Shown: in pieces, positions 1 through 64,000 of the stretch
Layout of the letters: every line of letters begins with the position of its first letter
Numbering within the stretch: position 1 is the first letter of the stretch
NCBI GenBank assembly: GCA_013239625.1
Contig: MU054391.1
Span: forward strand, 5,413,824-5,477,823
Direction: 5' to 3'
Source of the DNA: Lama guanicoe
Lineage: Eukaryota
Length of the DNA stretch: 64,000 nt
Program-made: the position numbers and the translations under genes
Notes under the pieces: generated by a model
The model's database searches: none
What the model was told of the DNA's origin: nothing
What the model saw: only the letters and a program-made list of their open reading frames with translations

Positions 1-202
1 TTAAAGAGAAAGAAAAGGAATGAATGCCAGCGCTCGCCTAATTAAAAGCCCGTCCTGTAAGATTTTTATTTTTCATGGGGTCACGTATGTCATTTTATTC
101 AGATATTAATGCTCCTTTCAGGGCTGGTCTAAGGATTAGTAAGTTTATCTTGCCCAGAAGTTAATGATTAGTCCTGTTTAATTTATGCCTCTCTGTTTAC
201 AG

Positions 203-252
203 GATCTGAAAAAGCCTTTTGATAAAGCTTGGAAGGACTATGAAACAAAAAT
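203..252 (+). CDS. ASAP2: ASAP2 exon ~5 (50 nt), BAR domain: DLKKPFDKAWKDYETK
   Basis: tttacag|GAT...AAAAT|gtgagt; phase 0 to 2. Confidence 0.96.
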
Positions 253-2639
253 GTGAGTGCTTTCATTTTAAAAAATAAGTGTAGGTAATTTGAGATTTGA
301 ATTTTAAATGGAGCTTTTATTGCGTAAAAGTATTGTCTAAATAAACCTTAATCCAGGAAAGAATTCACCCCAGACTGTGTTGCTGTGGTTTGTTACGATG
401 CCAGGTGCTTTCACACCCGGTGTGATGTAAACCTCTGTAACAGGGCTTTCGCCTCGTTCCTCCTGTTCTTTGAGGATGGCTACAGAGTGTTGCGTTCAGG
501 AAGGCTGATTGACTGCCGTGGGCTGACGTCAGGCAGTTGTTGTAACATTTCTGATCACAGCTTCTCATTTCTAGAATGGAGAGGATCGAGCTGGCTAGAA
601 TTGGGCTAGCGACCGTGGAGACAGTGGTTTCAATTATTTTAAATGTGTGAGAAATAGAAAATATTTTCAAATGCCTCGTGTTTGCTATGTAATTGTTGTA
701 CACTGGGTAATAATGAAGAGTTTTCTGAGTGGAAATAGAAACCTTTCTATGAATCCATCTGGTAAAGTTAGAATTGTTAAGAAGAAAGCGTTTTCAGACA
801 TAACAAGTATTTCACTGGGTTTGTTTTTACCAGCCATGGGTATCTGTTCCAAGTGGTGAAGGATCACAGGGCTCAAACCAAGGAACACGAGACCTCTGGG
901 ACTCATCCCTTCCTGGGAATCTTAAGTTCCCATACTCCAAATTCTGGAGTTCCACCAAGGGCCGACCTTTGTATATAAGCATAGGTAGAGTGTTAACCCA
1001 GAATACTTCGAAGGTCTGCTCAGCCCTAAGAGGCTCCAGACTTGCTGCCCCTGGCCGGCTAGCGTTCCGCACCCGTGCCAGTTCAGTGCAGTAAATGAGG
1101 AAAGGGTCCGCGTTCGTGCGTTACAGGTGGGAAACCTTGGCATTTTGCCGCTGGTCAGCCGTAAGAGACTGGCTGAGCCAAGGCCTGGCCATGGGTCTGC
1201 TGGCTTCATTCAGCCACTGTCGCTGCCACCCTCAAGGCCTTAGGGGAAATGCTTCTGTGTGTTTCTGAACCAACAACGAGAGGGTTTCTAAAGAGGATTG
1301 GTTCTGAAAGGAAAAGGTTTGAAGGGGAATGAGATCAAGTTCTGTAAAATCAAGACACACGTAAATACAGTGGGGACAGAATTACTCACAAAATCCCAGA
1401 ATCTGAGACCCAAAGAGCAGCACCATTTAAAACTCAAAAGTAATTCTGGGATAAAAATTACAAAGTAACTCTACCCATTAATATGTGATATTGATTTGTC
1501 CGGAGAGGCCCTGGACATGTAGCAGACAGGTTTAAGACATATTTAAAATTCCTGGCCTGGAGTCCTATACCTGAGCATTATGAGAGTGACCGATGTCTGG
1601 CCGTGTCTTGATCCCTTTGAGGGGGTGGCGGGGGAGCCTTGGAGTTGTGTGGTTGTCCCCAGGACCTCAGGGGCCTCCAGTCACACTCCCCACATCCCCC
1701 TCGGTGCATGAAGCCATTTAACAACATCCCCACCAAATGGTCACCTATTTTTAATGTTCTCACTCACCCACCCATTCAAGTTGTGGAGCATCTACTGTTG
1801 CCCAGTGCTGTGCTTCAAGATACAAAACAAGGATCAGAAACTAGATTTCTTGCCTCTTCTTAAATACCCCCTCCCCAAGTGATGGGGCCGCTGGCCCCAA
1901 AGTAACCCATTTCTTAGAAAGTCGTTCAGCTTTCTAGGAAATGCTGCCTTACGTTATGCAATGTCTGCCCTGAGGCACATCAGGGAAGTCTGCTCCCTTC
2001 TCTTCGGGCAACCTTCATGTTTTTGAGTGCTTTCTGTGGCTTTTATTTAGTCTTCTTTTCTCCAAAATAGAAACCCAGTTACAAGTTCAAGCCCTTCTTA
2101 CCTGATGTGATTCATGGCTGCCTCTCGCCCTGGTCACATGTCTCGCGATGTGCACCAGGGTCGGCTCGCACCCTGCCCCGCACACTTGACTAACAGTTGA
2201 GCATAAGATAAACACGGAAAGGGGGACAAAGCTTGCAAACAGAAAACGTCACTTGTCTCATTCTGCAGGATGAGCCCTGTCTGAGTCATGTCATCGCTAG
2301 CGAGGAGGAGACTGCATGAAGAGGGGTGGGGAGGGTGCTGGAGGAGAACCAGGAGGTCGGGCTGCCCCTGGCCGCCCTGCGGGCACTCAGACCAGAGTGC
2401 TGTCCCTGAAGGAAACCTCAGGGGCACAACCTCCTTTGACCCAGGCCAGGCCCAGCGTAGGTGCTTTGGAAGCATTTGATGAGTAGATACGCCACAAAAA
2501 GGGCGAAGATTGGCATTTTCCTCTCCAGTGGGTTAGAGGCCATCCGGCAAGCACTTGTCTCCAGGCCGGGGGCTGGGATCACGGCGAGACCGTGCTGTCC
2601 GGAGGTGTCTTGAGGTCTTCTTGCTTCTTTCCCATGTAG

Positions 2640-2769
2640 AACCAAGATAGAGAAGGAGAAGAAGGAGCACGCCAAGCTGCACGGGATGATCCGCACGGAG
2701 ATAAGCGGGGCCGAGATCGCGGAGGAGATGGAGAAGGAGCGCCGGTTCTTCCAGCTGCAGATGTGCGAG
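2640..2769 (+). CDS. ASAP2: ASAP2 exon ~6 (130 nt), BAR: (I)TKIEKEKKEHAKLHGMIRTEISGAEIAEEMEKERRFFQLQMCE
   Basis: catgtag|A...GAG|gtgggc; phase 2 to 0. Confidence 0.96.
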
Positions 2770-3619
2770 GTGGGCCGCCTGCCCCGGGGCTGCCGAGGGA
2801 ACACCAAACGCCTCACTGCAAGCTAGCTAGACTACTCCCCCCTTAGGTGGTTTTTGATGAGGGGTGTGGGTTCCCTTGTACCAGCGGAATCCGAGCCGGG
2901 GAGGGGCAGTGAGACGTCAGCTGTGGTCCCGCCACTGAGAGCCTTGAGAGCTGGTTCTGGGAAGCCAAGCCACCTGCCCCTGGAAGTGCTGCCACACCAG
3001 TTCCACCTGCTCACAGTCGGAATGCTCATCAAGCCAGAGGCCCAGGTGCCCAGGGGAGGCCCTCTGTGCACTCCACCTGCAGCCTGAGGCCTTGCCTTGG
3101 GGAGGGGAAGATGGCAGAAACTCAAAACGTTTCTCTACTGGAGGCTTAGGGATGGAAAGCATCGAAGGCCAGTGATGCAGGCCTCTGCTTCCAGCCCTTT
3201 TCCGCCTTGCTTGTGAGTCTGTAGAAACAGCTTGTGGAAGCAGTTCCCCACCTCTGCCTGAGAGCTCGCTCCTCCTGGCTGTGACGGCAAAGCCCCTTGT
3301 GCACAGTGGCATCTGTTTCCCCCTGTGGCTGCGCAGACTTGTGTCCTAAGTGTACACGATGCAGGGCGCTATTTGTGACATGTGCTGAGACCGCGTTCGG
3401 CCGGCTCTTGAGTCCCTGTAAGCGTCAACAGCGAAGCTAATCGTAAAGCACCTTCTGATTTTGGAATGTTTGTTAATTTGTTAATTATAGCAGGAGCTTA
3501 GTCTTTATAGATGCGTATCTTAGGAGTGTATTTAAATCAGTTTTTATTTTCAGAGCAAACTCCTAAGCAATAAGCAGAGAGTCAGTCCCAGGGGTCTAGG
3601 CTCTCATATTTGTCTAACT

Positions 3620-3930
3620 GGACAGCCGCTCCCACTCTCTTATGGTTTCTGTTTGCATGGGATTTCCCGCCAGCCTTTTACTTTCAGCCTATGTGTATCT
3701 TTGGATCTAAAGTGTATTTCCTGTAGACAATCTGTATTTGGGTCAGGTTTTTTTTTAATCTAGTCTGACAACCTCTGCCTTTTGATGGGATTGTTAAATC
3801 ATCCACATTGGTTGTTAGTATTGATGTGGTTGGATTTATGTCTTTTCTTTTGGTGTTTTTTTCATGTCTTACGTCTTTTTTGTTCCTCTGTCCCTCCTTT
3901 GCTGCTTTGTTTTTCATTACATGGATATTT
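3620..3930 (-). mobile_element. Old LINE-1 fragment (start of ORF2 endonuclease region), degenerate
   Basis: Minus-strand translation (TSILTTNVDDLTIP... in ORF 3684..4004) resembles the L1 ORF2 N-terminus (ITLNVNGLN); boundaries approximate. Confidence 0.7.
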
Positions 3931-5279
3931 AGAAAGTTAATTAAGCTCAAAGAGATAGGAGAGTGGATGTTTTTATACAAATGCTGTTTTAGAGACAGAC
4001 TCACATAAAATACCTGCCCTGGCCTGTTTCACGCAGTGTCGGAGAAGCCAGCCCGGAAGCAGGAGGCAGGGACAAGGAGGCCGCTGTGTGTTACACAAAC
4101 ACAGCGTGTTGGTTTTGTTCAGTCGGGGTAAAATTAAGTAGTAGTGTTTCACAGAGAGTGGGTTTAGAAAGCGTGTGTGTGTGAGTTCAGGCTGTGCTCT
4201 CTTTTGGGCTAATAAGGAGGGAGTCTGTTGACCTAAACTCTACAGCACTGCTTGTTAAAGGACGTTCAGTGACTGAGACTCAGCCAGCGTGTTACTGGCT
4301 TACACTGGAAGTGAAGGGTGCCGGTTCCAGCCTCAGCAGTCTCATTGCTTTCTGGGGTGTGCACCCAGCACGAGGGGTTTTTCCTCAGCTGGGTGAATAG
4401 GTTGTGTGGACTCGTAGGGTGGTTTATCTCATTGGAGATACGCTGTCTAGCCGATGCCTCTAAGTCATACCTGCGGGCCGTCTGTGGGGTGGGTCCCCAA
4501 ATGGTTGTTGGGCCCCAGTCTGTGCCGAGCGTCACGGGTCCCTGCCTCTGCAGAGCTGCCGGCCAGTGGGTCAGGCGCTGAGTGCAGGCGCGGAAGCAGG
4601 GGTGGGGTGGGCCGGTGGTGGGGGTGGAGTTCCCAGAGGAGGGCCCGTCTGATGAAGGATGTAGACGTTGGCCAAACAGACCTGGGCTGGAGAGGGCGAG
4701 AGGGAGCATCTGAAAAGCAGATCCCGAGAACCTCACGCCCTGGAGTGAACAGATGGTCGTGGTTAAAATCACTAAATTGTCCAACTGTTTGCCCAAACTG
4801 AAGTTCTCAAGTTTTGTAAATACTTGATGTTGTTTAGGTGTTTAAATTTTCAGTTGCCTAGTATCTAATATAGAAAAGCGACTTTCAGGTGTTTATTTTA
4901 AAGCTGTGGGACTTCTTCTTCAAAAGGAATTTTGCAGAGAACTTCGGTATGCCAAATAGTAATACAGAGCTTTTGTGAATCGAGAAGGTATGAGAGACCT
5001 GCTCTTGCTTTTTTATGATTATAAAAATATGTGCTTTAAAAAATTGGTCAGTATATATGTGTGTGTGTGCATGTGTGTATGTATGTGCTTACATATAAAA
5101 GACATTAAAAGTCACCCCAAATTGTACTTACTAAAAGATGACCGCTTTGCCCTATAGTTCAGCGTCTTTCAGGTGTCCCTAGTCTGCATAAACAAAAACA
5201 GTTGTAGAACCAGGGTCACCTGCTGCTGCTGTCTCGTAGCCTGATCATTTTACTCACTGCTGTGCCCCAGACTTCTTCC

Positions 5280-5540
5280 GTGTCAGAAAGTCTCTGCTTT
5301 GGCGGCCTAATGGCCGCATGGCATTTTTTTGTATGGGTGCCCCGTACTTTAATTCCCTATTCATTCCGTTTGGGTTGTTGCCATTTTTCACTTTTACAAA
5401 CAGCTCTGCAGTGAACCTCCTTTTCTATTCATCTTTGTAAACGTTTGTGATTATCTTCTTAGGATAAGTTCCGGTAAGTAGAATTTCTAGGTCAAAGGGT
5501 ATGTGCATTTTAATGTTTGACGCATGGCCAAGCATCTTAT
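5280..5540 (-). mobile_element. Old LINE-1 (L1M) fragment
   Basis: ttaggataagttcc...tagaatttctaggtcaaagggtatgtgcatttt resembles antisense L1M ORF2 3' region; approximate. Confidence 0.55.
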
Positions 5541-6489
5541 TAACCATTTAACTATTTTGATACTTTACCAAACATCTTACTCAGTTAATGAATTAGTACC
5601 AAAAAGGAGGCGATGATGACAGAAAGGCAACTGATATAGGCCGGGGGAGAGCTTGTCGTGGCCTCTTCAGAGCAGCTTCCCTCCCAGGCCTGGGCTGCCC
5701 AGCCCGCCCGGGAGGACCTTGAGCGTGAGTCTGCCAGGTGACAGCGGAGATGCCTGTGGTCAGCGGAGGTCCGCAGCTCTTTCGGGGCATTCGGTCCTTG
5801 GGGTGACATGTTCTCAGGGTTGTTTATACCCTGTCCCAACAGTGGAGGGGAGAGGGAATTTATGAAGTCTGTGTTCTGTGTCGTCTTTTAGCAAAGAACA
5901 AATGTATTTCCTGATGCTTGTTTTGTGGGTCCCTGGGGCTTCCTGATGCCTCAGTGGTTGTTAATGAATTCTCCAAGTTAAAAATGGCTTTCATTTATTT
6001 GAATTTAAAATATGATTTTTTATGGCAATCACAACTTTTTTAAGTGTCTTAGTACGAGACACATGGAGCAAAGTCTCAACTACAAAAGATTAGCAGTTAG
6101 TGTTTAGACAATGACCTGCTGAAAGAAAGGGACCTGGGACAGAATATGCAGGCAGGAATGTTCATGGTGGTTAGAAACCCCTTGATCCTAGCCACCCTCC
6201 GTCTTCTGTGCAGCTACGGTGATAGTTTCTCCTCACTGGGTGAGACAGAATGTTTTATTACTAGGAGTCCTGGGTGCTTGAAGTTAAGCGTTTAATTACC
6301 TGTATGTCAAATAATTCATACGGCACGAAAGCTAAAAGAAACATTTAGGCAAATGGTGTTTAGAAAATATTAAGCACCTGCCATAGCTCTACCCAGTACA
6401 AAGTGTCGGAGAAGTGGGAGAGGTGATCTGTCCTCAGAAGCTCATATTCTGCTTGTTATCTGTGACATTTCTTGTTTTTTTTTTAACAG

Positions 6490-6575
6490 TATCTGCTGAA
6501 GGTCAATGAAATTAAGATTAAAAAGGGAGTGGATTTACTTCAGAATCTGATCAAATATTTTCATGCCCAATGCAA
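6490..6575 (+). CDS. ASAP2: ASAP2 exon ~7 (86 nt), BAR: YLLKVNEIKIKKGVDLLQNLIKYFHAQC
   Basis: poly-T...aacag|TAT...TGCAA|gtaagt; phase 0 to 2. Confidence 0.96.
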
Positions 6576-6689
6576 GTAAGTTATGATGTTATTTCTTCGT
6601 TACAATGTTATTTCAGATGTTTCTCTCTTTATGGCAACCTCTGGGAGATCTGTAGTATCGTGCTGAAAGTAAACACTTACTTAGAATCC

Positions 6690-7020
6690 GTAGGAAAAGG
6701 AATGAAACAGGGATACGTGCTATATAACATGGATGAACCTTGGAAACATGTTAACTGAAAGAAGCCATAAACCAAAGGCCACAGACTGGAGGATTCCAGT
6801 TAATCGAAAGGTCAGGAACAGGCAGATCCACAGAGACAGAAAGCAGAGGAGCGGGGAGCAGGGAGGGCGAATTACTGCTGATGGGCAATGGAAATATTCT
6901 GGAACTAGACAGGGCTGATGATAACCCAACTGTGTGAATATGCTAAAAAGCACTGGATTGTGCACTTTTAAAGGGTGAGTCTTATGGTTTGAGAGTATCT
7001 CAAAAACTAAAAGTAATATA
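6690..7020 (+). mobile_element. L1MB-like 3' end
   Basis: aaaggaatgaa...acatggatgaaccttggaaacat...gaaagaagcca...gattgtgcacttttaaagggtgag then A-rich end. Confidence 0.8.
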
Positions 7021-7154
7021 AAAATCTAATTATCAAATATATTTATTTTTGCTTTTTTTAATAAAAAGGCAAACTGGTTTGATTCTCAGATGTTTTTTAT
7101 TTGTTAAAAGGGGAATGGGATGGTGTTAATGCAGTGTCTTAAATTAAAAGAGCA

Positions 7155-7288
7155 GGGAGGGTATAACTCAGTGGTAGAGTGTGCACTTAGCATGCATGAG
7201 GTCCTGGGTTCAATCCCTGGTACCTCCATCAAAATAAGTAAATAAACCTAATTACCCCCCCAAAAAATAAAAAATAAATAAATAAAAA
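7155..7288 (+). mobile_element. tRNA-derived SINE, camelid vic-1-like
   Basis: gggagggtataactcagtggtagag (A box 7164-7174), ggttcaatcc (B box 7207-7216), aaataaacctaattacccc, (A/AAAT)n tail; imperfect aaaaga-type flanks. Confidence 0.85.
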
Positions 7289-7524
7289 GAATACTTCCAT
7301 ATATACTTACCCTGTAAAGCAAATGACAGTGCTGAGCAAAAGGGGCTGTACGTGGAACAGAAGGAGAAACTTCCACGTTCGGGGCTGTTCACGTACTCAA
7401 CTTCGCCGTGTCCACCAGCCCCTCACAACCTGGGCCTCATCCCTCGGCCTGATTGCCTTTCTACTCCCCTCCTCCTTCTGCTCCCAGACCTCCAGGTGCT
7501 ACTAGAAACAGGCCGCGGACTCAT

Positions 7525-8060
7525 TCACTGCCTTTGTTGAGAGCGTGCTGGGTGTCAGGCAGCGTCCTGGATGCTGGAGACCCGGTGATGTACGTCACGG
7601 GCACAGTTCCTGCTGGAATCAAGCGGGGCTTCGGCCGGCACGCTTACCATCAGACGTTTGACAAAGCGTCCCGGAGCAGAGGAGTCTAATGAAGAGTATA
7701 AAATAGAAGGACCAAATTTAGATAGAGGTTGAGGGCAGAGATATTTTTCTTTTTTCTGTTTTGTTCCTTGCTGGGTTTTCTGGCAGCCAGAACAAAGTAC
7801 CTGGCGCGCGGTTGGTACTCAGTTCTTGAATCAGCTGCAGGCCTCTTGGAGGAGACGTATTCTGAGACCTGAAGGATGCGGAGGAGCTAGCAGATAAGGA
7901 GCAGGGGAAGAGCTTTCCAGGCAGGCAGGGTTGAGGCAGGAAGAAGGTCATTGTGATGGACACATGGTGAGCAAAATGAAACTGCATGGAAAAGCCTGAG
8001 ACATGGGCGGCCTTGGAAGTCTCAGTAAAGGCAATAGATTTTATCCAAGACGTGTTGGGA
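7525..8060 (-). mobile_element. L2 fragments
   Basis: tgttgagagcg...gtgtcaggcagcgtcctggatgctggaga; tgagacctgaaggatg...tttccaggcagg; typical antisense L2 phrases; approximate. Confidence 0.55.
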
Positions 8061-11000
8061 AGCCCCCGAAAAGTTTTAAGTGGAGGATGCATTCAGCCAG
8101 TGCTGATGGAGCTCTTACTACACACCGGGTGCCGTGTGACGTTCCGGTGATACAGGAAGAAGGAAACCAAGTTCCTGCAGGCTGGGACCTTCGGCAGGGA
8201 CGGGAGGCAGATGCAGGCCTGTGCGTGAGAGTGTGACCGAACCAGGGAGTGGCTGTGCGTGGGCAGCGGTGCTGATGGGAAACATCAGGAAGCCCCTCCC
8301 ATCCCATCTCCGTCTTAACAGGACTGCTCTGTGTCTGGAAGGAGCCACACAGGACAGGAGTGGGTGTGTGATCACTCAGGGACGCGGGTGCAGTCCTAGC
8401 GCAGCTGGAGATGTGACCGGGCCCAGGCTCTGACTGCACAGGTGGAGGGCATGGGGTGATGTGGGCACTCTGGAGGTGCTGGTGCCACCTGTGTCCCCCT
8501 GCCTTGCCTTCAACAGGCCATGCCTCGTGCTGATGTTCCCTCACACACTTTGTTCCTTTTGCCTTGAACGTGACCGTGCCTTCCCACAGCCTTTGTCCCT
8601 CCCTGAGACCCAGCTCAGGTCCAGCTGCTGCTCTGAAGTCGAGTTGCTCTCCCCCTGGAGTTACTTCCCTTTCTTCTTCTTACCACTGTATTCTCTACAC
8701 ATCCCGCGATGGCATCTTTCATGTTGTGTTGTGTCTCCCGCTGAACTGCATCCTCTTTAAGGATGTCCTCCATGACATTTATTTTTTAGTCTCTAGCACA
8801 TGGCGTGTTTACCTGGCACGTATTTGCAGTGGTGAATTGCACTGTTGAATTGGACGGAGCTGTGCTTTGCAAGTCTTAATACATCTCTGGCGACACTGCA
8901 TTTCTAAAGCAGTGGCAATCCAACAGCAAAGGAAGATGTGCTGGGTTAAAAGAAGAGCCCCACGCTTGGGAGAACAGTCTCAGGGAATAGAAAGACCCCT
9001 CATTTGTCGAATTTTTAAGGTGAATTCTTCTGCAGAGACTCCAAATCCTAACTGTGTGATTAACACACAGATTCCTTCTTCAGTCTTACCCTTGTAGCTT
9101 TATGTGAGGCCGTTTAGGAAGCGGGTTGCTTCCTTGCTGATATTTTATTTTTAAGAAGTTATTCTGGGATTTCCTTTTTTTCTTTATTTTGCCCAAACTG
9201 ATTTGTTGGGTAGCAACAGACCACTTGTGGAAAAGTGAACTTAGTTGGCCTTTTATGGGCATGAGCTCAGTAACCTTTAAAAATGATGAATCTTCCATTA
9301 CTTCCTTTTTGGATGAGTTTGCATGTGTGTGTACGTACTGCAGGCTCTTCAAATCATTTGAACAGCTTTGACTTTTAAGTGCACATTTTGGAGGATAGAA
9401 TGTGGAGCCTGAGTGATTCAGCCATTGGACAAGGAGCCCGTGGCCATGCGTGTGTTTAACCACCTGCAGGCCCTGCGCGTCCCCACTTAGCATCCTCAGT
9501 CTCCACTTCTCGCCCTGGAAGCACAGCTGTGACCTGGCGACGGTGGCCCAGGGGGCAGAGGCTGCCTGCTGACCGGTGCTGCTGGTCTCTGCAGGTTTCC
9601 ACCAACGGGCCTCCGTGGAAACCAGATTCTGTGGAACCATGTTTGGGTGTTCACGCTTAGAACTGCTTAGATAGACATTATTTTGCTTTTGACTCCTTTT
9701 TGCTTTTCACTGGAGGCATTCTTGAAGAGTACCTCATGTTCTATGTCTTACTTCTTTCAAGGAAAGAATTGGCGTCTCTAGTTCCTGGAATAGCCTGGAA
9801 AATGTATCTTACTAGCCTTTGCTGCGGAAGATTGAGGACTCTATTCTCCAGTGAAACCTAGAAATAGAGCAGTCTTTAAAACAATAATGAAACAAAAGCG
9901 ATTTTCTACACAGTGGTAATGAGTGTTGAAGTGACTTGTTCTTTAATGAGAAGATACCTGCTGGGAACCACTGTGACCAGCTGCTGCCTGGAGCTTGGGA
10001 TGCGGGTCCAGCGCCCTGGAGAAGTTCACCCCAGTGGCCTTCACGGTGGGGCTGTTGTGCAGGCTTGTCAGGAGGAGGGAGAGGCCACCCTGCTTGGTGG
10101 GCACTTGAAGGTTGAATCTCAGTGGGTATGTTTTAAAGGCTGGAGAATTTGATTAGGTAGGCTAGAAAACATTTGATAAAAAGCAAAATTTGATATTTGG
10201 GAATACTGATGGTAAATCTTATTTTGACTGAAGCTTGAGAAAGTGTTAACAAGCTTAACCTTAGGAAAATGTGCTAGGAGTTTGTCCTGAGGAACGTTGC
10301 GGTGACAGCAGTCCGCGAAGGGGCCCCTTCTTTGGAGGCTTTTCCTAAGGCCAGAGAAGGTCTACAAACACGCCTCAGTAAGGAGGGCGCAGGAAGACAG
10401 GAGTTTTGAAAATCAGAGGGAGGACGTTTTTTAGGTAGATGGTCAAGATTGACTAGACTTTTACAAAAATGAAATCCAACATCTTTTATCTTTATTCCAA
10501 GCACACCGGCCAGTGTCACGATGGAAACGACCTCTGTGACAAGAAACACCTCTCTGAGCACCTGACTTCACTGCAAGACGCTGTCTTGCTTGGGTGGGGG
10601 GCGGGGGCAGTTTCCAGGCACAGAGATCCTGGAGCTGAGCACCTGCTTCCTTTCCCAGGAGCAGGGCCGCTTCTCTGCTGATCTTTGCTATTTTTCCTAC
10701 TCCCTCTTCTGTGTTCTTTCCCCACCCCCAACCCCTATCTATATTACAAGAATTTGAATTGATTGATAAAATAGTTGTAAAAGAAAAAAATACAGGAACA
10801 AAATATAGGAACCAAATGAGTTCATGATAAGAGGAAAAGCTCGATTTCTCATTCCTGTGTTTGTTCTTCGCAGTTTCCTTTTCAGTTTAAAATTGCTGCT
10901 GCGTGTTGGCCATTGTGCTGGGGAGTGGAAAACACGGAGACGCGTAGGACATGGCATTTCTGCCCGAACGGTGGAGACAGACATGTGAAAATATCATTAT

Positions 11001-11414
11001 AATGCTGACCTACTGCTGTACCAGAAGCGTACTCTATACATAGGGGGAAAAATGAGCCAGGCAAAACACAGGAATGAGAATATAAAGTGAAAATTACACT
11101 TACATCTGAAGGCCAGAAATTCTAATGGCCCAGCCTCTGTGATTCCTAATAACTAAGTAGTAATGGTTTGTGACCCACATCCTGTGTGTGTGTTTTCTCC
11201 TTCCTCCTTGGAGGTACTGTGCTAACTGTCACACTGCATTGGTTTTCCAGCCCCTCCTATTTATTGCATACTTAATATGGGAAATTCCCCCAGGATTATT
11301 GCTGAGTTTAAAAGAAGTAAACATGTGAACCCCAGATCATTTTCTGAAAATAGTCTCCTTTGATACCCAGTAAACTGGCAGAAGTTGGAGACTGCCCTTC
11401 CTCCCTTCATTAAT

Positions 11415-11930
11415 TTTTCCATTCAGTGAATATTGTGCTCGAAATGTGCCAGGTGTTGTGGATACTGTGACCTTACCTTCCTAGAACTTAAGACCTACTG
11501 AGGGAATTATGTTTTCAATAATTACAGCACTGAATACGTAATGGCAGTTGTGGTGAGTGTTTTGAAGCCAGAGACAGAATGCTGTGAGGAAATCTGGCAA
11601 GGAAACCTCTTTGAAGGGAGGAGGGTCGTGGCATAGCCCCCGATGAGTCCGTATGTAACTTAAAACTTAAAGCTGGAGGAGTGAGTGGTCACGAGCCAGG
11701 CAACATAGTTGGTAGGCTATGAGGAGAACTCTTCAGAGGGAAGAAACAGCATGTGCAAAGGGCCTGAGGCAAGGAGGATTTGGTGGCCATAGAGGAACAG
11801 AGAAAAGGCCAGTGTATCTGGAACCAAATGAATAAAGGGGGCAAATGGTGTGGATTGAAACTTGGAGACACAGGCAGGGGCCAAACCATACAGGCATTAT
11901 GGGTCTTGTTACAAGCCTCCTAAGCTGGGT
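11415..11930 (-). mobile_element. L2 fragment
   Basis: cattcagtgaatatt...tgtgccagg; agcatgtgcaaagggcctgaggca; approximate. Confidence 0.6.
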
Positions 11931-12619
11931 AGGAGCATTTTCTTCATTCCTTTCAAAAGGGTTATACACAACACGCTTCAGAGGAGTGCTGAACGTCAGC
12001 CCGCTGTTGCTGCAGGAAAGACACATCTAGCCTCTGTTGAATTTCCTGAGCCATTTGTTATCAATGACTTCACAAGCAGAGTTCTGAGCATTAAAAATAA
12101 AAAGCTCCTTTTGATATTCAGTCTCAACCGCATCTCCCCACTCTGCTCATGGGGCGGGGCCATTCGTGTGCATCAGGCTGGCTTGCTTTCCTCCTGCATT
12201 CTTGCCCTTTTCCACGGAACTGTCGCCTGGCAAGGAAAATACTGTCTTGTTTTTGTGTGCACCCCATGCTTTCCTGGCCACAGGCTCTTCCGCTCCTAAC
12301 CAGAACCTTTGCTGCCATTTGTCAGTAGGGTCCTGTCTCCCATTATAAATGGAAAATTTAGGGCTTATTTTATATGAGTCAAGAAAAATCACAAATACTA
12401 GGCTTCTTCCAGGTCCTTCTCAGTTTGCTTCTCATAGTTTTGAGTGTCACTTTACTCTTGGGTTGCCTAATATTTTAAGACTTGGTTCCTAGTCTTTTCC
12501 CCCAGGAATTACATAATAATCTCAGTCATTTCTTTTAAAGAAGATTTTTTCTCCATCTAACAAAATTGTTTTCTCTTTTATGAAAGACAATTATCTATGT
12601 TTCTTCTTTTTCCTTCTAG

Positions 12620-12695
12620 TTTTTTCCAGGATGGACTGAAAGCAGTTGAAAGCCTCAAACCTTCCATTGAAACACTTTCAACAGATCTTCACACA
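12620..12695 (+). CDS. ASAP2: ASAP2 exon ~8 (76 nt): (N)FFQDGLKAVESLKPSIETLSTDLHT
   Basis: ccttctag|T...CACACA|gtaagt; phase 2 to 0. Confidence 0.95.
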
Positions 12696-12964
12696 GTAAG
12701 TACTTTCCCTCCCACGTGAGTGTTGAAATGGTTTTTATGCAGCAAACTCTCTGACTTAAATGTTGCTTCTGTGTAATCTTGTGTTTGCATGCTGGCTACC
12801 CAGAAAGCGACAGCCCCACAGAGCCCCGCTCCGCCCTCAGTCCTGGTTGGGGGAAGGTTGGACCAGTGTCGGAGGTGTTCATTGCGTTTTTGGGGAAATG
12901 CGCTGTGAACTCCAGCATCTCACTGTACCTTGGTCGTACTTTTCTCTGTTTTGTGTTTTCCAAG

Positions 12965-13051
12965 ATCAAACAGGCCCAAGATGAAGAAAGAAGGCAGTTG
13001 ATACAGCTTCGAGATATTTTAAAATCAGCATTGCAGGTTGAGCAGAAAGAG
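12965..13051 (+). CDS. ASAP2: ASAP2 exon ~9 (87 nt): IKQAQDEERRQLIQLRDILKSALQVEQKE
   Basis: ttttccaag|ATC...GAG|gtgagg; also visible inside ORF 12779..13102. Confidence 0.96.
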
Positions 13052-13224
13052 GTGAGGGGATTTAATTTTGAAGGACTGCTAATCTTGTATTTTCACCCCT
13101 AAGTCTCCGGGGCTCTGGGGCTGAGGAGGTGAGATCTTGGTCTTCCAGGTGCTCAGGTCACTCGCAACGCTGAGACATTTAGTTTTGTTCTTTAAGTCGG
13201 TTTTATAAAGCCATCTTTTTAAAT

Positions 13225-13302
13225 ATGCTAACCTCACTATAACTCAATAACTCAATAAATAAATAAATAATAAAGTTTAAAAAAGATACATGCTAACCTC
13301 AC
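13225..13302 (+). mobile_element. Extremely 5'-truncated retroposon insertion (~52 bp) with 13-bp target-site duplication
   Basis: atgctaacctcac at 13225-13237 and 13290-13302 flanks tataactcaataactcaataaataaataaataataaagtttaaaaaag; tttt/aa site at the left. Confidence 0.7.
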
Positions 13303-13960
13303 GGGGAAAGCATCACCATTGACGTGGCCTTACAGCAGCATTTTAACCTTTTCTGCTCCGCCCATTGCCACTAGACAAGCAGCCCTTGGCATCTCTGTCA
13401 CATGGACAGTCGTCATTCGTGCCATCAGTTCTCTCCCTGGAGCCCTGTGGTCTCCCTGCCCTGATACACGTGGACGCTGCCATGTGGCATCAGCGGGTGA
13501 CAGGTGACCATCTGAATCTTCCCGCCCAGAGATTGTATTCTGTAAAGCGGGAGGAGCTAGGTTTCCTTGGAGCTGCATTCTGATGGGAAGAAACCCTAGT
13601 GTTCTTGCATCTTCTCTTCCCTGTGATCACCTGTCTGTGTGCTAACACATTCACAGTGATAATTTGTCTTTTGGGAGCTCATTATAAAAAACCATTCAAA
13701 ATTAAATTTTAAGGTAATTTGATATGTTTGTTACAGTGAGGATATTATAATGTGAAATTTAACATAAATCCACTTCGTTGTCAATAAAGAAATATGTCTA
13801 AATGTATATAGCTAGTAGCTTTTAGATCAATAACTATTAAACTACCGAGCAGAGCATCAGGTTCACTGTTGGAAGTTGGGTATGCTGTATTTTAAGTTCT
13901 TGTACTATAACTGAATATTGTTGTTTTTCTCCCAAATGCATTTACCTTTTGTGACCGAAG

Positions 13961-13969
13961 TCTAGGAGA
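13961..13969 (+). CDS. ASAP2: 9-nt alternative microexon encoding SRR (BAR-PH linker)
   Basis: ...cttttgtgaccgaag|TCTAGGAGA|gtaagt; perfect donor; phase 0/0 between exons ~9 and ~10; upstream TGC and downstream TGCATG; matches the SRR insert I recall from ASAP-family isoforms. Confidence 0.85.
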
Positions 13970-15200
13970 GTAAGTAGTTCAGTATTTTAATAAATTATAG
14001 AAATTTGCATGCTTTTTTCATGAACTTCAAAAAAACCGATATTCTTTCCATGTCTATATTAATGGCTAGTAGTGTTTTTAATGTTTACTCTTCCTCTTTC
14101 AGTAGCAGTGGGTTTTATTAAAGGCTCAAGAATTTGAATGCATAAATATTAGTGAAATGGAAGTTTTCCACATTTACACTTTAGCCTTCGATGTCACTCC
14201 TTTGTGAAAGTGAAGCGGCTCGCCCCCTCCCCTTCCGCCGCACAGCTGAGTTCTGTGTGTCCTTCTAAGGCACCTTGAGCCCTGCGTCTGGAAGGCTGCC
14301 CCGGCTCACCCCAGCCCCGGTGATGTGCTTCGCACACTGTTTGAAAGACGTCTCTCAGTCGCAGTGTATAGAGTTTGAGGGTTGTTGGCCATGTCTGCAG
14401 GTGCACAGATGCTTTTTCTCCAGCTCCAGGTTGAAGATGCCCTCCTGTCTTCTGGGCCTTTCTGGCTATCACGCCATGGTACCATGTGGCTCATTTAGTA
14501 GGCTCTTGGTAAACATGGGTCAAAAGTGAGAGACTGGCAGACTGAGGGTCACGTGTGGTGCTGGGAATTACCCAGAGCACAGGGACTTCCTCCCAGTCTA
14601 GAGAATATAGGTCCTGACACTTTGATATTCTCAAACATGGAATAAAAGGAGAAAAAGAAAGAAAGAAAAAAAAGAACTCAAGAGTATGGAGAATATAGTG
14701 GCCTGATTGTGACCAGAAGAGGCAGCACTAATGTGGGAACCGGAATGCCACCAAGGCAGCCAGCTCTCCATTGGGCTCTTGTCCGAGGAGGAGGAGGATC
14801 AAACGCGTGAAGCAGAGCTCAGGTTAGAAATACAAGAGAGCAGATGTTGGCGTTCAGTAGCCTCTGGGCACAGTGCAAGGGCCATGTTTGCTTTGGCTGT
14901 GCAGAAGGAGGCGGTTTGGGAAAACTGGCTGTTGTCAGAAAGCTGGTTATGTATAGCTTTGCCGAAAGTGTAACAGATTTACCACCATAGACCAGAAGTC
15001 TTTTATGGTTTGCTGTTTCTGTGTTTTCTGTTGACCGGCCCGTCTGCCCTGGATTGCGCAGACGGGTCACGTGCATCTTCCTTACTGCTCTCCTTCGGCT
15101 CTGTGTCCAAAGAGCAAATTCACCGATTTCCTGGTTGTGAATGAGTCGTATTTTCTGTGTATCACACTCTGCATTGCTTTTTGATGATGGTATTCTGTAA

Positions 15201-15245
15201 ATGGGACAGTCTGTGAACACAATCACAAGTAATAAGCCAATGTGT
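15201..15245 (+). CDS. Candidate coding part of an internal alternative first exon (MGQSVNTITSNKPMC)
   Basis: In-frame TAA immediately before ATGG, 15 open codons, then gtaagt at phase 0, compatible with exon ~10. Sequence-only inference. Confidence 0.35.
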
Positions 15246-15729
15246 GTAAGTTAAATTTTACCTATTTTAAAATATTTTTTACGACCGGGGTCCCTCCAAT
15301 TATGAGAGCTGAACATCTGGGCATTGTTGTTCAGCTCACATTCCTTGTTTTTGGATTCTCATCTGTGACATAGAAAACTGAAAGTGTTGATGGGTTTTAT
15401 TCAGTGTTATTAAAAATTTCTAAATCTAACTACATAATTATAGTCCATAAAAATTAGGTAACATGCCCCAGGGAAACTGCAATGATGGTTGATGGAGCTA
15501 CTCTCCTGTTTTCTTCCTACAAATCTGAACTGTCAATCGTCCGGTCTAAGTAAAGCACGTGGCCGTTACACATGGGGGCTTGGGGTTGCCTCTCTGTCTC
15601 CCTCAGCTCCACTTTGGAAAGGAGTCCTGTCATTATGATTTCAGTGCCCCGACACCTCCAGATCACTCATGTCCTACTTTGTTCTTAATATTTCTGCTCT
15701 CTGTGAAGAGGATGCTACTGTTTGATTTT

Positions 15730-15825
15730 TCTATTATTTTATTTTGTGACGTTTCAGACTTACAAAAAAAGTTGAAAAATTGTACAGTGAACACCTCTAT
15801 ATCCATCATGGTTTTAACATTTGGA
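15730..15825 (-). mobile_element. Short L1M 3'-end fragment
   Basis: tttcagacttacaaaaaaagttgaaaaattgtacagtgaacacc resembles the antisense L1MC/ME tail. Confidence 0.55.
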
Positions 15826-16739
15826 AAAGATCCCTTCCTTCTAGCAAGTCAGAACCTTCAGTACTGCTCATCTTGCGTGAACCCTCTCCCTGCGATCCTT
15901 CCCTCCTCCCGCCTTCCGCATCCCACGAGCGTCCACCTCAGTGGGGTTCTGCCGGGACAGGTCCCCCTGTGGTGCCGGAGGACCCTCTGCTGTTTGATGT
16001 TGGGAGCCCAGACTTGTGCTGCTGCGGGGAGGATTGAGGCTCTGGGGGGTGGCCTTGATAGGTGTAAGTGCTGGAACCGCAATGGTGTTTCCACTTTGGA
16101 GATCTCAGGTGTGGTCTCTCTTCCTGTGAGCTTTGCTTCCCCCTCTGAAAGCGTCCTTGTCCAGTGGGATGTGGTGGAATAGAGGTGCTGTTCAGGCAGT
16201 GGAGCACCATCACAGCCGTAATTTTCTCCTCGCTCTGCTTTTCCGGTCTGGACTGGCATGTCCTATCATGTCCAAATCTGGCCTTAGTCACTACCCTAGG
16301 GCCAGGTGTCCGCCTCCCTGCCTCTCCTGTCAAGCCCTGGGTAGCCTAGGAGTGGCCTTCAGTTCTGCTTGGGTGGAAGACTTGTTTGTGGATTCACACA
16401 TTCGACTGCCATGTTCTCAGCGGTCACTCTCAGCCAGGCATTGCACAGACACACCAGAACAAGGCAGATACGGTTCTTACCTCCTAAAGGCTCCCGGTCT
16501 TGAAGGAGAAGTGAGGGCAGTCCAGTGTGGAGAGAGCTCTGAGGTCAGCTCCAAGAACGGGTGTCACTCCGGCTTGGGGTAGGCAGCTGTGTGTCAGGAA
16601 GGAGGGTTTGGGGCATGATTCAGAGTTAGTAGAGTCCCAGCGGGTGGGGACAGGCAGGCCAGCTCCTGACTGGGGCAGGAAGTGTGCCTGGGTAGCTCAC
16701 TGTCTAGCTGAGCGGAAGAGCAGGTGTCTTACCATTTGA

Positions 16740-16990
16740 TTCCTAGGTCTTCCGCTTCCTGCCAGAATGAAATTGAACTCTGACTTCTCCATGCCTTGGC
16801 CTCTTCATCTGTAAAGTAGGAGTGACATTGCCTACTTCAGAGAGTTGTTACGAGATCTAAAGGATACGTTCTGTAAAGCAGTTAACACGTTGACTTAATA
16901 AACTGACACTGATTCATTCATTCATTTAACAAATACTGACTCCCAGATGCTGACGATACAGCAGTGAACAGAGAGGGCCCAGTTCCCTGC
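16740..16990. mobile_element. MIR (+) followed by L2 3' end (-)
   Basis: MIR core ctcttcatctgtaaagtagga...gagttgttacgagat; then attcattcattcatttaacaaatact. Confidence 0.65.
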
Positions 16991-18969
16991 CTCTTGGTCG
17001 TTGAACAGTAATGGGGGGGTGTTTCTCAAGGGGTTCCACTTGACCCTCCTCTGCTGGCTTGTCATCTGGCACCTTGTCTTCATGACACAGCTCTCCCACG
17101 ACACGCACGTCCCGGTTTCCGTGCCTGGTCAGCACCCCAGCTGTCCTCTCCCTCCTTGTCGGGGACCTGCTCTCTGTGGTCTGGCGTTTCCTGCGTGCTG
17201 GACCCCTCAGGTGTTCCCAGGCACTTTATGAGCGTGACCGGTGATCCTCACAGCGGCGTGGCGGGGCAGGTGGTGGTGGCCCTCGTTTACGACTGGAGTC
17301 TGAGAGAGGATGAGTGCACTTGCGGGGGCCCACTCAGGAGTGCTGGGGCCAGGCCTGAGCTCTGGTCTGCTCCTGGCAGGACTGTTCTCTTCAGGCTCTA
17401 TCGTGTGACTGTAATATCTTGTGTCAGGTAGAATCTTTTGAACAGTTGCCCAGAAATAATGAAGAATAGGTGGTAATGAGATTTGGAAACACTGTTCTTA
17501 GACCACTGCTTAGAGCTTGCTTAGCACAGACTCCAGCTCCCGTGGACATACCTGTCACAGCTTGGGAAGGTGGGGAGTGACAGGCCATCACAGCCCTCCC
17601 TGGGCAGAGAAACTTTAAGCGTCCAGAGGTGAGTCCTCGGTAACCCATTCATCACAGTAACTGAGCACAGACTTCCTGAGACATGGATAGAAAACGTTAA
17701 AGTGTCTGCGATGCTCTGGGGGCTCGGGGGCTTGGGAATATGTCTGATGTTATGGGTAAACCTATATCCATAGGATCTGAGAACTTGTCTGGATGTCACT
17801 GGACAGAGGATATGTGGATGTCTGTAGGATTTTATGAGAGCTTTCTGCAGGTCCATAGAATGTCCACTTAACCTACGTGCTTCAGACATACAGAGTCTGC
17901 ACGTGGCGAGGCGCACGCAGTCAAGTCTTGGGGCATCCTTGGCTCTTCCAGGGGAGCACAGAGTACGTTGCAGAGTCTCCAAGAATCCGGGCGTCATGGA
18001 CCCCCCGCTAGTTGCCTGTGTGTATTAGATGATGATGATTCTCCCCAGAAAGAAAGGCTCTTTTTTCTTGAATTATATTCCATTAAATTGAAATCTTGAT
18101 TGTGTGAAAGAGCCAACTTCATTTTTCACCCCTTCCCTGGATCAGGTGTTACATGAAACAGGTGAAGAAAGCCTGTTTTTGTTAGGTCACCTAGAAGTCA
18201 CCTAGAAGATGTTGAAATAATTAGTTCTAAAGCAGATTCAATCTTATGTTACATAGATTATATTCCCCTTCCTTACAAAGTTTAAAATTTATAGTTTCAG
18301 GTTTCCTTGCATTTTTTAATTCAAGAAATGCCTTGTCTGAAGAACGAAGCAGTAATTTCTTCCGTAGCCTCTGGCATAGGATCTGATTCTGTTGGAAAGA
18401 AGAGTGTCCTTTATCCTGTTTATAAGACCCGTGAAGAGTTTTGATTAACATGCTTGGCATGAACACTTTTAGCGGTGTTGCCACATGACTTCACGACCCG
18501 TTTTGTGCAGTTTTTTCCCTTTGCAAATCAATAGACGTATCCCTTGGTTGTGTAATTTAGTCTTTTGACAGGTTTATTTTTAGCCTTTCACGGAGATTCA
18601 TGCAGGTGAACAGCATTTCTCCGTTTCTCCTCCACTGCATTCATTTCCGTTGCTGTTTAAAGCTGGGTTTGCTCCACATTTCTGGTGCTAGTATGAGCTG
18701 CCCTTTGGAGAGAATGGGGAACCTGGGAGCATCCTCCCCCGGGGAGTGAGCTGCTCTCCCTCGTTGTCCAGAGGCTTGAGTGTTGCGTGAACTCCCTGTG
18801 GAAAATAAGGACGTTGCTCCTATTTGGGGTCTGCTTGTTCGGGCTCTGTTGTCAGTTCAGTAATGGAATGCTCGAGCGCATCATTTATTTCACACATTAA
18901 GATTTTTTTAAAAAAAAATTTGCAACGATATCCCATATACATTTTAGAGTTTAAAAAATTCAGTGCTAG

Positions 18970-19640
18970 ATCGCCCGTGTTCATAGATTGGAAGACTTCA
19001 TATTGTTAGGATGACAGTACTCCCCAAACTGATCTACAGATTCAGGGCTAACCCTATCGGAATCCTAGCTGCATTTTTGCAGAAATTGATGAGCTGATTC
19101 CAGAATTCATAAGGAAATGCAAGGGACCCAGAATAGCCAGACCAATCTTGAAAAAGAAGAACAAAGTTAGAGGACTCACACTTTATGATTCAAAACTTAC
19201 CACAGTGCTGTAATAATCAAGACAGTGTGGCAGTGGCATAGTGTAAGGATGAACATACAGATCAGTGAAGTAAAAGTGAGTCCATAAATGAACCCTCATG
19301 TTTATGGCCAGTTGATTTGCAACGGAAGCACTAAGACAATTCAGTGTAAAGAATGATCACTTCAACAGATGATGCTGGGTCAGTTGGCTGACCAAAGCAA
19401 AAGAGTGAATTTGGAACCCCTGNNNNNNNNNNNNNNNNNNNNNNNNNNNNNNNNNNNNNNNNNNNNNNNNNNNNNNNNNNNNNNNNNNNNNNNNNNNNNN
19501 NNNNNNNNNNNNNNNNNNNNNNNNNNNNNNNNNNNNNNNNNNNNNNNNNNNNNNNNNNNNNNNNNNNNNNNNNNNNCAAAAAAAGAGTAGATAAATTGGA
19601 CTTCATCCAAATTAAAAACTTATGTTTCGGAAATCTTTTC
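18970..19640 (+). mobile_element. LINE-1 ORF2 fragment (L1M-type), spanning the assembly gap
   Basis: gtgttcatagattggaagact...ccccaaactgatctacagattc...gacccagaatagcc...aacaaagttagaggactcacact; resumes after the Ns with gataaattggacttcatc. Confidence 0.9.
19423..19576. other. Assembly gap (154 N)
   Basis: Run of N in the sequence. Confidence 1.
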
Positions 19641-21060
19641 CTTAAGGCTGCCAAGAGTCCAGGCGGCTGCTGCTTTCAGATGGAGTCTAGACTCTGACTC
19701 CAGCCTGCCCATCCCTGCAGCCAGTGGCCCGCCTTGTCTGAGCTGCTGCATTTGTCCTTGTTTCCCTGGACGGCGGCCATGGCCTCCGCCCCCTCCTCTG
19801 TGTGTGTCCCTCCCCTTCTCCTCTGCCAGTTCTTGCCTTCATCTTTAAAACTCACCTCTTGCAGACTCTCCCATGGTTTTGTCTGTTTGACTCTTCACTT
19901 CTCGAGCCTTATATTTGGCTCAGACCACGGTGACTGTCGTGTGTTGGTTCTTCCACTGCTTGGGCGGTGCTTGGTTCCCTATGGGATGGCCAGCTGCTTG
20001 ACGCTGGAGCTGAGGCCAGCCCTGGGTTCGTGGGTGTCCTCTGGTGAGGGCACGTGGTGCTGTGGAAGGGACATCAGTGCGATGCAGAATTCCCTCCCAC
20101 CCTCCGCTGGGCTCCAAGACGTCTGCCTTGAGCAGATCACTTATTTTCATTGTTTCTCTTCCTTCTGTGTTGAAAGGACTGGGTGGGGGCTCTCAGGGAC
20201 AGACAGAGGCAGCGCTTAGCCCTGCCTGGGTGACCTGTGAACTCTTTGTTCACATTTTGCTCCCCTTTGTTACCTTTGCCAGAATTTCTGGCTTTGGCAC
20301 TTCTGGGATCATCTGTTAAACACCAGTGGAGTACGTCTTGGATCCCAGACCTTGGACGTAGGTCCAGGGGATTCATTGATGGTCTTTGCCCCCGAGAAGC
20401 TGGAGGCTGGGGTTTCCCAGTTGTGGTGGACTTGACCAGATTCTCAGCTGGCCAAGTGGACTGTCTGCCCCGAGGCTGAGGCAGCTGAGGTCAAGGCCAT
20501 GGCGCCTCTGCTGGGATTGCCGGGGTCAGGAAGTGAATATTGCTCATGCCTGTTATGTAGCAGGTGTTCACACGCCTGGTCCCACTCACGCCTTCCTGCG
20601 TTCGCTGTCCTTACTAGATCTTGTTTGCTCAGGAGGAAACTGAGGCAAGGAATGCACGTAACTTGCCTGAAGCATGAGGCAGAACATTGTTTTGTGTCTT
20701 TCGCTTGAAAGCCCTGCCTTTTCCCACATGGGTTTCCTTCCTCCTCGTGGGCTGCTGTTGCCAAGCCAGGGGCTTCTTGCCACTCTCAGGGACTGAAGGC
20801 TCATAAATAAGTAAAATCTCATAACTTCCAAATGGCTCGTCCTTTCAGCCAGTCTGGGGATACTGGATTTTGCCATTTCCTCCTCTGTCCTTTTAAACGG
20901 CATTTATGAGTTCCTGGATATGAGTTTTAGTCTTTATTGGTGTGGTAAGAGGGGCGATTTCTCTTTAAAAAAAATTTAGCGGAAAAGTGTTCTTTGTGTA
21001 CTGCTTTTTAAAAAATTGGAATCTGGGCAGGATCAAAAACAACATCTTGACCATTTCCAG

Positions 21061-21164
21061 GATTCACAACTTCGCCAGAGCACAGCCTACAGTTTACACC
21101 AGCCTCAGGGAAACAAGGAACACGGGACCGAGCGGAATGGCAGCCTCTACAAGAAAAGTGATGG
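21061..21164 (+). CDS. ASAP2: ASAP2 exon ~10 (104 nt): DSQLRQSTAYSLHQPQGNKEHGTERNGSLYKKSD(G), start of PH
   Basis: atttccag|GAT...GATGG|gtatgt; phase 0 to 2. Confidence 0.96.
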
Positions 21165-21258
21165 GTATGTAGGTGGCGCGGCTAGAATTTTAGTGTGTTT
21201 GTTATTGCCTGTGTCCAAAATTTCTGAACTCTCCTTTTTTTCCCCTTTTATCTGTAAG

Positions 21259-21328
21259 GATCCGAAAAGTGTGGCAGAAGAGGAAATGCTCGGTCAGAAA
21301 TGGTTTTCTGACCATATCCCATGGCACC
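21259..21328 (+). CDS. ASAP2: ASAP2 exon ~11 (70 nt), PH: IRKVWQKRKCSVRNGFLTISHGT
   Basis: tctgtaag|G...ACC|gtaagt; follows a 94-nt intron. Confidence 0.96.
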
Positions 21329-24300
21329 GTAAGTATAATCTTCTTCTGGGGCGGGTGGCAGGGCCCCGAGGGGACTCACGTGGCTCTGCGCGTGCTGAGG
21401 CACAAAGGATGCCTTTTAAAGACGTTCCCTGCTGAGGAAAGCTTGCTTGGGCTCCTCCCCGGTTTGGTGCACCTGCCCCTCATTTGCGCTCTCCTGGTCA
21501 GGGACACCTTGCTGTCTGTCGCTCACTGAGGAGCAGAGTCAGGAATATGCGAGGAGCCAGGTGGTCTGAATTTAGATGTCCGTGACTTCTGCAAACAAGC
21601 AGCAAGCCGCTCCCCAGCTTTCTTTGTCTCTAGAAATTGAACATCACCCTTGGGAAAATTTCTGCTTTTCCATTAAGGGAACAGAGTTTAGGTGGTCAGG
21701 ACTCTGGGAGCCAGACATCCAAGAGAAGAGAGATTGCAGTAATTTTATTATAGACATACTGCACCCGGCCTTAACCAAGTTCTTTTTCTACAACCCCATG
21801 TATAACTGCCCATGCAGGAGACTGAGCCCTGAACGTTGCACCAGTTGAAAAACCAATCAATAAAATGGCTTACTAATCTGGCTTTCTTAGACCAAGAACT
21901 GTAACCACAGTTACGAACACAGCCCTTTTCCACAGAGGTGCTAGGCATGTTATCACCTTGCCTGGCGTGGCAGGATCCAGTGAAAGCCACGTCGGCTGGT
22001 AGACATTTTCGAAAATGTCTGACGGCTGAGTTGGTTGCTGTTTGAATCAGCATTGATGGTGGCCTGCATTTCTGGGCCCTGGACGGGAGGCCTGGCCCTG
22101 ACCTCAGCCCCGTGGGCGGCGGTAGTGGGGGTGAGCCTCAGTCTGCTTCTTCCTTCCCCTGGGCCCACCAGTTCCCCCAGACAAGCTTTTCGGGCCCCTG
22201 GACAGGTCATGGCTCAGTGTGGTTCCAAAGGAACGGCCCTTCTGGGTACTTAGGAGTAAGGCCGCAGAGTAAAACCCCACCTAGGACGGATGGCACTGCA
22301 GCATGGATCGTGTTCCACGGGCGGGGAGGGGGATGTCCCTTCATTTCTGCCGACTCTGTGTAGGAAGACAGAGACAGTAAGACCAGCAGGTACCAGTGTC
22401 GTCTCTGGGGCCGTCTGACCTTGGGGATTGAATGTATCTCCTGCCTGAGCAAATAAAGGTCATTTCTCTTTTCCAAAATCCAGCCTTCACTGGCCTTCTT
22501 TACACTCACCACGTCCCTCCCAGGGCCGTGTGGTTTGGATCCTGCTGTAATGTTCTTTCCATGCAGCCGTGTGCGTGTGTGCCTGGGTGCGAGTGCTGTA
22601 GACTAAGGGAAGCCAGCTTGCTTACCACCTCTCCTCTTTAAAGTCACGGATGTCAGACTGGATGAGAGCCAGGCCCCCTTCCTGCTCTAAACACTTGTGA
22701 GTCTGTGATTTGCTTTTGAATTGTTTTCTGCTTGGTCGTTTAACTCAGGTTTACTGTCTCTTATTCATGAAATCGGGCCGAGTTTCATCTCATGCTTGTT
22801 CACAGCTGTGAAGTCATTTGATGTATTTGCTTCCTTGAAGTGTTGCGCTAGACCCAAGGACCTTGGCTCAAGCCAGCCTGGCTCTCCCTCCACCACAGAA
22901 ACGAAAGCAGGCCTGGTAATCCTTTGCTGACGGCGTGAACTTTGGTTCTCATCACTTCCATTGCTCAAGCTGCCTCTCGAAAGACATGGAGGCTTAGGTT
23001 TTTGTTTGAATGTTGATGGGGTGCCCCGGTTGCTGGCAGATAGTACAGTTCTAACTAGCTTTCCCAGCAGACTGACGGCTCAGCTTGTCGCACCACATGC
23101 GTGTTGAGGAAGTGCGTTGTGGTGGGGAGTGAATCTCCACTCTCTGGATGCCCCCTCCTCCCTCCAGCTCCCTGGGCCTGGAGTGGCCGGAGTGGCCATT
23201 GCCTTCAGCCCAGAGGAGGGGGCTGGTGGGGGCTCTGTCCCTCTGCCTTCCCTGGGAAACAGCTGGGTTCCCGGGGCAGCTCCCTTTCCACTGCGAGGAG
23301 CTCATCCCTCTCCTTCCCCTGAGTGTCCTGCGTGCTGGGGGCAGCATCCGACACCCCAGTGCCCCTACATCTCCGGAGCATCGCACACTGTGCTGTAAAT
23401 GAGCCTCTACCAAGGGGGACGGGTGAGAGATGCCCTTTTGTTTGGTTTTGTTTTGATTTGGCTCCTTGTGTAGCTTGCCTGCTTAGCCAGCATCTCCCTG
23501 AGTACGCTAATCTACCATCAGGGGAAAAAAAGGCAGTTTTTTCCCAAGACTCAAGCAAGTAAATGGGGATCTAAGGGCAGAACTCAGCTGAGAATTGGGT
23601 CTTTCAGTCGTGGAAGCACAAGGTGTGTTTGCACTGTTAGGAAAGCCGGTTTCCTCCCGGGAAGCTGGCAGCCTCTAGGACATGAGAGTGTTGGATTCTG
23701 TTAGCAGAGGGACAGCAGTAACATCTGGGGTGAATTCAGTGGAAGCCCGAGTTGGTATTCCCCGTTAGCCAAGGCTAATTGTGTTTTCTGGCACAGGAAG
23801 AAGTGATTCTTGGGACAAAATAACTCTAATTAGGGATCCTCTTTGCCAAATTCATAGCTTTGCCACACTGCCAAAGGCTGGGGACCGTGTTAAGCTGGAA
23901 GAAATGTCTGTTGGTTCTTACACAATCTGAAAAAAAATTTTTAAATGATCATCAATCATGCGGAAAGAAAAATACAAACTTCCTTTTAAAAGCCTGACAC
24001 ACTGATGGGAAACTGAATGGCTTGACTGAGATGGGAGCTTCACTGGCAGTCCACGCCTCCGAGGCAAACACTCAGAGGGGCGGGTCTGTTTCCTATCCTT
24101 CCAAACCGGGGATTCTCAAGTCGGGCTCCCAAGGAACACCAGCACCCGATGAGTTAGATAGACCTGTTCTGTAGCTAAATTTAAATGATGACAGCGTTTA
24201 ACTCAAACTGTGGCAGGGAAGGAATTTAATGGATAGAATGTTCTCTATTTTAAAATTTTCTTCCGTAAATTTTTCTTACAGCTTTGCTGGCAGCTAATAC

Positions 24301-24714
24301 TTAATCTGAATAGGCCAGTAGCAAACAATGACTCATGTGAGACTTAGAGCCGCTTAAGATGGTCAGCTTCTGTGTTCTCTGGACCATTTTCACGCTTGTC
24401 ATCTTTGAACAGTAGCCACAGTTATTCTTTTCTCATTCTTCCTACTTCACTCATAGGCCCTGAATGTTTTTCCATATCCTGCAGTGCATACGCCGTGAAG
24501 TAAGAAATCCGTCTTTGACGGTAGTTGCGTCTCGGTGAGAATGAACAACTTTCCCAGCAGCACAGGGAGAGAACCACAAGTCGGAGAGGGACGAGGAGAG
24601 GGTGCTAGTCACTGATGTGTGGCTCTTGGCTGCAGGACAAGATGCTTAGAGATAACCCAGGAGGGGGTTGCTTTCTGAGGGCCATGCTGAGGGCCCAAGG
24701 GACTGGCCGTTAGG

Positions 24715-24930
24715 AGCTTGGGCGCTGGGGCCAGGCTGGCTTGTTCAAATATTGGCTTCACTGCCCCCAAGCTGTATAAGCTCAAATTATTTAACCTATT
24801 GCAGCCAGTCTCTTTATCTATAAATTTGGAGTAGTTCCTACCTCAGAATGCAGTTAAGAGAATGAAATGAGTTAATTCATTAAACATGTTAGAACAGTGT
24901 CTGCCTCATGCAAGTGCATAATGAGATGGC
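24715..24930 (+). mobile_element. MIR SINE
   Basis: ttcaaat...attatttaacct...ctacctcagaatgcagttaagagaatgaaatgagttaat...gttagaacagtgtctg. Confidence 0.75.
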
Positions 24931-26463
24931 GGCAGCAGCATCCGGGAGGGAAGGTGGCTGCAATTATTCAAAACCCTCTTCTTGTCCCGTGAAAGTGTTT
25001 CTGTGTTTACCAAAGTGCACCACCTCCTACTGCTCCGGTGTCTTGAGTCTCAGCGGCCACCAGCAAAGGCACCTGCATAGTTGTGTGACCTCAAGAGGTA
25101 ACCGAATAGACACGTACTTTTTATGGGACGAACACCTTGGTACAGTGCTCGGTTGCATCTGTGGCGTGGGCTCCTACCATAGAAATACCTACCGTAGAAA
25201 TACATCGTTTGGAGTAATGGTTCCTGGGCGAGCCCGTTCATTTTATTGATGAAGATCCAATATTGGACTGACAGTGCTTTCACTTGGAATTGTCAAGGTC
25301 TGCGGGATCAGGCAGAGCTTGGAGTCTTCGAATACTGGTTTCTGATTATCCGGGGAGTCTGTTAGGCATCTCCAGACTGTGGAGAATACCTGGTGGTTTC
25401 CATGTAAGCGATGGGGTCAGCGCAGCCATGAACCAGGAGAGCCCAGTACAACCCTGTTTATCCCAAGTTCCTTTTGTCAAACCCGAATTGTTCACACTGC
25501 AAGGATCTCAGTCCTGTTGCAACGGAGGCCACGCTCCCTCACCCTGACTCTGTGAGCTCAGCAGAGAGGGGTCTTTAAATGCAGATCTGCGTGTATCTCA
25601 ATGAATCCTAAATCCAAGCTTTTACAATTTCTTGACGTGGCTGGTGGCCACGGGAAGGGATAAACGAGTGACTGTAGTCTCAGACATTTTATTTGGTCTC
25701 CAGCCACTTGGTGAGTGGGTAAGACAAGCCATTCATATTTCAAGATTTCGCCAAGATTTCTGAGAGGCATTTTGCCATTCAGAATTTTTTTTTTCCCTGA
25801 AATTATCTTCTTACCCTCTTTGCTTTTTTGGACTAGTTGTGATAGTTTTTGAAATGGTCATGAAATAGCCATTTTTGGCATGTCTCTGACACAAACATAT
25901 CATGATCTCTTGTTACCACTGTGTGTGGAGGCAGGGTCAGTGGAGCTGGGGGATGTGTGTGTGAATGAGGTGGGGTTCGTTGAAACTGAATTGACGGATG
26001 GTTGGCGTTAAGGCTTATGAATTTATCATTTGTCATTATTTCAGAAAGTAGGGAAAATAATTTTTCTGTCATTTCTGTGCTGTGAGATTAGTTTCCCTGA
26101 AGGTGAGTGTTTACACTCAGGAAAACATTTCTGAGATCACCAGAAACTGAACTGGGTGCCTGTGTTCCCAGCTGGTCAGGACAGCATGTCTCAGAGCTGT
26201 AGCCAGGGAGCATTTTGATCTCAGGGACCGGCATCACTTGTCCCCCGTCTGGGTGGGCATGTGGGCCCCCAGGTGTCTCATGCAGGGACCCCTGGGAGCT
26301 GAGACCCCGGGGACACCCTGTGATGTGCCTCTGTCCTGCCTTCTACATAAAATCTGCCTTCAGAAAGCTGTCTTTGCAAACCTGTCCCTGCTGTATTTAA
26401 CAAGAAATGATCCTGTGATTTCCCATTCCTTCCGATCCACCTCCGCTTTTTGTCTTCCAACAG

Positions 26464-26551
26464 GCTAACCGGCCTCCTGCCAAGCTCAACCTGTTAACCT
26501 GCCAAGTAAAGACCAACCCCGAGGAGAAGAAGTGTTTTGACCTAATTTCAC
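26464..26551 (+). CDS. ASAP2: ASAP2 exon ~12 (88 nt), PH: ANRPPAKLNLLTCQVKTNPEEKKCFDLIS(H)
   Basis: ccaacag|GCT...TCAC|gtgagt; phase 0 to 1. Confidence 0.96.
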
Positions 26552-29101
26552 GTGAGTTTATTTCTCAGACGCTCTCCCGCAGAGAGATTATTTTAAATTC
26601 TCTTCTAGGGCATCAACCCCATTTCAAACAGTGCATTTTGAAAAATCAATTCTCAAAGAGAATGCCTTTATTTTGGGTGACTGTGTGCTTTCCCTTCGCG
26701 CTCGAAATTGTCTGCGTGCCGGTCTCTGCAGTTTAGGACTTGACTCCGAGGAAGGCCCTGCCCTACTCGTGGGTTTGGTCTTGGCAGTTCTAGGTGGCAG
26801 GGCTACAGTCGGGGAAGGAAGGGGCCAGCTCCCTTTCAAAGGCCATCACTAGGGATCAGGGCACAAGAGTTCTTTTATGGAGAAAAACTCCAGACCACGC
26901 ATTTTGGGAAGATGGTGCCGTTGTATCTGCCTCAGCTTCCCGGAGCAGGAGATGGCTGCTCCTTCAGATGTGGGCTGGACTGGACTGCCGCGGGTGGGTG
27001 GTGCTTACTGTCAGTGAAGTGCTCGCAGCAGACCTGTGCGGGAGTGATTACCGTGTCCGCCTTGCGAGGTGGGGAGACGGAGGCCCACGGTGGTTTCCGA
27101 GCTGCGGGAGGATGTTGAGCTGTGTGGTGTGTGGGGAGGGTTTGGGTTTGTTCTGTTCTACAGATTCTAGACGAATCTGTAAAATAAAAATTGACCGTAT
27201 CCTCTTCCCAGCCCCGGGCCCCACTCAGTCTAATCAGGCCCACTGTTCTTTGCCTCCTCCCCGAAGCTCGCTCTCAGATCCTTCACTCATTCAGGACAGT
27301 GTGAAATGAGGAGAATTGCCTGCAGTTTAAAATGTGATCATGGCTGGGATTATCTGCCCTTAGATGGCAATAAAAAGTTACAGTAAAAGGGAGAGAATGG
27401 TGCACTCTGACGTCAGCCAGTGGCTGGGGACACTTAGAGGGCTTGAAGCCTTTCCATTTTCTGAAGCAGTAACCCATGAGAAGTAGTGGGTGACCCTCCG
27501 GGAGCTGATGGCATGTAGTGAACCAAGCCTGGCTGGGTTCTGCATGCGTGGAGGTGGGTGCCAGCCCTCCTTCGTCTGCCCCAGTCACTCCAGCATCCCT
27601 TGTGGGGGCCCCCGTTAGAGACCATGTGTGCAGCAGCATTTATTTCATGCTTGTAAAAAACTCCAAAGCATTCCCCAACCTGCACGTTTCAACAGCTGGC
27701 CAGGCACGGAGGACCAGCTGGTGGTGAGCTCACCTAACAGCCGACCAAGCAGGAGTTACCACATCCCCCAGAGACACGGACGGTGGCTCCGTGTAATCTG
27801 GTGACGGGTGCGCGCTCTGGCAAGCGGACGTTTATCCAGGTTCCATCAGTGTCCTTTGCTCCAGTGGCCAGTACATAATCCTGATACATAGTACCTGCAG
27901 AAAGGGCTCCAGCCTCTGATTCCCGGAAGGGCTCACTGAGTCTGATTCGAGGCACTGCTGTCAATTTGCCAGAGTCCGTTGTCATCTTTGAAAAAAGCTC
28001 TCATCTCTTCTTCTTCCCAGTGTCCTCCAGTGGGTAGAATGAATCCCTGTCCTACACATGTTTCATCCTCAGCGTGTTTTCAAAAGGTGTTTCTCCCCTC
28101 GGAGTGTCTGTGGTGGCGATGCTTTGTGGCAGTGCTCTGGGGGTTTGGGTTGTTACAGAGAAAAGTGAAAGCCAGTCAGACCCACACGGGAGCCATCAGG
28201 GAACACGTTGCAGGGCGGGAGAGCCCTGATCTGACAAGCGTCCCAAGAAGGTGGGGGCGTGGGGTCAGGTCTAGCTCTGTCTGACTCCACCGACTGCCCA
28301 GGCTGCCGGGACACATGTCGCCTTTGTGCTGTTTAAACTTTTGGGTGGTTGGAGAAACAGAAGTCAAGATGCAGGTGCAGGCAGCGAGATGCTGTTTCAG
28401 GTGTGGGTCTCCCAGGCCCCTCGGGCCGCCCTGTCCTCCTGGCCCTCACCCTGTGTAGGTATCTTGGGCTTACCAGGGAGCCCAGGAGAGGAACAGACTG
28501 ACCGCTGGCCTCAGTCATTTCCCTGCGGTATCCTCCTCCACAGTCCTTTCCGCAGGCACGGGTTCCCCGCTCTGATCAAGTAGTCAGTGGGCCTAGCTTC
28601 TCAGGTGGGCCGTCCCTGCGGCAAGGCCAGCCCTTCCGGGACCCTGTCCAACCCTCTTGCCCTCAGATTGACCCCACTGTTTGCAGACTCCAGTCCTGGG
28701 CCATTAGCCTCCCGTGGTGGAAGGTGTGGAGAACTTGGAGGTGATCCAGGCCAGTTCCCTGAGTGGGACAGGCCCACCGACAGTCGGTGACTTTCTGGAT
28801 CCACTCAGAGGGTTCGTGGCCAATTGGATCCAGACCTGGGGCGGAGAAGCAGCCCTTCCCAGGACACTGTCACGTCAGGGCTCTGACCGTCTCTGCCATC
28901 TCCTCTTGGTTTTCTTCTCCCTCTAATAGCTGCTAGAAACTGTTCTTGGTTTATAGGCATCTTTAAAGTGTCCATATGAGTGCTTTTTTATTTGGAAGCT
29001 TTCATGGAGAATTTCCCCTGGTTCTCCAGCGTTCACGTGTTAGAACACAGAATTAGCCACAGGAAATGGGTGACTTTTCTCCCCCACCCCCGCCCCCTCT
29101 T

Positions 29102-29131
29102 TCTACTTGATCTACTTGATCTACTTGATCT
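29102..29131. repeat. Short tandem repeat (tctacttga)x3
   Basis: Read directly. Confidence 0.85.
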
Positions 29132-29679
29132 GTGCCTGATCTAGCCATGGAGAGGCTCGGGGAACACTTGGAGGGTTTTAGGGCTGATGCCAGACACAAG
29201 CCTCTGGCACAACCCGCCATGGTCACGGCTCCCTGAGGACTCTGAGATCTACTTAGTGTGTGAAGTGGCTCTGCCTGCACCCCAGCCCCTACCCCGGCCC
29301 TCCTCCAGGTGAGCTCTGCACACCAGGTAGAGGTGGGAGCAGGCAGAGCGATCCCTCTCTTCCAGCATCTGGTTGCAACACCTCCCAGCGTTCAGCTCGG
29401 CTCCGTCTCCTATTTGGAGCCCAGAGCAAACCCGAGCCCTCTGCCACTGGGTTTGTTTTTGCCCCTTCATCTCTGTGGGCCTCCCCTCCTCCTGGTCAGC
29501 TCACCAGGAATTGTTCTAAGAACCTAAGTGCTTGCAGGGAGTTTTAAAACCACGATTGGAAGATGACATGTTTGCCCATTTTGAGGGGCACAGATGTGTG
29601 CTGTGCACCCCAAGAACAGTCGCTGCTTGTCACTGCATCTGGAGATGGTGACTCGTCTCTCTTTTTTTCTGTTTTTTAA

Positions 29680-30110
29680 ATTTAATTTTCTTTTTTACTT
29701 TGTTTTTGGACTGATTGTAAACAGACATTCTGTATCTCCTTCATCCAATTCCCCCTAATACTGGTATCTTAGCACAGCTTATCCGACACTGTTGAGTACG
29801 TAGTACCAGCCTTCTCCGCAACTGTCGAAATCAGAAATTCACGTTGCTGCGAGGCTAATGACTACAGATCTTACCAAGTTTTACCTTTTTCTGTTCTGGG
29901 TTTCTGTCCAGGACCCCACATTACTGCTGCTACTTCATTCTAGTCTCCTGCAGTCTGTAGCTGTTCTGTGTCTTCCCTTGTCTTACATAACCTTGATACT
30001 TTCTTTGAAGATGACTGATCAGTTTTTTGGTCCGGTGTTCCTTAGTTTGGGCTTCTCTGATGCTTTCCCACAACTGGACAGAGATTATGCATTTGGGGCT
30101 AAGAATTCCA
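29680..30110 (-). mobile_element. L1MC-like 3' fragment
   Basis: T-rich start, tccttcatccaattccccctaat, ctgtccaggaccccacatt, tttgggcttctctgatgctttc; approximate. Confidence 0.55.
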
Positions 30111-30495
30111 GAAAGCTTGTAAGGTACTCACCTTAGAAATGGCCCTTACCATTCAGAAGGCCTTAACGATTACTTTTGGGGGCCAACTCTGTAGCAAGTT
30201 AAAAAAAAAAGCTTTTGAAAGGGTAGTGATGGTTTTCATTGAATAGCTTCGGCTGGCTGCATCGCTTTAGACTTGAACCAAGGAGCCAGCTGGCTCTCCG
30301 ATTTGCATTACAAAGCCACAGTTCCCAACCTTGTCCCCTTGTCCCCTTGTCCCCTGTGAAGGACAGGAGGGAGGGCTTGACTGTATACAAATCATTGATT
30401 TCCTAGTGAAGTTAGGACTATCCCCGAGGTTAATGACAAACTGTGCGGATTACTGTCCACGCTCACAATTGATGAAACCTCTCTTTCCCTTGCAG

Positions 30496-30544
30496 ATGAC
30501 AGGACGTACCACTTTCAAGCAGAGGATGAACAGGAGTGTCAAAT
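30496..30544 (+). CDS. ASAP2: ASAP2 exon ~13 (49 nt), PH: DRTYHFQAEDEQECQ(I)
   Basis: ccttgcag|AT...CAAAT|gtaagt; phase 1 to 2. Confidence 0.96.
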
Positions 30545-30623
30545 GTAAGTCATTGGCAGGTGGGACCTTGGGCCTCAGCAGTTGTCCTTGGGATCTAACA
30601 CAGCGTGACTGTTATTTTTCTAG

Positions 30624-30790
30624 ATGGATGTCTGTGCTGCAGAACAGCAAGGAAGAAGCTTTAAACAATGCCTTTAAGGGCGATGACAATACGGGAGAAA
30701 ACAACATAGTCCAGGAACTGACAAAGGAGATCATCTCTGAGGTCCAGAGGATGACGGGCAATGACGTGTGTTGTGACTGCGGGGCACCAG
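30624..30790 (+). CDS. ASAP2: ASAP2 exon ~14 (167 nt): WMSVLQNSKEEALNNAFKG...MTGNDVCCDCGAP, PH end and first ArfGAP CxxC
   Basis: tttttctag|A...CCAG|gtgacc; follows a 79-nt intron. Confidence 0.96.
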
Positions 30791-32628
30791 GTGACCCAGC
30801 CACCCCCACCCCACCCCCACCAGCTCTAGGACATTTAAATCCTGTTCCGATTCACAGAATCCATTCATTGATTTTCCCTGTCATTTCAGACACAGAGTTC
30901 AGTGCAGCCCAGCCTGAGCTCGCCCCATCGCACAAATGCTTACTGAGCTGTGTGCAGACTGCATGGGGGGCAGGGTGGGAAGGTGCTTGCCTGCAGGCCC
31001 TCAGAACAGGGCTGTGTGAAGGGGCCCAACAGAGCTGAAACGATTTCATTGCTTTCTGAGAAATGAAAACAGCGCCCAGCGAGGTGAAGTCACGGTCATC
31101 CGGTCGTTACATTGGCCCCGGAGGCTGCAGCTCTTTCCGGGGCTTAATCCGCCCTCCACTGTACAGCTCTGTGGGACACCTGCAGCAGCTTTAAGCCGCT
31201 GTCTCGCCTGTGACCTGGAAGAGCCACTGGCTTTGTTAGATGTCAGTTTTCCTGTCTGGAAAGTGAAGGAACCGGCTGGGATTGTTCTGGGGGCCCCTTC
31301 CAGCTACCACATTCTGTGAAATGAGATGTTTTCTTTCTGCGTTTTGATGAAGCCTACTGGGGCTTCCTTTTTAATGGACCCAGAGTATCTTTACAGATTT
31401 TAACACCAGTCATTTGAAAAGTTTAAGGAGTTGACTCATGTTTGTCATTAAGATGGAATGCTATGAGGCTGGGGTCAGGGGAGCTGGAGAGTACTGTTAT
31501 CTGAGTATTTGTAAAATGAGAAAGGTTGCGGCGTAGTTAGGATGGTCATTTACCTTTTCATTCCTCTAATTCTGTGACAGTTTCTACTCAAAACAAACAC
31601 CACAGAAATCGAGTAGAAGTTGAGGAGTGCCACGGGGTTTCTGTTTCCCTGGAGGCTGTATTTGGGGATGATTTGAGGAATTACTTCATGGGGTCTTGGA
31701 CCATTAAAACACGTCTCTGGCAGGAGATGAGGTGATGGCGGGGGTCGCAAATCCTGCTTTTTCTTAGATGAGCACAGTGTAGTGCTTGGACTTTTAAAAC
31801 ACTCTCAGAGAGAAGTCAGAGCTATGACATCTTTGTTTTAAAATGCTAAGACTATGCGAGTGATATAAAAATGTACACTTGTACCTACCAAAAGCATGAC
31901 ACAGTCAATACAGTAGAAAAGGTCTAGTGAAGTGAAAAAACCCTGGTGCCCAGAATTATTTCCTAACTTGAATAAAACTTTTGTAACTTGAACATTTAAA
32001 AAGTAACTTCACAATTAGCTAGTGACTACAGTTGCAGTATTGACTTGCTATGAGTTTCTGAGGGAACTAGTAATTCTAAAGAGATTTGTACTTCTGGACT
32101 GTGATCACATGCCCAGGTGTGTTTTCTTTTGAATTCCCTGTATTCAGTAAATTCAGCATTCATCCGTCAAGCATTTCTTGAGTACCTACTATGTGCTTGG
32201 CACATGGTAGGGTGCGTCAGTGAGTTAGAAAACAGGCAGGGCTGCAGTCCAGCTCTGCAGCCTCGAGCAAGACCCTTCACCTTTCTGAGCACAGTTGTGA
32301 AGACACCTGCCCTGTTCGCCTCCAGGCACTGTTGCCTGCACTAAATGAGGTATTATATGAAAGCACGTGCAATTTCTGAAGCTCTGACAATTCGAGCTAT
32401 TATTGCTGCTACCAAACTGCTGAACACAGAGCTTCGGCACATCACTTTCAGCATCAGCGTGTAGGGTGTGTTCTCTGTCGGTATTATCAGCATCTTTGGG
32501 AACATACAGGCGAGTGCGTGTTAAGACTGTTCCCCGTGTAGTACTAGACTGGCAGACCCTGTTCCTCTCGCTCCTCTTGGCTGGTGCAACCAGGTTGGTG
32601 ATGGGAGTGGTCAGTGTCCAAAGATCAC

Positions 32629-32647
32629 TGGCCACTAGAGGGCGCTG
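32629..32647 (+). promoter_or_regulatory. CTCF-binding core motif
   Basis: tggccactagagggcgctg fits CCASYAGRKGGCRS at every position. Confidence 0.65.
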
Positions 32648-32895
32648 TGTCCCGTTTATTCTTGTGCGCACAGCTCCTTTCCCTTGGGAGTCCTTCGTTA
32701 AGTGAATGGAAGGATGGACAGGTGGAGCCGTGGGAAGGGGAGGGAGGACAGATACGTACATATGTGTGTAACTCGGTGGTAATTGATGAACGAGGGTTCC
32801 TACTGCATCTGGGATCAAAACAATGCTCACGATGAATCAAAACTCCATGTTCGGTAACTATGCGAGAACAAATCTGACCCTGGCCCTCTTCTTAG

Positions 32896-33087
<192 letters not shown>

Positions 33088-34374
33088 TGAAAACAGATGA
33101 GTTGAAAGCTAAGTTTTAATTTTGGCCCTGGAGTCCATTTTGGTTACTTTAAATTCCACTGGGCCTCTAGCTGTTGGTATTTGCCAGGTGAGTCTGGGCA
33201 ATGAGAAACTTACTGGCAGCTCCTCCTCCTCAGCTCCTAGCCAGTAAGGGTTGCAAAGCTTCATTCTTTGCAATGAATCAAGTGAAGTAAACTCAAAAAG
33301 GGGCATGGAGACTGATGTAAGATTCTGGAACAAGTTGGTGGCAGGGTCCAGCACACCCCAGTCACCAAGTGGTGCGCATGCCCAAGCACGGAGACAGGGA
33401 AGGACTCCTCCCTGAGTCATCAGCTGATTTCCTCCAAGTCTGCGGTCACCACCTGGCTCGAGCCTCCGGTATACTCCGCCCCTTATTGTCGCCTTTTCGG
33501 GGAGAGATTGGTCTTTGCTTTTTCCTGCCTTTATTTCTAAGAAGTCTCTTATTCTCAGTTCAGTGATAACACATAAGCCATGCAATGCAGATCGATATTA
33601 GGCAATTGCAGCATTTTCTGTGAAGTGGCTTTCAGAGCATCGAGACTGTGGCCCCCTGAGGAGCAAGCACATCACACCTTGGCCGTGCTTTTGGGCATCT
33701 AAAACACGAGCTCTTTGGACGGTTTTCAAAGTCTGTAACTGCTGATTAGAAAGCAGTGTTTGATATTCTCTCTAGAGGTAGCTGAGCCTTGGACAGTAAA
33801 TATTAAGTGGATATCGACTGCCACTGATTTTCATGTCAAGAGCAATAGTCTTGACAGAAGATCAGTGGTTGTGGTCAATAGACCTCTCCAGGGGCCGAAC
33901 AGCTTACGGCTGACTACTCCGGATCCAGCGTGTCTGAACTGGGAATACATTTAGAACTGTCTCCTCCAATCCTTCCAGTCTCTCCAAGGAATTCCTTTAT
34001 GGTCTTGAAAGACAAGGCTGGGAGAAACTAGAGTGGATTCTGGTAGCCCGGTTAGCAACCTCCCTAGTTACTTCAAGTTCAGAACTCAGCTGGCCTCACT
34101 CAGCAGGACCCAGGCAGTACGTCCCTGGTTACACAGTGCAGTTACAGTTAACGTCATCTTCCGTCCAGCCTCCGTCACGGAGCTGTGTGTATACAGGCGG
34201 CGTCCTGGGTGACTGATGGTGGTGTAGATTTGAAGTTGTCACTATATTTTCAGAGACGCACAGACTTCTCGGTGAGCACCGGCAAACTGGGGCAGCTATG
34301 GTGCTGCCCTACTGGTTTTTCAAAACAGTGGGAAGTGTTAAGTGGCGTGTGTGGAAGTGATCGCTGCTGATTGT

Positions 34375-34580
34375 GGTCGAGGCACTTTGCAAAGAGTTTT
34401 ATGTGTTTTAGCTCATTCATTCCTCACCCCAGCCCTGTGACGGGGGATGTACTGTGCCCATGCACAAAGGAGGAACTGAGCTTCGAATGTTTGGCAAGAC
34501 TAAGGTTATGGAGTTATCAAAGCACCGGATCTGGGCTGGGGGCCTCTTTAATCTGATCCCAGAGCCCACGCTCTTAGCCC
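34375..34580 (-). mobile_element. MIR SINE
   Basis: ctcattcattcctcaccccagccctgtga...gaggaactgag...cagagcccacgctctta. Confidence 0.65.
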
Positions 34581-34684
34581 TTGAGGAGCCTGGGATGCAA
34601 GCTGACCTTTGCGGTGGGTTGTCTCACCCTGTGGGAAGCATTTAAATGTCACTGCTGTCCCTCCTCATCCCCCATCTTCATCCC

Positions 34685-35052
34685 CAGTGAATGTTTAACA
34701 GCCAGCTCTCTGGGAGGGAAAAAAGCGCTGCTTTGTAGTCCGCCCAGTCACGGGATGTAAGTAATCCCACCGCGACCATTTTTGCGCCGCAGTGTGAATT
34801 ACTGAGCCTGCCGTGGGAAAGAGAGGTTTCCTAGCACGTGTTATGTGGTAAGTTCACCACAAATGCAGTGATCGTAAGTAACTTCGAAACGTGGAAAACA
34901 GTAAGATGTAGGAAAGTAGGAAGTTATGGGTGCTTATTACTTTGTTTTTAGTGTAATTTATTGGATCATGAGTTTATCTAATGTAATTTTTAATGATGGC
35001 TGTTTAACAGTTGGCTCGTGTAAGCTGGTAGGAGCCTGATCCCAACACATCT
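34685..35052 (-). mobile_element. MER63-like hAT DNA transposon relic
   Basis: tttttaatgatggctgtttaacagttggctcg...aagctggtaggagcc; ttattactttgtttttagtgtaatttatt; resembles antisense MER63 as recalled. Confidence 0.7.
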
Positions 35053-35612
35053 GTTACAGCTGCTAAATTTCTGTGTCTCAGAAGTTTAACTGTGATCCAC
35101 GCGAGTCTGCTGCCTCCTGCACAGGGAAGCATCAAAGCAGGTGGAAAGGATGAAGTGGCTCTGACCCCCAGTTCAGATCTTCATTTCTGTCGCCCGGAGC
35201 CTGTCTCTGTATTCTCATAGTTTGACCAGCTCTCAGCCGCTCTGGAGAAACCAGGCAGAGGCTGCTCAGTTACTATCTGCAGATATTTCCAAAATCTCAT
35301 CTCTGCCACAGCTTTAGACTCTCCCTTATCTAAGCCTCTTTTCCTCAGTGGTTATCAGAAAACAAAGGGCAGAGGCCCTCGGCTTGCCCCTGACCTCTGC
35401 CTGTCTGGTCCTCCCCTCCCCTCCCCCAGCCCCATCGCTGTGGGCCTGACCACCCCCTGCTCCTCAGCCGGTGGGTGAGGCGGTGGATGGAGAGTGTGTG
35501 TTAGTCGTTAGTATCCTTGGTAAATCATGAGAATTTCAAGCCGCCTTAGAGTACCTGGTTATCTTATTTTACTGAGACGGTCAGATGCGTGGACAAAGGA
35601 TCTCCTGAAGGC

Positions 35613-35632
35613 TGTGTGTGTGTGTGTGTGTG
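35613..35632. repeat. (TG)10 microsatellite
   Basis: Read directly. Confidence 0.95.
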
Positions 35633-38600
35633 TAATTACGTCTGGCACGTAAGAACTATAAAGTATTAGCTATCATTATCATCTCCTCCTCGAAGATGAT
35701 TTTAACAAAATCCTTCCAGAAAAATGATCCTCGTGTCCTGACATGTGAATCCACAACGAGGCCCCACCCGGGCTGTCTGCTCCGTTTGTGGACCTTTCAT
35801 GTTCACAGAGCTGTGATGTCCGGCTCTTTGACTGGTTTGTTCCTCACTGTATGTTTTCTTGTGCGGTGGATGTTAATTAGGCTCCTCGTACTCTGTTAAA
35901 GAAATAAGAGGGTGAACTGGAAAATAACTTCCCGACGCATCCATGGGCACAGGCTGGGCGGAGCTGCTCCCCAGAGCAGTGTAAGGGCCCGCACCTCAGG
36001 GATGTGCTGTGACGGGAGAGGGGCTTCTGAATGGCCCGGTGGAAACGGCGGTCCACGAGCAGGAGTTCTCATTTCCTGGCTGGCATTATGTTCTAAATAA
36101 ACACTCTCACCCCATAAAATGCCACTTCTGCCCCCCAACACATCCTCCCCGTGTACCTCAGGATAAGTCTTTTGCTTAATTCTGAAAATCATTTTCTGCC
36201 CTGGGGTTTGCAAACAGTTTTCCCTGATGGTATGTTGTGGAGATTTCACCATTTCCTTTTTAATTTGTTTTTGTTTCAAAGCATGCTTGATTTCCATGTT
36301 AACTGAATGATTTCCGCAGCACCTGTGAAGGTGGCTGGTTAGCAGTCACTTTTTCTTCCCTTTGCCTGCTTTTAGAATCACTTCTTATTCAGTGGAAAGA
36401 CACTGGGGAATTGACTTATTCATTTGATTAGTTCGTGGAAGCTGTGCCATCTTAACTACTTTAACATGCACCCACTTAATATCCTTAGATTTTAAAGCAA
36501 ATCTGCTTTCAGAAAACCTCCTGACAGCCTAGATTTTAAAAAGATGAATTTCCTCCTTAACATGGAAGATTATGATTTTAGCTCTGATTTTCAGGTCATA
36601 CATAAAACAGTACAGTTGGTCCTAAGTTTCCAGTATCATGTGATCAATTTCACATCATAAGTGAAATCAGTAAAGGAAATTTCAACATTATGGAATTGAA
36701 TTTGAGTCAGTAACTTAAAAATCTTCCATTGAAAAACAAGGTTAGACCAAAATACTGATTAATTATAAACACTTGTTCAGGAAGAATTCAGATTCAGATT
36801 CTTTAAAAATTAAATACATTTTTAATTAAATATATTACTTCAATATACATGCAAAGGCAGAAAAACAGGTCATATTTTGTGTATTTTTCTCTGTGACACC
36901 TTTGATAGTGACTATTACCTGTTCTGTCTGTCAGTCATGTTACATCGGATGCTCATAGAAAGCCAATCAATTCTGCCTATTTTTAAAATCAAATCAAATC
37001 TTTGAAAAGCTTTAAAAAAAAAAAAGGGTCAGAAACCCTCAGGAGCACGTACTGTTTTGTGACTTTGTCCTGCCTCCCTTCTCATGAGGCTGTTAACAGG
37101 CCGTTCAGTATAAAGTTGAACTGCCCACAGCCAGACCTGGGAGAGGGAGCGTGGGGGGAAGCCGCCCAAAACCCAGGGCTTCCTTACAGACTATACTGCT
37201 GCCTCCCTGGGACTGAAATAAGGCCACTCAGGATGCAAAGAGCAGCAGGAAGCATGCAACCAGCCACCGTTCATTGAGCAACTACTACGCTTCAGGCATT
37301 GTTCTAGGTTCTTCTTGTGATACCTAAGCTGAGAGCTCCATTTAAAAAAATGAGGTCAGAGCCTATGTTCTCGTCTTTTTTCTTAAACCACAGCCCTGAA
37401 CTTCTTTTCACCACAAACCCTATCAGAAAAAATTGAGCACCAGAACAGACATACACGTAGGTGATGTACAGCGATATTTGTATGACTTACTAAGAAGTGT
37501 GTTATATACTTTATGAAATATATCAAAAGAAGAATTTTTAAAGACTCGAGTGAAACATACACGTTTTTTCACCCGCCACGGAGTATTTTGGAGGCAGTGA
37601 TGGAGCACGCTGCAGTTTCTTCGCTCTGCCTTCAGAGCCAGGGTCCTGCTCCTTCACGTCCCCGGGGCCTTTGTCATCCATTTGTGTCTTAAAGGCGTGC
37701 CTTGCGCTCTAAGCCTTCCAGCCTCCTGGGATCTGAGGGTGCCCTGCAGACAATATCCCATTTCCTACCTGAATTGGGAACCACTTGAGAGATCAGAAGT
37801 CTGGTTTGTTGTTGAAAGCAGCCCAGCTGGCGGGCCTGGTTCACACATGCGGTGACAGCCGAGCCTCAGACTGGGTCTCGCCCACCCAGGCGGGGGCAGG
37901 AGGCGCAGACCACCCTGGTGCTGCGTCCCGGGGGCGCCTTGTTCTTTTCAGCCCCTCTGTTGGGGGAGTCGCTTCTCTCACGTGTCCATTCCTCTCCTCC
38001 GGGGGCACAAAGACAGGATTGTCATGGGAACTGGTGTCCCTCCACGTGAAAGCAGGGGACAGGAAGTCCCCCAAACTCTGAACGGTTTCTAGAGAAAATC
38101 TAGGTCCTTTCTGGCTCTGCGAACCCTGTGAGGGTAGATGCTCAGGTCTCCAGGAACACTTCTGGTCCCCGTCCTCGGGGCGCTCAGTGCAGTGAGGGAG
38201 CCGCGCTCTCAGGATAACCCCGCAAGGTGGGTGTGGGAGTGGTCGTCCCTCCCAACCAGGCGCCTGCTCTGCTGGCTTCCCCTCGCAGTCTCCCTTCCTG
38301 TAGTGCTCCGTCCAGCCCTCATCACAGAGCCCTTCCTTTCTTTTTCATCACCTCTGTCTCATCGCACCAAGCCCCGGAGCAGGCCCATGTCCCGTGCGTG
38401 GATCCCAGCACCCCCGAGGGCTCCGTGTGCGTTCCTGGACTGATGGGGGCTGGGCTCGCTTCCCTGAGCGATGCAGCACTTAAATGCCCGACTCCCCTGG
38501 ACCGGCCATGGCCGATCCGCCTTGGCGCATCCCCCGGGTCCTGGGCCCGTGCCTGGCAGTGGAGGGCACGTGTGTCAGGGCTGCTTAACCAGCCTTCCCG

Positions 38601-39884
38601 CTGCCGTGGCTCCTGCCCTCAGGCCTGCCAGGCCCCACATTCTCTCCTCACGACCCTGCAGCCTCCTTCTGCAAATGCTTTTTTTGCTTTTGTTTATGGT
38701 TCCAAAGGGTTCTCTGCAGGCGGAAATATTCACTGGAACTTGATGAAACTGAGAGGCAGCACATCTCTGCATTGACGGGTGTCACGCACGGATGTGGTGG
38801 CTCCCTGGACCCGCTGTCCCTCGTAAACCAGCCAGGCCCAAGCAGAAGGGAAGCAGCTTTCCGATTCCGGGGAATTCTCCTCGCCCCCTCCCCTTTGCCT
38901 GCAGACCAGGAGGCTCGCAGGGCGTGCGCTGTGGCGTGTTCTGTCATGCACTTGAGATCACATTGCACTGCAAGAGGGGGCATTAGAGCATGCCTGGCCC
39001 TAAATAGGGGCCTTAACACTGAGCCTCAGTCTGGCCCTGACACCAGGTGCCCCACCAGGTGCCCACGAAATCCTGGGGGTGTTGGCTCCGTGGTACGCTG
39101 CGTCACCCATGTGGTGTGCCACCCTGACCGTCCGCCCCGTCTCCGGGGAAGCTGCAGTGAGGCAACCTGGGCTTGTGCCACACGACATTGCCTGGAGGCT
39201 GCGGGGCCGAGACAGGACCAAGGCAGAGCTGGTTAGAGCTTGGTGCTTTGGGCCTCCAGAAGCTCTGTTCACTTACCACGGACAGGGTAAAATTAGGAAG
39301 GCTCCTCGCCCAGCTGTTAGGCTGTCCTGCGAGTTTCCCCCGTCCTCGGTCTCCCTCACTATCCCCTCGCTGCTTCTTGTTACTTCCCACCAGGAAGTTC
39401 GGCCTTCTCTGACCCAGATCCCTTTGGCTGTTCCTTCAGCCAGCTCCCCTGGAGAGAAGAGGCAGTTGGGGTGCAGCCTTACCTCCCAGGACATCCCCAC
39501 ATAATCCCCACTCACCCTTTGTCCACTGACTCATTGAGAGTAGAAGCGTCAGAAGTGTCACTGCCCCCAGGGGATCATTTTCAACGTGGAAATGAAAATG
39601 TCTGTTCTCTGCGGAGTACTGGGCTGCGTGCTCCCTTTCGGTTTCTTTGTTTCGTTCGGCATTGAGTCTGATCTCTGATGGTGCTCCTGGCCGCTCCAGA
39701 TCCGTGCATCTATGCAGGAGAGCGCCAGGTGCCCCACGCAGGGCAGCCTCAGACAGACGTGACGTTTATGTCTCAGTACCTGCTGCATGAAGCATGTGCC
39801 CGTCCTCAGTGAGCGTTAACGAAAACGTGTTCATTTCTGACAAGCGGAGAGTTGCTCGGCTCGTGGGGACCTTATATTGGAACA

Positions 39885-40095
39885 GGTACATTCTTAGTGC
39901 GTTAGTTTGGTGAACGTTTTCACCTGAGTTACCCCATTTTCCCATTGTTACAACCTGGCAAGGTAGGTATCATCCCCATTTTACTATTAACAAGTCGAAG
40001 CTCAGGTAAACTGACTTGCTTGGGGTCACAGAGCCGGCAAATAAAACCATGATTTGAACCCACATTTTGATTTCCTGGCCCAGCACCCTCTTCAC
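39885..40095 (-). mobile_element. MIR SINE
   Basis: aggtaggtatcatccccatttt...tgacttgcttggggtcacagagc...gatttgaaccc. Confidence 0.75.
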
Positions 40096-40472
40096 TGGGT
40101 GAGCCCCCCTTTCGCAGGTGTAGGTAAAGGGTGTTAGATCTCTGAGTTTCAGCTGGATCTCAGGGGTTCTGAGGGCGAGTTGCGGGGAGAGGGTGGAAAC
40201 TTGAATTGGGCCAAGTTTCTGCTCCGCCCTGCAGGTCCTCGTGCAGGGAATGCTTTATAAGAACACTCCCCTGTAACAGGCACACTGCCGCTTCTCTGGT
40301 TTTATGGGTACCTTTGGGGTTTGGGTTTTGTCCAACTTCATTAAAGGCAAACCACTTTATTGCTCTATTTCTTAGTGGCCATTAAATAAATCATCAGATG
40401 TGCAAGTGCTGTGTAGCAGTGGAAGGTATTATTAATAATTGAGCACCCTGAAATGGACTTTTGTTTCCACAG

Positions 40473-40567
40473 CTTGCCAAGAATATTGGGAACGCAGGCT
40501 TTAATGAGATTATGGAGGGCTGCCTTCCAGCCGAGGACTCGGTCAAACCCAACCCGGGCAGCGACAT
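40473..40567 (+). CDS. ASAP2: ASAP2 exon ~16 (95 nt), ArfGAP: LAKNIGNAGFNEIMEGCLPAEDSVKPNPGSD(M)
   Basis: ttccacag|CTT...GACAT|gtaagt. Confidence 0.96.
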
Positions 40568-43500
40568 GTAAGTACGGGCTGGCTGTGCTGGCTTACTGAC
40601 CAAAGGTTGGCCTGGTACCTGGGCCCCCACAGGCAGGGGAATAGCAGGTGTGGGTGCATCTGTTGTTGCTCCTTTAGGGAGGAAATCAGCCTGAGGTGTT
40701 TTTTCTTAAGTCACTTGAACCTTTTTATGTGTCCAAAGTGAAATTTGGTGTGGCGGTTTTCCTTAGAAGTCGCAGGAAAGCAGGTTGGCAGATCTTGTGA
40801 GCGTCGCCCTCTGCTGGTGGTGTGTGGGTGCACCCTTGCCTTTCCGCCTTGGGGAGGGTCGTCACTCACTCTCCCTGCCTGCCCCCACCCCCGCCTCTGA
40901 GAGGTTAGTTCTCACAGACACAGGATTATGTCTCCTTGTCTTTCCCAATGCCCTTGCAAATGTGTGGTGTTTCCTTCGAAGAAAATTTCTGTTTTTGCTT
41001 TAGTGTTGACACAAAACGTGATTAAGAAGCTTTGGTGCCTCATTGTGCATCTAGCCGGCCCTGGAGGCAGCGCTGACAAGAGGGGAATTTTCTGCCTGTC
41101 TTATCACACAAAGCATAAATCACCCCAAGCACCCTGGTCCTTGAGAGAGGCGGATGGGAGACCAGCTGGTCAGGGCAGTGGCTGGCCTGCCCCCTAGAGA
41201 CCCCAGCCCTGTTCAGGGTGGGTGGCCTGTCTCTGCATGAGGGCTAGGGTGGTAGGATGATGTCACGGGGACAGCCTTTCCCTTGAAATGGCCTGAGATT
41301 GAGCTGCTGGCACAGCTTTTTCTGGACAGGGCGCAGCGGCTTGGAGAGTGTTACAAACGTGTAGGTCCAGCCTTTTGCAAAAGCAGAGAATGCAGATCTC
41401 TGTAACCATTGTGTGGGAGCATGCTTGGAAGATGAAGTTGCAGGATCTTGTTCTTGCACGCTGGGGTGAGGTGACTTAATACGGTAAGGGCGCTCCGACA
41501 AACTAATGGAAGAAACGAGTCCCTGTCCATTACACACCCTCACAGGTGTCAGCGTCCGCGGCGAGGACTGGCTGGTATTGCATTAGAGTCAATTCATGTT
41601 TGAGTCCTGGAGCAGAGGTCCAGGTGTGGTGTTTCCTTGAGACTGGATGAGGCGTGGATGCCAGGTACAGGGCTTACAGTTACCATCCTCTTCTGATGAA
41701 GACCTAAGTTCCAAACGTGTGTCCTAACCCATACCTGGAGAGGCATTACAGGGCACAGAAAGTCGCAGCCTTACCCGATCGTGGGGGCTGGGCAGGCTCG
41801 TCAACTTCCCCGAGCCCTTTTCCTCTAATAGAAACAGAAGTACAGCCGCCCCGCCTCAGAGTTGCTGGGATGCACGTCAGGGGGTGAGGAGGTCCGCATC
41901 CCGTATTTGGTTGGCGGTAGCAGCCCTGCTTCCTTACCATGGGCGACGGGGCAGCACGCACGCCCTGCGCTGATTCCACACACCATGGGAAATTAGGGTC
42001 CTCCCAAGTCAGACTTCAGCTGGAGAGTTACCCGGGGGTGAGCTGACTCATGAGAAGGTCTGTTTAGGGTGGGAAACATCATGGTCCACTGTGATACTTA
42101 CTGTCTGACGGACACCTGCTCTCCCAGTGAGGGGGCGGGTCTCCCGAAATGCTCTAATATTGATCAGCTTTGTAGTTGATGATAACACATTTCTTCCAAG
42201 TACCAGGGATACTTTGTAAAAGCAGAGAATTGGTTTATTCTGGGGCTAGATGATTCTAAAAAATGAATACTGTCTGCTTGGGGCTCTTCAATACAAATGT
42301 TCCATCTGCATTGAGGCCCCCCCCCAACCTTGGCACAAACGAAAAGAATGTTTACTCCTCTCCTTTTTTTTCCAAATGAGGGCAGATGGCCAGTGTGAAG
42401 GCAGCGTGCCCCCTGCCTTGATACCTCCTCGGGTGAAATTAGTCACTGGGCTCCTCTGCTCCTGTAGCATTTAGCTCTATTTTAAAACATTTCTTCCCAT
42501 TTTATATTACACCTAGGTATTTACATATGTTTTTCTAATGAATTGTAGCGTACTGGTTTTTTTGTATTTCCCACCATAATGTGTTATTTGTGGTGGGAAA
42601 TACGTATGTAATGAATCAACAAGTCCAAGGTGAAGTCAGCTCTGTGGCTGAATAAGCTACTGTTTTACTTCCAGATTAAAAGGCGGATACTGCTCTGGCT
42701 TTATCTCAGAACAGCACACCATCTGCAGATGAATCTGTTGAAAGGGAAGCCAGAGACCGTCTGGTGGCCTGTGAATCCCCAGATGGGTTTGGGGGTTGCT
42801 GAGAGATATAAATAGGCAGGAAGCAGGGAGCAGCCAGATTTGCGTCTGCTTACAGAGGTCGGAACTGTTCTTCTGGGATTCAGGGCCCTCAAGCATGCCC
42901 TGTCCTTTGCAAGTATAAGGTGCCCCTCTTTCTGAACACACGCCAAATGCATCGTACGTTCAGTTCATCGCTTTTCTCCAAAAGCCTTAGTCTTTCCCAA
43001 AAACGGCGGGCAAAAGGGAAGTCGCACTGGCAGAGTGAACTTCCACGGGGTGTGGTGTTGCCTAAAGCAGATCTGGACGTGTGCTTGTGTAGGGATGGCC
43101 TTCAGGGCACAGGGCCCCAGAGCCCTGGGCAAGCGATGCTACACTAAAAAATAAGTGAAGGGTCCAGTTTCTCTCTTGCTCCTTCCTGGGGAGTTCACCC
43201 TGTGACCGCCCCACAGCAAATACTGAAACGGCCTAAACCCTGCTGCCCGTCATGAGAGCCCCGTACAGTTTCATTAGGCAGCCTGTCAGTTACCAAGCCT
43301 GAGAGTCCCCAGGAGCAGCCTGCGCTCCACGCTGTCTCCGGAGCCCCGCGAGGAGAGCTCAGCCCAGCAAAGCAGGGCTACCCTCGGAGCTGGCCAGCTG
43401 CCGGAGGGGACGGTTGAATGTCGACAGCACTGTTGTGAGAATCAGATGAGGTGGCACATCTCCACTTGCCCACAAGCCCACAGGAACTGTCTGTGCGTGC

Positions 43501-44254
43501 AGAGCCGGGGAAAGTCCATCTGCACAGTTGACGCGGGTCTGAGTTTTATAAACACCCAGGCGGTAGATCTGTTAGGCGAGGTAGGCAGTAGTGGTGTTTG
43601 CCACCCCTGGGGGCGTGGGCTTGACCTGCGCGCCCCGAACCCCGGTGGCTGCAGCCCGCGTGAGTGGACGTGGGGGCTTGGGTGGTAGGAGCAGGTGCGA
43701 TGGGTGCAGCTCTGGCAGCCGCAGGGGGGCGGTGAGGTAGTGAGTGGTGCCTCAGCCGAGAAGAGTTGGCCGGGTCCCCTCCACCTGGGCCACCTCCTGC
43801 CCCTCTTCTTTCCGTGCTGCTGCGATAATCACAGCTGGTGTTTCCAAAACCCTGGGCTAAATGCTTAAATACATCATCTCGTGTAGTCCTGCAAAGCGCT
43901 GCAAGCAGGTGTCCTCACGACAAGAGGTGCAGTAGCTGGACTGAAGTCACCCAGCGGGGGAGCGAGGAGCTGGGGTGAGACCTGGCCATGTGACTGAGAG
44001 CCAGGCCTGAGGACCGCGCTCTGAGCTGACCACCAGCCTAGGGGGTGGTGGTGGGGAATTCAAGCCCCTTCTTTGAGTTCAGCCTCCCTTTTCTGACCTT
44101 GTGAAGTTTCAGAGCACTTTGCACTTTCTGGAAGAAGGGGACGGGAGAACTCTGGGATCCATCCTGTCATGTCATTCTCTCTACATCTCTGGTAGAGCCA
44201 TCAGCTCAAATTAAGTTTTTGTGTTTGGAATCTGGTTTTCCCTGACTTTCTTTT

Positions 44255-44730
44255 CTTAACAACTTTTTTGAAATACAATTCACTTACTATCCAATCCACC
44301 CAATAAAGATACAGCTCACTGGCTTTTACTGTATTCCCAGCTGTGCACCCGTCACCATAGTCAAGTTTAGGACATTTTCATCACCGCAAGATGAAACCCT
44401 GTACCCGTTAACCACCCCCCAGCTCCGTCCCCTCGCTCCCCCAGCCCTGGGCAGCTGCTCGTCTGCGTTGTCTCTCCAGACATGCCTGCTCTGGGCATTT
44501 CACATAAATGCAAGCACACGTGTGCTCCTTAGTGTTTGGCTGCTTCCGTTCAGCAGAACGTTTTCAAGGTCCATCCACGCTGCAGGCGGTGTCAACGCTC
44601 CATTCCTTTTGTGGCTGAACGCATTCCATTGTACGGACACCACATTGGGTTTATCTGCTGATCGGCTGGTGGGTACTGGGTTTTGGGGGGGTTTTGTTTG
44701 TTTTTGAGTTGAGTTGTAGGCAGTTTAGTT
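44255..44730 (-). mobile_element. L1MB-like 3' end
   Basis: aacttttttgaaatacaattcac...gtgcacccgtcacca...acattttcatcacc...gttttcaaggtccatccac. Confidence 0.85.
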
Positions 44731-45805
44731 CCTGGTGTTTGCTGGGTTGTTCTTTGAAACTCATGCCTTGTCATAAGCAGCGTTTACTGCCCCTCAGAAG
44801 TCGTGTTGATTTTTTATTGTTGTTGCTGCTGTTTGTTAAATTTCCGTGGAATAAAAGGCAGAGTCCTCCAGGCCAGGAGCTGCTCTTCTCCTTGCTCCCC
44901 GTCTTCCAAGTTCATCAGTACTTTCCCAGGTCCTAAGGACCTGCTGTGAGCTCAGAAAACATGTCAGCTCTTGGGCTTCTCACAGTCCCTGAGGGTGTAG
45001 GTGCATATTTGCACAGATAAGAAGACTTGAGGCCTGAAGAGACTGCATCCTCGCCCAGGGTCGCTCGTCACTCTGCGGCGGGGGTGGGATTCGAGCCCGG
45101 GCTGCTTTGGGTCCCTTGGAATGGCTGCCACTTCAAGCTCCTTGGAGAGGTGGGGTCTGCAAACGCAATGCCGTGTGAAGGCCAGGAAATAGACCACAAA
45201 GACAGGCAGACAGCTCGTTTGGTTCATGGGCCTGTGGTGAGCCTGCCTGCCAGGCACGGTGCCCACAAACAAGAGGACAGTCTTCCTCTCAAAACCGAGG
45301 ACAAAATTTGTTTTCATCTCTCTGCCTTCCTTGGTACCAGCTTCATCCTGTGTCTGGCTTCTTTGTAGTCAGGAATAACTACTGTCCTTGAGGCCATGGA
45401 GAGAGAGAAATAATTTACCATACAGAGGGAGAATCTCTTCTTAGCAGTCATAGCCAAAGTCTTGATTTTCTTTCTGGTTGGACTGGCTGGTCACATGCCC
45501 TGTCCTGAATCAGCCAGAGGTTTCTAGCCCCTCGACCTGGCCACTTGGCCTTACACCTGGGCCCTGATGCCACTTGTCTTGGCACCTGAGGGTTTCCAGC
45601 CTCTTGAAAGGACAGGAGGTGGCAGAGTGACTACAGGTGCTGCGGGGGAGCCATGGGGCGCCTGCTTCCCGCTTTCCTGCTGGTGCTTCTTATTACAAGG
45701 AGAGCAGGGCAGGATTTTTTTTTAAGTAGTTATAGCTGAATAGATATTCTGAGTATGCTTGAATAGAGGCCCTTAATTATTCACAAGGCAACTGTGTGAT
45801 TTCAG

Positions 45806-45995
45806 GAACGCAAGAAAGGACTACATCACTGCCAAGTACATTGAGAGGAAATACGCAAGGAAAAAACACGCGGATAACGCAGCAAAGCTTCACAGCCTTT
45901 GTGAGGCCGTCAAAACAAGGGATATTTTTGGATTACTCCAAGCATACGCTGATGGTGTGGATCTCACAGAAAAAATCCCACTGGCCAACGGACAT
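45806..45995 (+). CDS. ASAP2: ASAP2 exon ~17 (190 nt): NARKDYITAKYIERKYARKKHADNAAKLHSLCEAVKTRDIFGLLQAYADGVDLTEKIPLANGH
   Basis: atttcag|G...CAT|gtaaga; phase 2 to 0. Confidence 0.96.
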
Positions 45996-47235
45996 GTAAG
46001 AAGAGACGTGAAAAAGTGAAAGAAAGGGGTTGGGCTTGGAGAGGCAAGGCAGTGTTACCGGAAGTGCTGAGTAGTGTCATTTCCCTGACAGATGGCAGTG
46101 AGCTCTGGGGAAGAAATTAGGGCTGATTCTTAGACCAAAAAATGGGTGGCAGCTCTGGGAAGAAGCCATCCATGGGGGAAGGAGCGTCTTCTCAGAGGCC
46201 CACGCCCTGGAGAGAAGCCCTGTCTGCCGAGGGCAGCACGAGCACCTCCCGGGCCCATGGGGAGCTGGCAGCCAAGTCTCAGCTGCAGCTCCCGAGGCCA
46301 CGCCGGGAAGGAGATTCAAACTGGGCCTGGTGCACAGCTGCCCCCCTTGCCCTCATCCCTGGGGGAGCTTTGCCGAGAAGGTGGGCTCTCACAGGCAGGG
46401 CCAGTCCACAGGAAATCCCTGGTGTCATGGCCCATGCGTGTCCTCATTCTCTTCCCCGGGTGCGCTCGTGGACACACATAGGGCTGGGGTCACCCTTAGC
46501 AGCTGAGCATGCTGTGTGGAGCCTCAGCGTTCAGTGATGGAGACTAAGTCGAGGAACCCCAGCCGTGGCGCCCAGGGCCAAGCATGCTCCACTCCAAGCG
46601 GTACTGTGGGGGGACGAGGGCTGGCCCGGGCCGGCGAGCAGGCAGGGCAGGTCCGGGCGGAGGGCCTCTCTCTGCCCCGTGCCCCCTGCTCTGTGGGTCT
46701 TTCCTCGGCCTCCATCTCTCTCACCCACCCACCCGAAACAGCCCTTGTTTTGTCTCCTCTCCCCCGCCTGCCAAAACTTAGTTTCAGAAAAGGCAGTGGC
46801 GGTCCTCTCCTCCTTTGTGTGAGTTGCAGACAGGCCAGGTGTTAGCACTGATACTTGGATACTGTAAAATACAGAATGAGAAGCTTTAACCTTGTAGTAA
46901 AAATGTACACTTTTATTTATCCAGGGAGCAGGTAAGAGGCCCGGGGAACCTTCCTGGAGTCTGAACGGAGACCACTGCGTACAGGCAGCACCTCTTGTTG
47001 CTGATTCAGGGACAGAAAGAGTGGGGGAACTTTGCAACGAACTTTGCAGATTCCTAAGGGCAGAGTTTGCCATGTTGATTAAAGGGGGCCCTGGGTATCT
47101 TAGAGATATGTTTTTTGAAGGAAAGACTTAAGAGACTTTTGGAAGGAGACTTTGCAAATACACGATTTCACTCATGTTGGACACAAAACTGAGTGCTCCC
47201 CTTGGAATTCTGGAATGTTTCTGTTTGGTCTTCAG

Positions 47236-47321
47236 GAGCCGGATGAAACTGCCCTCCATCTTGCCGTCAGATCCGTGGACCGGACTTCTCTTCACATTGT
47301 GGACTTCTTAGTTCAGAACAG
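47236..47321 (+). CDS. ASAP2: ASAP2 exon ~18 (86 nt), ankyrin: EPDETALHLAVRSVDRTSLHIVDFLVQN(S)
   Basis: gtcttcag|GAG...AACAG|gtaggt. Confidence 0.96.
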
Positions 47322-48853
47322 GTAGGTGTGCTGAAATTAGGGGAGGTATTTGATTTTGTCCCCTTAGTGTTCCTGAGGAGGGAACCAGGGGCTGCCTCAC
47401 TGCTTCCGTCTTGCGGCCAAGGTGCCGGAATTGCCCCAGGTTGGATATGAATTACGGGACAAGAAAAGCGCTGCTAGGTGTGGGGTGTTCAGTGCAGTCC
47501 TGAGGAAGTCCTGGGGTCTGAGGAGGGAGACCCGTCCTGGGATCTGCGGTATCCGGCTTCTAGTGTCTTGGACTCAGTGAGATGCCACGTCGATAGGTCT
47601 GCTAAATTCTCAGCCCCTAGAAAGTGGCTACTGTCTGTGGCCCCCACAACTACCCTGTGCACAGCCCTGGGCTTGTCCTGTGAGGTGGGTGTCCCACGGG
47701 ATCCGGGCAGGGCCCCCGGAGCAGAGGGAGGGGAGGGAGGGAAGCAAAGATCTGAGCTGTAGCTGCTGGCGGGACCGAGACCGTAAATCACAACACTGGG
47801 CTGTGGGCGTTTTGCTTGGTTGGAGAAGCTGTAATTTTAATTAGAAGTTGGCTTTAGAGAAGACATGCGGGGGCAGTGTCCCCTGGCCCCAGTAGTCCCA
47901 TTTGGTACGTTTGGCCTCACTTGGGTATGGTGCCTGCCTGGTGCAGAAGGCCAGTCACGAAGACCCATTGAGGTGTATCTTGGCGCCCTGATTAGGTTTG
48001 GGGGGGCGCAGCTGGAGTGGGGAGGTACTGGTTAAAAGCCATGGAGATTGCTCCAGACGGAAGATTCCAACATGCAAAACAAGGGGGTCTTTTGCACTTG
48101 GTGTCTTCTGCCTTTCCCTCCCGTTCCTGGGGGGAGGTGTGAAGATGTGGCCAGAGGGAGAGGAGCTCGGGAGGCAGTCAGCTCCTTAGGAGCCGAGAGT
48201 TCACTGGACATCTGAGGGCAGCTGCTCAGACCACCCTGTCCCCTGGTGGAGCCTGAGTGCCTGCCCAGTGCCTGGAGCGTGGCAGGGGCTCAGCGCCCCT
48301 GAGTGGTGCTGTCCCCCTCTGTGCAAGTTCTCAGACAGGAGAAGGGACATCCTGGTTTCTTTTCTAACAGATGGAAGCAAGAGTAGAGGAGAAATCAGAA
48401 AGGAGGCTCCTTTTTACACTGAAAAGTTAGTTGCTTTAAAAAAAAAAAGGAAGCATAGCTGGTTTCCTCCTTATGAGAGCAATGCGTGTCACCTGATGGT
48501 CACTCTGGTGTCCCCTCATGCTGTCCATCCCCAGAATGTGACGGAGGCCGCAGTCCCAGGGCTGCCTCCACCAGTGGCTTGAGTGGCTTGTCTCGGGATC
48601 ACCTGGTCTTGTTCTGTGTTGGAAGAACCTTTGTCTCCTCGTGGTTCCCTCTCAGCCTGTTTTCAGGGCGGTCCAGGGCAAGCCAGCTCAGAGGAGCCCG
48701 GGGACTCTGAACTTTCAACTTTGAACCCTCCCCTCCCCTCCGTGACTCTGATCACTTGCTGCCTGTCCTTCTCACGTGCCCAGTGCCCTGCCTGGGCATC
48801 CCTAGTCCTCTGGCCTGTGGCTCACTGTTCCTCTCTCTCTGTGTCTGCGCTAG

Positions 48854-48969
48854 TGGGAACCTGGACAAGCAGACAGGGAAGGGCAGCACGGCCCTGCACT
48901 ACTGCTGCCTCACCGACAGCGCCGAGTGCCTCAAGCTGCTGCTGCGGGGGAAGGCCTCCATCGGGATCG
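48854..48969 (+). CDS. ASAP2: ASAP2 exon ~19 (116 nt), ankyrin: GNLDKQTGKGSTALHYCCLTDSAECLKLLLRGKASIGI
   Basis: gcgctag|T...ATCG|gtgagc; visible inside ORF 48756..49178. Confidence 0.96.
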
Positions 48970-49965
48970 GTGAGCCGCCCGCTCCTCCTCCTGCTGGTCC
49001 CAAGCTGCTGGTGGGAAGGGCCCAGGCCCCGGGCTCCGTGCAGAGCCAGGCAGTCAGTCCTGCCCAGCAAGGAGAGGGGCCTGTTCTGCAAGGCTGCTGC
49101 GGTCTCATCTATCCGCGGTCTCCTCTGCTATTCCGCAGACTTGCCGTCACGTGCAGGCAGGCATTCTCTGGGTTCTGAGAGGCAGCCGTCGCAGGTGCCC
49201 AGGTGGATCAGGTGTGGGCATCTCGCCCTCCTGTTCATGCTACCACCTGGGATCAGACTTAACCCCTCACTGGCTCTGGGTTGACATGTTTACCGGTGGG
49301 AGACACTGTTCACTGCCCCTCCTTTCACTGGCCCCGAGCCTCCTCCACGAGGAACCCTCGGTCTGCTCAGCCTTTATCCTCCCTCCCCGGCGGCTCTCAG
49401 ACACACAGCCACTGGGCGCAGTCTAGACCACGGGCCTGGAGGAAGAGTTTTGGCAGAACTATTAAAAAGAGACCAAAGAGCATGGAAAGAAGGCAGATGC
49501 CTGCTTCAGAGCCAGGTTGTTCTGTGTTTCGTTAATGAGTCATCAAACCTCATTGACTGAGGCTTACTCAGAAGAAAACACTCTTAGCGGGAGCTGCAAA
49601 GTCTTCTGCAGTCAGATGCCCGGAACTAGATTATAGCGCTTTTGGTTAGAGAATTATCATGAGCTGCTTCATTCCACGACTTACACTTTAGATATTTATT
49701 TACATTAGTTGGCTTCTTGACTGGCTTTATTTTCGTGATTGACTCAAGCTTTATCTGTTAAAATCTTACTGGTTAGACGCTGCTGCCTGCTGTTCTGGAC
49801 GGTTACAGGGCAGTTCGGCACCGACTGGGGCAAACGAAGGGGATTTCATTAGTCGTGTTCAGTGTAATTTAGAGCTGCTCTGCTCTGTCTTTTTAAATTG
49901 CCTCTTGATATCAGACCTTTGCTTGTTTTTGCCATAACATGTCCTTTGGCCACCCCACCTCTCAG

Positions 49966-50033
49966 CTAACGAGTCAGGAGAGACCCCACTGGACATCGCC
50001 AAGCGCCTCAGGCACGAGCACTGTGAGGAGCTG
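49966..50033 (+). CDS. ASAP2: ASAP2 exon ~20 (68 nt): (A)NESGETPLDIAKRLRHEHCEEL
   Basis: cctctcag|CT...CTG|gtgagt. Confidence 0.96.
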
Positions 50034-50309
50034 GTGAGTCCCTGGCGTGGACAGCCGATCGGTGGGGGCGGGGAGGCCCTGGGGCGCCCTTCGAGCCCCG
50101 AGGTAGCGTCCTGAGCACATCCTGGTGTCCAAGGGGATGGCTTGCTGAAAGCATCCTGGGGAGTCTTTAGAGAGGTGGCTACCCGCCTGGTAGCGACACC
50201 TGGACCCTGAGTCAGTAGTTGCTGCTGGGACACGTGGACGTGGCCCTGATGCTGGCTGGGTGGGTGGAGCAGAGGCCCGCCCGCGTCCGGCAGACCTGGG
50301 TGTGCCGTA

Positions 50310-50660
50310 GGGCTCCGCCCTGTGACTTGGGAAAGTCACGCCAACTCTCTCTGCTGTTGCCTTATTTGTGAAGTGGAGTCAGCGGTGCCAGTCTGCCAGG
50401 TTGCTGCGGGGGTTGTTGTTGAACTCGGTAAAGCAGGGGGCACATGGTACGTGCTCAGCGCACAGAACCACCAATAGGCGATGCTGTGGAGCTGCAGGAT
50501 GAGTAACCGGTGTTACCCTATCACTGTATGTCCATTAACTCATCTAATCCTGAAAATCACCTTAGGACGTTAATTAGGAGGTGCCTACTCTTACCCCGTT
50601 TTACAAATGAGGAGACAGCTACAGAAGTGCTAAGTAACTTGCCCAAGACTACACAGCGAC
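50310..50660. mobile_element. Two adjacent MIRs in opposite orientation (+ ~50310-50480; - ~50510-50660)
   Basis: tgtgacttgggaaagtcac...ttatttgtgaagtgg, then ccgttttacaaatgaggagac...aagtaacttgcccaagactacacagc. Confidence 0.65.
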
Positions 50661-51113
50661 CATCTGGCTCTGGAGAAAATTAACCCCTAGTGTGCCAAGA
50701 CACACATTTATCTAATGGACTAACTTCTCTCCTCTGCGTCTCGAGTGGAGCCAGCTGTCTGCCTTCCTGGAGAAAACAGTCATTCACATCACGTTCCTCA
50801 GGGCTTCATTCTCTCGTGCTGGTCAGGAAAGGCGGGGTTATTGCAAGCTTTAGAGCGCAAGCACCCCTGGCCTGCGGGCTGCAGCTTCCCTGCTTACAAG
50901 GCACTAGATGCGAGCTGCTGGGTTTGAGTCTCACGGTTATCTGTGGACTAAGGTAGGTGCTTAACCTGACATGCAGCGAATTAAATAAGCCGACCTTGGA
51001 CGGGGGCACAGGTTCTCTATCCGCCCAGCTGCCTCTTGGCCATCTTGGTGGACGTCCGCTTTGCAAGGCCCAGGATACGAGCAGCATCATTGACAGCCTT
51101 TTGTCGTCCTCAG

Positions 51114-51227
51114 CTGACCCAGGCCTTATCTGGAAGGTTTAATTCCCACGTTCACGTCGAGTATGAGTGGCGGCTGCTCCACGAAGACCTGGATGAAAGC
51201 GATGATGACGTGGATGAGAAGCTGCAG
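51114..51227 (+). CDS. ASAP2: ASAP2 exon ~21 (114 nt): LTQALSGRFNSHVHVEYEWRLLHEDLDESDDDVDEKLQ
   Basis: gtcctcag|CTG...CAG|gtgggt. Confidence 0.96.
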
Positions 51228-52212
51228 GTGGGTCCAGCTTGTGGCCAAGAAGAGTTTTATGATCGGTGTCCTGCAGAGCAGTGTGGGCCTGAGCCTATCA
51301 TTAGGGCAGAAAGCTGTTTTGTAGTAAAGGAAATACAATTTACTTTCTGCTTCCACTGATCGCAGTAGGGTTTTGGTTTTACCCAGCGCACAACTGCCTC
51401 CTGGCTTCCAGCCCTGCAGACAGTACTTTAAAGGAGCATTAATTATGTAACCGTAGGCAGCTGCTCACCTTCTGATGTGAAGGAAAGATACAGGAGGGCC
51501 ATTACTCCAGTGGATTTTAGAGGAAGCGCTCTCACTGTGGATGATCTGATAAAGAGCCAGGTTCCGCCGGGATATCACGTTCACCTAGTTGATCTTTAAA
51601 ACCTTCACTGAAATCACTGAATGACCCTTAGAGCTCACTAGGTCCAACTCGTTCCTTTATCAGATAGGGTCATTCAGGCCTCAAGAGAGGAGTTGGCGTG
51701 GCCACAGCGAAGCCAGTATTTGGAGACCAACCTGGATCTCTTCCCTCCTCGTCCAGCCTCTTCTCGCGATGCTCTGTCTCGTGCACTTGTGGGTGCGCCT
51801 GGAAGGTTGCTGCCTTCACCCAAGTCGCAGAGCTTAGAGTCAGACTTGGGCAGACTGACCCCAGAGCCCACACACCTGGCAACTCGCAGCTGTCGGATTA
51901 GTGGGAATGCCGTGTAGCGTTTGTATTTTCACTTTAGGACGTTAATGTCCTGATGTGCATGGAGGATGTCTGATTCTTTATATATGGCATTTCTGAAACC
52001 TATTGGACCATCCTGCTTTATGGAGCAGTTAACATCCATACTTAATATTTCTTAGAATAAGAAATTTTTTCACAGAGTTAGCTATAAAATGGCATCAAAG
52101 TGAGCAGAGCTAATTTTGTATTTAGACCCGCCTTTAAAAAAGGAGACGGTTTGAAATACCTCTGAAACATTTGCCGCCAGAAGAGTGCCTCTTCATTAAG
52201 CACACACCACAC

Positions 52213-52253
52213 TCCTGTGTCTGGGGGCAGTGGTCCTGTGTCTGGGGGCAGTG
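52213..52253. repeat. 21-bp tandem duplication (tcctgtgtctgggggcagtgg)x2
   Basis: Read directly. Confidence 0.9.
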
Positions 52254-52489
52254 AGAGCCCAGCAGGGAGTGCAGACTCATCCCCCACCTCCAGTAGGGAG
52301 CAGAGGTGCGGTCAGTTCACACCGCCATGGGCTTTGTTGGAGTTTGAACTGCGTCCGAGGCACCACTAGCCATTGTGCTCTGCACTGGGCTGGCGGGAGC
52401 CTTGACGGTTGGGTGGTCCCATGAGGGGAGGAGGGTGTGACAGCTGATACTGCTACCTGCTCCACTCTGGGCTCTGTGCTGGCAGTTAA

Positions 52490-52620
52490 AGCTATACCCA
52501 TTTAACAGATGAGAAGTCAGATCAGCAAAGTTAAGTAATTTGCTCAAGATCACAGCTGTTACAATGAAGCTGACATTTGAAATAGAGTTCAGTCTAATTC
52601 ACCCACGTCATGACTCCATA
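52490..52620 (-). mobile_element. MIR SINE
   Basis: cccatttaacagatgagaag...ttaagtaatttgctcaagatcacagctg. Confidence 0.7.
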
Positions 52621-52641
52621 CACGTGACCTTCCAGTGGAGC

Positions 52642-52852
52642 CAGGGTCAGCAAACTTGAAAAGCCGAGTAAATAAACACTTTTAGGTTAAATAAACCCTT
52701 CAGGCTTGTGGGCCTAAAATATCCTAGTCTTTGTTGCAGCTCCTCAGCTCTGCCAGGGTGTCCTGAAAGCAGCTGTAGACAGTATGTAAGTGCCCCAGGC
52801 CGCTTTCTAATAAAGCATTATGTCTAGAAACAGGCCATGGTTCGCTGCCCCG
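52642..52852 (-). mobile_element. MER58A-like hAT DNA transposon
   Basis: cagggtcagcaaact left end; gttgcagctcctcagctctgcc...aaagcagctgtagaca...aataaagc. Confidence 0.75.
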
Positions 52853-53289
52853 AAGTTAGAGGAACCGTAGGAGTTCCTGTGCCTATGGGAAGAAGACCGT
52901 GATCGCCCCTGACTTAGGCTTATGGCTGTTGGGGGTCCGTTGCAGCTGGGTGCTCAGAGCAGCTGCACTGCTTAGTCCTCTGAGAAAGCTTATAAAGGGG
53001 GAAATACAGAGCTAGGTTGAGATACCTGACGGTAAAAATGAACTAGATTATATTTTAAATTCTTCACAGAATGGAGAATTGTAAATTTGTGTAAGTCATG
53101 GCTTTTTTGTGAGTGTGTGTGCTTCCATCAAAAGACACAATCAGAGGGAGCTTTGGGTTGTGTGACAGTAAAAGGCAACATGCCCAGGTAGAGATGGCAC
53201 ACCCGAGGGCGTCACCGGTAGCTTGAACGCTGTGACAAGAGGTCAACGTGTCTGCATCTCATGCAGCTTTGCCCACCACCCCTCCACAG

Positions 53290-53542
53290 CCCAGTCCCAG
53301 CCGGCGGGAAGACCGGCCAGTCAGCTTCTACCAGCTGGGCTCCACCCAGCTGCAGTCCAACGCCGCGTCCCTGGCCAGAGACGCCGCCAGCCTGGCCAAG
53401 GACAAACAGAGGAGCTTCGTGCCCAGCATCTTGCAGAATGAGACATATGGAGCCATCCTGAGCGGCAGCCCGCCGCCCATCCAGCCTGCAGCCCCTGGCA
53501 CCGCCAGCGCCCCCCCGCTCCCCCCACGGAACGTTGCCAAAG
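53290..53542 (+). CDS. ASAP2: ASAP2 exon ~22 (253 nt), Pro-rich: PSPSRREDRPVSFYQLG...APPLPPRNVAK
   Basis: ctccacag|CCC...AAAG|gtactg; visible inside ORF 53248..53640. Confidence 0.95.
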
Positions 53543-55927
53543 GTACTGAGCTGTTGGGACCCCCCACCCCCAGCCCCAGTGTCCAGCAGCACATCGGGGT
53601 TTTGCTTTGGGGAGTTTGTAATCACTTTGCCCCCAACTAGCTGACATTTGGGCCGGCATTAGAGTGGATTTGTTTGTTTGTTTGTTTTTCATTTGGGGTC
53701 TTTGGTACTTCTGCTGTTTGTTTCCTAAATGAACTCCATCAGTCTTAGGATGGAGGTAGAGTGTCTTGACTTCATTCTTGTTCAGGGCAAGGGTGTGGCA
53801 TCTGTGATTCAGGGGCGCAGGGACTCCACGAGGGCAGGTCTGAGATGGGTGGGTCAGCTCCGGCCTCTGGCCCCGGACGTTTTCCTCTGACCTTCTTCCT
53901 GGTCCTTTCTGTTTGCTGTTCACCCCTCACACCTTGCTTCGCCTTTATTCTGCCCCTTTTACCTCTCTCTTGTCTGCACTCGGCCGCTTGTCACAGCTGC
54001 GGTCATCTCCTCTCTCTGTGATCCCCATGAAGTGAAGGGTAGAGAGATGCTGACCTGGGGGACCTATGCTCAGGCTGGGTGTGAAAACACAGGCGCGCCC
54101 TGAGCCCGGCCCGCACCTCGCCAGAGCTTGCCGCAGCCACTCTGTCACGGTGCAGCGAGTGTCACTCAACAGATGCTCTTTCTAAGAATGGAAGCTGGAG
54201 TCCCCCAGAGTTGGGTAATTTGCCGAGCACTGAAGGCCCACTGGTCATTATGTAACTTAAAGGCAGGTCCAGCAAGTAGCCAGGCCAGCTCTGGGCCGGG
54301 GCTGCCAGTCAAGGTCAGGGGCCTCCAGGGGCTTCCCGTGGAAGCGGGGCAAGAGCTTCCGCAGGACATGCTGCCCGGGTCCCGCGGCTGCTGCAGGCGG
54401 CTGGCAGGCCCCCAGGTCCGTCCCAAGTTGCACTATGCCCTGGCTGGTCTCTACGGGGGAGCGGTGGTGAGCGCTGCAAGGCCGGGCTGCGCGGTGAGCA
54501 CATCTGCCCCTATGTGGGGTCCATGCTTACAGTGCAGCATGGCTGTGCCCCGCCTCCCGCTGCAGCCCTGGGCACATTGCAGACCCTTCCACACAGCTCT
54601 GCCCCTGGCACTCAGGGGGGCCCAGAGAAGGCCGGGAGCCTGTTGTTGGGATCACAGAACCACACCCTTTAGGACCAAACCTGTGCTGCAGGCTGTGGAA
54701 TCCAACCCGCTCACCTCCCCGCAGAGCCCATTGCCCCCGCAGCGCCCATCGCCCCCGCAGCCCAGGCTTGAAGGGAGGGCCTTGAGCATGGGTGTCGGAG
54801 GGGATGAGCCCCACAGCTGGGAGGGCCCAGGCAAATGAGGGCAGCGCATCTCTGCTGCCTCCCGCCCGCCTCCCGCATCCCCAGGGCTTGAGTTAGTCTT
54901 GTACGGCTGGAGCTAAATGATTAGGTCATCCCTACCCTTAGTGACTGTGTACCATGTGAGGAAAGATTTATTTTGCTCTGTTGGGTCATATGAAAGGAAG
55001 GAAAACTGTTCACCTTTATTTCTTGCTTTCCTAAAGTCTTAGAATGAGAGGGTGTTGGCTTTTTTCTCCCCGTTTCCTTCTGCCGCTCCCACGGTTAGCT
55101 CCGTTTCTTCCTCTGGTGATGGGAATTGCACTTCATCCCTGCCAGGGCCCCACAGAGCCTCCTTGTTCTCCATCTGGTCCACGCTCGGTCCACGTGGAAT
55201 CTCCACCCATTAACTAGAACGGCACCAATGTTGTCCAGCCCTGCGCCGGGGAGGACCTTGTCCGTGGCAGATGTGCGAAGGCTCCCTCTGACCCCAGACC
55301 TGCCCTGTGCAGTCATCTCCAGGCCCATCCCGCTGGGTAGGCCGTCATAGCTTCAGACTGGGTCACCCCTGTGCCCTGAGCAGAGGCTGCTCACTGAGGA
55401 GGAGCTTGGGGCCTGGGGGCAGAGGAGGGCTGTGAGCAGGGCCGTGCTGTCTCCCTGGTGTGTCCCCTGCATCGACTTCCAGCCAGAAACATTTCTGCAG
55501 GAGATGGAGAGAGAGCCCTTCACCTGACGTCTTTGATTTGCACCCTTCTCTCCACGTGCTCTGTCTGAGGACGGGCGTGCCCCCTGTGCAGGGTGGTAGC
55601 CCTGTGGGCAGGACTGGAAATGGATAGAGACGGGCAGGTGTCCCATTCCCGAGAGCAGCGCTCAGGAGGGTCACTGTGGTTGTCATTTCCCTCTTCAAGT
55701 GGTATTTTTGAGAAAGAAAATCTGTAAGATTCAGAAAACCAGCTAGGAATTCTCCCAAAACGTCATTGGTTCAGTGTGTATCGGTATCAGTCTTGCAGAT
55801 ACCAGAAACAAAAATTTTAAAAATCAGTGTTCTATTTGTGGTCTTACTGCTATTGTAGAAGGGTCATGTGTACCGTTTTACAGGGGAGAGGATCAATAAT
55901 GCAGTGTTCTGTTTCTGTTTTTTGTTC

Positions 55928-55986
55928 TGTGCGCGTGCATGTGTGCATGCCTGCGTGTGCGTGCGTGTGCATGTGCGTGCGTGTGC
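55928..55986 (+). repeat. Alternating (TG/CG/CA) purine-pyrimidine tract abutting the exon ~23 acceptor, with 3 TGCATG
   Basis: TGCATG at 55936, 55944 and 55968. Confidence 0.9.
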
Positions 55987-55988
55987 AG

Positions 55989-56123
55989 TTCAGCCAGCCT
56001 CCTCAGCTAACGCCCTGTGGAAGACAAACTCTGTAAGTGTGGACGGTGTAAGCAGGCAGCGATCTTCGTCAGATCCGCCAGCTGTCCATCCACCGCTGCC
56101 CCCTCTCCGCGTGACATCCACCA
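55989..56123 (+). CDS. ASAP2: ASAP2 exon ~23 (135 nt, symmetric phase 1/1, probable cassette): (V)QPASSANALWKTNSVSVDGVSRQRSSSDPPAVHPPLPPLRVTST
   Basis: gtgtgcag|TT...ACCA|gtacgt; length is a multiple of 3; weak splice sites. Confidence 0.93.
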
Positions 56124-57599
56124 GTACGTTTTTTTTCCTTTTTCCTTTCTTGCCATTGGGTTTTGTAGATCGGATGGCTGGGGGGTCTTCTGGCAGCCGC
56201 GTGGGAGAGAGCCTGGGGCCCGGTGCCCAGCGCCACTTGGAGGCCTGTGGCCGCCGCCTCCTCCTCAGCCGCAAACTCCTGTCTGTGCCGCACCCACCGG
56301 GGGGCCTGCTCACTCTTGCCCTCTGTCTTCCAAGCACTTCAGCAACATTTCTTTCATACATTGTCTGGGGCTTCCTTTCCTTTGGCTGTTCGGTGGTTCT
56401 CAGTATTTGGGCACACTCCTGTGGATTATAGTCTGGTTGGTGTCCCCCTTCAGCGTCTGTATGTGGGTGAGTGTCCCAGCACCCAGGGAGGGCCGGGGGA
56501 GGGGCTTCATTCCAGCGGCCGAGCAGGGGTGTCGGCTGGACCAGAGGGTGAGCCCCGGGTGCTGCGTCTCCTTCCTGCTCCGCATCAGCCGTAGGAGGGA
56601 GGGGCTCCAGCATCTCTGGGGTTGCGTGGAGGGCACTGGGGGTTTCCCTGGGCTTTCCCTGGCTTCCTCGACCTAAGCTGAGGTGAAAGAAGCCAGCCCT
56701 AGCCACAGTAAGTATGCTGGCGGCAGAGCAGGAAGCTGTGTCTGGGAGGGTCTTCCAGAGGGGGCATCAGCTCAGGCACACCCAAGTCAGACAGCAAGTG
56801 GGCACCTGGCAGGTCTCAGAAGCCCACTTTCCTGCCTCTCAGTCTGGCCTCCCTGGGGCTGTAGATTTGCAAGCCAGAGTCTGCCTTTTGACTTTTTCTC
56901 TAAAATAGAAAAAGGAAACAAGGATGAAAAAAGAGACTAAACTGGACCCTGTCTTGGTCAGCCAGTGCTGTCCCAGGTATCCACTGCTCGCCCTAGGTAT
57001 CCACCTCCAGTCCAGAGCCCGAGGCAGGCTGCCACTCAACACGGACCACGAGATGCTAATGCTGGACACTCCGGGAGCGCACTGACGCTTCTCGGGGAGA
57101 ACGAGGAAGGACGCGTGGGCTTGAGGCCCAGCTCGGTGTCTCACCAGCTCTGCGCCCTTGGTGAAGCCTCGGCCTCCTCCCCTGTAAAATGCAGAGAATA
57201 AGAAGCTTTTCATCCTCACGAGTTGGGAGCCGTTACCAAGTTACTGACCCGCTGGCAGCCGGGACGTGGGGTACCCAGGGGCAGGACGGGCGGCAGACCC
57301 GGCCCGGGGCTCCTGCAGGTCTCCGGGAGAGCAGAAAACCAGGTTCACCTCCCCACAGGGGATGCCAGCTGAGAAAATTCTCACAAGCTCATAAAAGCAT
57401 TTTAATCCTAACTGGAGGCTTGGAAGGCCTTCCTGCCCATACTGTTTTCGGAAAAATCTTCTATGAAAGTAGGTTTTTTTCCTTAGGAAATAGCGAAAGG
57501 AAAAAGGAAGCCTTTGTCGGAAGAGCCTCCGGTGAGAAGGCTGGGAATGGGACGCCTGAGGCTGACCCTGTGTTTCTGTCTCCTTTTCTCTCTCCTCAG

Positions 57600-57759
57600 A
57601 TCCCCTGGCTCCCACGCCGCCCCCTCCGGTAGCCAAGACGCCCAGCGTGCTGGAGGCCCTGAGCCAGCAGAGCAAGCCGGCCCAGCCCGGGCTCCCACCC
57701 GGCAAAGCCCCGCCGCCCCTGCCGCCCAGCCGCCTCCCTCAGAAGAGGCCAGCCCCCGG
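57600..57759 (+). CDS. ASAP2: ASAP2 exon ~24 (160 nt), Pro-rich: (N)PLAPTPPPPVAKTPSVLEALSQQSKPAQPGLPPGKAPPPLPPSRLPQKRPAP(G)
   Basis: ctcctcag|AT...CCCGG|gtaacc; phase 1 to 2. Confidence 0.93.
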
Positions 57760-58129
57760 GTAACCGCCTCTCCTCTGTGTCCCCTCGGGGCCTGGCCAAG
57801 TCAGCCATCCTTGCTGCTTGCGTTCAGGGCGCTTCCAAGTGGCCGCAGCCCCTTCGCTTCACCTGCTGAGGTTTCTCTGAATGTTTGAAATCGCCAGTGT
57901 TTCTACTACTGTGAGGCTTGAGGTCAAGTGTTACATAACTAATTCATCAGGCTTCAGGTGTCTTAAAAATCATTTATTAAGAATGTTTAAACTGTAAATA
58001 CTTCATAGCCAATGTGTGTCTTACAACCACATGACAAATTTAGATTTCTGTTTAGTACAGACACTTTGATTTGGGGAGTTTAAGTCCTCAAGACATGAGG
58101 CCTATAGGTCTTGTTTGTTGCTCACTCAC

Positions 58130-59220
58130 AGGGTTCTTTTGAATATGAGGACCCTCTACAGTGTGGGACATGTATTTCCTACAAACAAGTACGTTCTCCT
58201 ACAGAAACACAATACAACCACCAAAATCAGGAAATTAACATACACACTACTTTCCAAAACTCAAGACTGCATTCAAGCTTTGCCACTTGTCCAAATAATG
58301 TCTTTTACTGCAAGGGGATCCAGTCACGGATGTCAGGCTATGGACCCCGGTGGTGGAAAAATGGTTCCTTTTAGTGGAAAGGATACTTAGAAGCCAGGAT
58401 CTGGGTGCTTAGTGTCTTCATTGCTATTGCAGTGTCACTGGTCCCAGGCAGGCCCTCTGAGTGGTCAGAACTAGTGACACACACACACACACACACACAC
58501 ACGTATATATACATGTATATCCATGTGTGTATACATATATAGATACATTTATCTCTGTATTTCTATTTGTCTATATTGAAATCCATGCGTTCACACTGTC
58601 TCCAATTTCAGTTCTAATAACAAACCACACCAAAATTTACTGACACAAGACATAACCATTTTGTTATGCTCAGGGACAGTCTCAGCAGTTTGGATCCGCA
58701 CGGAGGGTAGGGAGCAGGGATAGCTTGTCTTTGCGCTACAACATCCGGGCCTCTAGCTGAAAAGACTCGAGGGCTAGGGATGGGTCGACACAAAGTGACT
58801 CATCAGCTGAAGGCAGTGTCATGAGGCGTCTCCAGTCCGCACATCTAGTGCTTGGTGCTGGCTGTCAGCTGGGACCCCAGCTGGGGCTGACTGGATACTT
58901 ACATGTAACGGCCTCTCCGTGCAGGGAGGGCTTCCTCACATCCTGGTGGCTGGGCCCAAGAACGTGTCCTGGAAACTGGCAGGACATGGCTTCCATCTTA
59001 ATGTTACTGGTCAACAGTGGCAGAGCCCAGACTCTGTTCGGATTGGGGGCAGTGGAGTGGCACAGGGTGGTCATAGATTCCAGCTCTCAGTAAAGAGTTT
59101 GGGGGCAGTGTTTTAAAAGAACTACAAGGTTCATTCTAATTTTCTCCCTTTCTGTATTTGTTACTCCCTTTTCAATGGTGAGAAGTCTGGCCCCCAGGTT
59201 TACTTACTTGATCCCACGCT
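58130..59220 (-). mobile_element. L1MC-like fragment with an internal (CA)n (~58477-58502), interrupted by a MaLR LTR
   Basis: gtatttcctacaaacaag...aaaatcaggaaattaacat; tagaagccaggatctgggtgct; resumes at ~59127 with aggttcattctaattttctccc. Confidence 0.65.
58615..59126. mobile_element. MLT1-type MaLR LTR
   Basis: ataacaaaccacaccaaaa start; tgctggctgtcagctgggacc...ggcttcctcacatcctggtggctgg; ttttaaaagaactaca end. Confidence 0.7.
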
Positions 59221-59399
59221 TATGAATTACCAAATTTCCCATCTCCTCCTCCTCCTCTGTGCAGAAGCCTCCTCTCCCCTGTCAGGCTTCCCCTCATGGA
59301 CGCCTCCTGCCCCTGCTCAGGCTCTGACTCCCCAGAGGGATCTTTTTCCATCCCCACCATCAAGCAGATAATGGGAGCCTTTCAGGATATAAACTACAT

Positions 59400-60900
59400 C
59401 CTGCAGTTCTGAGAAATTTCATTGATTTTTTAAAAAATGACTTAACATCTGTTTTATTTTAGTTTTTTTTTCTGTCCTCACTTTTAATATTCTTATTATT
59501 CAGATGTCAGATCTCGGCCTTTCCTCTACGTGTCCTCTTTTCTCTTTATTAGAGTAAGTTAACTGCTCTCTCAGCCTCCCCCAGATCTCAGTGGTTTAAC
59601 GTATGGAGTTGACTTCTTGCCCACATGAAGTTGAGTGTCCATATTTTTGCTTGTACAGCAATCCCAAGAGGTGACTCAGAGGCCCAGACCCCTTCGTCTT
59701 CTGACTCCCTCATCTTTATCCCCTGGAGGCCCGGAGTTACTTCCCCAGGGAGAGAGGAACTCTGAAGTCTTGCTAACCTCCGAGGCCTGAGTGATGCGCA
59801 GGCTCCTTTAGCCAGAGCCAGTCCCATGGCCCCATCTAGAGGCGGGGGCTGGAAGTGCAGCTCTGCGCTGTGGAGGGGCCAGCTCTTGTCCACCTTCTAG
59901 TTTCCATTTCTGCCTTGTTTGCTTGCTTTTACAATCTAGGTTCTGGGAGATTTTTCTCAACTTTATCTTCCAGTTGTTTTATTGGCTTTTTTGTTTCCAC
60001 TATCATATATTGTTTAAGTTAATACACTATTTGTTTCCTGGACTTACTAACTTTCTTCTCAGACTGTTAATGATGGGGGAATGTTTATTTTAGCTTTTGC
60101 TTCTCTGCGGAATTTGTTTCTTCCACATTCTTTTCTCTTTGTTTTGACTTCTGTTACATTAGAGGCTTTTCCCTGTAAATGTGTTTCCTGCCCCTGAGTT
60201 GCTACTTGAGCTGAGGCATTAGACTGAGTGACAGTCTGCACCCTCATGCACAGAGCTGCTGGTGTGGGTCTCAGCATGTGGGGCGCTCACTGGCCTTTTT
60301 GTTAGGGGACCCTCGTTTGGGGCTTTTTTCTTTCACACCTCAGGTTCCTGAGAGAACAGCCTTCTACTCTCTGGCCTGAAGGGAGCAGAGTTTATGGGAG
60401 TTGAATACAGAAATAAAGATAAGCTTTTACTTAGTCCCTCGGGTTTTAAAAGATGCTCCCGCCCCTGGCATCCCTCTGTCCAGACGCCCTCTGTGCTGCC
60501 CTCTCTGAAGATGGAGGCTCCTGGTCTTCAGTGGGGTTGGGAGTGGGAGGTGCTAGGCTACTCAGAGTTGGGGCGGGAATCCAGGGACCCAGTACTCCCT
60601 TGGCAGATTCTGGCCAATCTTTGTGTTTAAGTCCTTCCCTCCCTCCCACTCCCAGTGGCTTATGAGCTCAGGGGCTTGAAGGCACCAGCAGGGGTCCTTC
60701 AGGGCCTTCCTTGCTGCCGTGGGGGCTCCTTCAGATGAACGAGAAGGGTTAGGATTTGGCCCTCCGTTCTCAGCTTCCAGATTTTTGTTTCCTCTTAGTT
60801 CTCTTTGTTCGGTGCAGCTTAAATTTTTTTTAATCCTTTTGCTTGGGAGAAAGTGGAAGTAAATGTATTTCAGCTGCTGTTTTTAACCAGGAGGCTCTCA
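59400..60900 (-). mobile_element. Very old L1-related (HAL1-like) fragments
   Basis: ttctgggagatttttctcaactttatcttcca and T-rich segments; weak and approximate. Confidence 0.4.
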
Positions 60901-61559
60901 GAACTGTTTTAGTGCCGCTTTGCAAGATCCCGCTCTGAAGCATAGCGTTCAAGTCCTTGCCCTCCTGTGCTCAGCGGCACGGTGAAACCTCCCGGGCCGT
61001 GAGGAGCGAGCGCGCTCTCAGGTCCGCGCTACACGCCGCAGGTCCCGCTGCCCTGAGCGCCTGTGTTTGCTCCGCGCCCCGCTTCAACTTTCTTCTCTCT
61101 TCCCTCGGCGCACCCTCAGATTTGCTCTTGCCGAGCTGCTGTTCTTTAAGAGACCAAATCCTGTGTGGAAGTTCTAGATGAGAACCTGACCACAGCCACG
61201 GTCTCAGGGAGCCCTGAGGTCCCCAGGGGCGGCTGCACAGGCAAGGACTCGGGCACGTTCTGTCCAGTTGCTCTGAGGCCGCTCGCTGCTCCCCTGGTTC
61301 TCGGGCGCGTCCTCGCGGGGCTCTGGCACAGTCATACCTGGTTCCCTGTTTTATGGGCTCACTTTCTCTCATGTCATCTGACGGAGAGGAAAGGTGGGGA
61401 GGGGTGATGCTAGGGCACCCCAAGGGACGTTGGGGTGGGTGGAGTCACATCGCCACTGCCCAGTGGTTCTGTTCTTAAAGGACTTACACTAGAGTGTCCT
61501 CTTTCCAAAGGGAGCACTTACCTCCTCACTTCATCCTGGGTGTGAATCTGGACTTGGAG

Positions 61560-61893
61560 CAGGAGGCGGCAAACTGTGCCTGAGGCCAGGCCACTGTGCC
61601 TCGGTCCAGTGCGCTGCCAGTTCATGTGTGGCCCACGGGCTTAGCTGTTTTTTCAGTGGTTGAAAACAACTAGAAGAAGAATATATTATGACACATGAAC
61701 ATTGTATGAAATTCCGATTTCAGTGCCCATAAACAAAAGTTAGGGCCTGTAGCTGCACAGTGTGTCCCGCATCATTTGTGGCTGCTCCCGTGCTGTGGTG
61801 GCAGCATTGAATAGTCGCGACAGGGACCTTGTAACCCACAAACCCTGAAACACTCACTCTCTGGCCATCTACAGAAAAGGCTTGCTGACCAGT
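61560..61893 (+). mobile_element. MER58B-like hAT DNA transposon
   Basis: caggaggcggcaaact...atgaaattccgatttcagtgcccataaac...ctggccatctacagaaaaggcttgctgacc. Confidence 0.8.
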
Positions 61894-62998
61894 GTCTCAA
61901 GGGTCAGGCCTTCCCTGTGGGCGTTTTGTAGTTGGGGAGATGACAAAGGATCCGCAGGCTCAGCATGATTTCTATCTTGATGTTGATGGAAAACAAATGG
62001 TGAGACTGGTCAGACTGGTGGGGGCCTTCGCTTGTTTTGCCTTTTTTAGTTCCTTGAAAACATGAGCAAAAGCAGTGTTATTTCCATCTCCATTCTGTGG
62101 CTGCAGCACCACAGCCTAGGCAGGGCTCCTTTGGACAGAGAAGGAAGCGTCAGACAGAGCGGGCCTGCAACAGAAGGGCCTTCCATCCCTCACTGGTCCC
62201 CCATCCGCCTCCTCTGCCCTCCAGCCCCTTCCCATCCCGTGTCAAGCCCCGATTGTGTGCCTGGCTCCATGCAGGGAGCTGGAGATAGGGGTTCTTTCTC
62301 AGCTCATCACAGATACTCTGTCACTTGTCCTTATTCTGAGAGTTGGTGGGGCTAGTGTCACACCTTTTGCAGGTGAAAATGGTGACTCACAGAAACCAGT
62401 TCATCCAGACCCACCTGGCAAGTCGGAGTTCATAGACCCCTGTCTGTCGGCCCTGGGAGCTGGTTCCCCTCCCTGTGTGTCTGCGGCCCTGGGACGTGTT
62501 GGGTCCGAGGGCTCATAGCTGGGCCTGAGCTACACTGAGTCACGTCTGTTACAGGCACCGGGGTCACAGAGTCCAGAAGCATGGATGACCCTGGCCAGCG
62601 GTGCCTGGATGGGTCCTGGTAGAGCCCCCCGGGCCCTGGGACTGATAAGCCCCGCCCTGACGCAGGAAGAGACCAAGTCCCCGCTGGGAGGGGACTGACC
62701 CGTTTGGTGCCCAGGTTCCAGCCCAAACCCAGGTCATTGGCAGCAGGCCCACACGGGACAGGAGAGCTTTGGGACCATCCTGGTTTTGGAATCGGGTACC
62801 TTGGATCTAGAACTGTCTTCTGAGCCTCTCATTCTTCCTTTTTCTAAAAATGGAGATAGTTGAATGACAATTGATAAAATCAGCCCACCTGTTTTCAACT
62901 TGAACATAGACAACTCCTTCAGAAAAAGAGAGGGAGGTGGGGCGGGTAACGTGCCTTTCAGGCCTCAGGTACCAGTAAATCTGTTTTCCTCTTTGCAG

Positions 62999-63048
62999 GC
63001 CTGACAAGTCAATCCCACTGAGCAACAAAGGCCAGCCGAGAGGACCTG
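62999..63048 (+). CDS. ASAP2: ASAP2 exon ~25 (50 nt): PDKSIPLSNKGQPRGP
   Basis: ctttgcag|G...CCTG|gtaatt; phase 2 to 1. Confidence 0.93.
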
Positions 63049-63425
63049 GTAATTATGTGAAAGGGGGCTAATCTCTGCTTGGGCTGTGGGGATGGGGTGG
63101 GGGTGTTTCCAGGCGGAGTCAGCCCCACATCAGGCCCAGCTGTCCTGCATCAGCAGCCACCCATCCTGCGCACAGCCTCTCACGCCCCTGCCCCGGGGCT
63201 GCTCTGCACCCTTCCCTCGCTCCCGTCCCCTTCTGCCATGATAGGGGGCGGTCGGGGGACCCCGGCGGGACCTGGAGGGGGCAGCACCCACCTTCCGCTG
63301 TGACACCTGCCGGCCTGTCTGCTCTGCAGAGGTTACAGGCAGGGGCGAGGGTCTTTGGTCTTCGAGGGACTTTTCCCTCAACAATTAGAAAATCTCAGGA
63401 AACTTGCCTTTTGGCCCTCAAGCAG

Positions 63426-63514
63426 CAGATCTCTCTGGAACAGAAGCTCTGGGTCCTCTGTCCAACGCCGTGGTCATGCAGCCCCCAGCGCCCATGCCCA
63501 GGAAGTCACAGACT
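63426..63514 (+). CDS. ASAP2: ASAP2 exon ~26 (89 nt): (A)DLSGTEALGPLSNAVVMQPPAPMPRKSQT
   Basis: ctcaagcag|CAGAT...ACT|gtaagt; start could shift by 3 nt either way (tandem acceptors). Confidence 0.9.
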
Positions 63515-63942
63515 GTAAGTAGACGAGCCCCTTCTTTGTGCCTCTCTGCTCTGGCCAGGAGTGTGTGGGTTATTCTCTGAGGGCTCAGGGAAGCAGTCTT
63601 GCCCTCTTACCCTGGATCGGGGTAGGGGGTGCTTCTTCCTGGGTGCCTGGTCCTTTGGATCCAGGAGGATGCAACCTAGAGCTCACCAGCTGCTGGGCTG
63701 GGCCCTCCACGCTCCAGGACAGACCCCATGTGCACGCCAGGCACTGGGCCGCCTCATTCCCAGCTCTCCTTACTCGACTGGCCTCCTCCTGAAGTCCCCC
63801 TGCCCCTGAGCCACACCGAACCGCCCCTGGACACCTGTGGGCTCCCCGGCCTGCAGGCAGGCCCTCAGGACCAGTCAGTTCTCTCCCCGGGAGCAGGCGC
63901 CTCCCCGCACACTAAGGTCTGACCCCTCTTCTCTTGACACAG

Positions 63943-64000
63943 ACCAAGCTGAAGCCAAAGCGGGTCAAAGCCCTCTACAACTGCGTGGCCGACAATCCGG
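63943..64000 (+). CDS. ASAP2: ASAP2 exon ~27, truncated by window end; SH3 start: TKLKPKRVKALYNCVADNP
   Basis: gacacag|ACC...; ALYN variant of the SH3 ALYD motif. Confidence 0.95.

Follow-up and report, generated by a model that had tools for sequence, protein, structure and literature searches.

Within the window, a 64,000-nt stretch of the guanaco (Lama guanicoe) genome, nine intronic nucleotides are framed by an AG and a GTAAGT. Are they an exon, is this exon new, and what would its inclusion do to the encoded protein? A sequence-only reading had proposed a neural microexon in a gene of the ASAP family and, as a consequence of its inclusion, a kinase site of the PKA type which is split between the microexon and the exon that follows.

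The nine nucleotides and their host gene

The exon downstream of the nine nucleotides matches the PH structure of ASAP1 (5c6r), its best database matches carry the name ASAP2, and a protein named ASAP2 (P0033) maps exon by exon along the plus strand of the window, mostly with 75-100% identity. Judged by the BAR-PH-ArfGAP-ankyrin order of its translation and by this ASAP2-level identity, the host gene is ASAP2, an ASAP-type ArfGAP. Two paralogous exons were found on other contigs. Their translations read as ASAP1 and ASAP3, names which we take to be correct on resemblance to 5c6r.

All elements that had been named (the AG, the 9-nt exon coding for Ser-Arg-Arg, the GTAAGT donor, the TGC, the TGCATG and an AG-free stretch of about 60 nt) were recovered letter for letter and are collected in Table 1. 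The AG-free zone amounts to 62 nt, with the nearest preceding AG at 13895-13896. Both junctions, that of the exon ending EQKE at 13051 and that of the exon starting DSQL at 21061, are phase 0, so that inclusion of the microexon keeps the frame, as had been proposed. The upstream intron is similar in length between species (909 nt here, 1136 nt in mouse, 890 nt in zebrafish).

Table 1 Features of the ASAP2 microexon and its surroundings, with positions in the window.
Feature	Positions	Strand	Remarks
Upstream constitutive exon	12965..13051	+	End of the last BAR helix, terminates E-Q-K-E; phase-0 donor at 13052; helix end in models at residue 282-283
AG-free zone, 62 nt, with pyrimidine tract	13897..13958	+	Candidate branch point at about -51, predicted only
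UGC at -24 from exon start	13937..13939	+	Likely SRRM3/4 element
Microexon acceptor AG	13959..13960	+	Seen in the sequence
9-nt microexon, Ser-Arg-Arg	13961..13969	+	Identical in mouse, in the zebrafish chr17 and chr2 genes and in ASAP1 of the guanaco genome
Internal AG, alternative acceptor for a 4-nt form	13964..13965	+	Listed for zebrafish asap2a and asap1b
Donor GTAAGT	13970..13975	+	Full intronic consensus; exon position -1 is A
TGCATG, candidate RBFOX site at +37	14006..14011	+	GCATG core at +34 in locus L008; none near the ASAP1 exon
Downstream constitutive exon	21061..21164	+	Opens D-S-Q-L; putative acceptor Ser codon 21064-21066; PH N-terminal extension and first PH strand

Motifs of this kind also occur elsewhere. 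Gaps between AGs of at least 62 nt account for 51 of about 4,668 in the window (1.1%), and the chance of a TGCATG within 100 nt is about 2.6%. The intron holds 252 candidates of the form AG-(3n, 3-30 nt)-GT, of which 13 have an AG-free zone of at least 40 nt, and the microexon has the best donor among these 13. By donor score alone it ranks 8th of the 252, with a donor matrix that is approximate and with one masked N stretch of the intron outside the scan. When the whole window was filtered for an AG-free zone of at least 40 nt and a GTRAG donor, three matches were obtained on the plus strand, the microexon included, and three on the minus strand. The motif pattern alone is not unique, and its six occurrences on both strands would be compatible with a splice-like arrangement that has arisen by chance, with no exon behind it. 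What proves the exon is homology together with published junction reads: the identical exon has junction reads in mouse and zebrafish, it is present in ASAP1 of guanaco, and it is contained in protein models. For the orthologues a chance pattern is refuted, and we give it virtually no credence.

Two further in-frame small-exon patterns, at 14499-14525 and 40084-40098, combine GTGAG donors with AG-free stretches of 60 and 48 nt and are probably due to chance. The same probably applies to short direct repeats of 13-14 nt at 13225-13302 and 13904-13917, one copy of which overlaps the candidate branch-point region. Other repeats within 13100-14600 are short and unremarkable, and RNA folding of 13880-14030 is no better than that of shuffled sequence (z 0.26).

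Orthologues, the ASAP1 paralogue and regulatory flanks

Earlier publications already describe the exon together with its neural pattern and its regulator, so that none of these is new. The mouse transcript ENSMUST00000090834, which the source table gives without a gene name, is presumably Asap2. In the accessible part of that table, its chr12 exon TCTAGGAGA is listed as 'Annotated' with 338 junction reads, a conservation score of 5.87 and assignment to cluster Neuronal N1, and two zebrafish genes contain these nine bases as well (PMC7821500). In the accessible tables of a zebrafish study (PMC12626424), asap2a event DreEX0015082 is given as the orthologue of human HsaEX0006174, with a neural dPSI of +80 in fish and +70 in human and with eMIC values of -56 for srrm3/4 loss and +99 for overexpression in human cells. 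The flanking introns of DreEX0015082 (891/467) match those of the TCTAGGAGA exon on zebrafish chr17 (890/466; PMC7821500). The human event is identified through the orthology column and through human RefSeq models that contain SRR (XP_011508710.1, XP_054200363.1). These VastDB events and the mouse chr12 exon have the same nine nucleotides at the same junction as the guanaco exon, with no difference seen, and are its orthologues. An ASAP2 microexon is also included in the 13 conserved human-chicken neural microexons of PMC12871342 (Table 1, available in part).

With these tables, the claim of a neural, SRRM3/4-dependent microexon in an ASAP gene is borne out for the orthologues. The suggested VastDB lookup leads to HsaEX0006174, and the SRR insert which had been suspected to be known already is indeed catalogued, in VastDB events as well as in RefSeq-type models. 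The exon had also been called hidden. Calling ORFs ab initio does not reveal it, but RNA-guided annotation does, in both human models and in mouse. At the ASAP2 junction, the best 120 database matches comprise 17 with SRR, 93 that skip it, 9 with intron read-in and one unmatched. No xRR insert was found in the 91 of 150 50%-cluster representatives that span the junction, and the exon is thus not dated beyond fish.

Among open-licence full texts, we found no papers naming the event ids or the junction peptides. PMC8983780 was set aside as a published match, the ASAP2 exon 23 described there being a different exon, and so was PMC8395343, which names ASAP2 only in a reference. Exon 23 itself, which is TDP-43-regulated and alternative, is likely the exon of about 135 nt that is directly preceded in the window by a UG-rich tract (~55930-56123) with three TGCATG (55936, 55944, 55968).

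The ASAP1 paralogue of guanaco bears an identical 9-nt microexon (G000:C55226:24963785-24963793, minus strand, in L004), which is located 3,695 nt after the upstream and 776 nt before the downstream exon. It corresponds to the ASAP1 neural microexon (HsaEX0006155, DreEX0015055, DreEX0015073) and shares with that of ASAP2 the nine nucleotides, the junction, the TGC at -24, the GTAAGT donor and the resulting R-R-D-S. Both AG-free zones are long (74 nt in ASAP1 vs 62 nt in ASAP2). The ASAP1 exon is likewise SRRM3/4-dependent and is also included in beta cells (87% for asap1b). It differs from the ASAP2 exon by an extra TGC at -18 and by the lack of a GCATG within 150 nt downstream, the first one being at +266. 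In ASAP3 of the guanaco genome the intron is short and lacks the exon, and a Thr stands at the position of the acceptor Ser.

A scan of metagenome contigs for the exon pattern gave five loci (L008-L012). L008, which appears ASAP2-like, shares 76.8% identity with 13893-14015 over 125 nt, and L009 appears ASAP1-like. L010 and L012, which match the 18-base pattern, have AG-free zones of 12 nt and no TGC and were discarded as chance matches. A UGC at the same -24 offset is common to ASAP2 and ASAP1 of guanaco, L008, L009 and L011. According to the accessible part of bioRxiv 10.1101/2024.09.17.613571, the UGC that functions sits at an optimised, though not strictly required, position between branch point and AG, and the fixed -24 offset fits this description. 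We consider it likely that this UGC is the SRRM3/4 element of the ASAP2 microexon. A downstream GCATG occurs in ASAP2 and in L008, but neither near the ASAP1 exon nor in L011. An RBFOX site is thus plausible for ASAP2 only, and ASAP1 orthologues are neural and SRRM3/4-dependent in the published tables, as far as accessible, despite the lack of a nearby GCATG in guanaco ASAP1.

The exons of the SRRM3/4 (eMIC) programme have 3-27 nt, preserve the frame, possess a UGC between branch point and AG, a long AG-free zone and a strong intronic donor, and reside in genes for trafficking and GTPase regulation. The ASAP2 microexon, with its nine nucleotides, phase 0, AG and GT flanks, 62-nt zone, UGC, strong donor and a branch point that is predicted only, shows no difference in kind, including its type of host gene, and it is conserved in vertebrates both in the exon (mouse, zebrafish) and in the flanks (L008). 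We regard it as practically certain that the guanaco exon is the 9-nt neural microexon already known from ASAP2, located in the BAR-PH linker, with neural inclusion and SRRM3/4 dependence in its orthologues. In guanaco, inclusion is to be expected by orthology; of the 24 sequencing runs listed for the species, none bears a neural-tissue label.

The BAR-PH linker and the putative kinase site

Residues 6-284 of an SRR-bearing protein (P0029) align with the ASAP3 BAR structure 9jih, and its residues 294-418 with the PH structure. As SRR corresponds to residues 284-286, between the two alignments, it belongs to the BAR-PH linker. Of the 60 matches listed (out of 408), none is a solved ASAP structure that spans both sides of this linker. 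In AlphaFold models of a bat ASAP2 pair, the BAR helix ends at residue 282-283, and a low-confidence coil extends over residues 280-299 with SRR (pLDDT <50) and over 282-295 without it. Since the linker is modelled as such a coil, Ser 288 is predicted to be exposed. The pTM of the models is 0.41-0.44, and the BAR-PH orientation was left uninterpreted. Upon inclusion, the net charge of the linker changes from -1 to +1.

Junction translation and structure alignments confirm that inclusion yields R-R-D-S in the linker, as had been claimed, while the skip form reads K-E-D-S. The consensus for PKA is R-R-x-S followed by a hydrophobic residue. The putative site agrees with it in having Arg at -3 and -2, which is the case only in the inclusion form and in all inserts analysed (14 of 14 from fish, 17 of 17 from amniotes), and in its position in an exposed linker that is predicted to be disordered. 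It differs by an Asp at -1 and by a nearly invariant Gln at +1, which departs from the hydrophobic preference of PKA. Other basophilic kinases would fit equally.

Comparison of fish asap2a proteins suggests which part of the insert is kept. Of 120 matches, 14 have the insert (SRR in 8, ARR in 5, TRR in one), in each case followed by D-S. As the first residue varies and the Arg pair is constant, it is the Arg pair rather than the exon's own Ser that has been kept. However, the synonymous positions of the exon are also frozen across mouse, zebrafish and both guanaco paralogues, and splicing signals could thus account for the Arg codons.

The acceptor Ser is present in 119 of 120 ASAP2 matches and in 118 of 120 asap2a matches, the latter being the best 120 of 932 as ranked with a Ser-bearing query. 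The other two have Pro. In asap2b, none of 165 protein models has the insert (120 ranked by a query that disfavours it and 45 cluster members), and exon loss in this gene is deduced from such models. Among 60 columns of asap2b, that of the acceptor ranks second in variability (A, S, T, L, P, N, M, G), whereas the adjoining D, Q, K and Q are nearly fixed. In 24 hand-picked species-matched pairs, one of them matched by genus only, Ser is found in 24 of 24 asap2a but in 8 of 24 asap2b proteins. Over 35 columns, asap2b requires 46 parsimony steps vs 11 for asap2a, a rate of change about four times as high. At the Ser column the count is 6 vs 0 steps, which is also the case for three other columns. 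With rate scaling, about 1.4 steps are expected in asap2a at the Ser column, and the probability of observing none is about 0.24, so that the contrast between asap2a and asap2b is not significant; only two independent exon-less lineages were seen. Comparative support for a PKA switch is thus suggestive and not statistically significant.

The two asap2a proteins with Pro at the acceptor position (P0470 and P0532) are from killifish (named Nematolebias and Kryptolebias). If insert and Ser are coupled, the microexon is predicted to have been lost there.

Direct evidence for phosphorylation was sought in published data. No RRDSQ site occurs in the accessible tables of two rat neuronal phosphoproteomes (PMC8411114, PMC6415872), which do contain other ASAP1/ASAP2 sites; this negative result is weak, as the fully tryptic peptide has 5 residues and one of the tables is partial. 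Open-licence full texts on ASAP2 and PKA, on phosphorylation of the ASAP1 linker, on kinase sites in microexons and on islets gave nothing on the site by title or start of abstract, and in the same type of texts we found no precedent for a split kinase site, with the Arg pair from a microexon and the Ser from the next exon.

Possible consequences of inclusion

The PH domain's N-terminal extension (G325-Q331) contacts switch 1 of Arf1 and mediates much of the allosteric activation, as described in the accessible part of PMC12485133, where constructs begin at residue 325 and thus past the putative site. By our own register count, in which Y327 is the Tyr of GGYSMHQ, the putative acceptor Ser precedes the Tyr of this extension by 7 (ASAP1) or 8 (ASAP2) residues.

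We tentatively propose the following chain of events. Acting via the UGC at -24, SRRM3/4 would promote inclusion in neurons and probably, as for asap1b, in endocrine cells. Inclusion would add three residues and two charges and would convert K-E-D-S to R-R-D-S, and PKA or another basophilic kinase could then phosphorylate the Ser of the next exon. The phosphate, so close to the Tyr that contacts switch 1, would change the charge of the linker, and the altered charge may in turn change membrane or Arf engagement and BAR-PH coupling. We consider it quite possible, short of probable, that the whole chain including phosphorylation operates, such that a splice-gated site for a basophilic kinase tunes the activating segment in neurons. 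The broader version appears doubtful to us, namely that ASAP1 and ASAP2 have retained the split-exon site from before the divergence of fish and tetrapods and that this site places the N-terminal extension under cAMP/PKA-type control in neurons and endocrine cells only.

Phosphorylation may not be needed at all. Two Arg and a length of three residues might by themselves loosen the linker and tune the BAR-PH geometry as well as binding to PI(4,5)P2 or actin. Such an effect would agree with the shift in linker charge, with the constancy of the Arg pair next to a variable first residue, with the wider low-confidence stretch in the model with SRR, and with the phosphosite not being found in the two rat data sets. 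In addition, ASAP1 binds actin via a basic cluster in its BAR domain (PMC8902617, available in part). However, charge and length leave unexplained why the Ser is fixed in genes that bear the exon and free in asap2b, a contrast which itself lacks significance. We consider this explanation possible and take it seriously.

The effect on the protein could also be slight, with the nine nucleotides held mainly by splicing-signal constraint and the exon being one of many SRRM3/4 targets that are individually dispensable. This would account for nine bases that are identical, synonymous sites included, in mouse, zebrafish and two paralogues. It is also in line with zebrafish, where deletions of single microexons, asap1b among them, had mostly mild or no effects, and where, in the accessible part of PMC12626424, removal of the asap1b exon does not figure in the set of deletions that cause neurite or social defects. 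The latter result also speaks against the proposed chain with its kinase site. The asap1b RT-PCR primers, as read by hand, flank the same junction. However, the asap1b mutant retains the exon in asap1a and asap2a, and such redundancy can hide an effect. Moreover, the exon has been retained in both ASAP1 and ASAP2 since before fish and tetrapods separated, and its neuronal inclusion is near-full (94-99% in brain and neurons for asap1b in the accessible tables). A slight effect is unlikely in our opinion.

Finally, the internal AG could serve dosage control, as its use leads to a frame-shifting exon of 4 nt, by which the transcript would be directed to nonsense-mediated decay in neurons. The 4-nt form is the listed reference form in zebrafish asap2a and an alternative in asap1b (PMC12626424, accessible tables), and in guanaco its frame would encounter a stop near the end of the next exon (~21159-21161), from which decay is predicted. 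But junction reads from mouse and zebrafish call the 9-nt form (PMC7821500, accessible part), protein models hold the in-frame insert, and mismapping of reads at the GA-rich junction may have produced the 4-nt call. Dosage control is highly improbable, and we retain the 9-nt, in-frame form with its putative kinase site as the preferred reading.

If the preferred reading is correct, the site would have been missed by GAP biochemistry and by phosphoproteomics, as standard PH/PZA constructs start a few residues past it and trypsin leaves a peptide of 5 residues. The function of the ASAP2 microexon is listed as 'unknown' in the accessible Table 1 of PMC12871342, as it is for the majority of such exons. 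Should the split kinase site not be real, the exon is an ordinary member of a well-studied programme. If it is real, then in neurons and beta cells a microexon of three residues would link a trafficking enzyme to signalling by second messengers.
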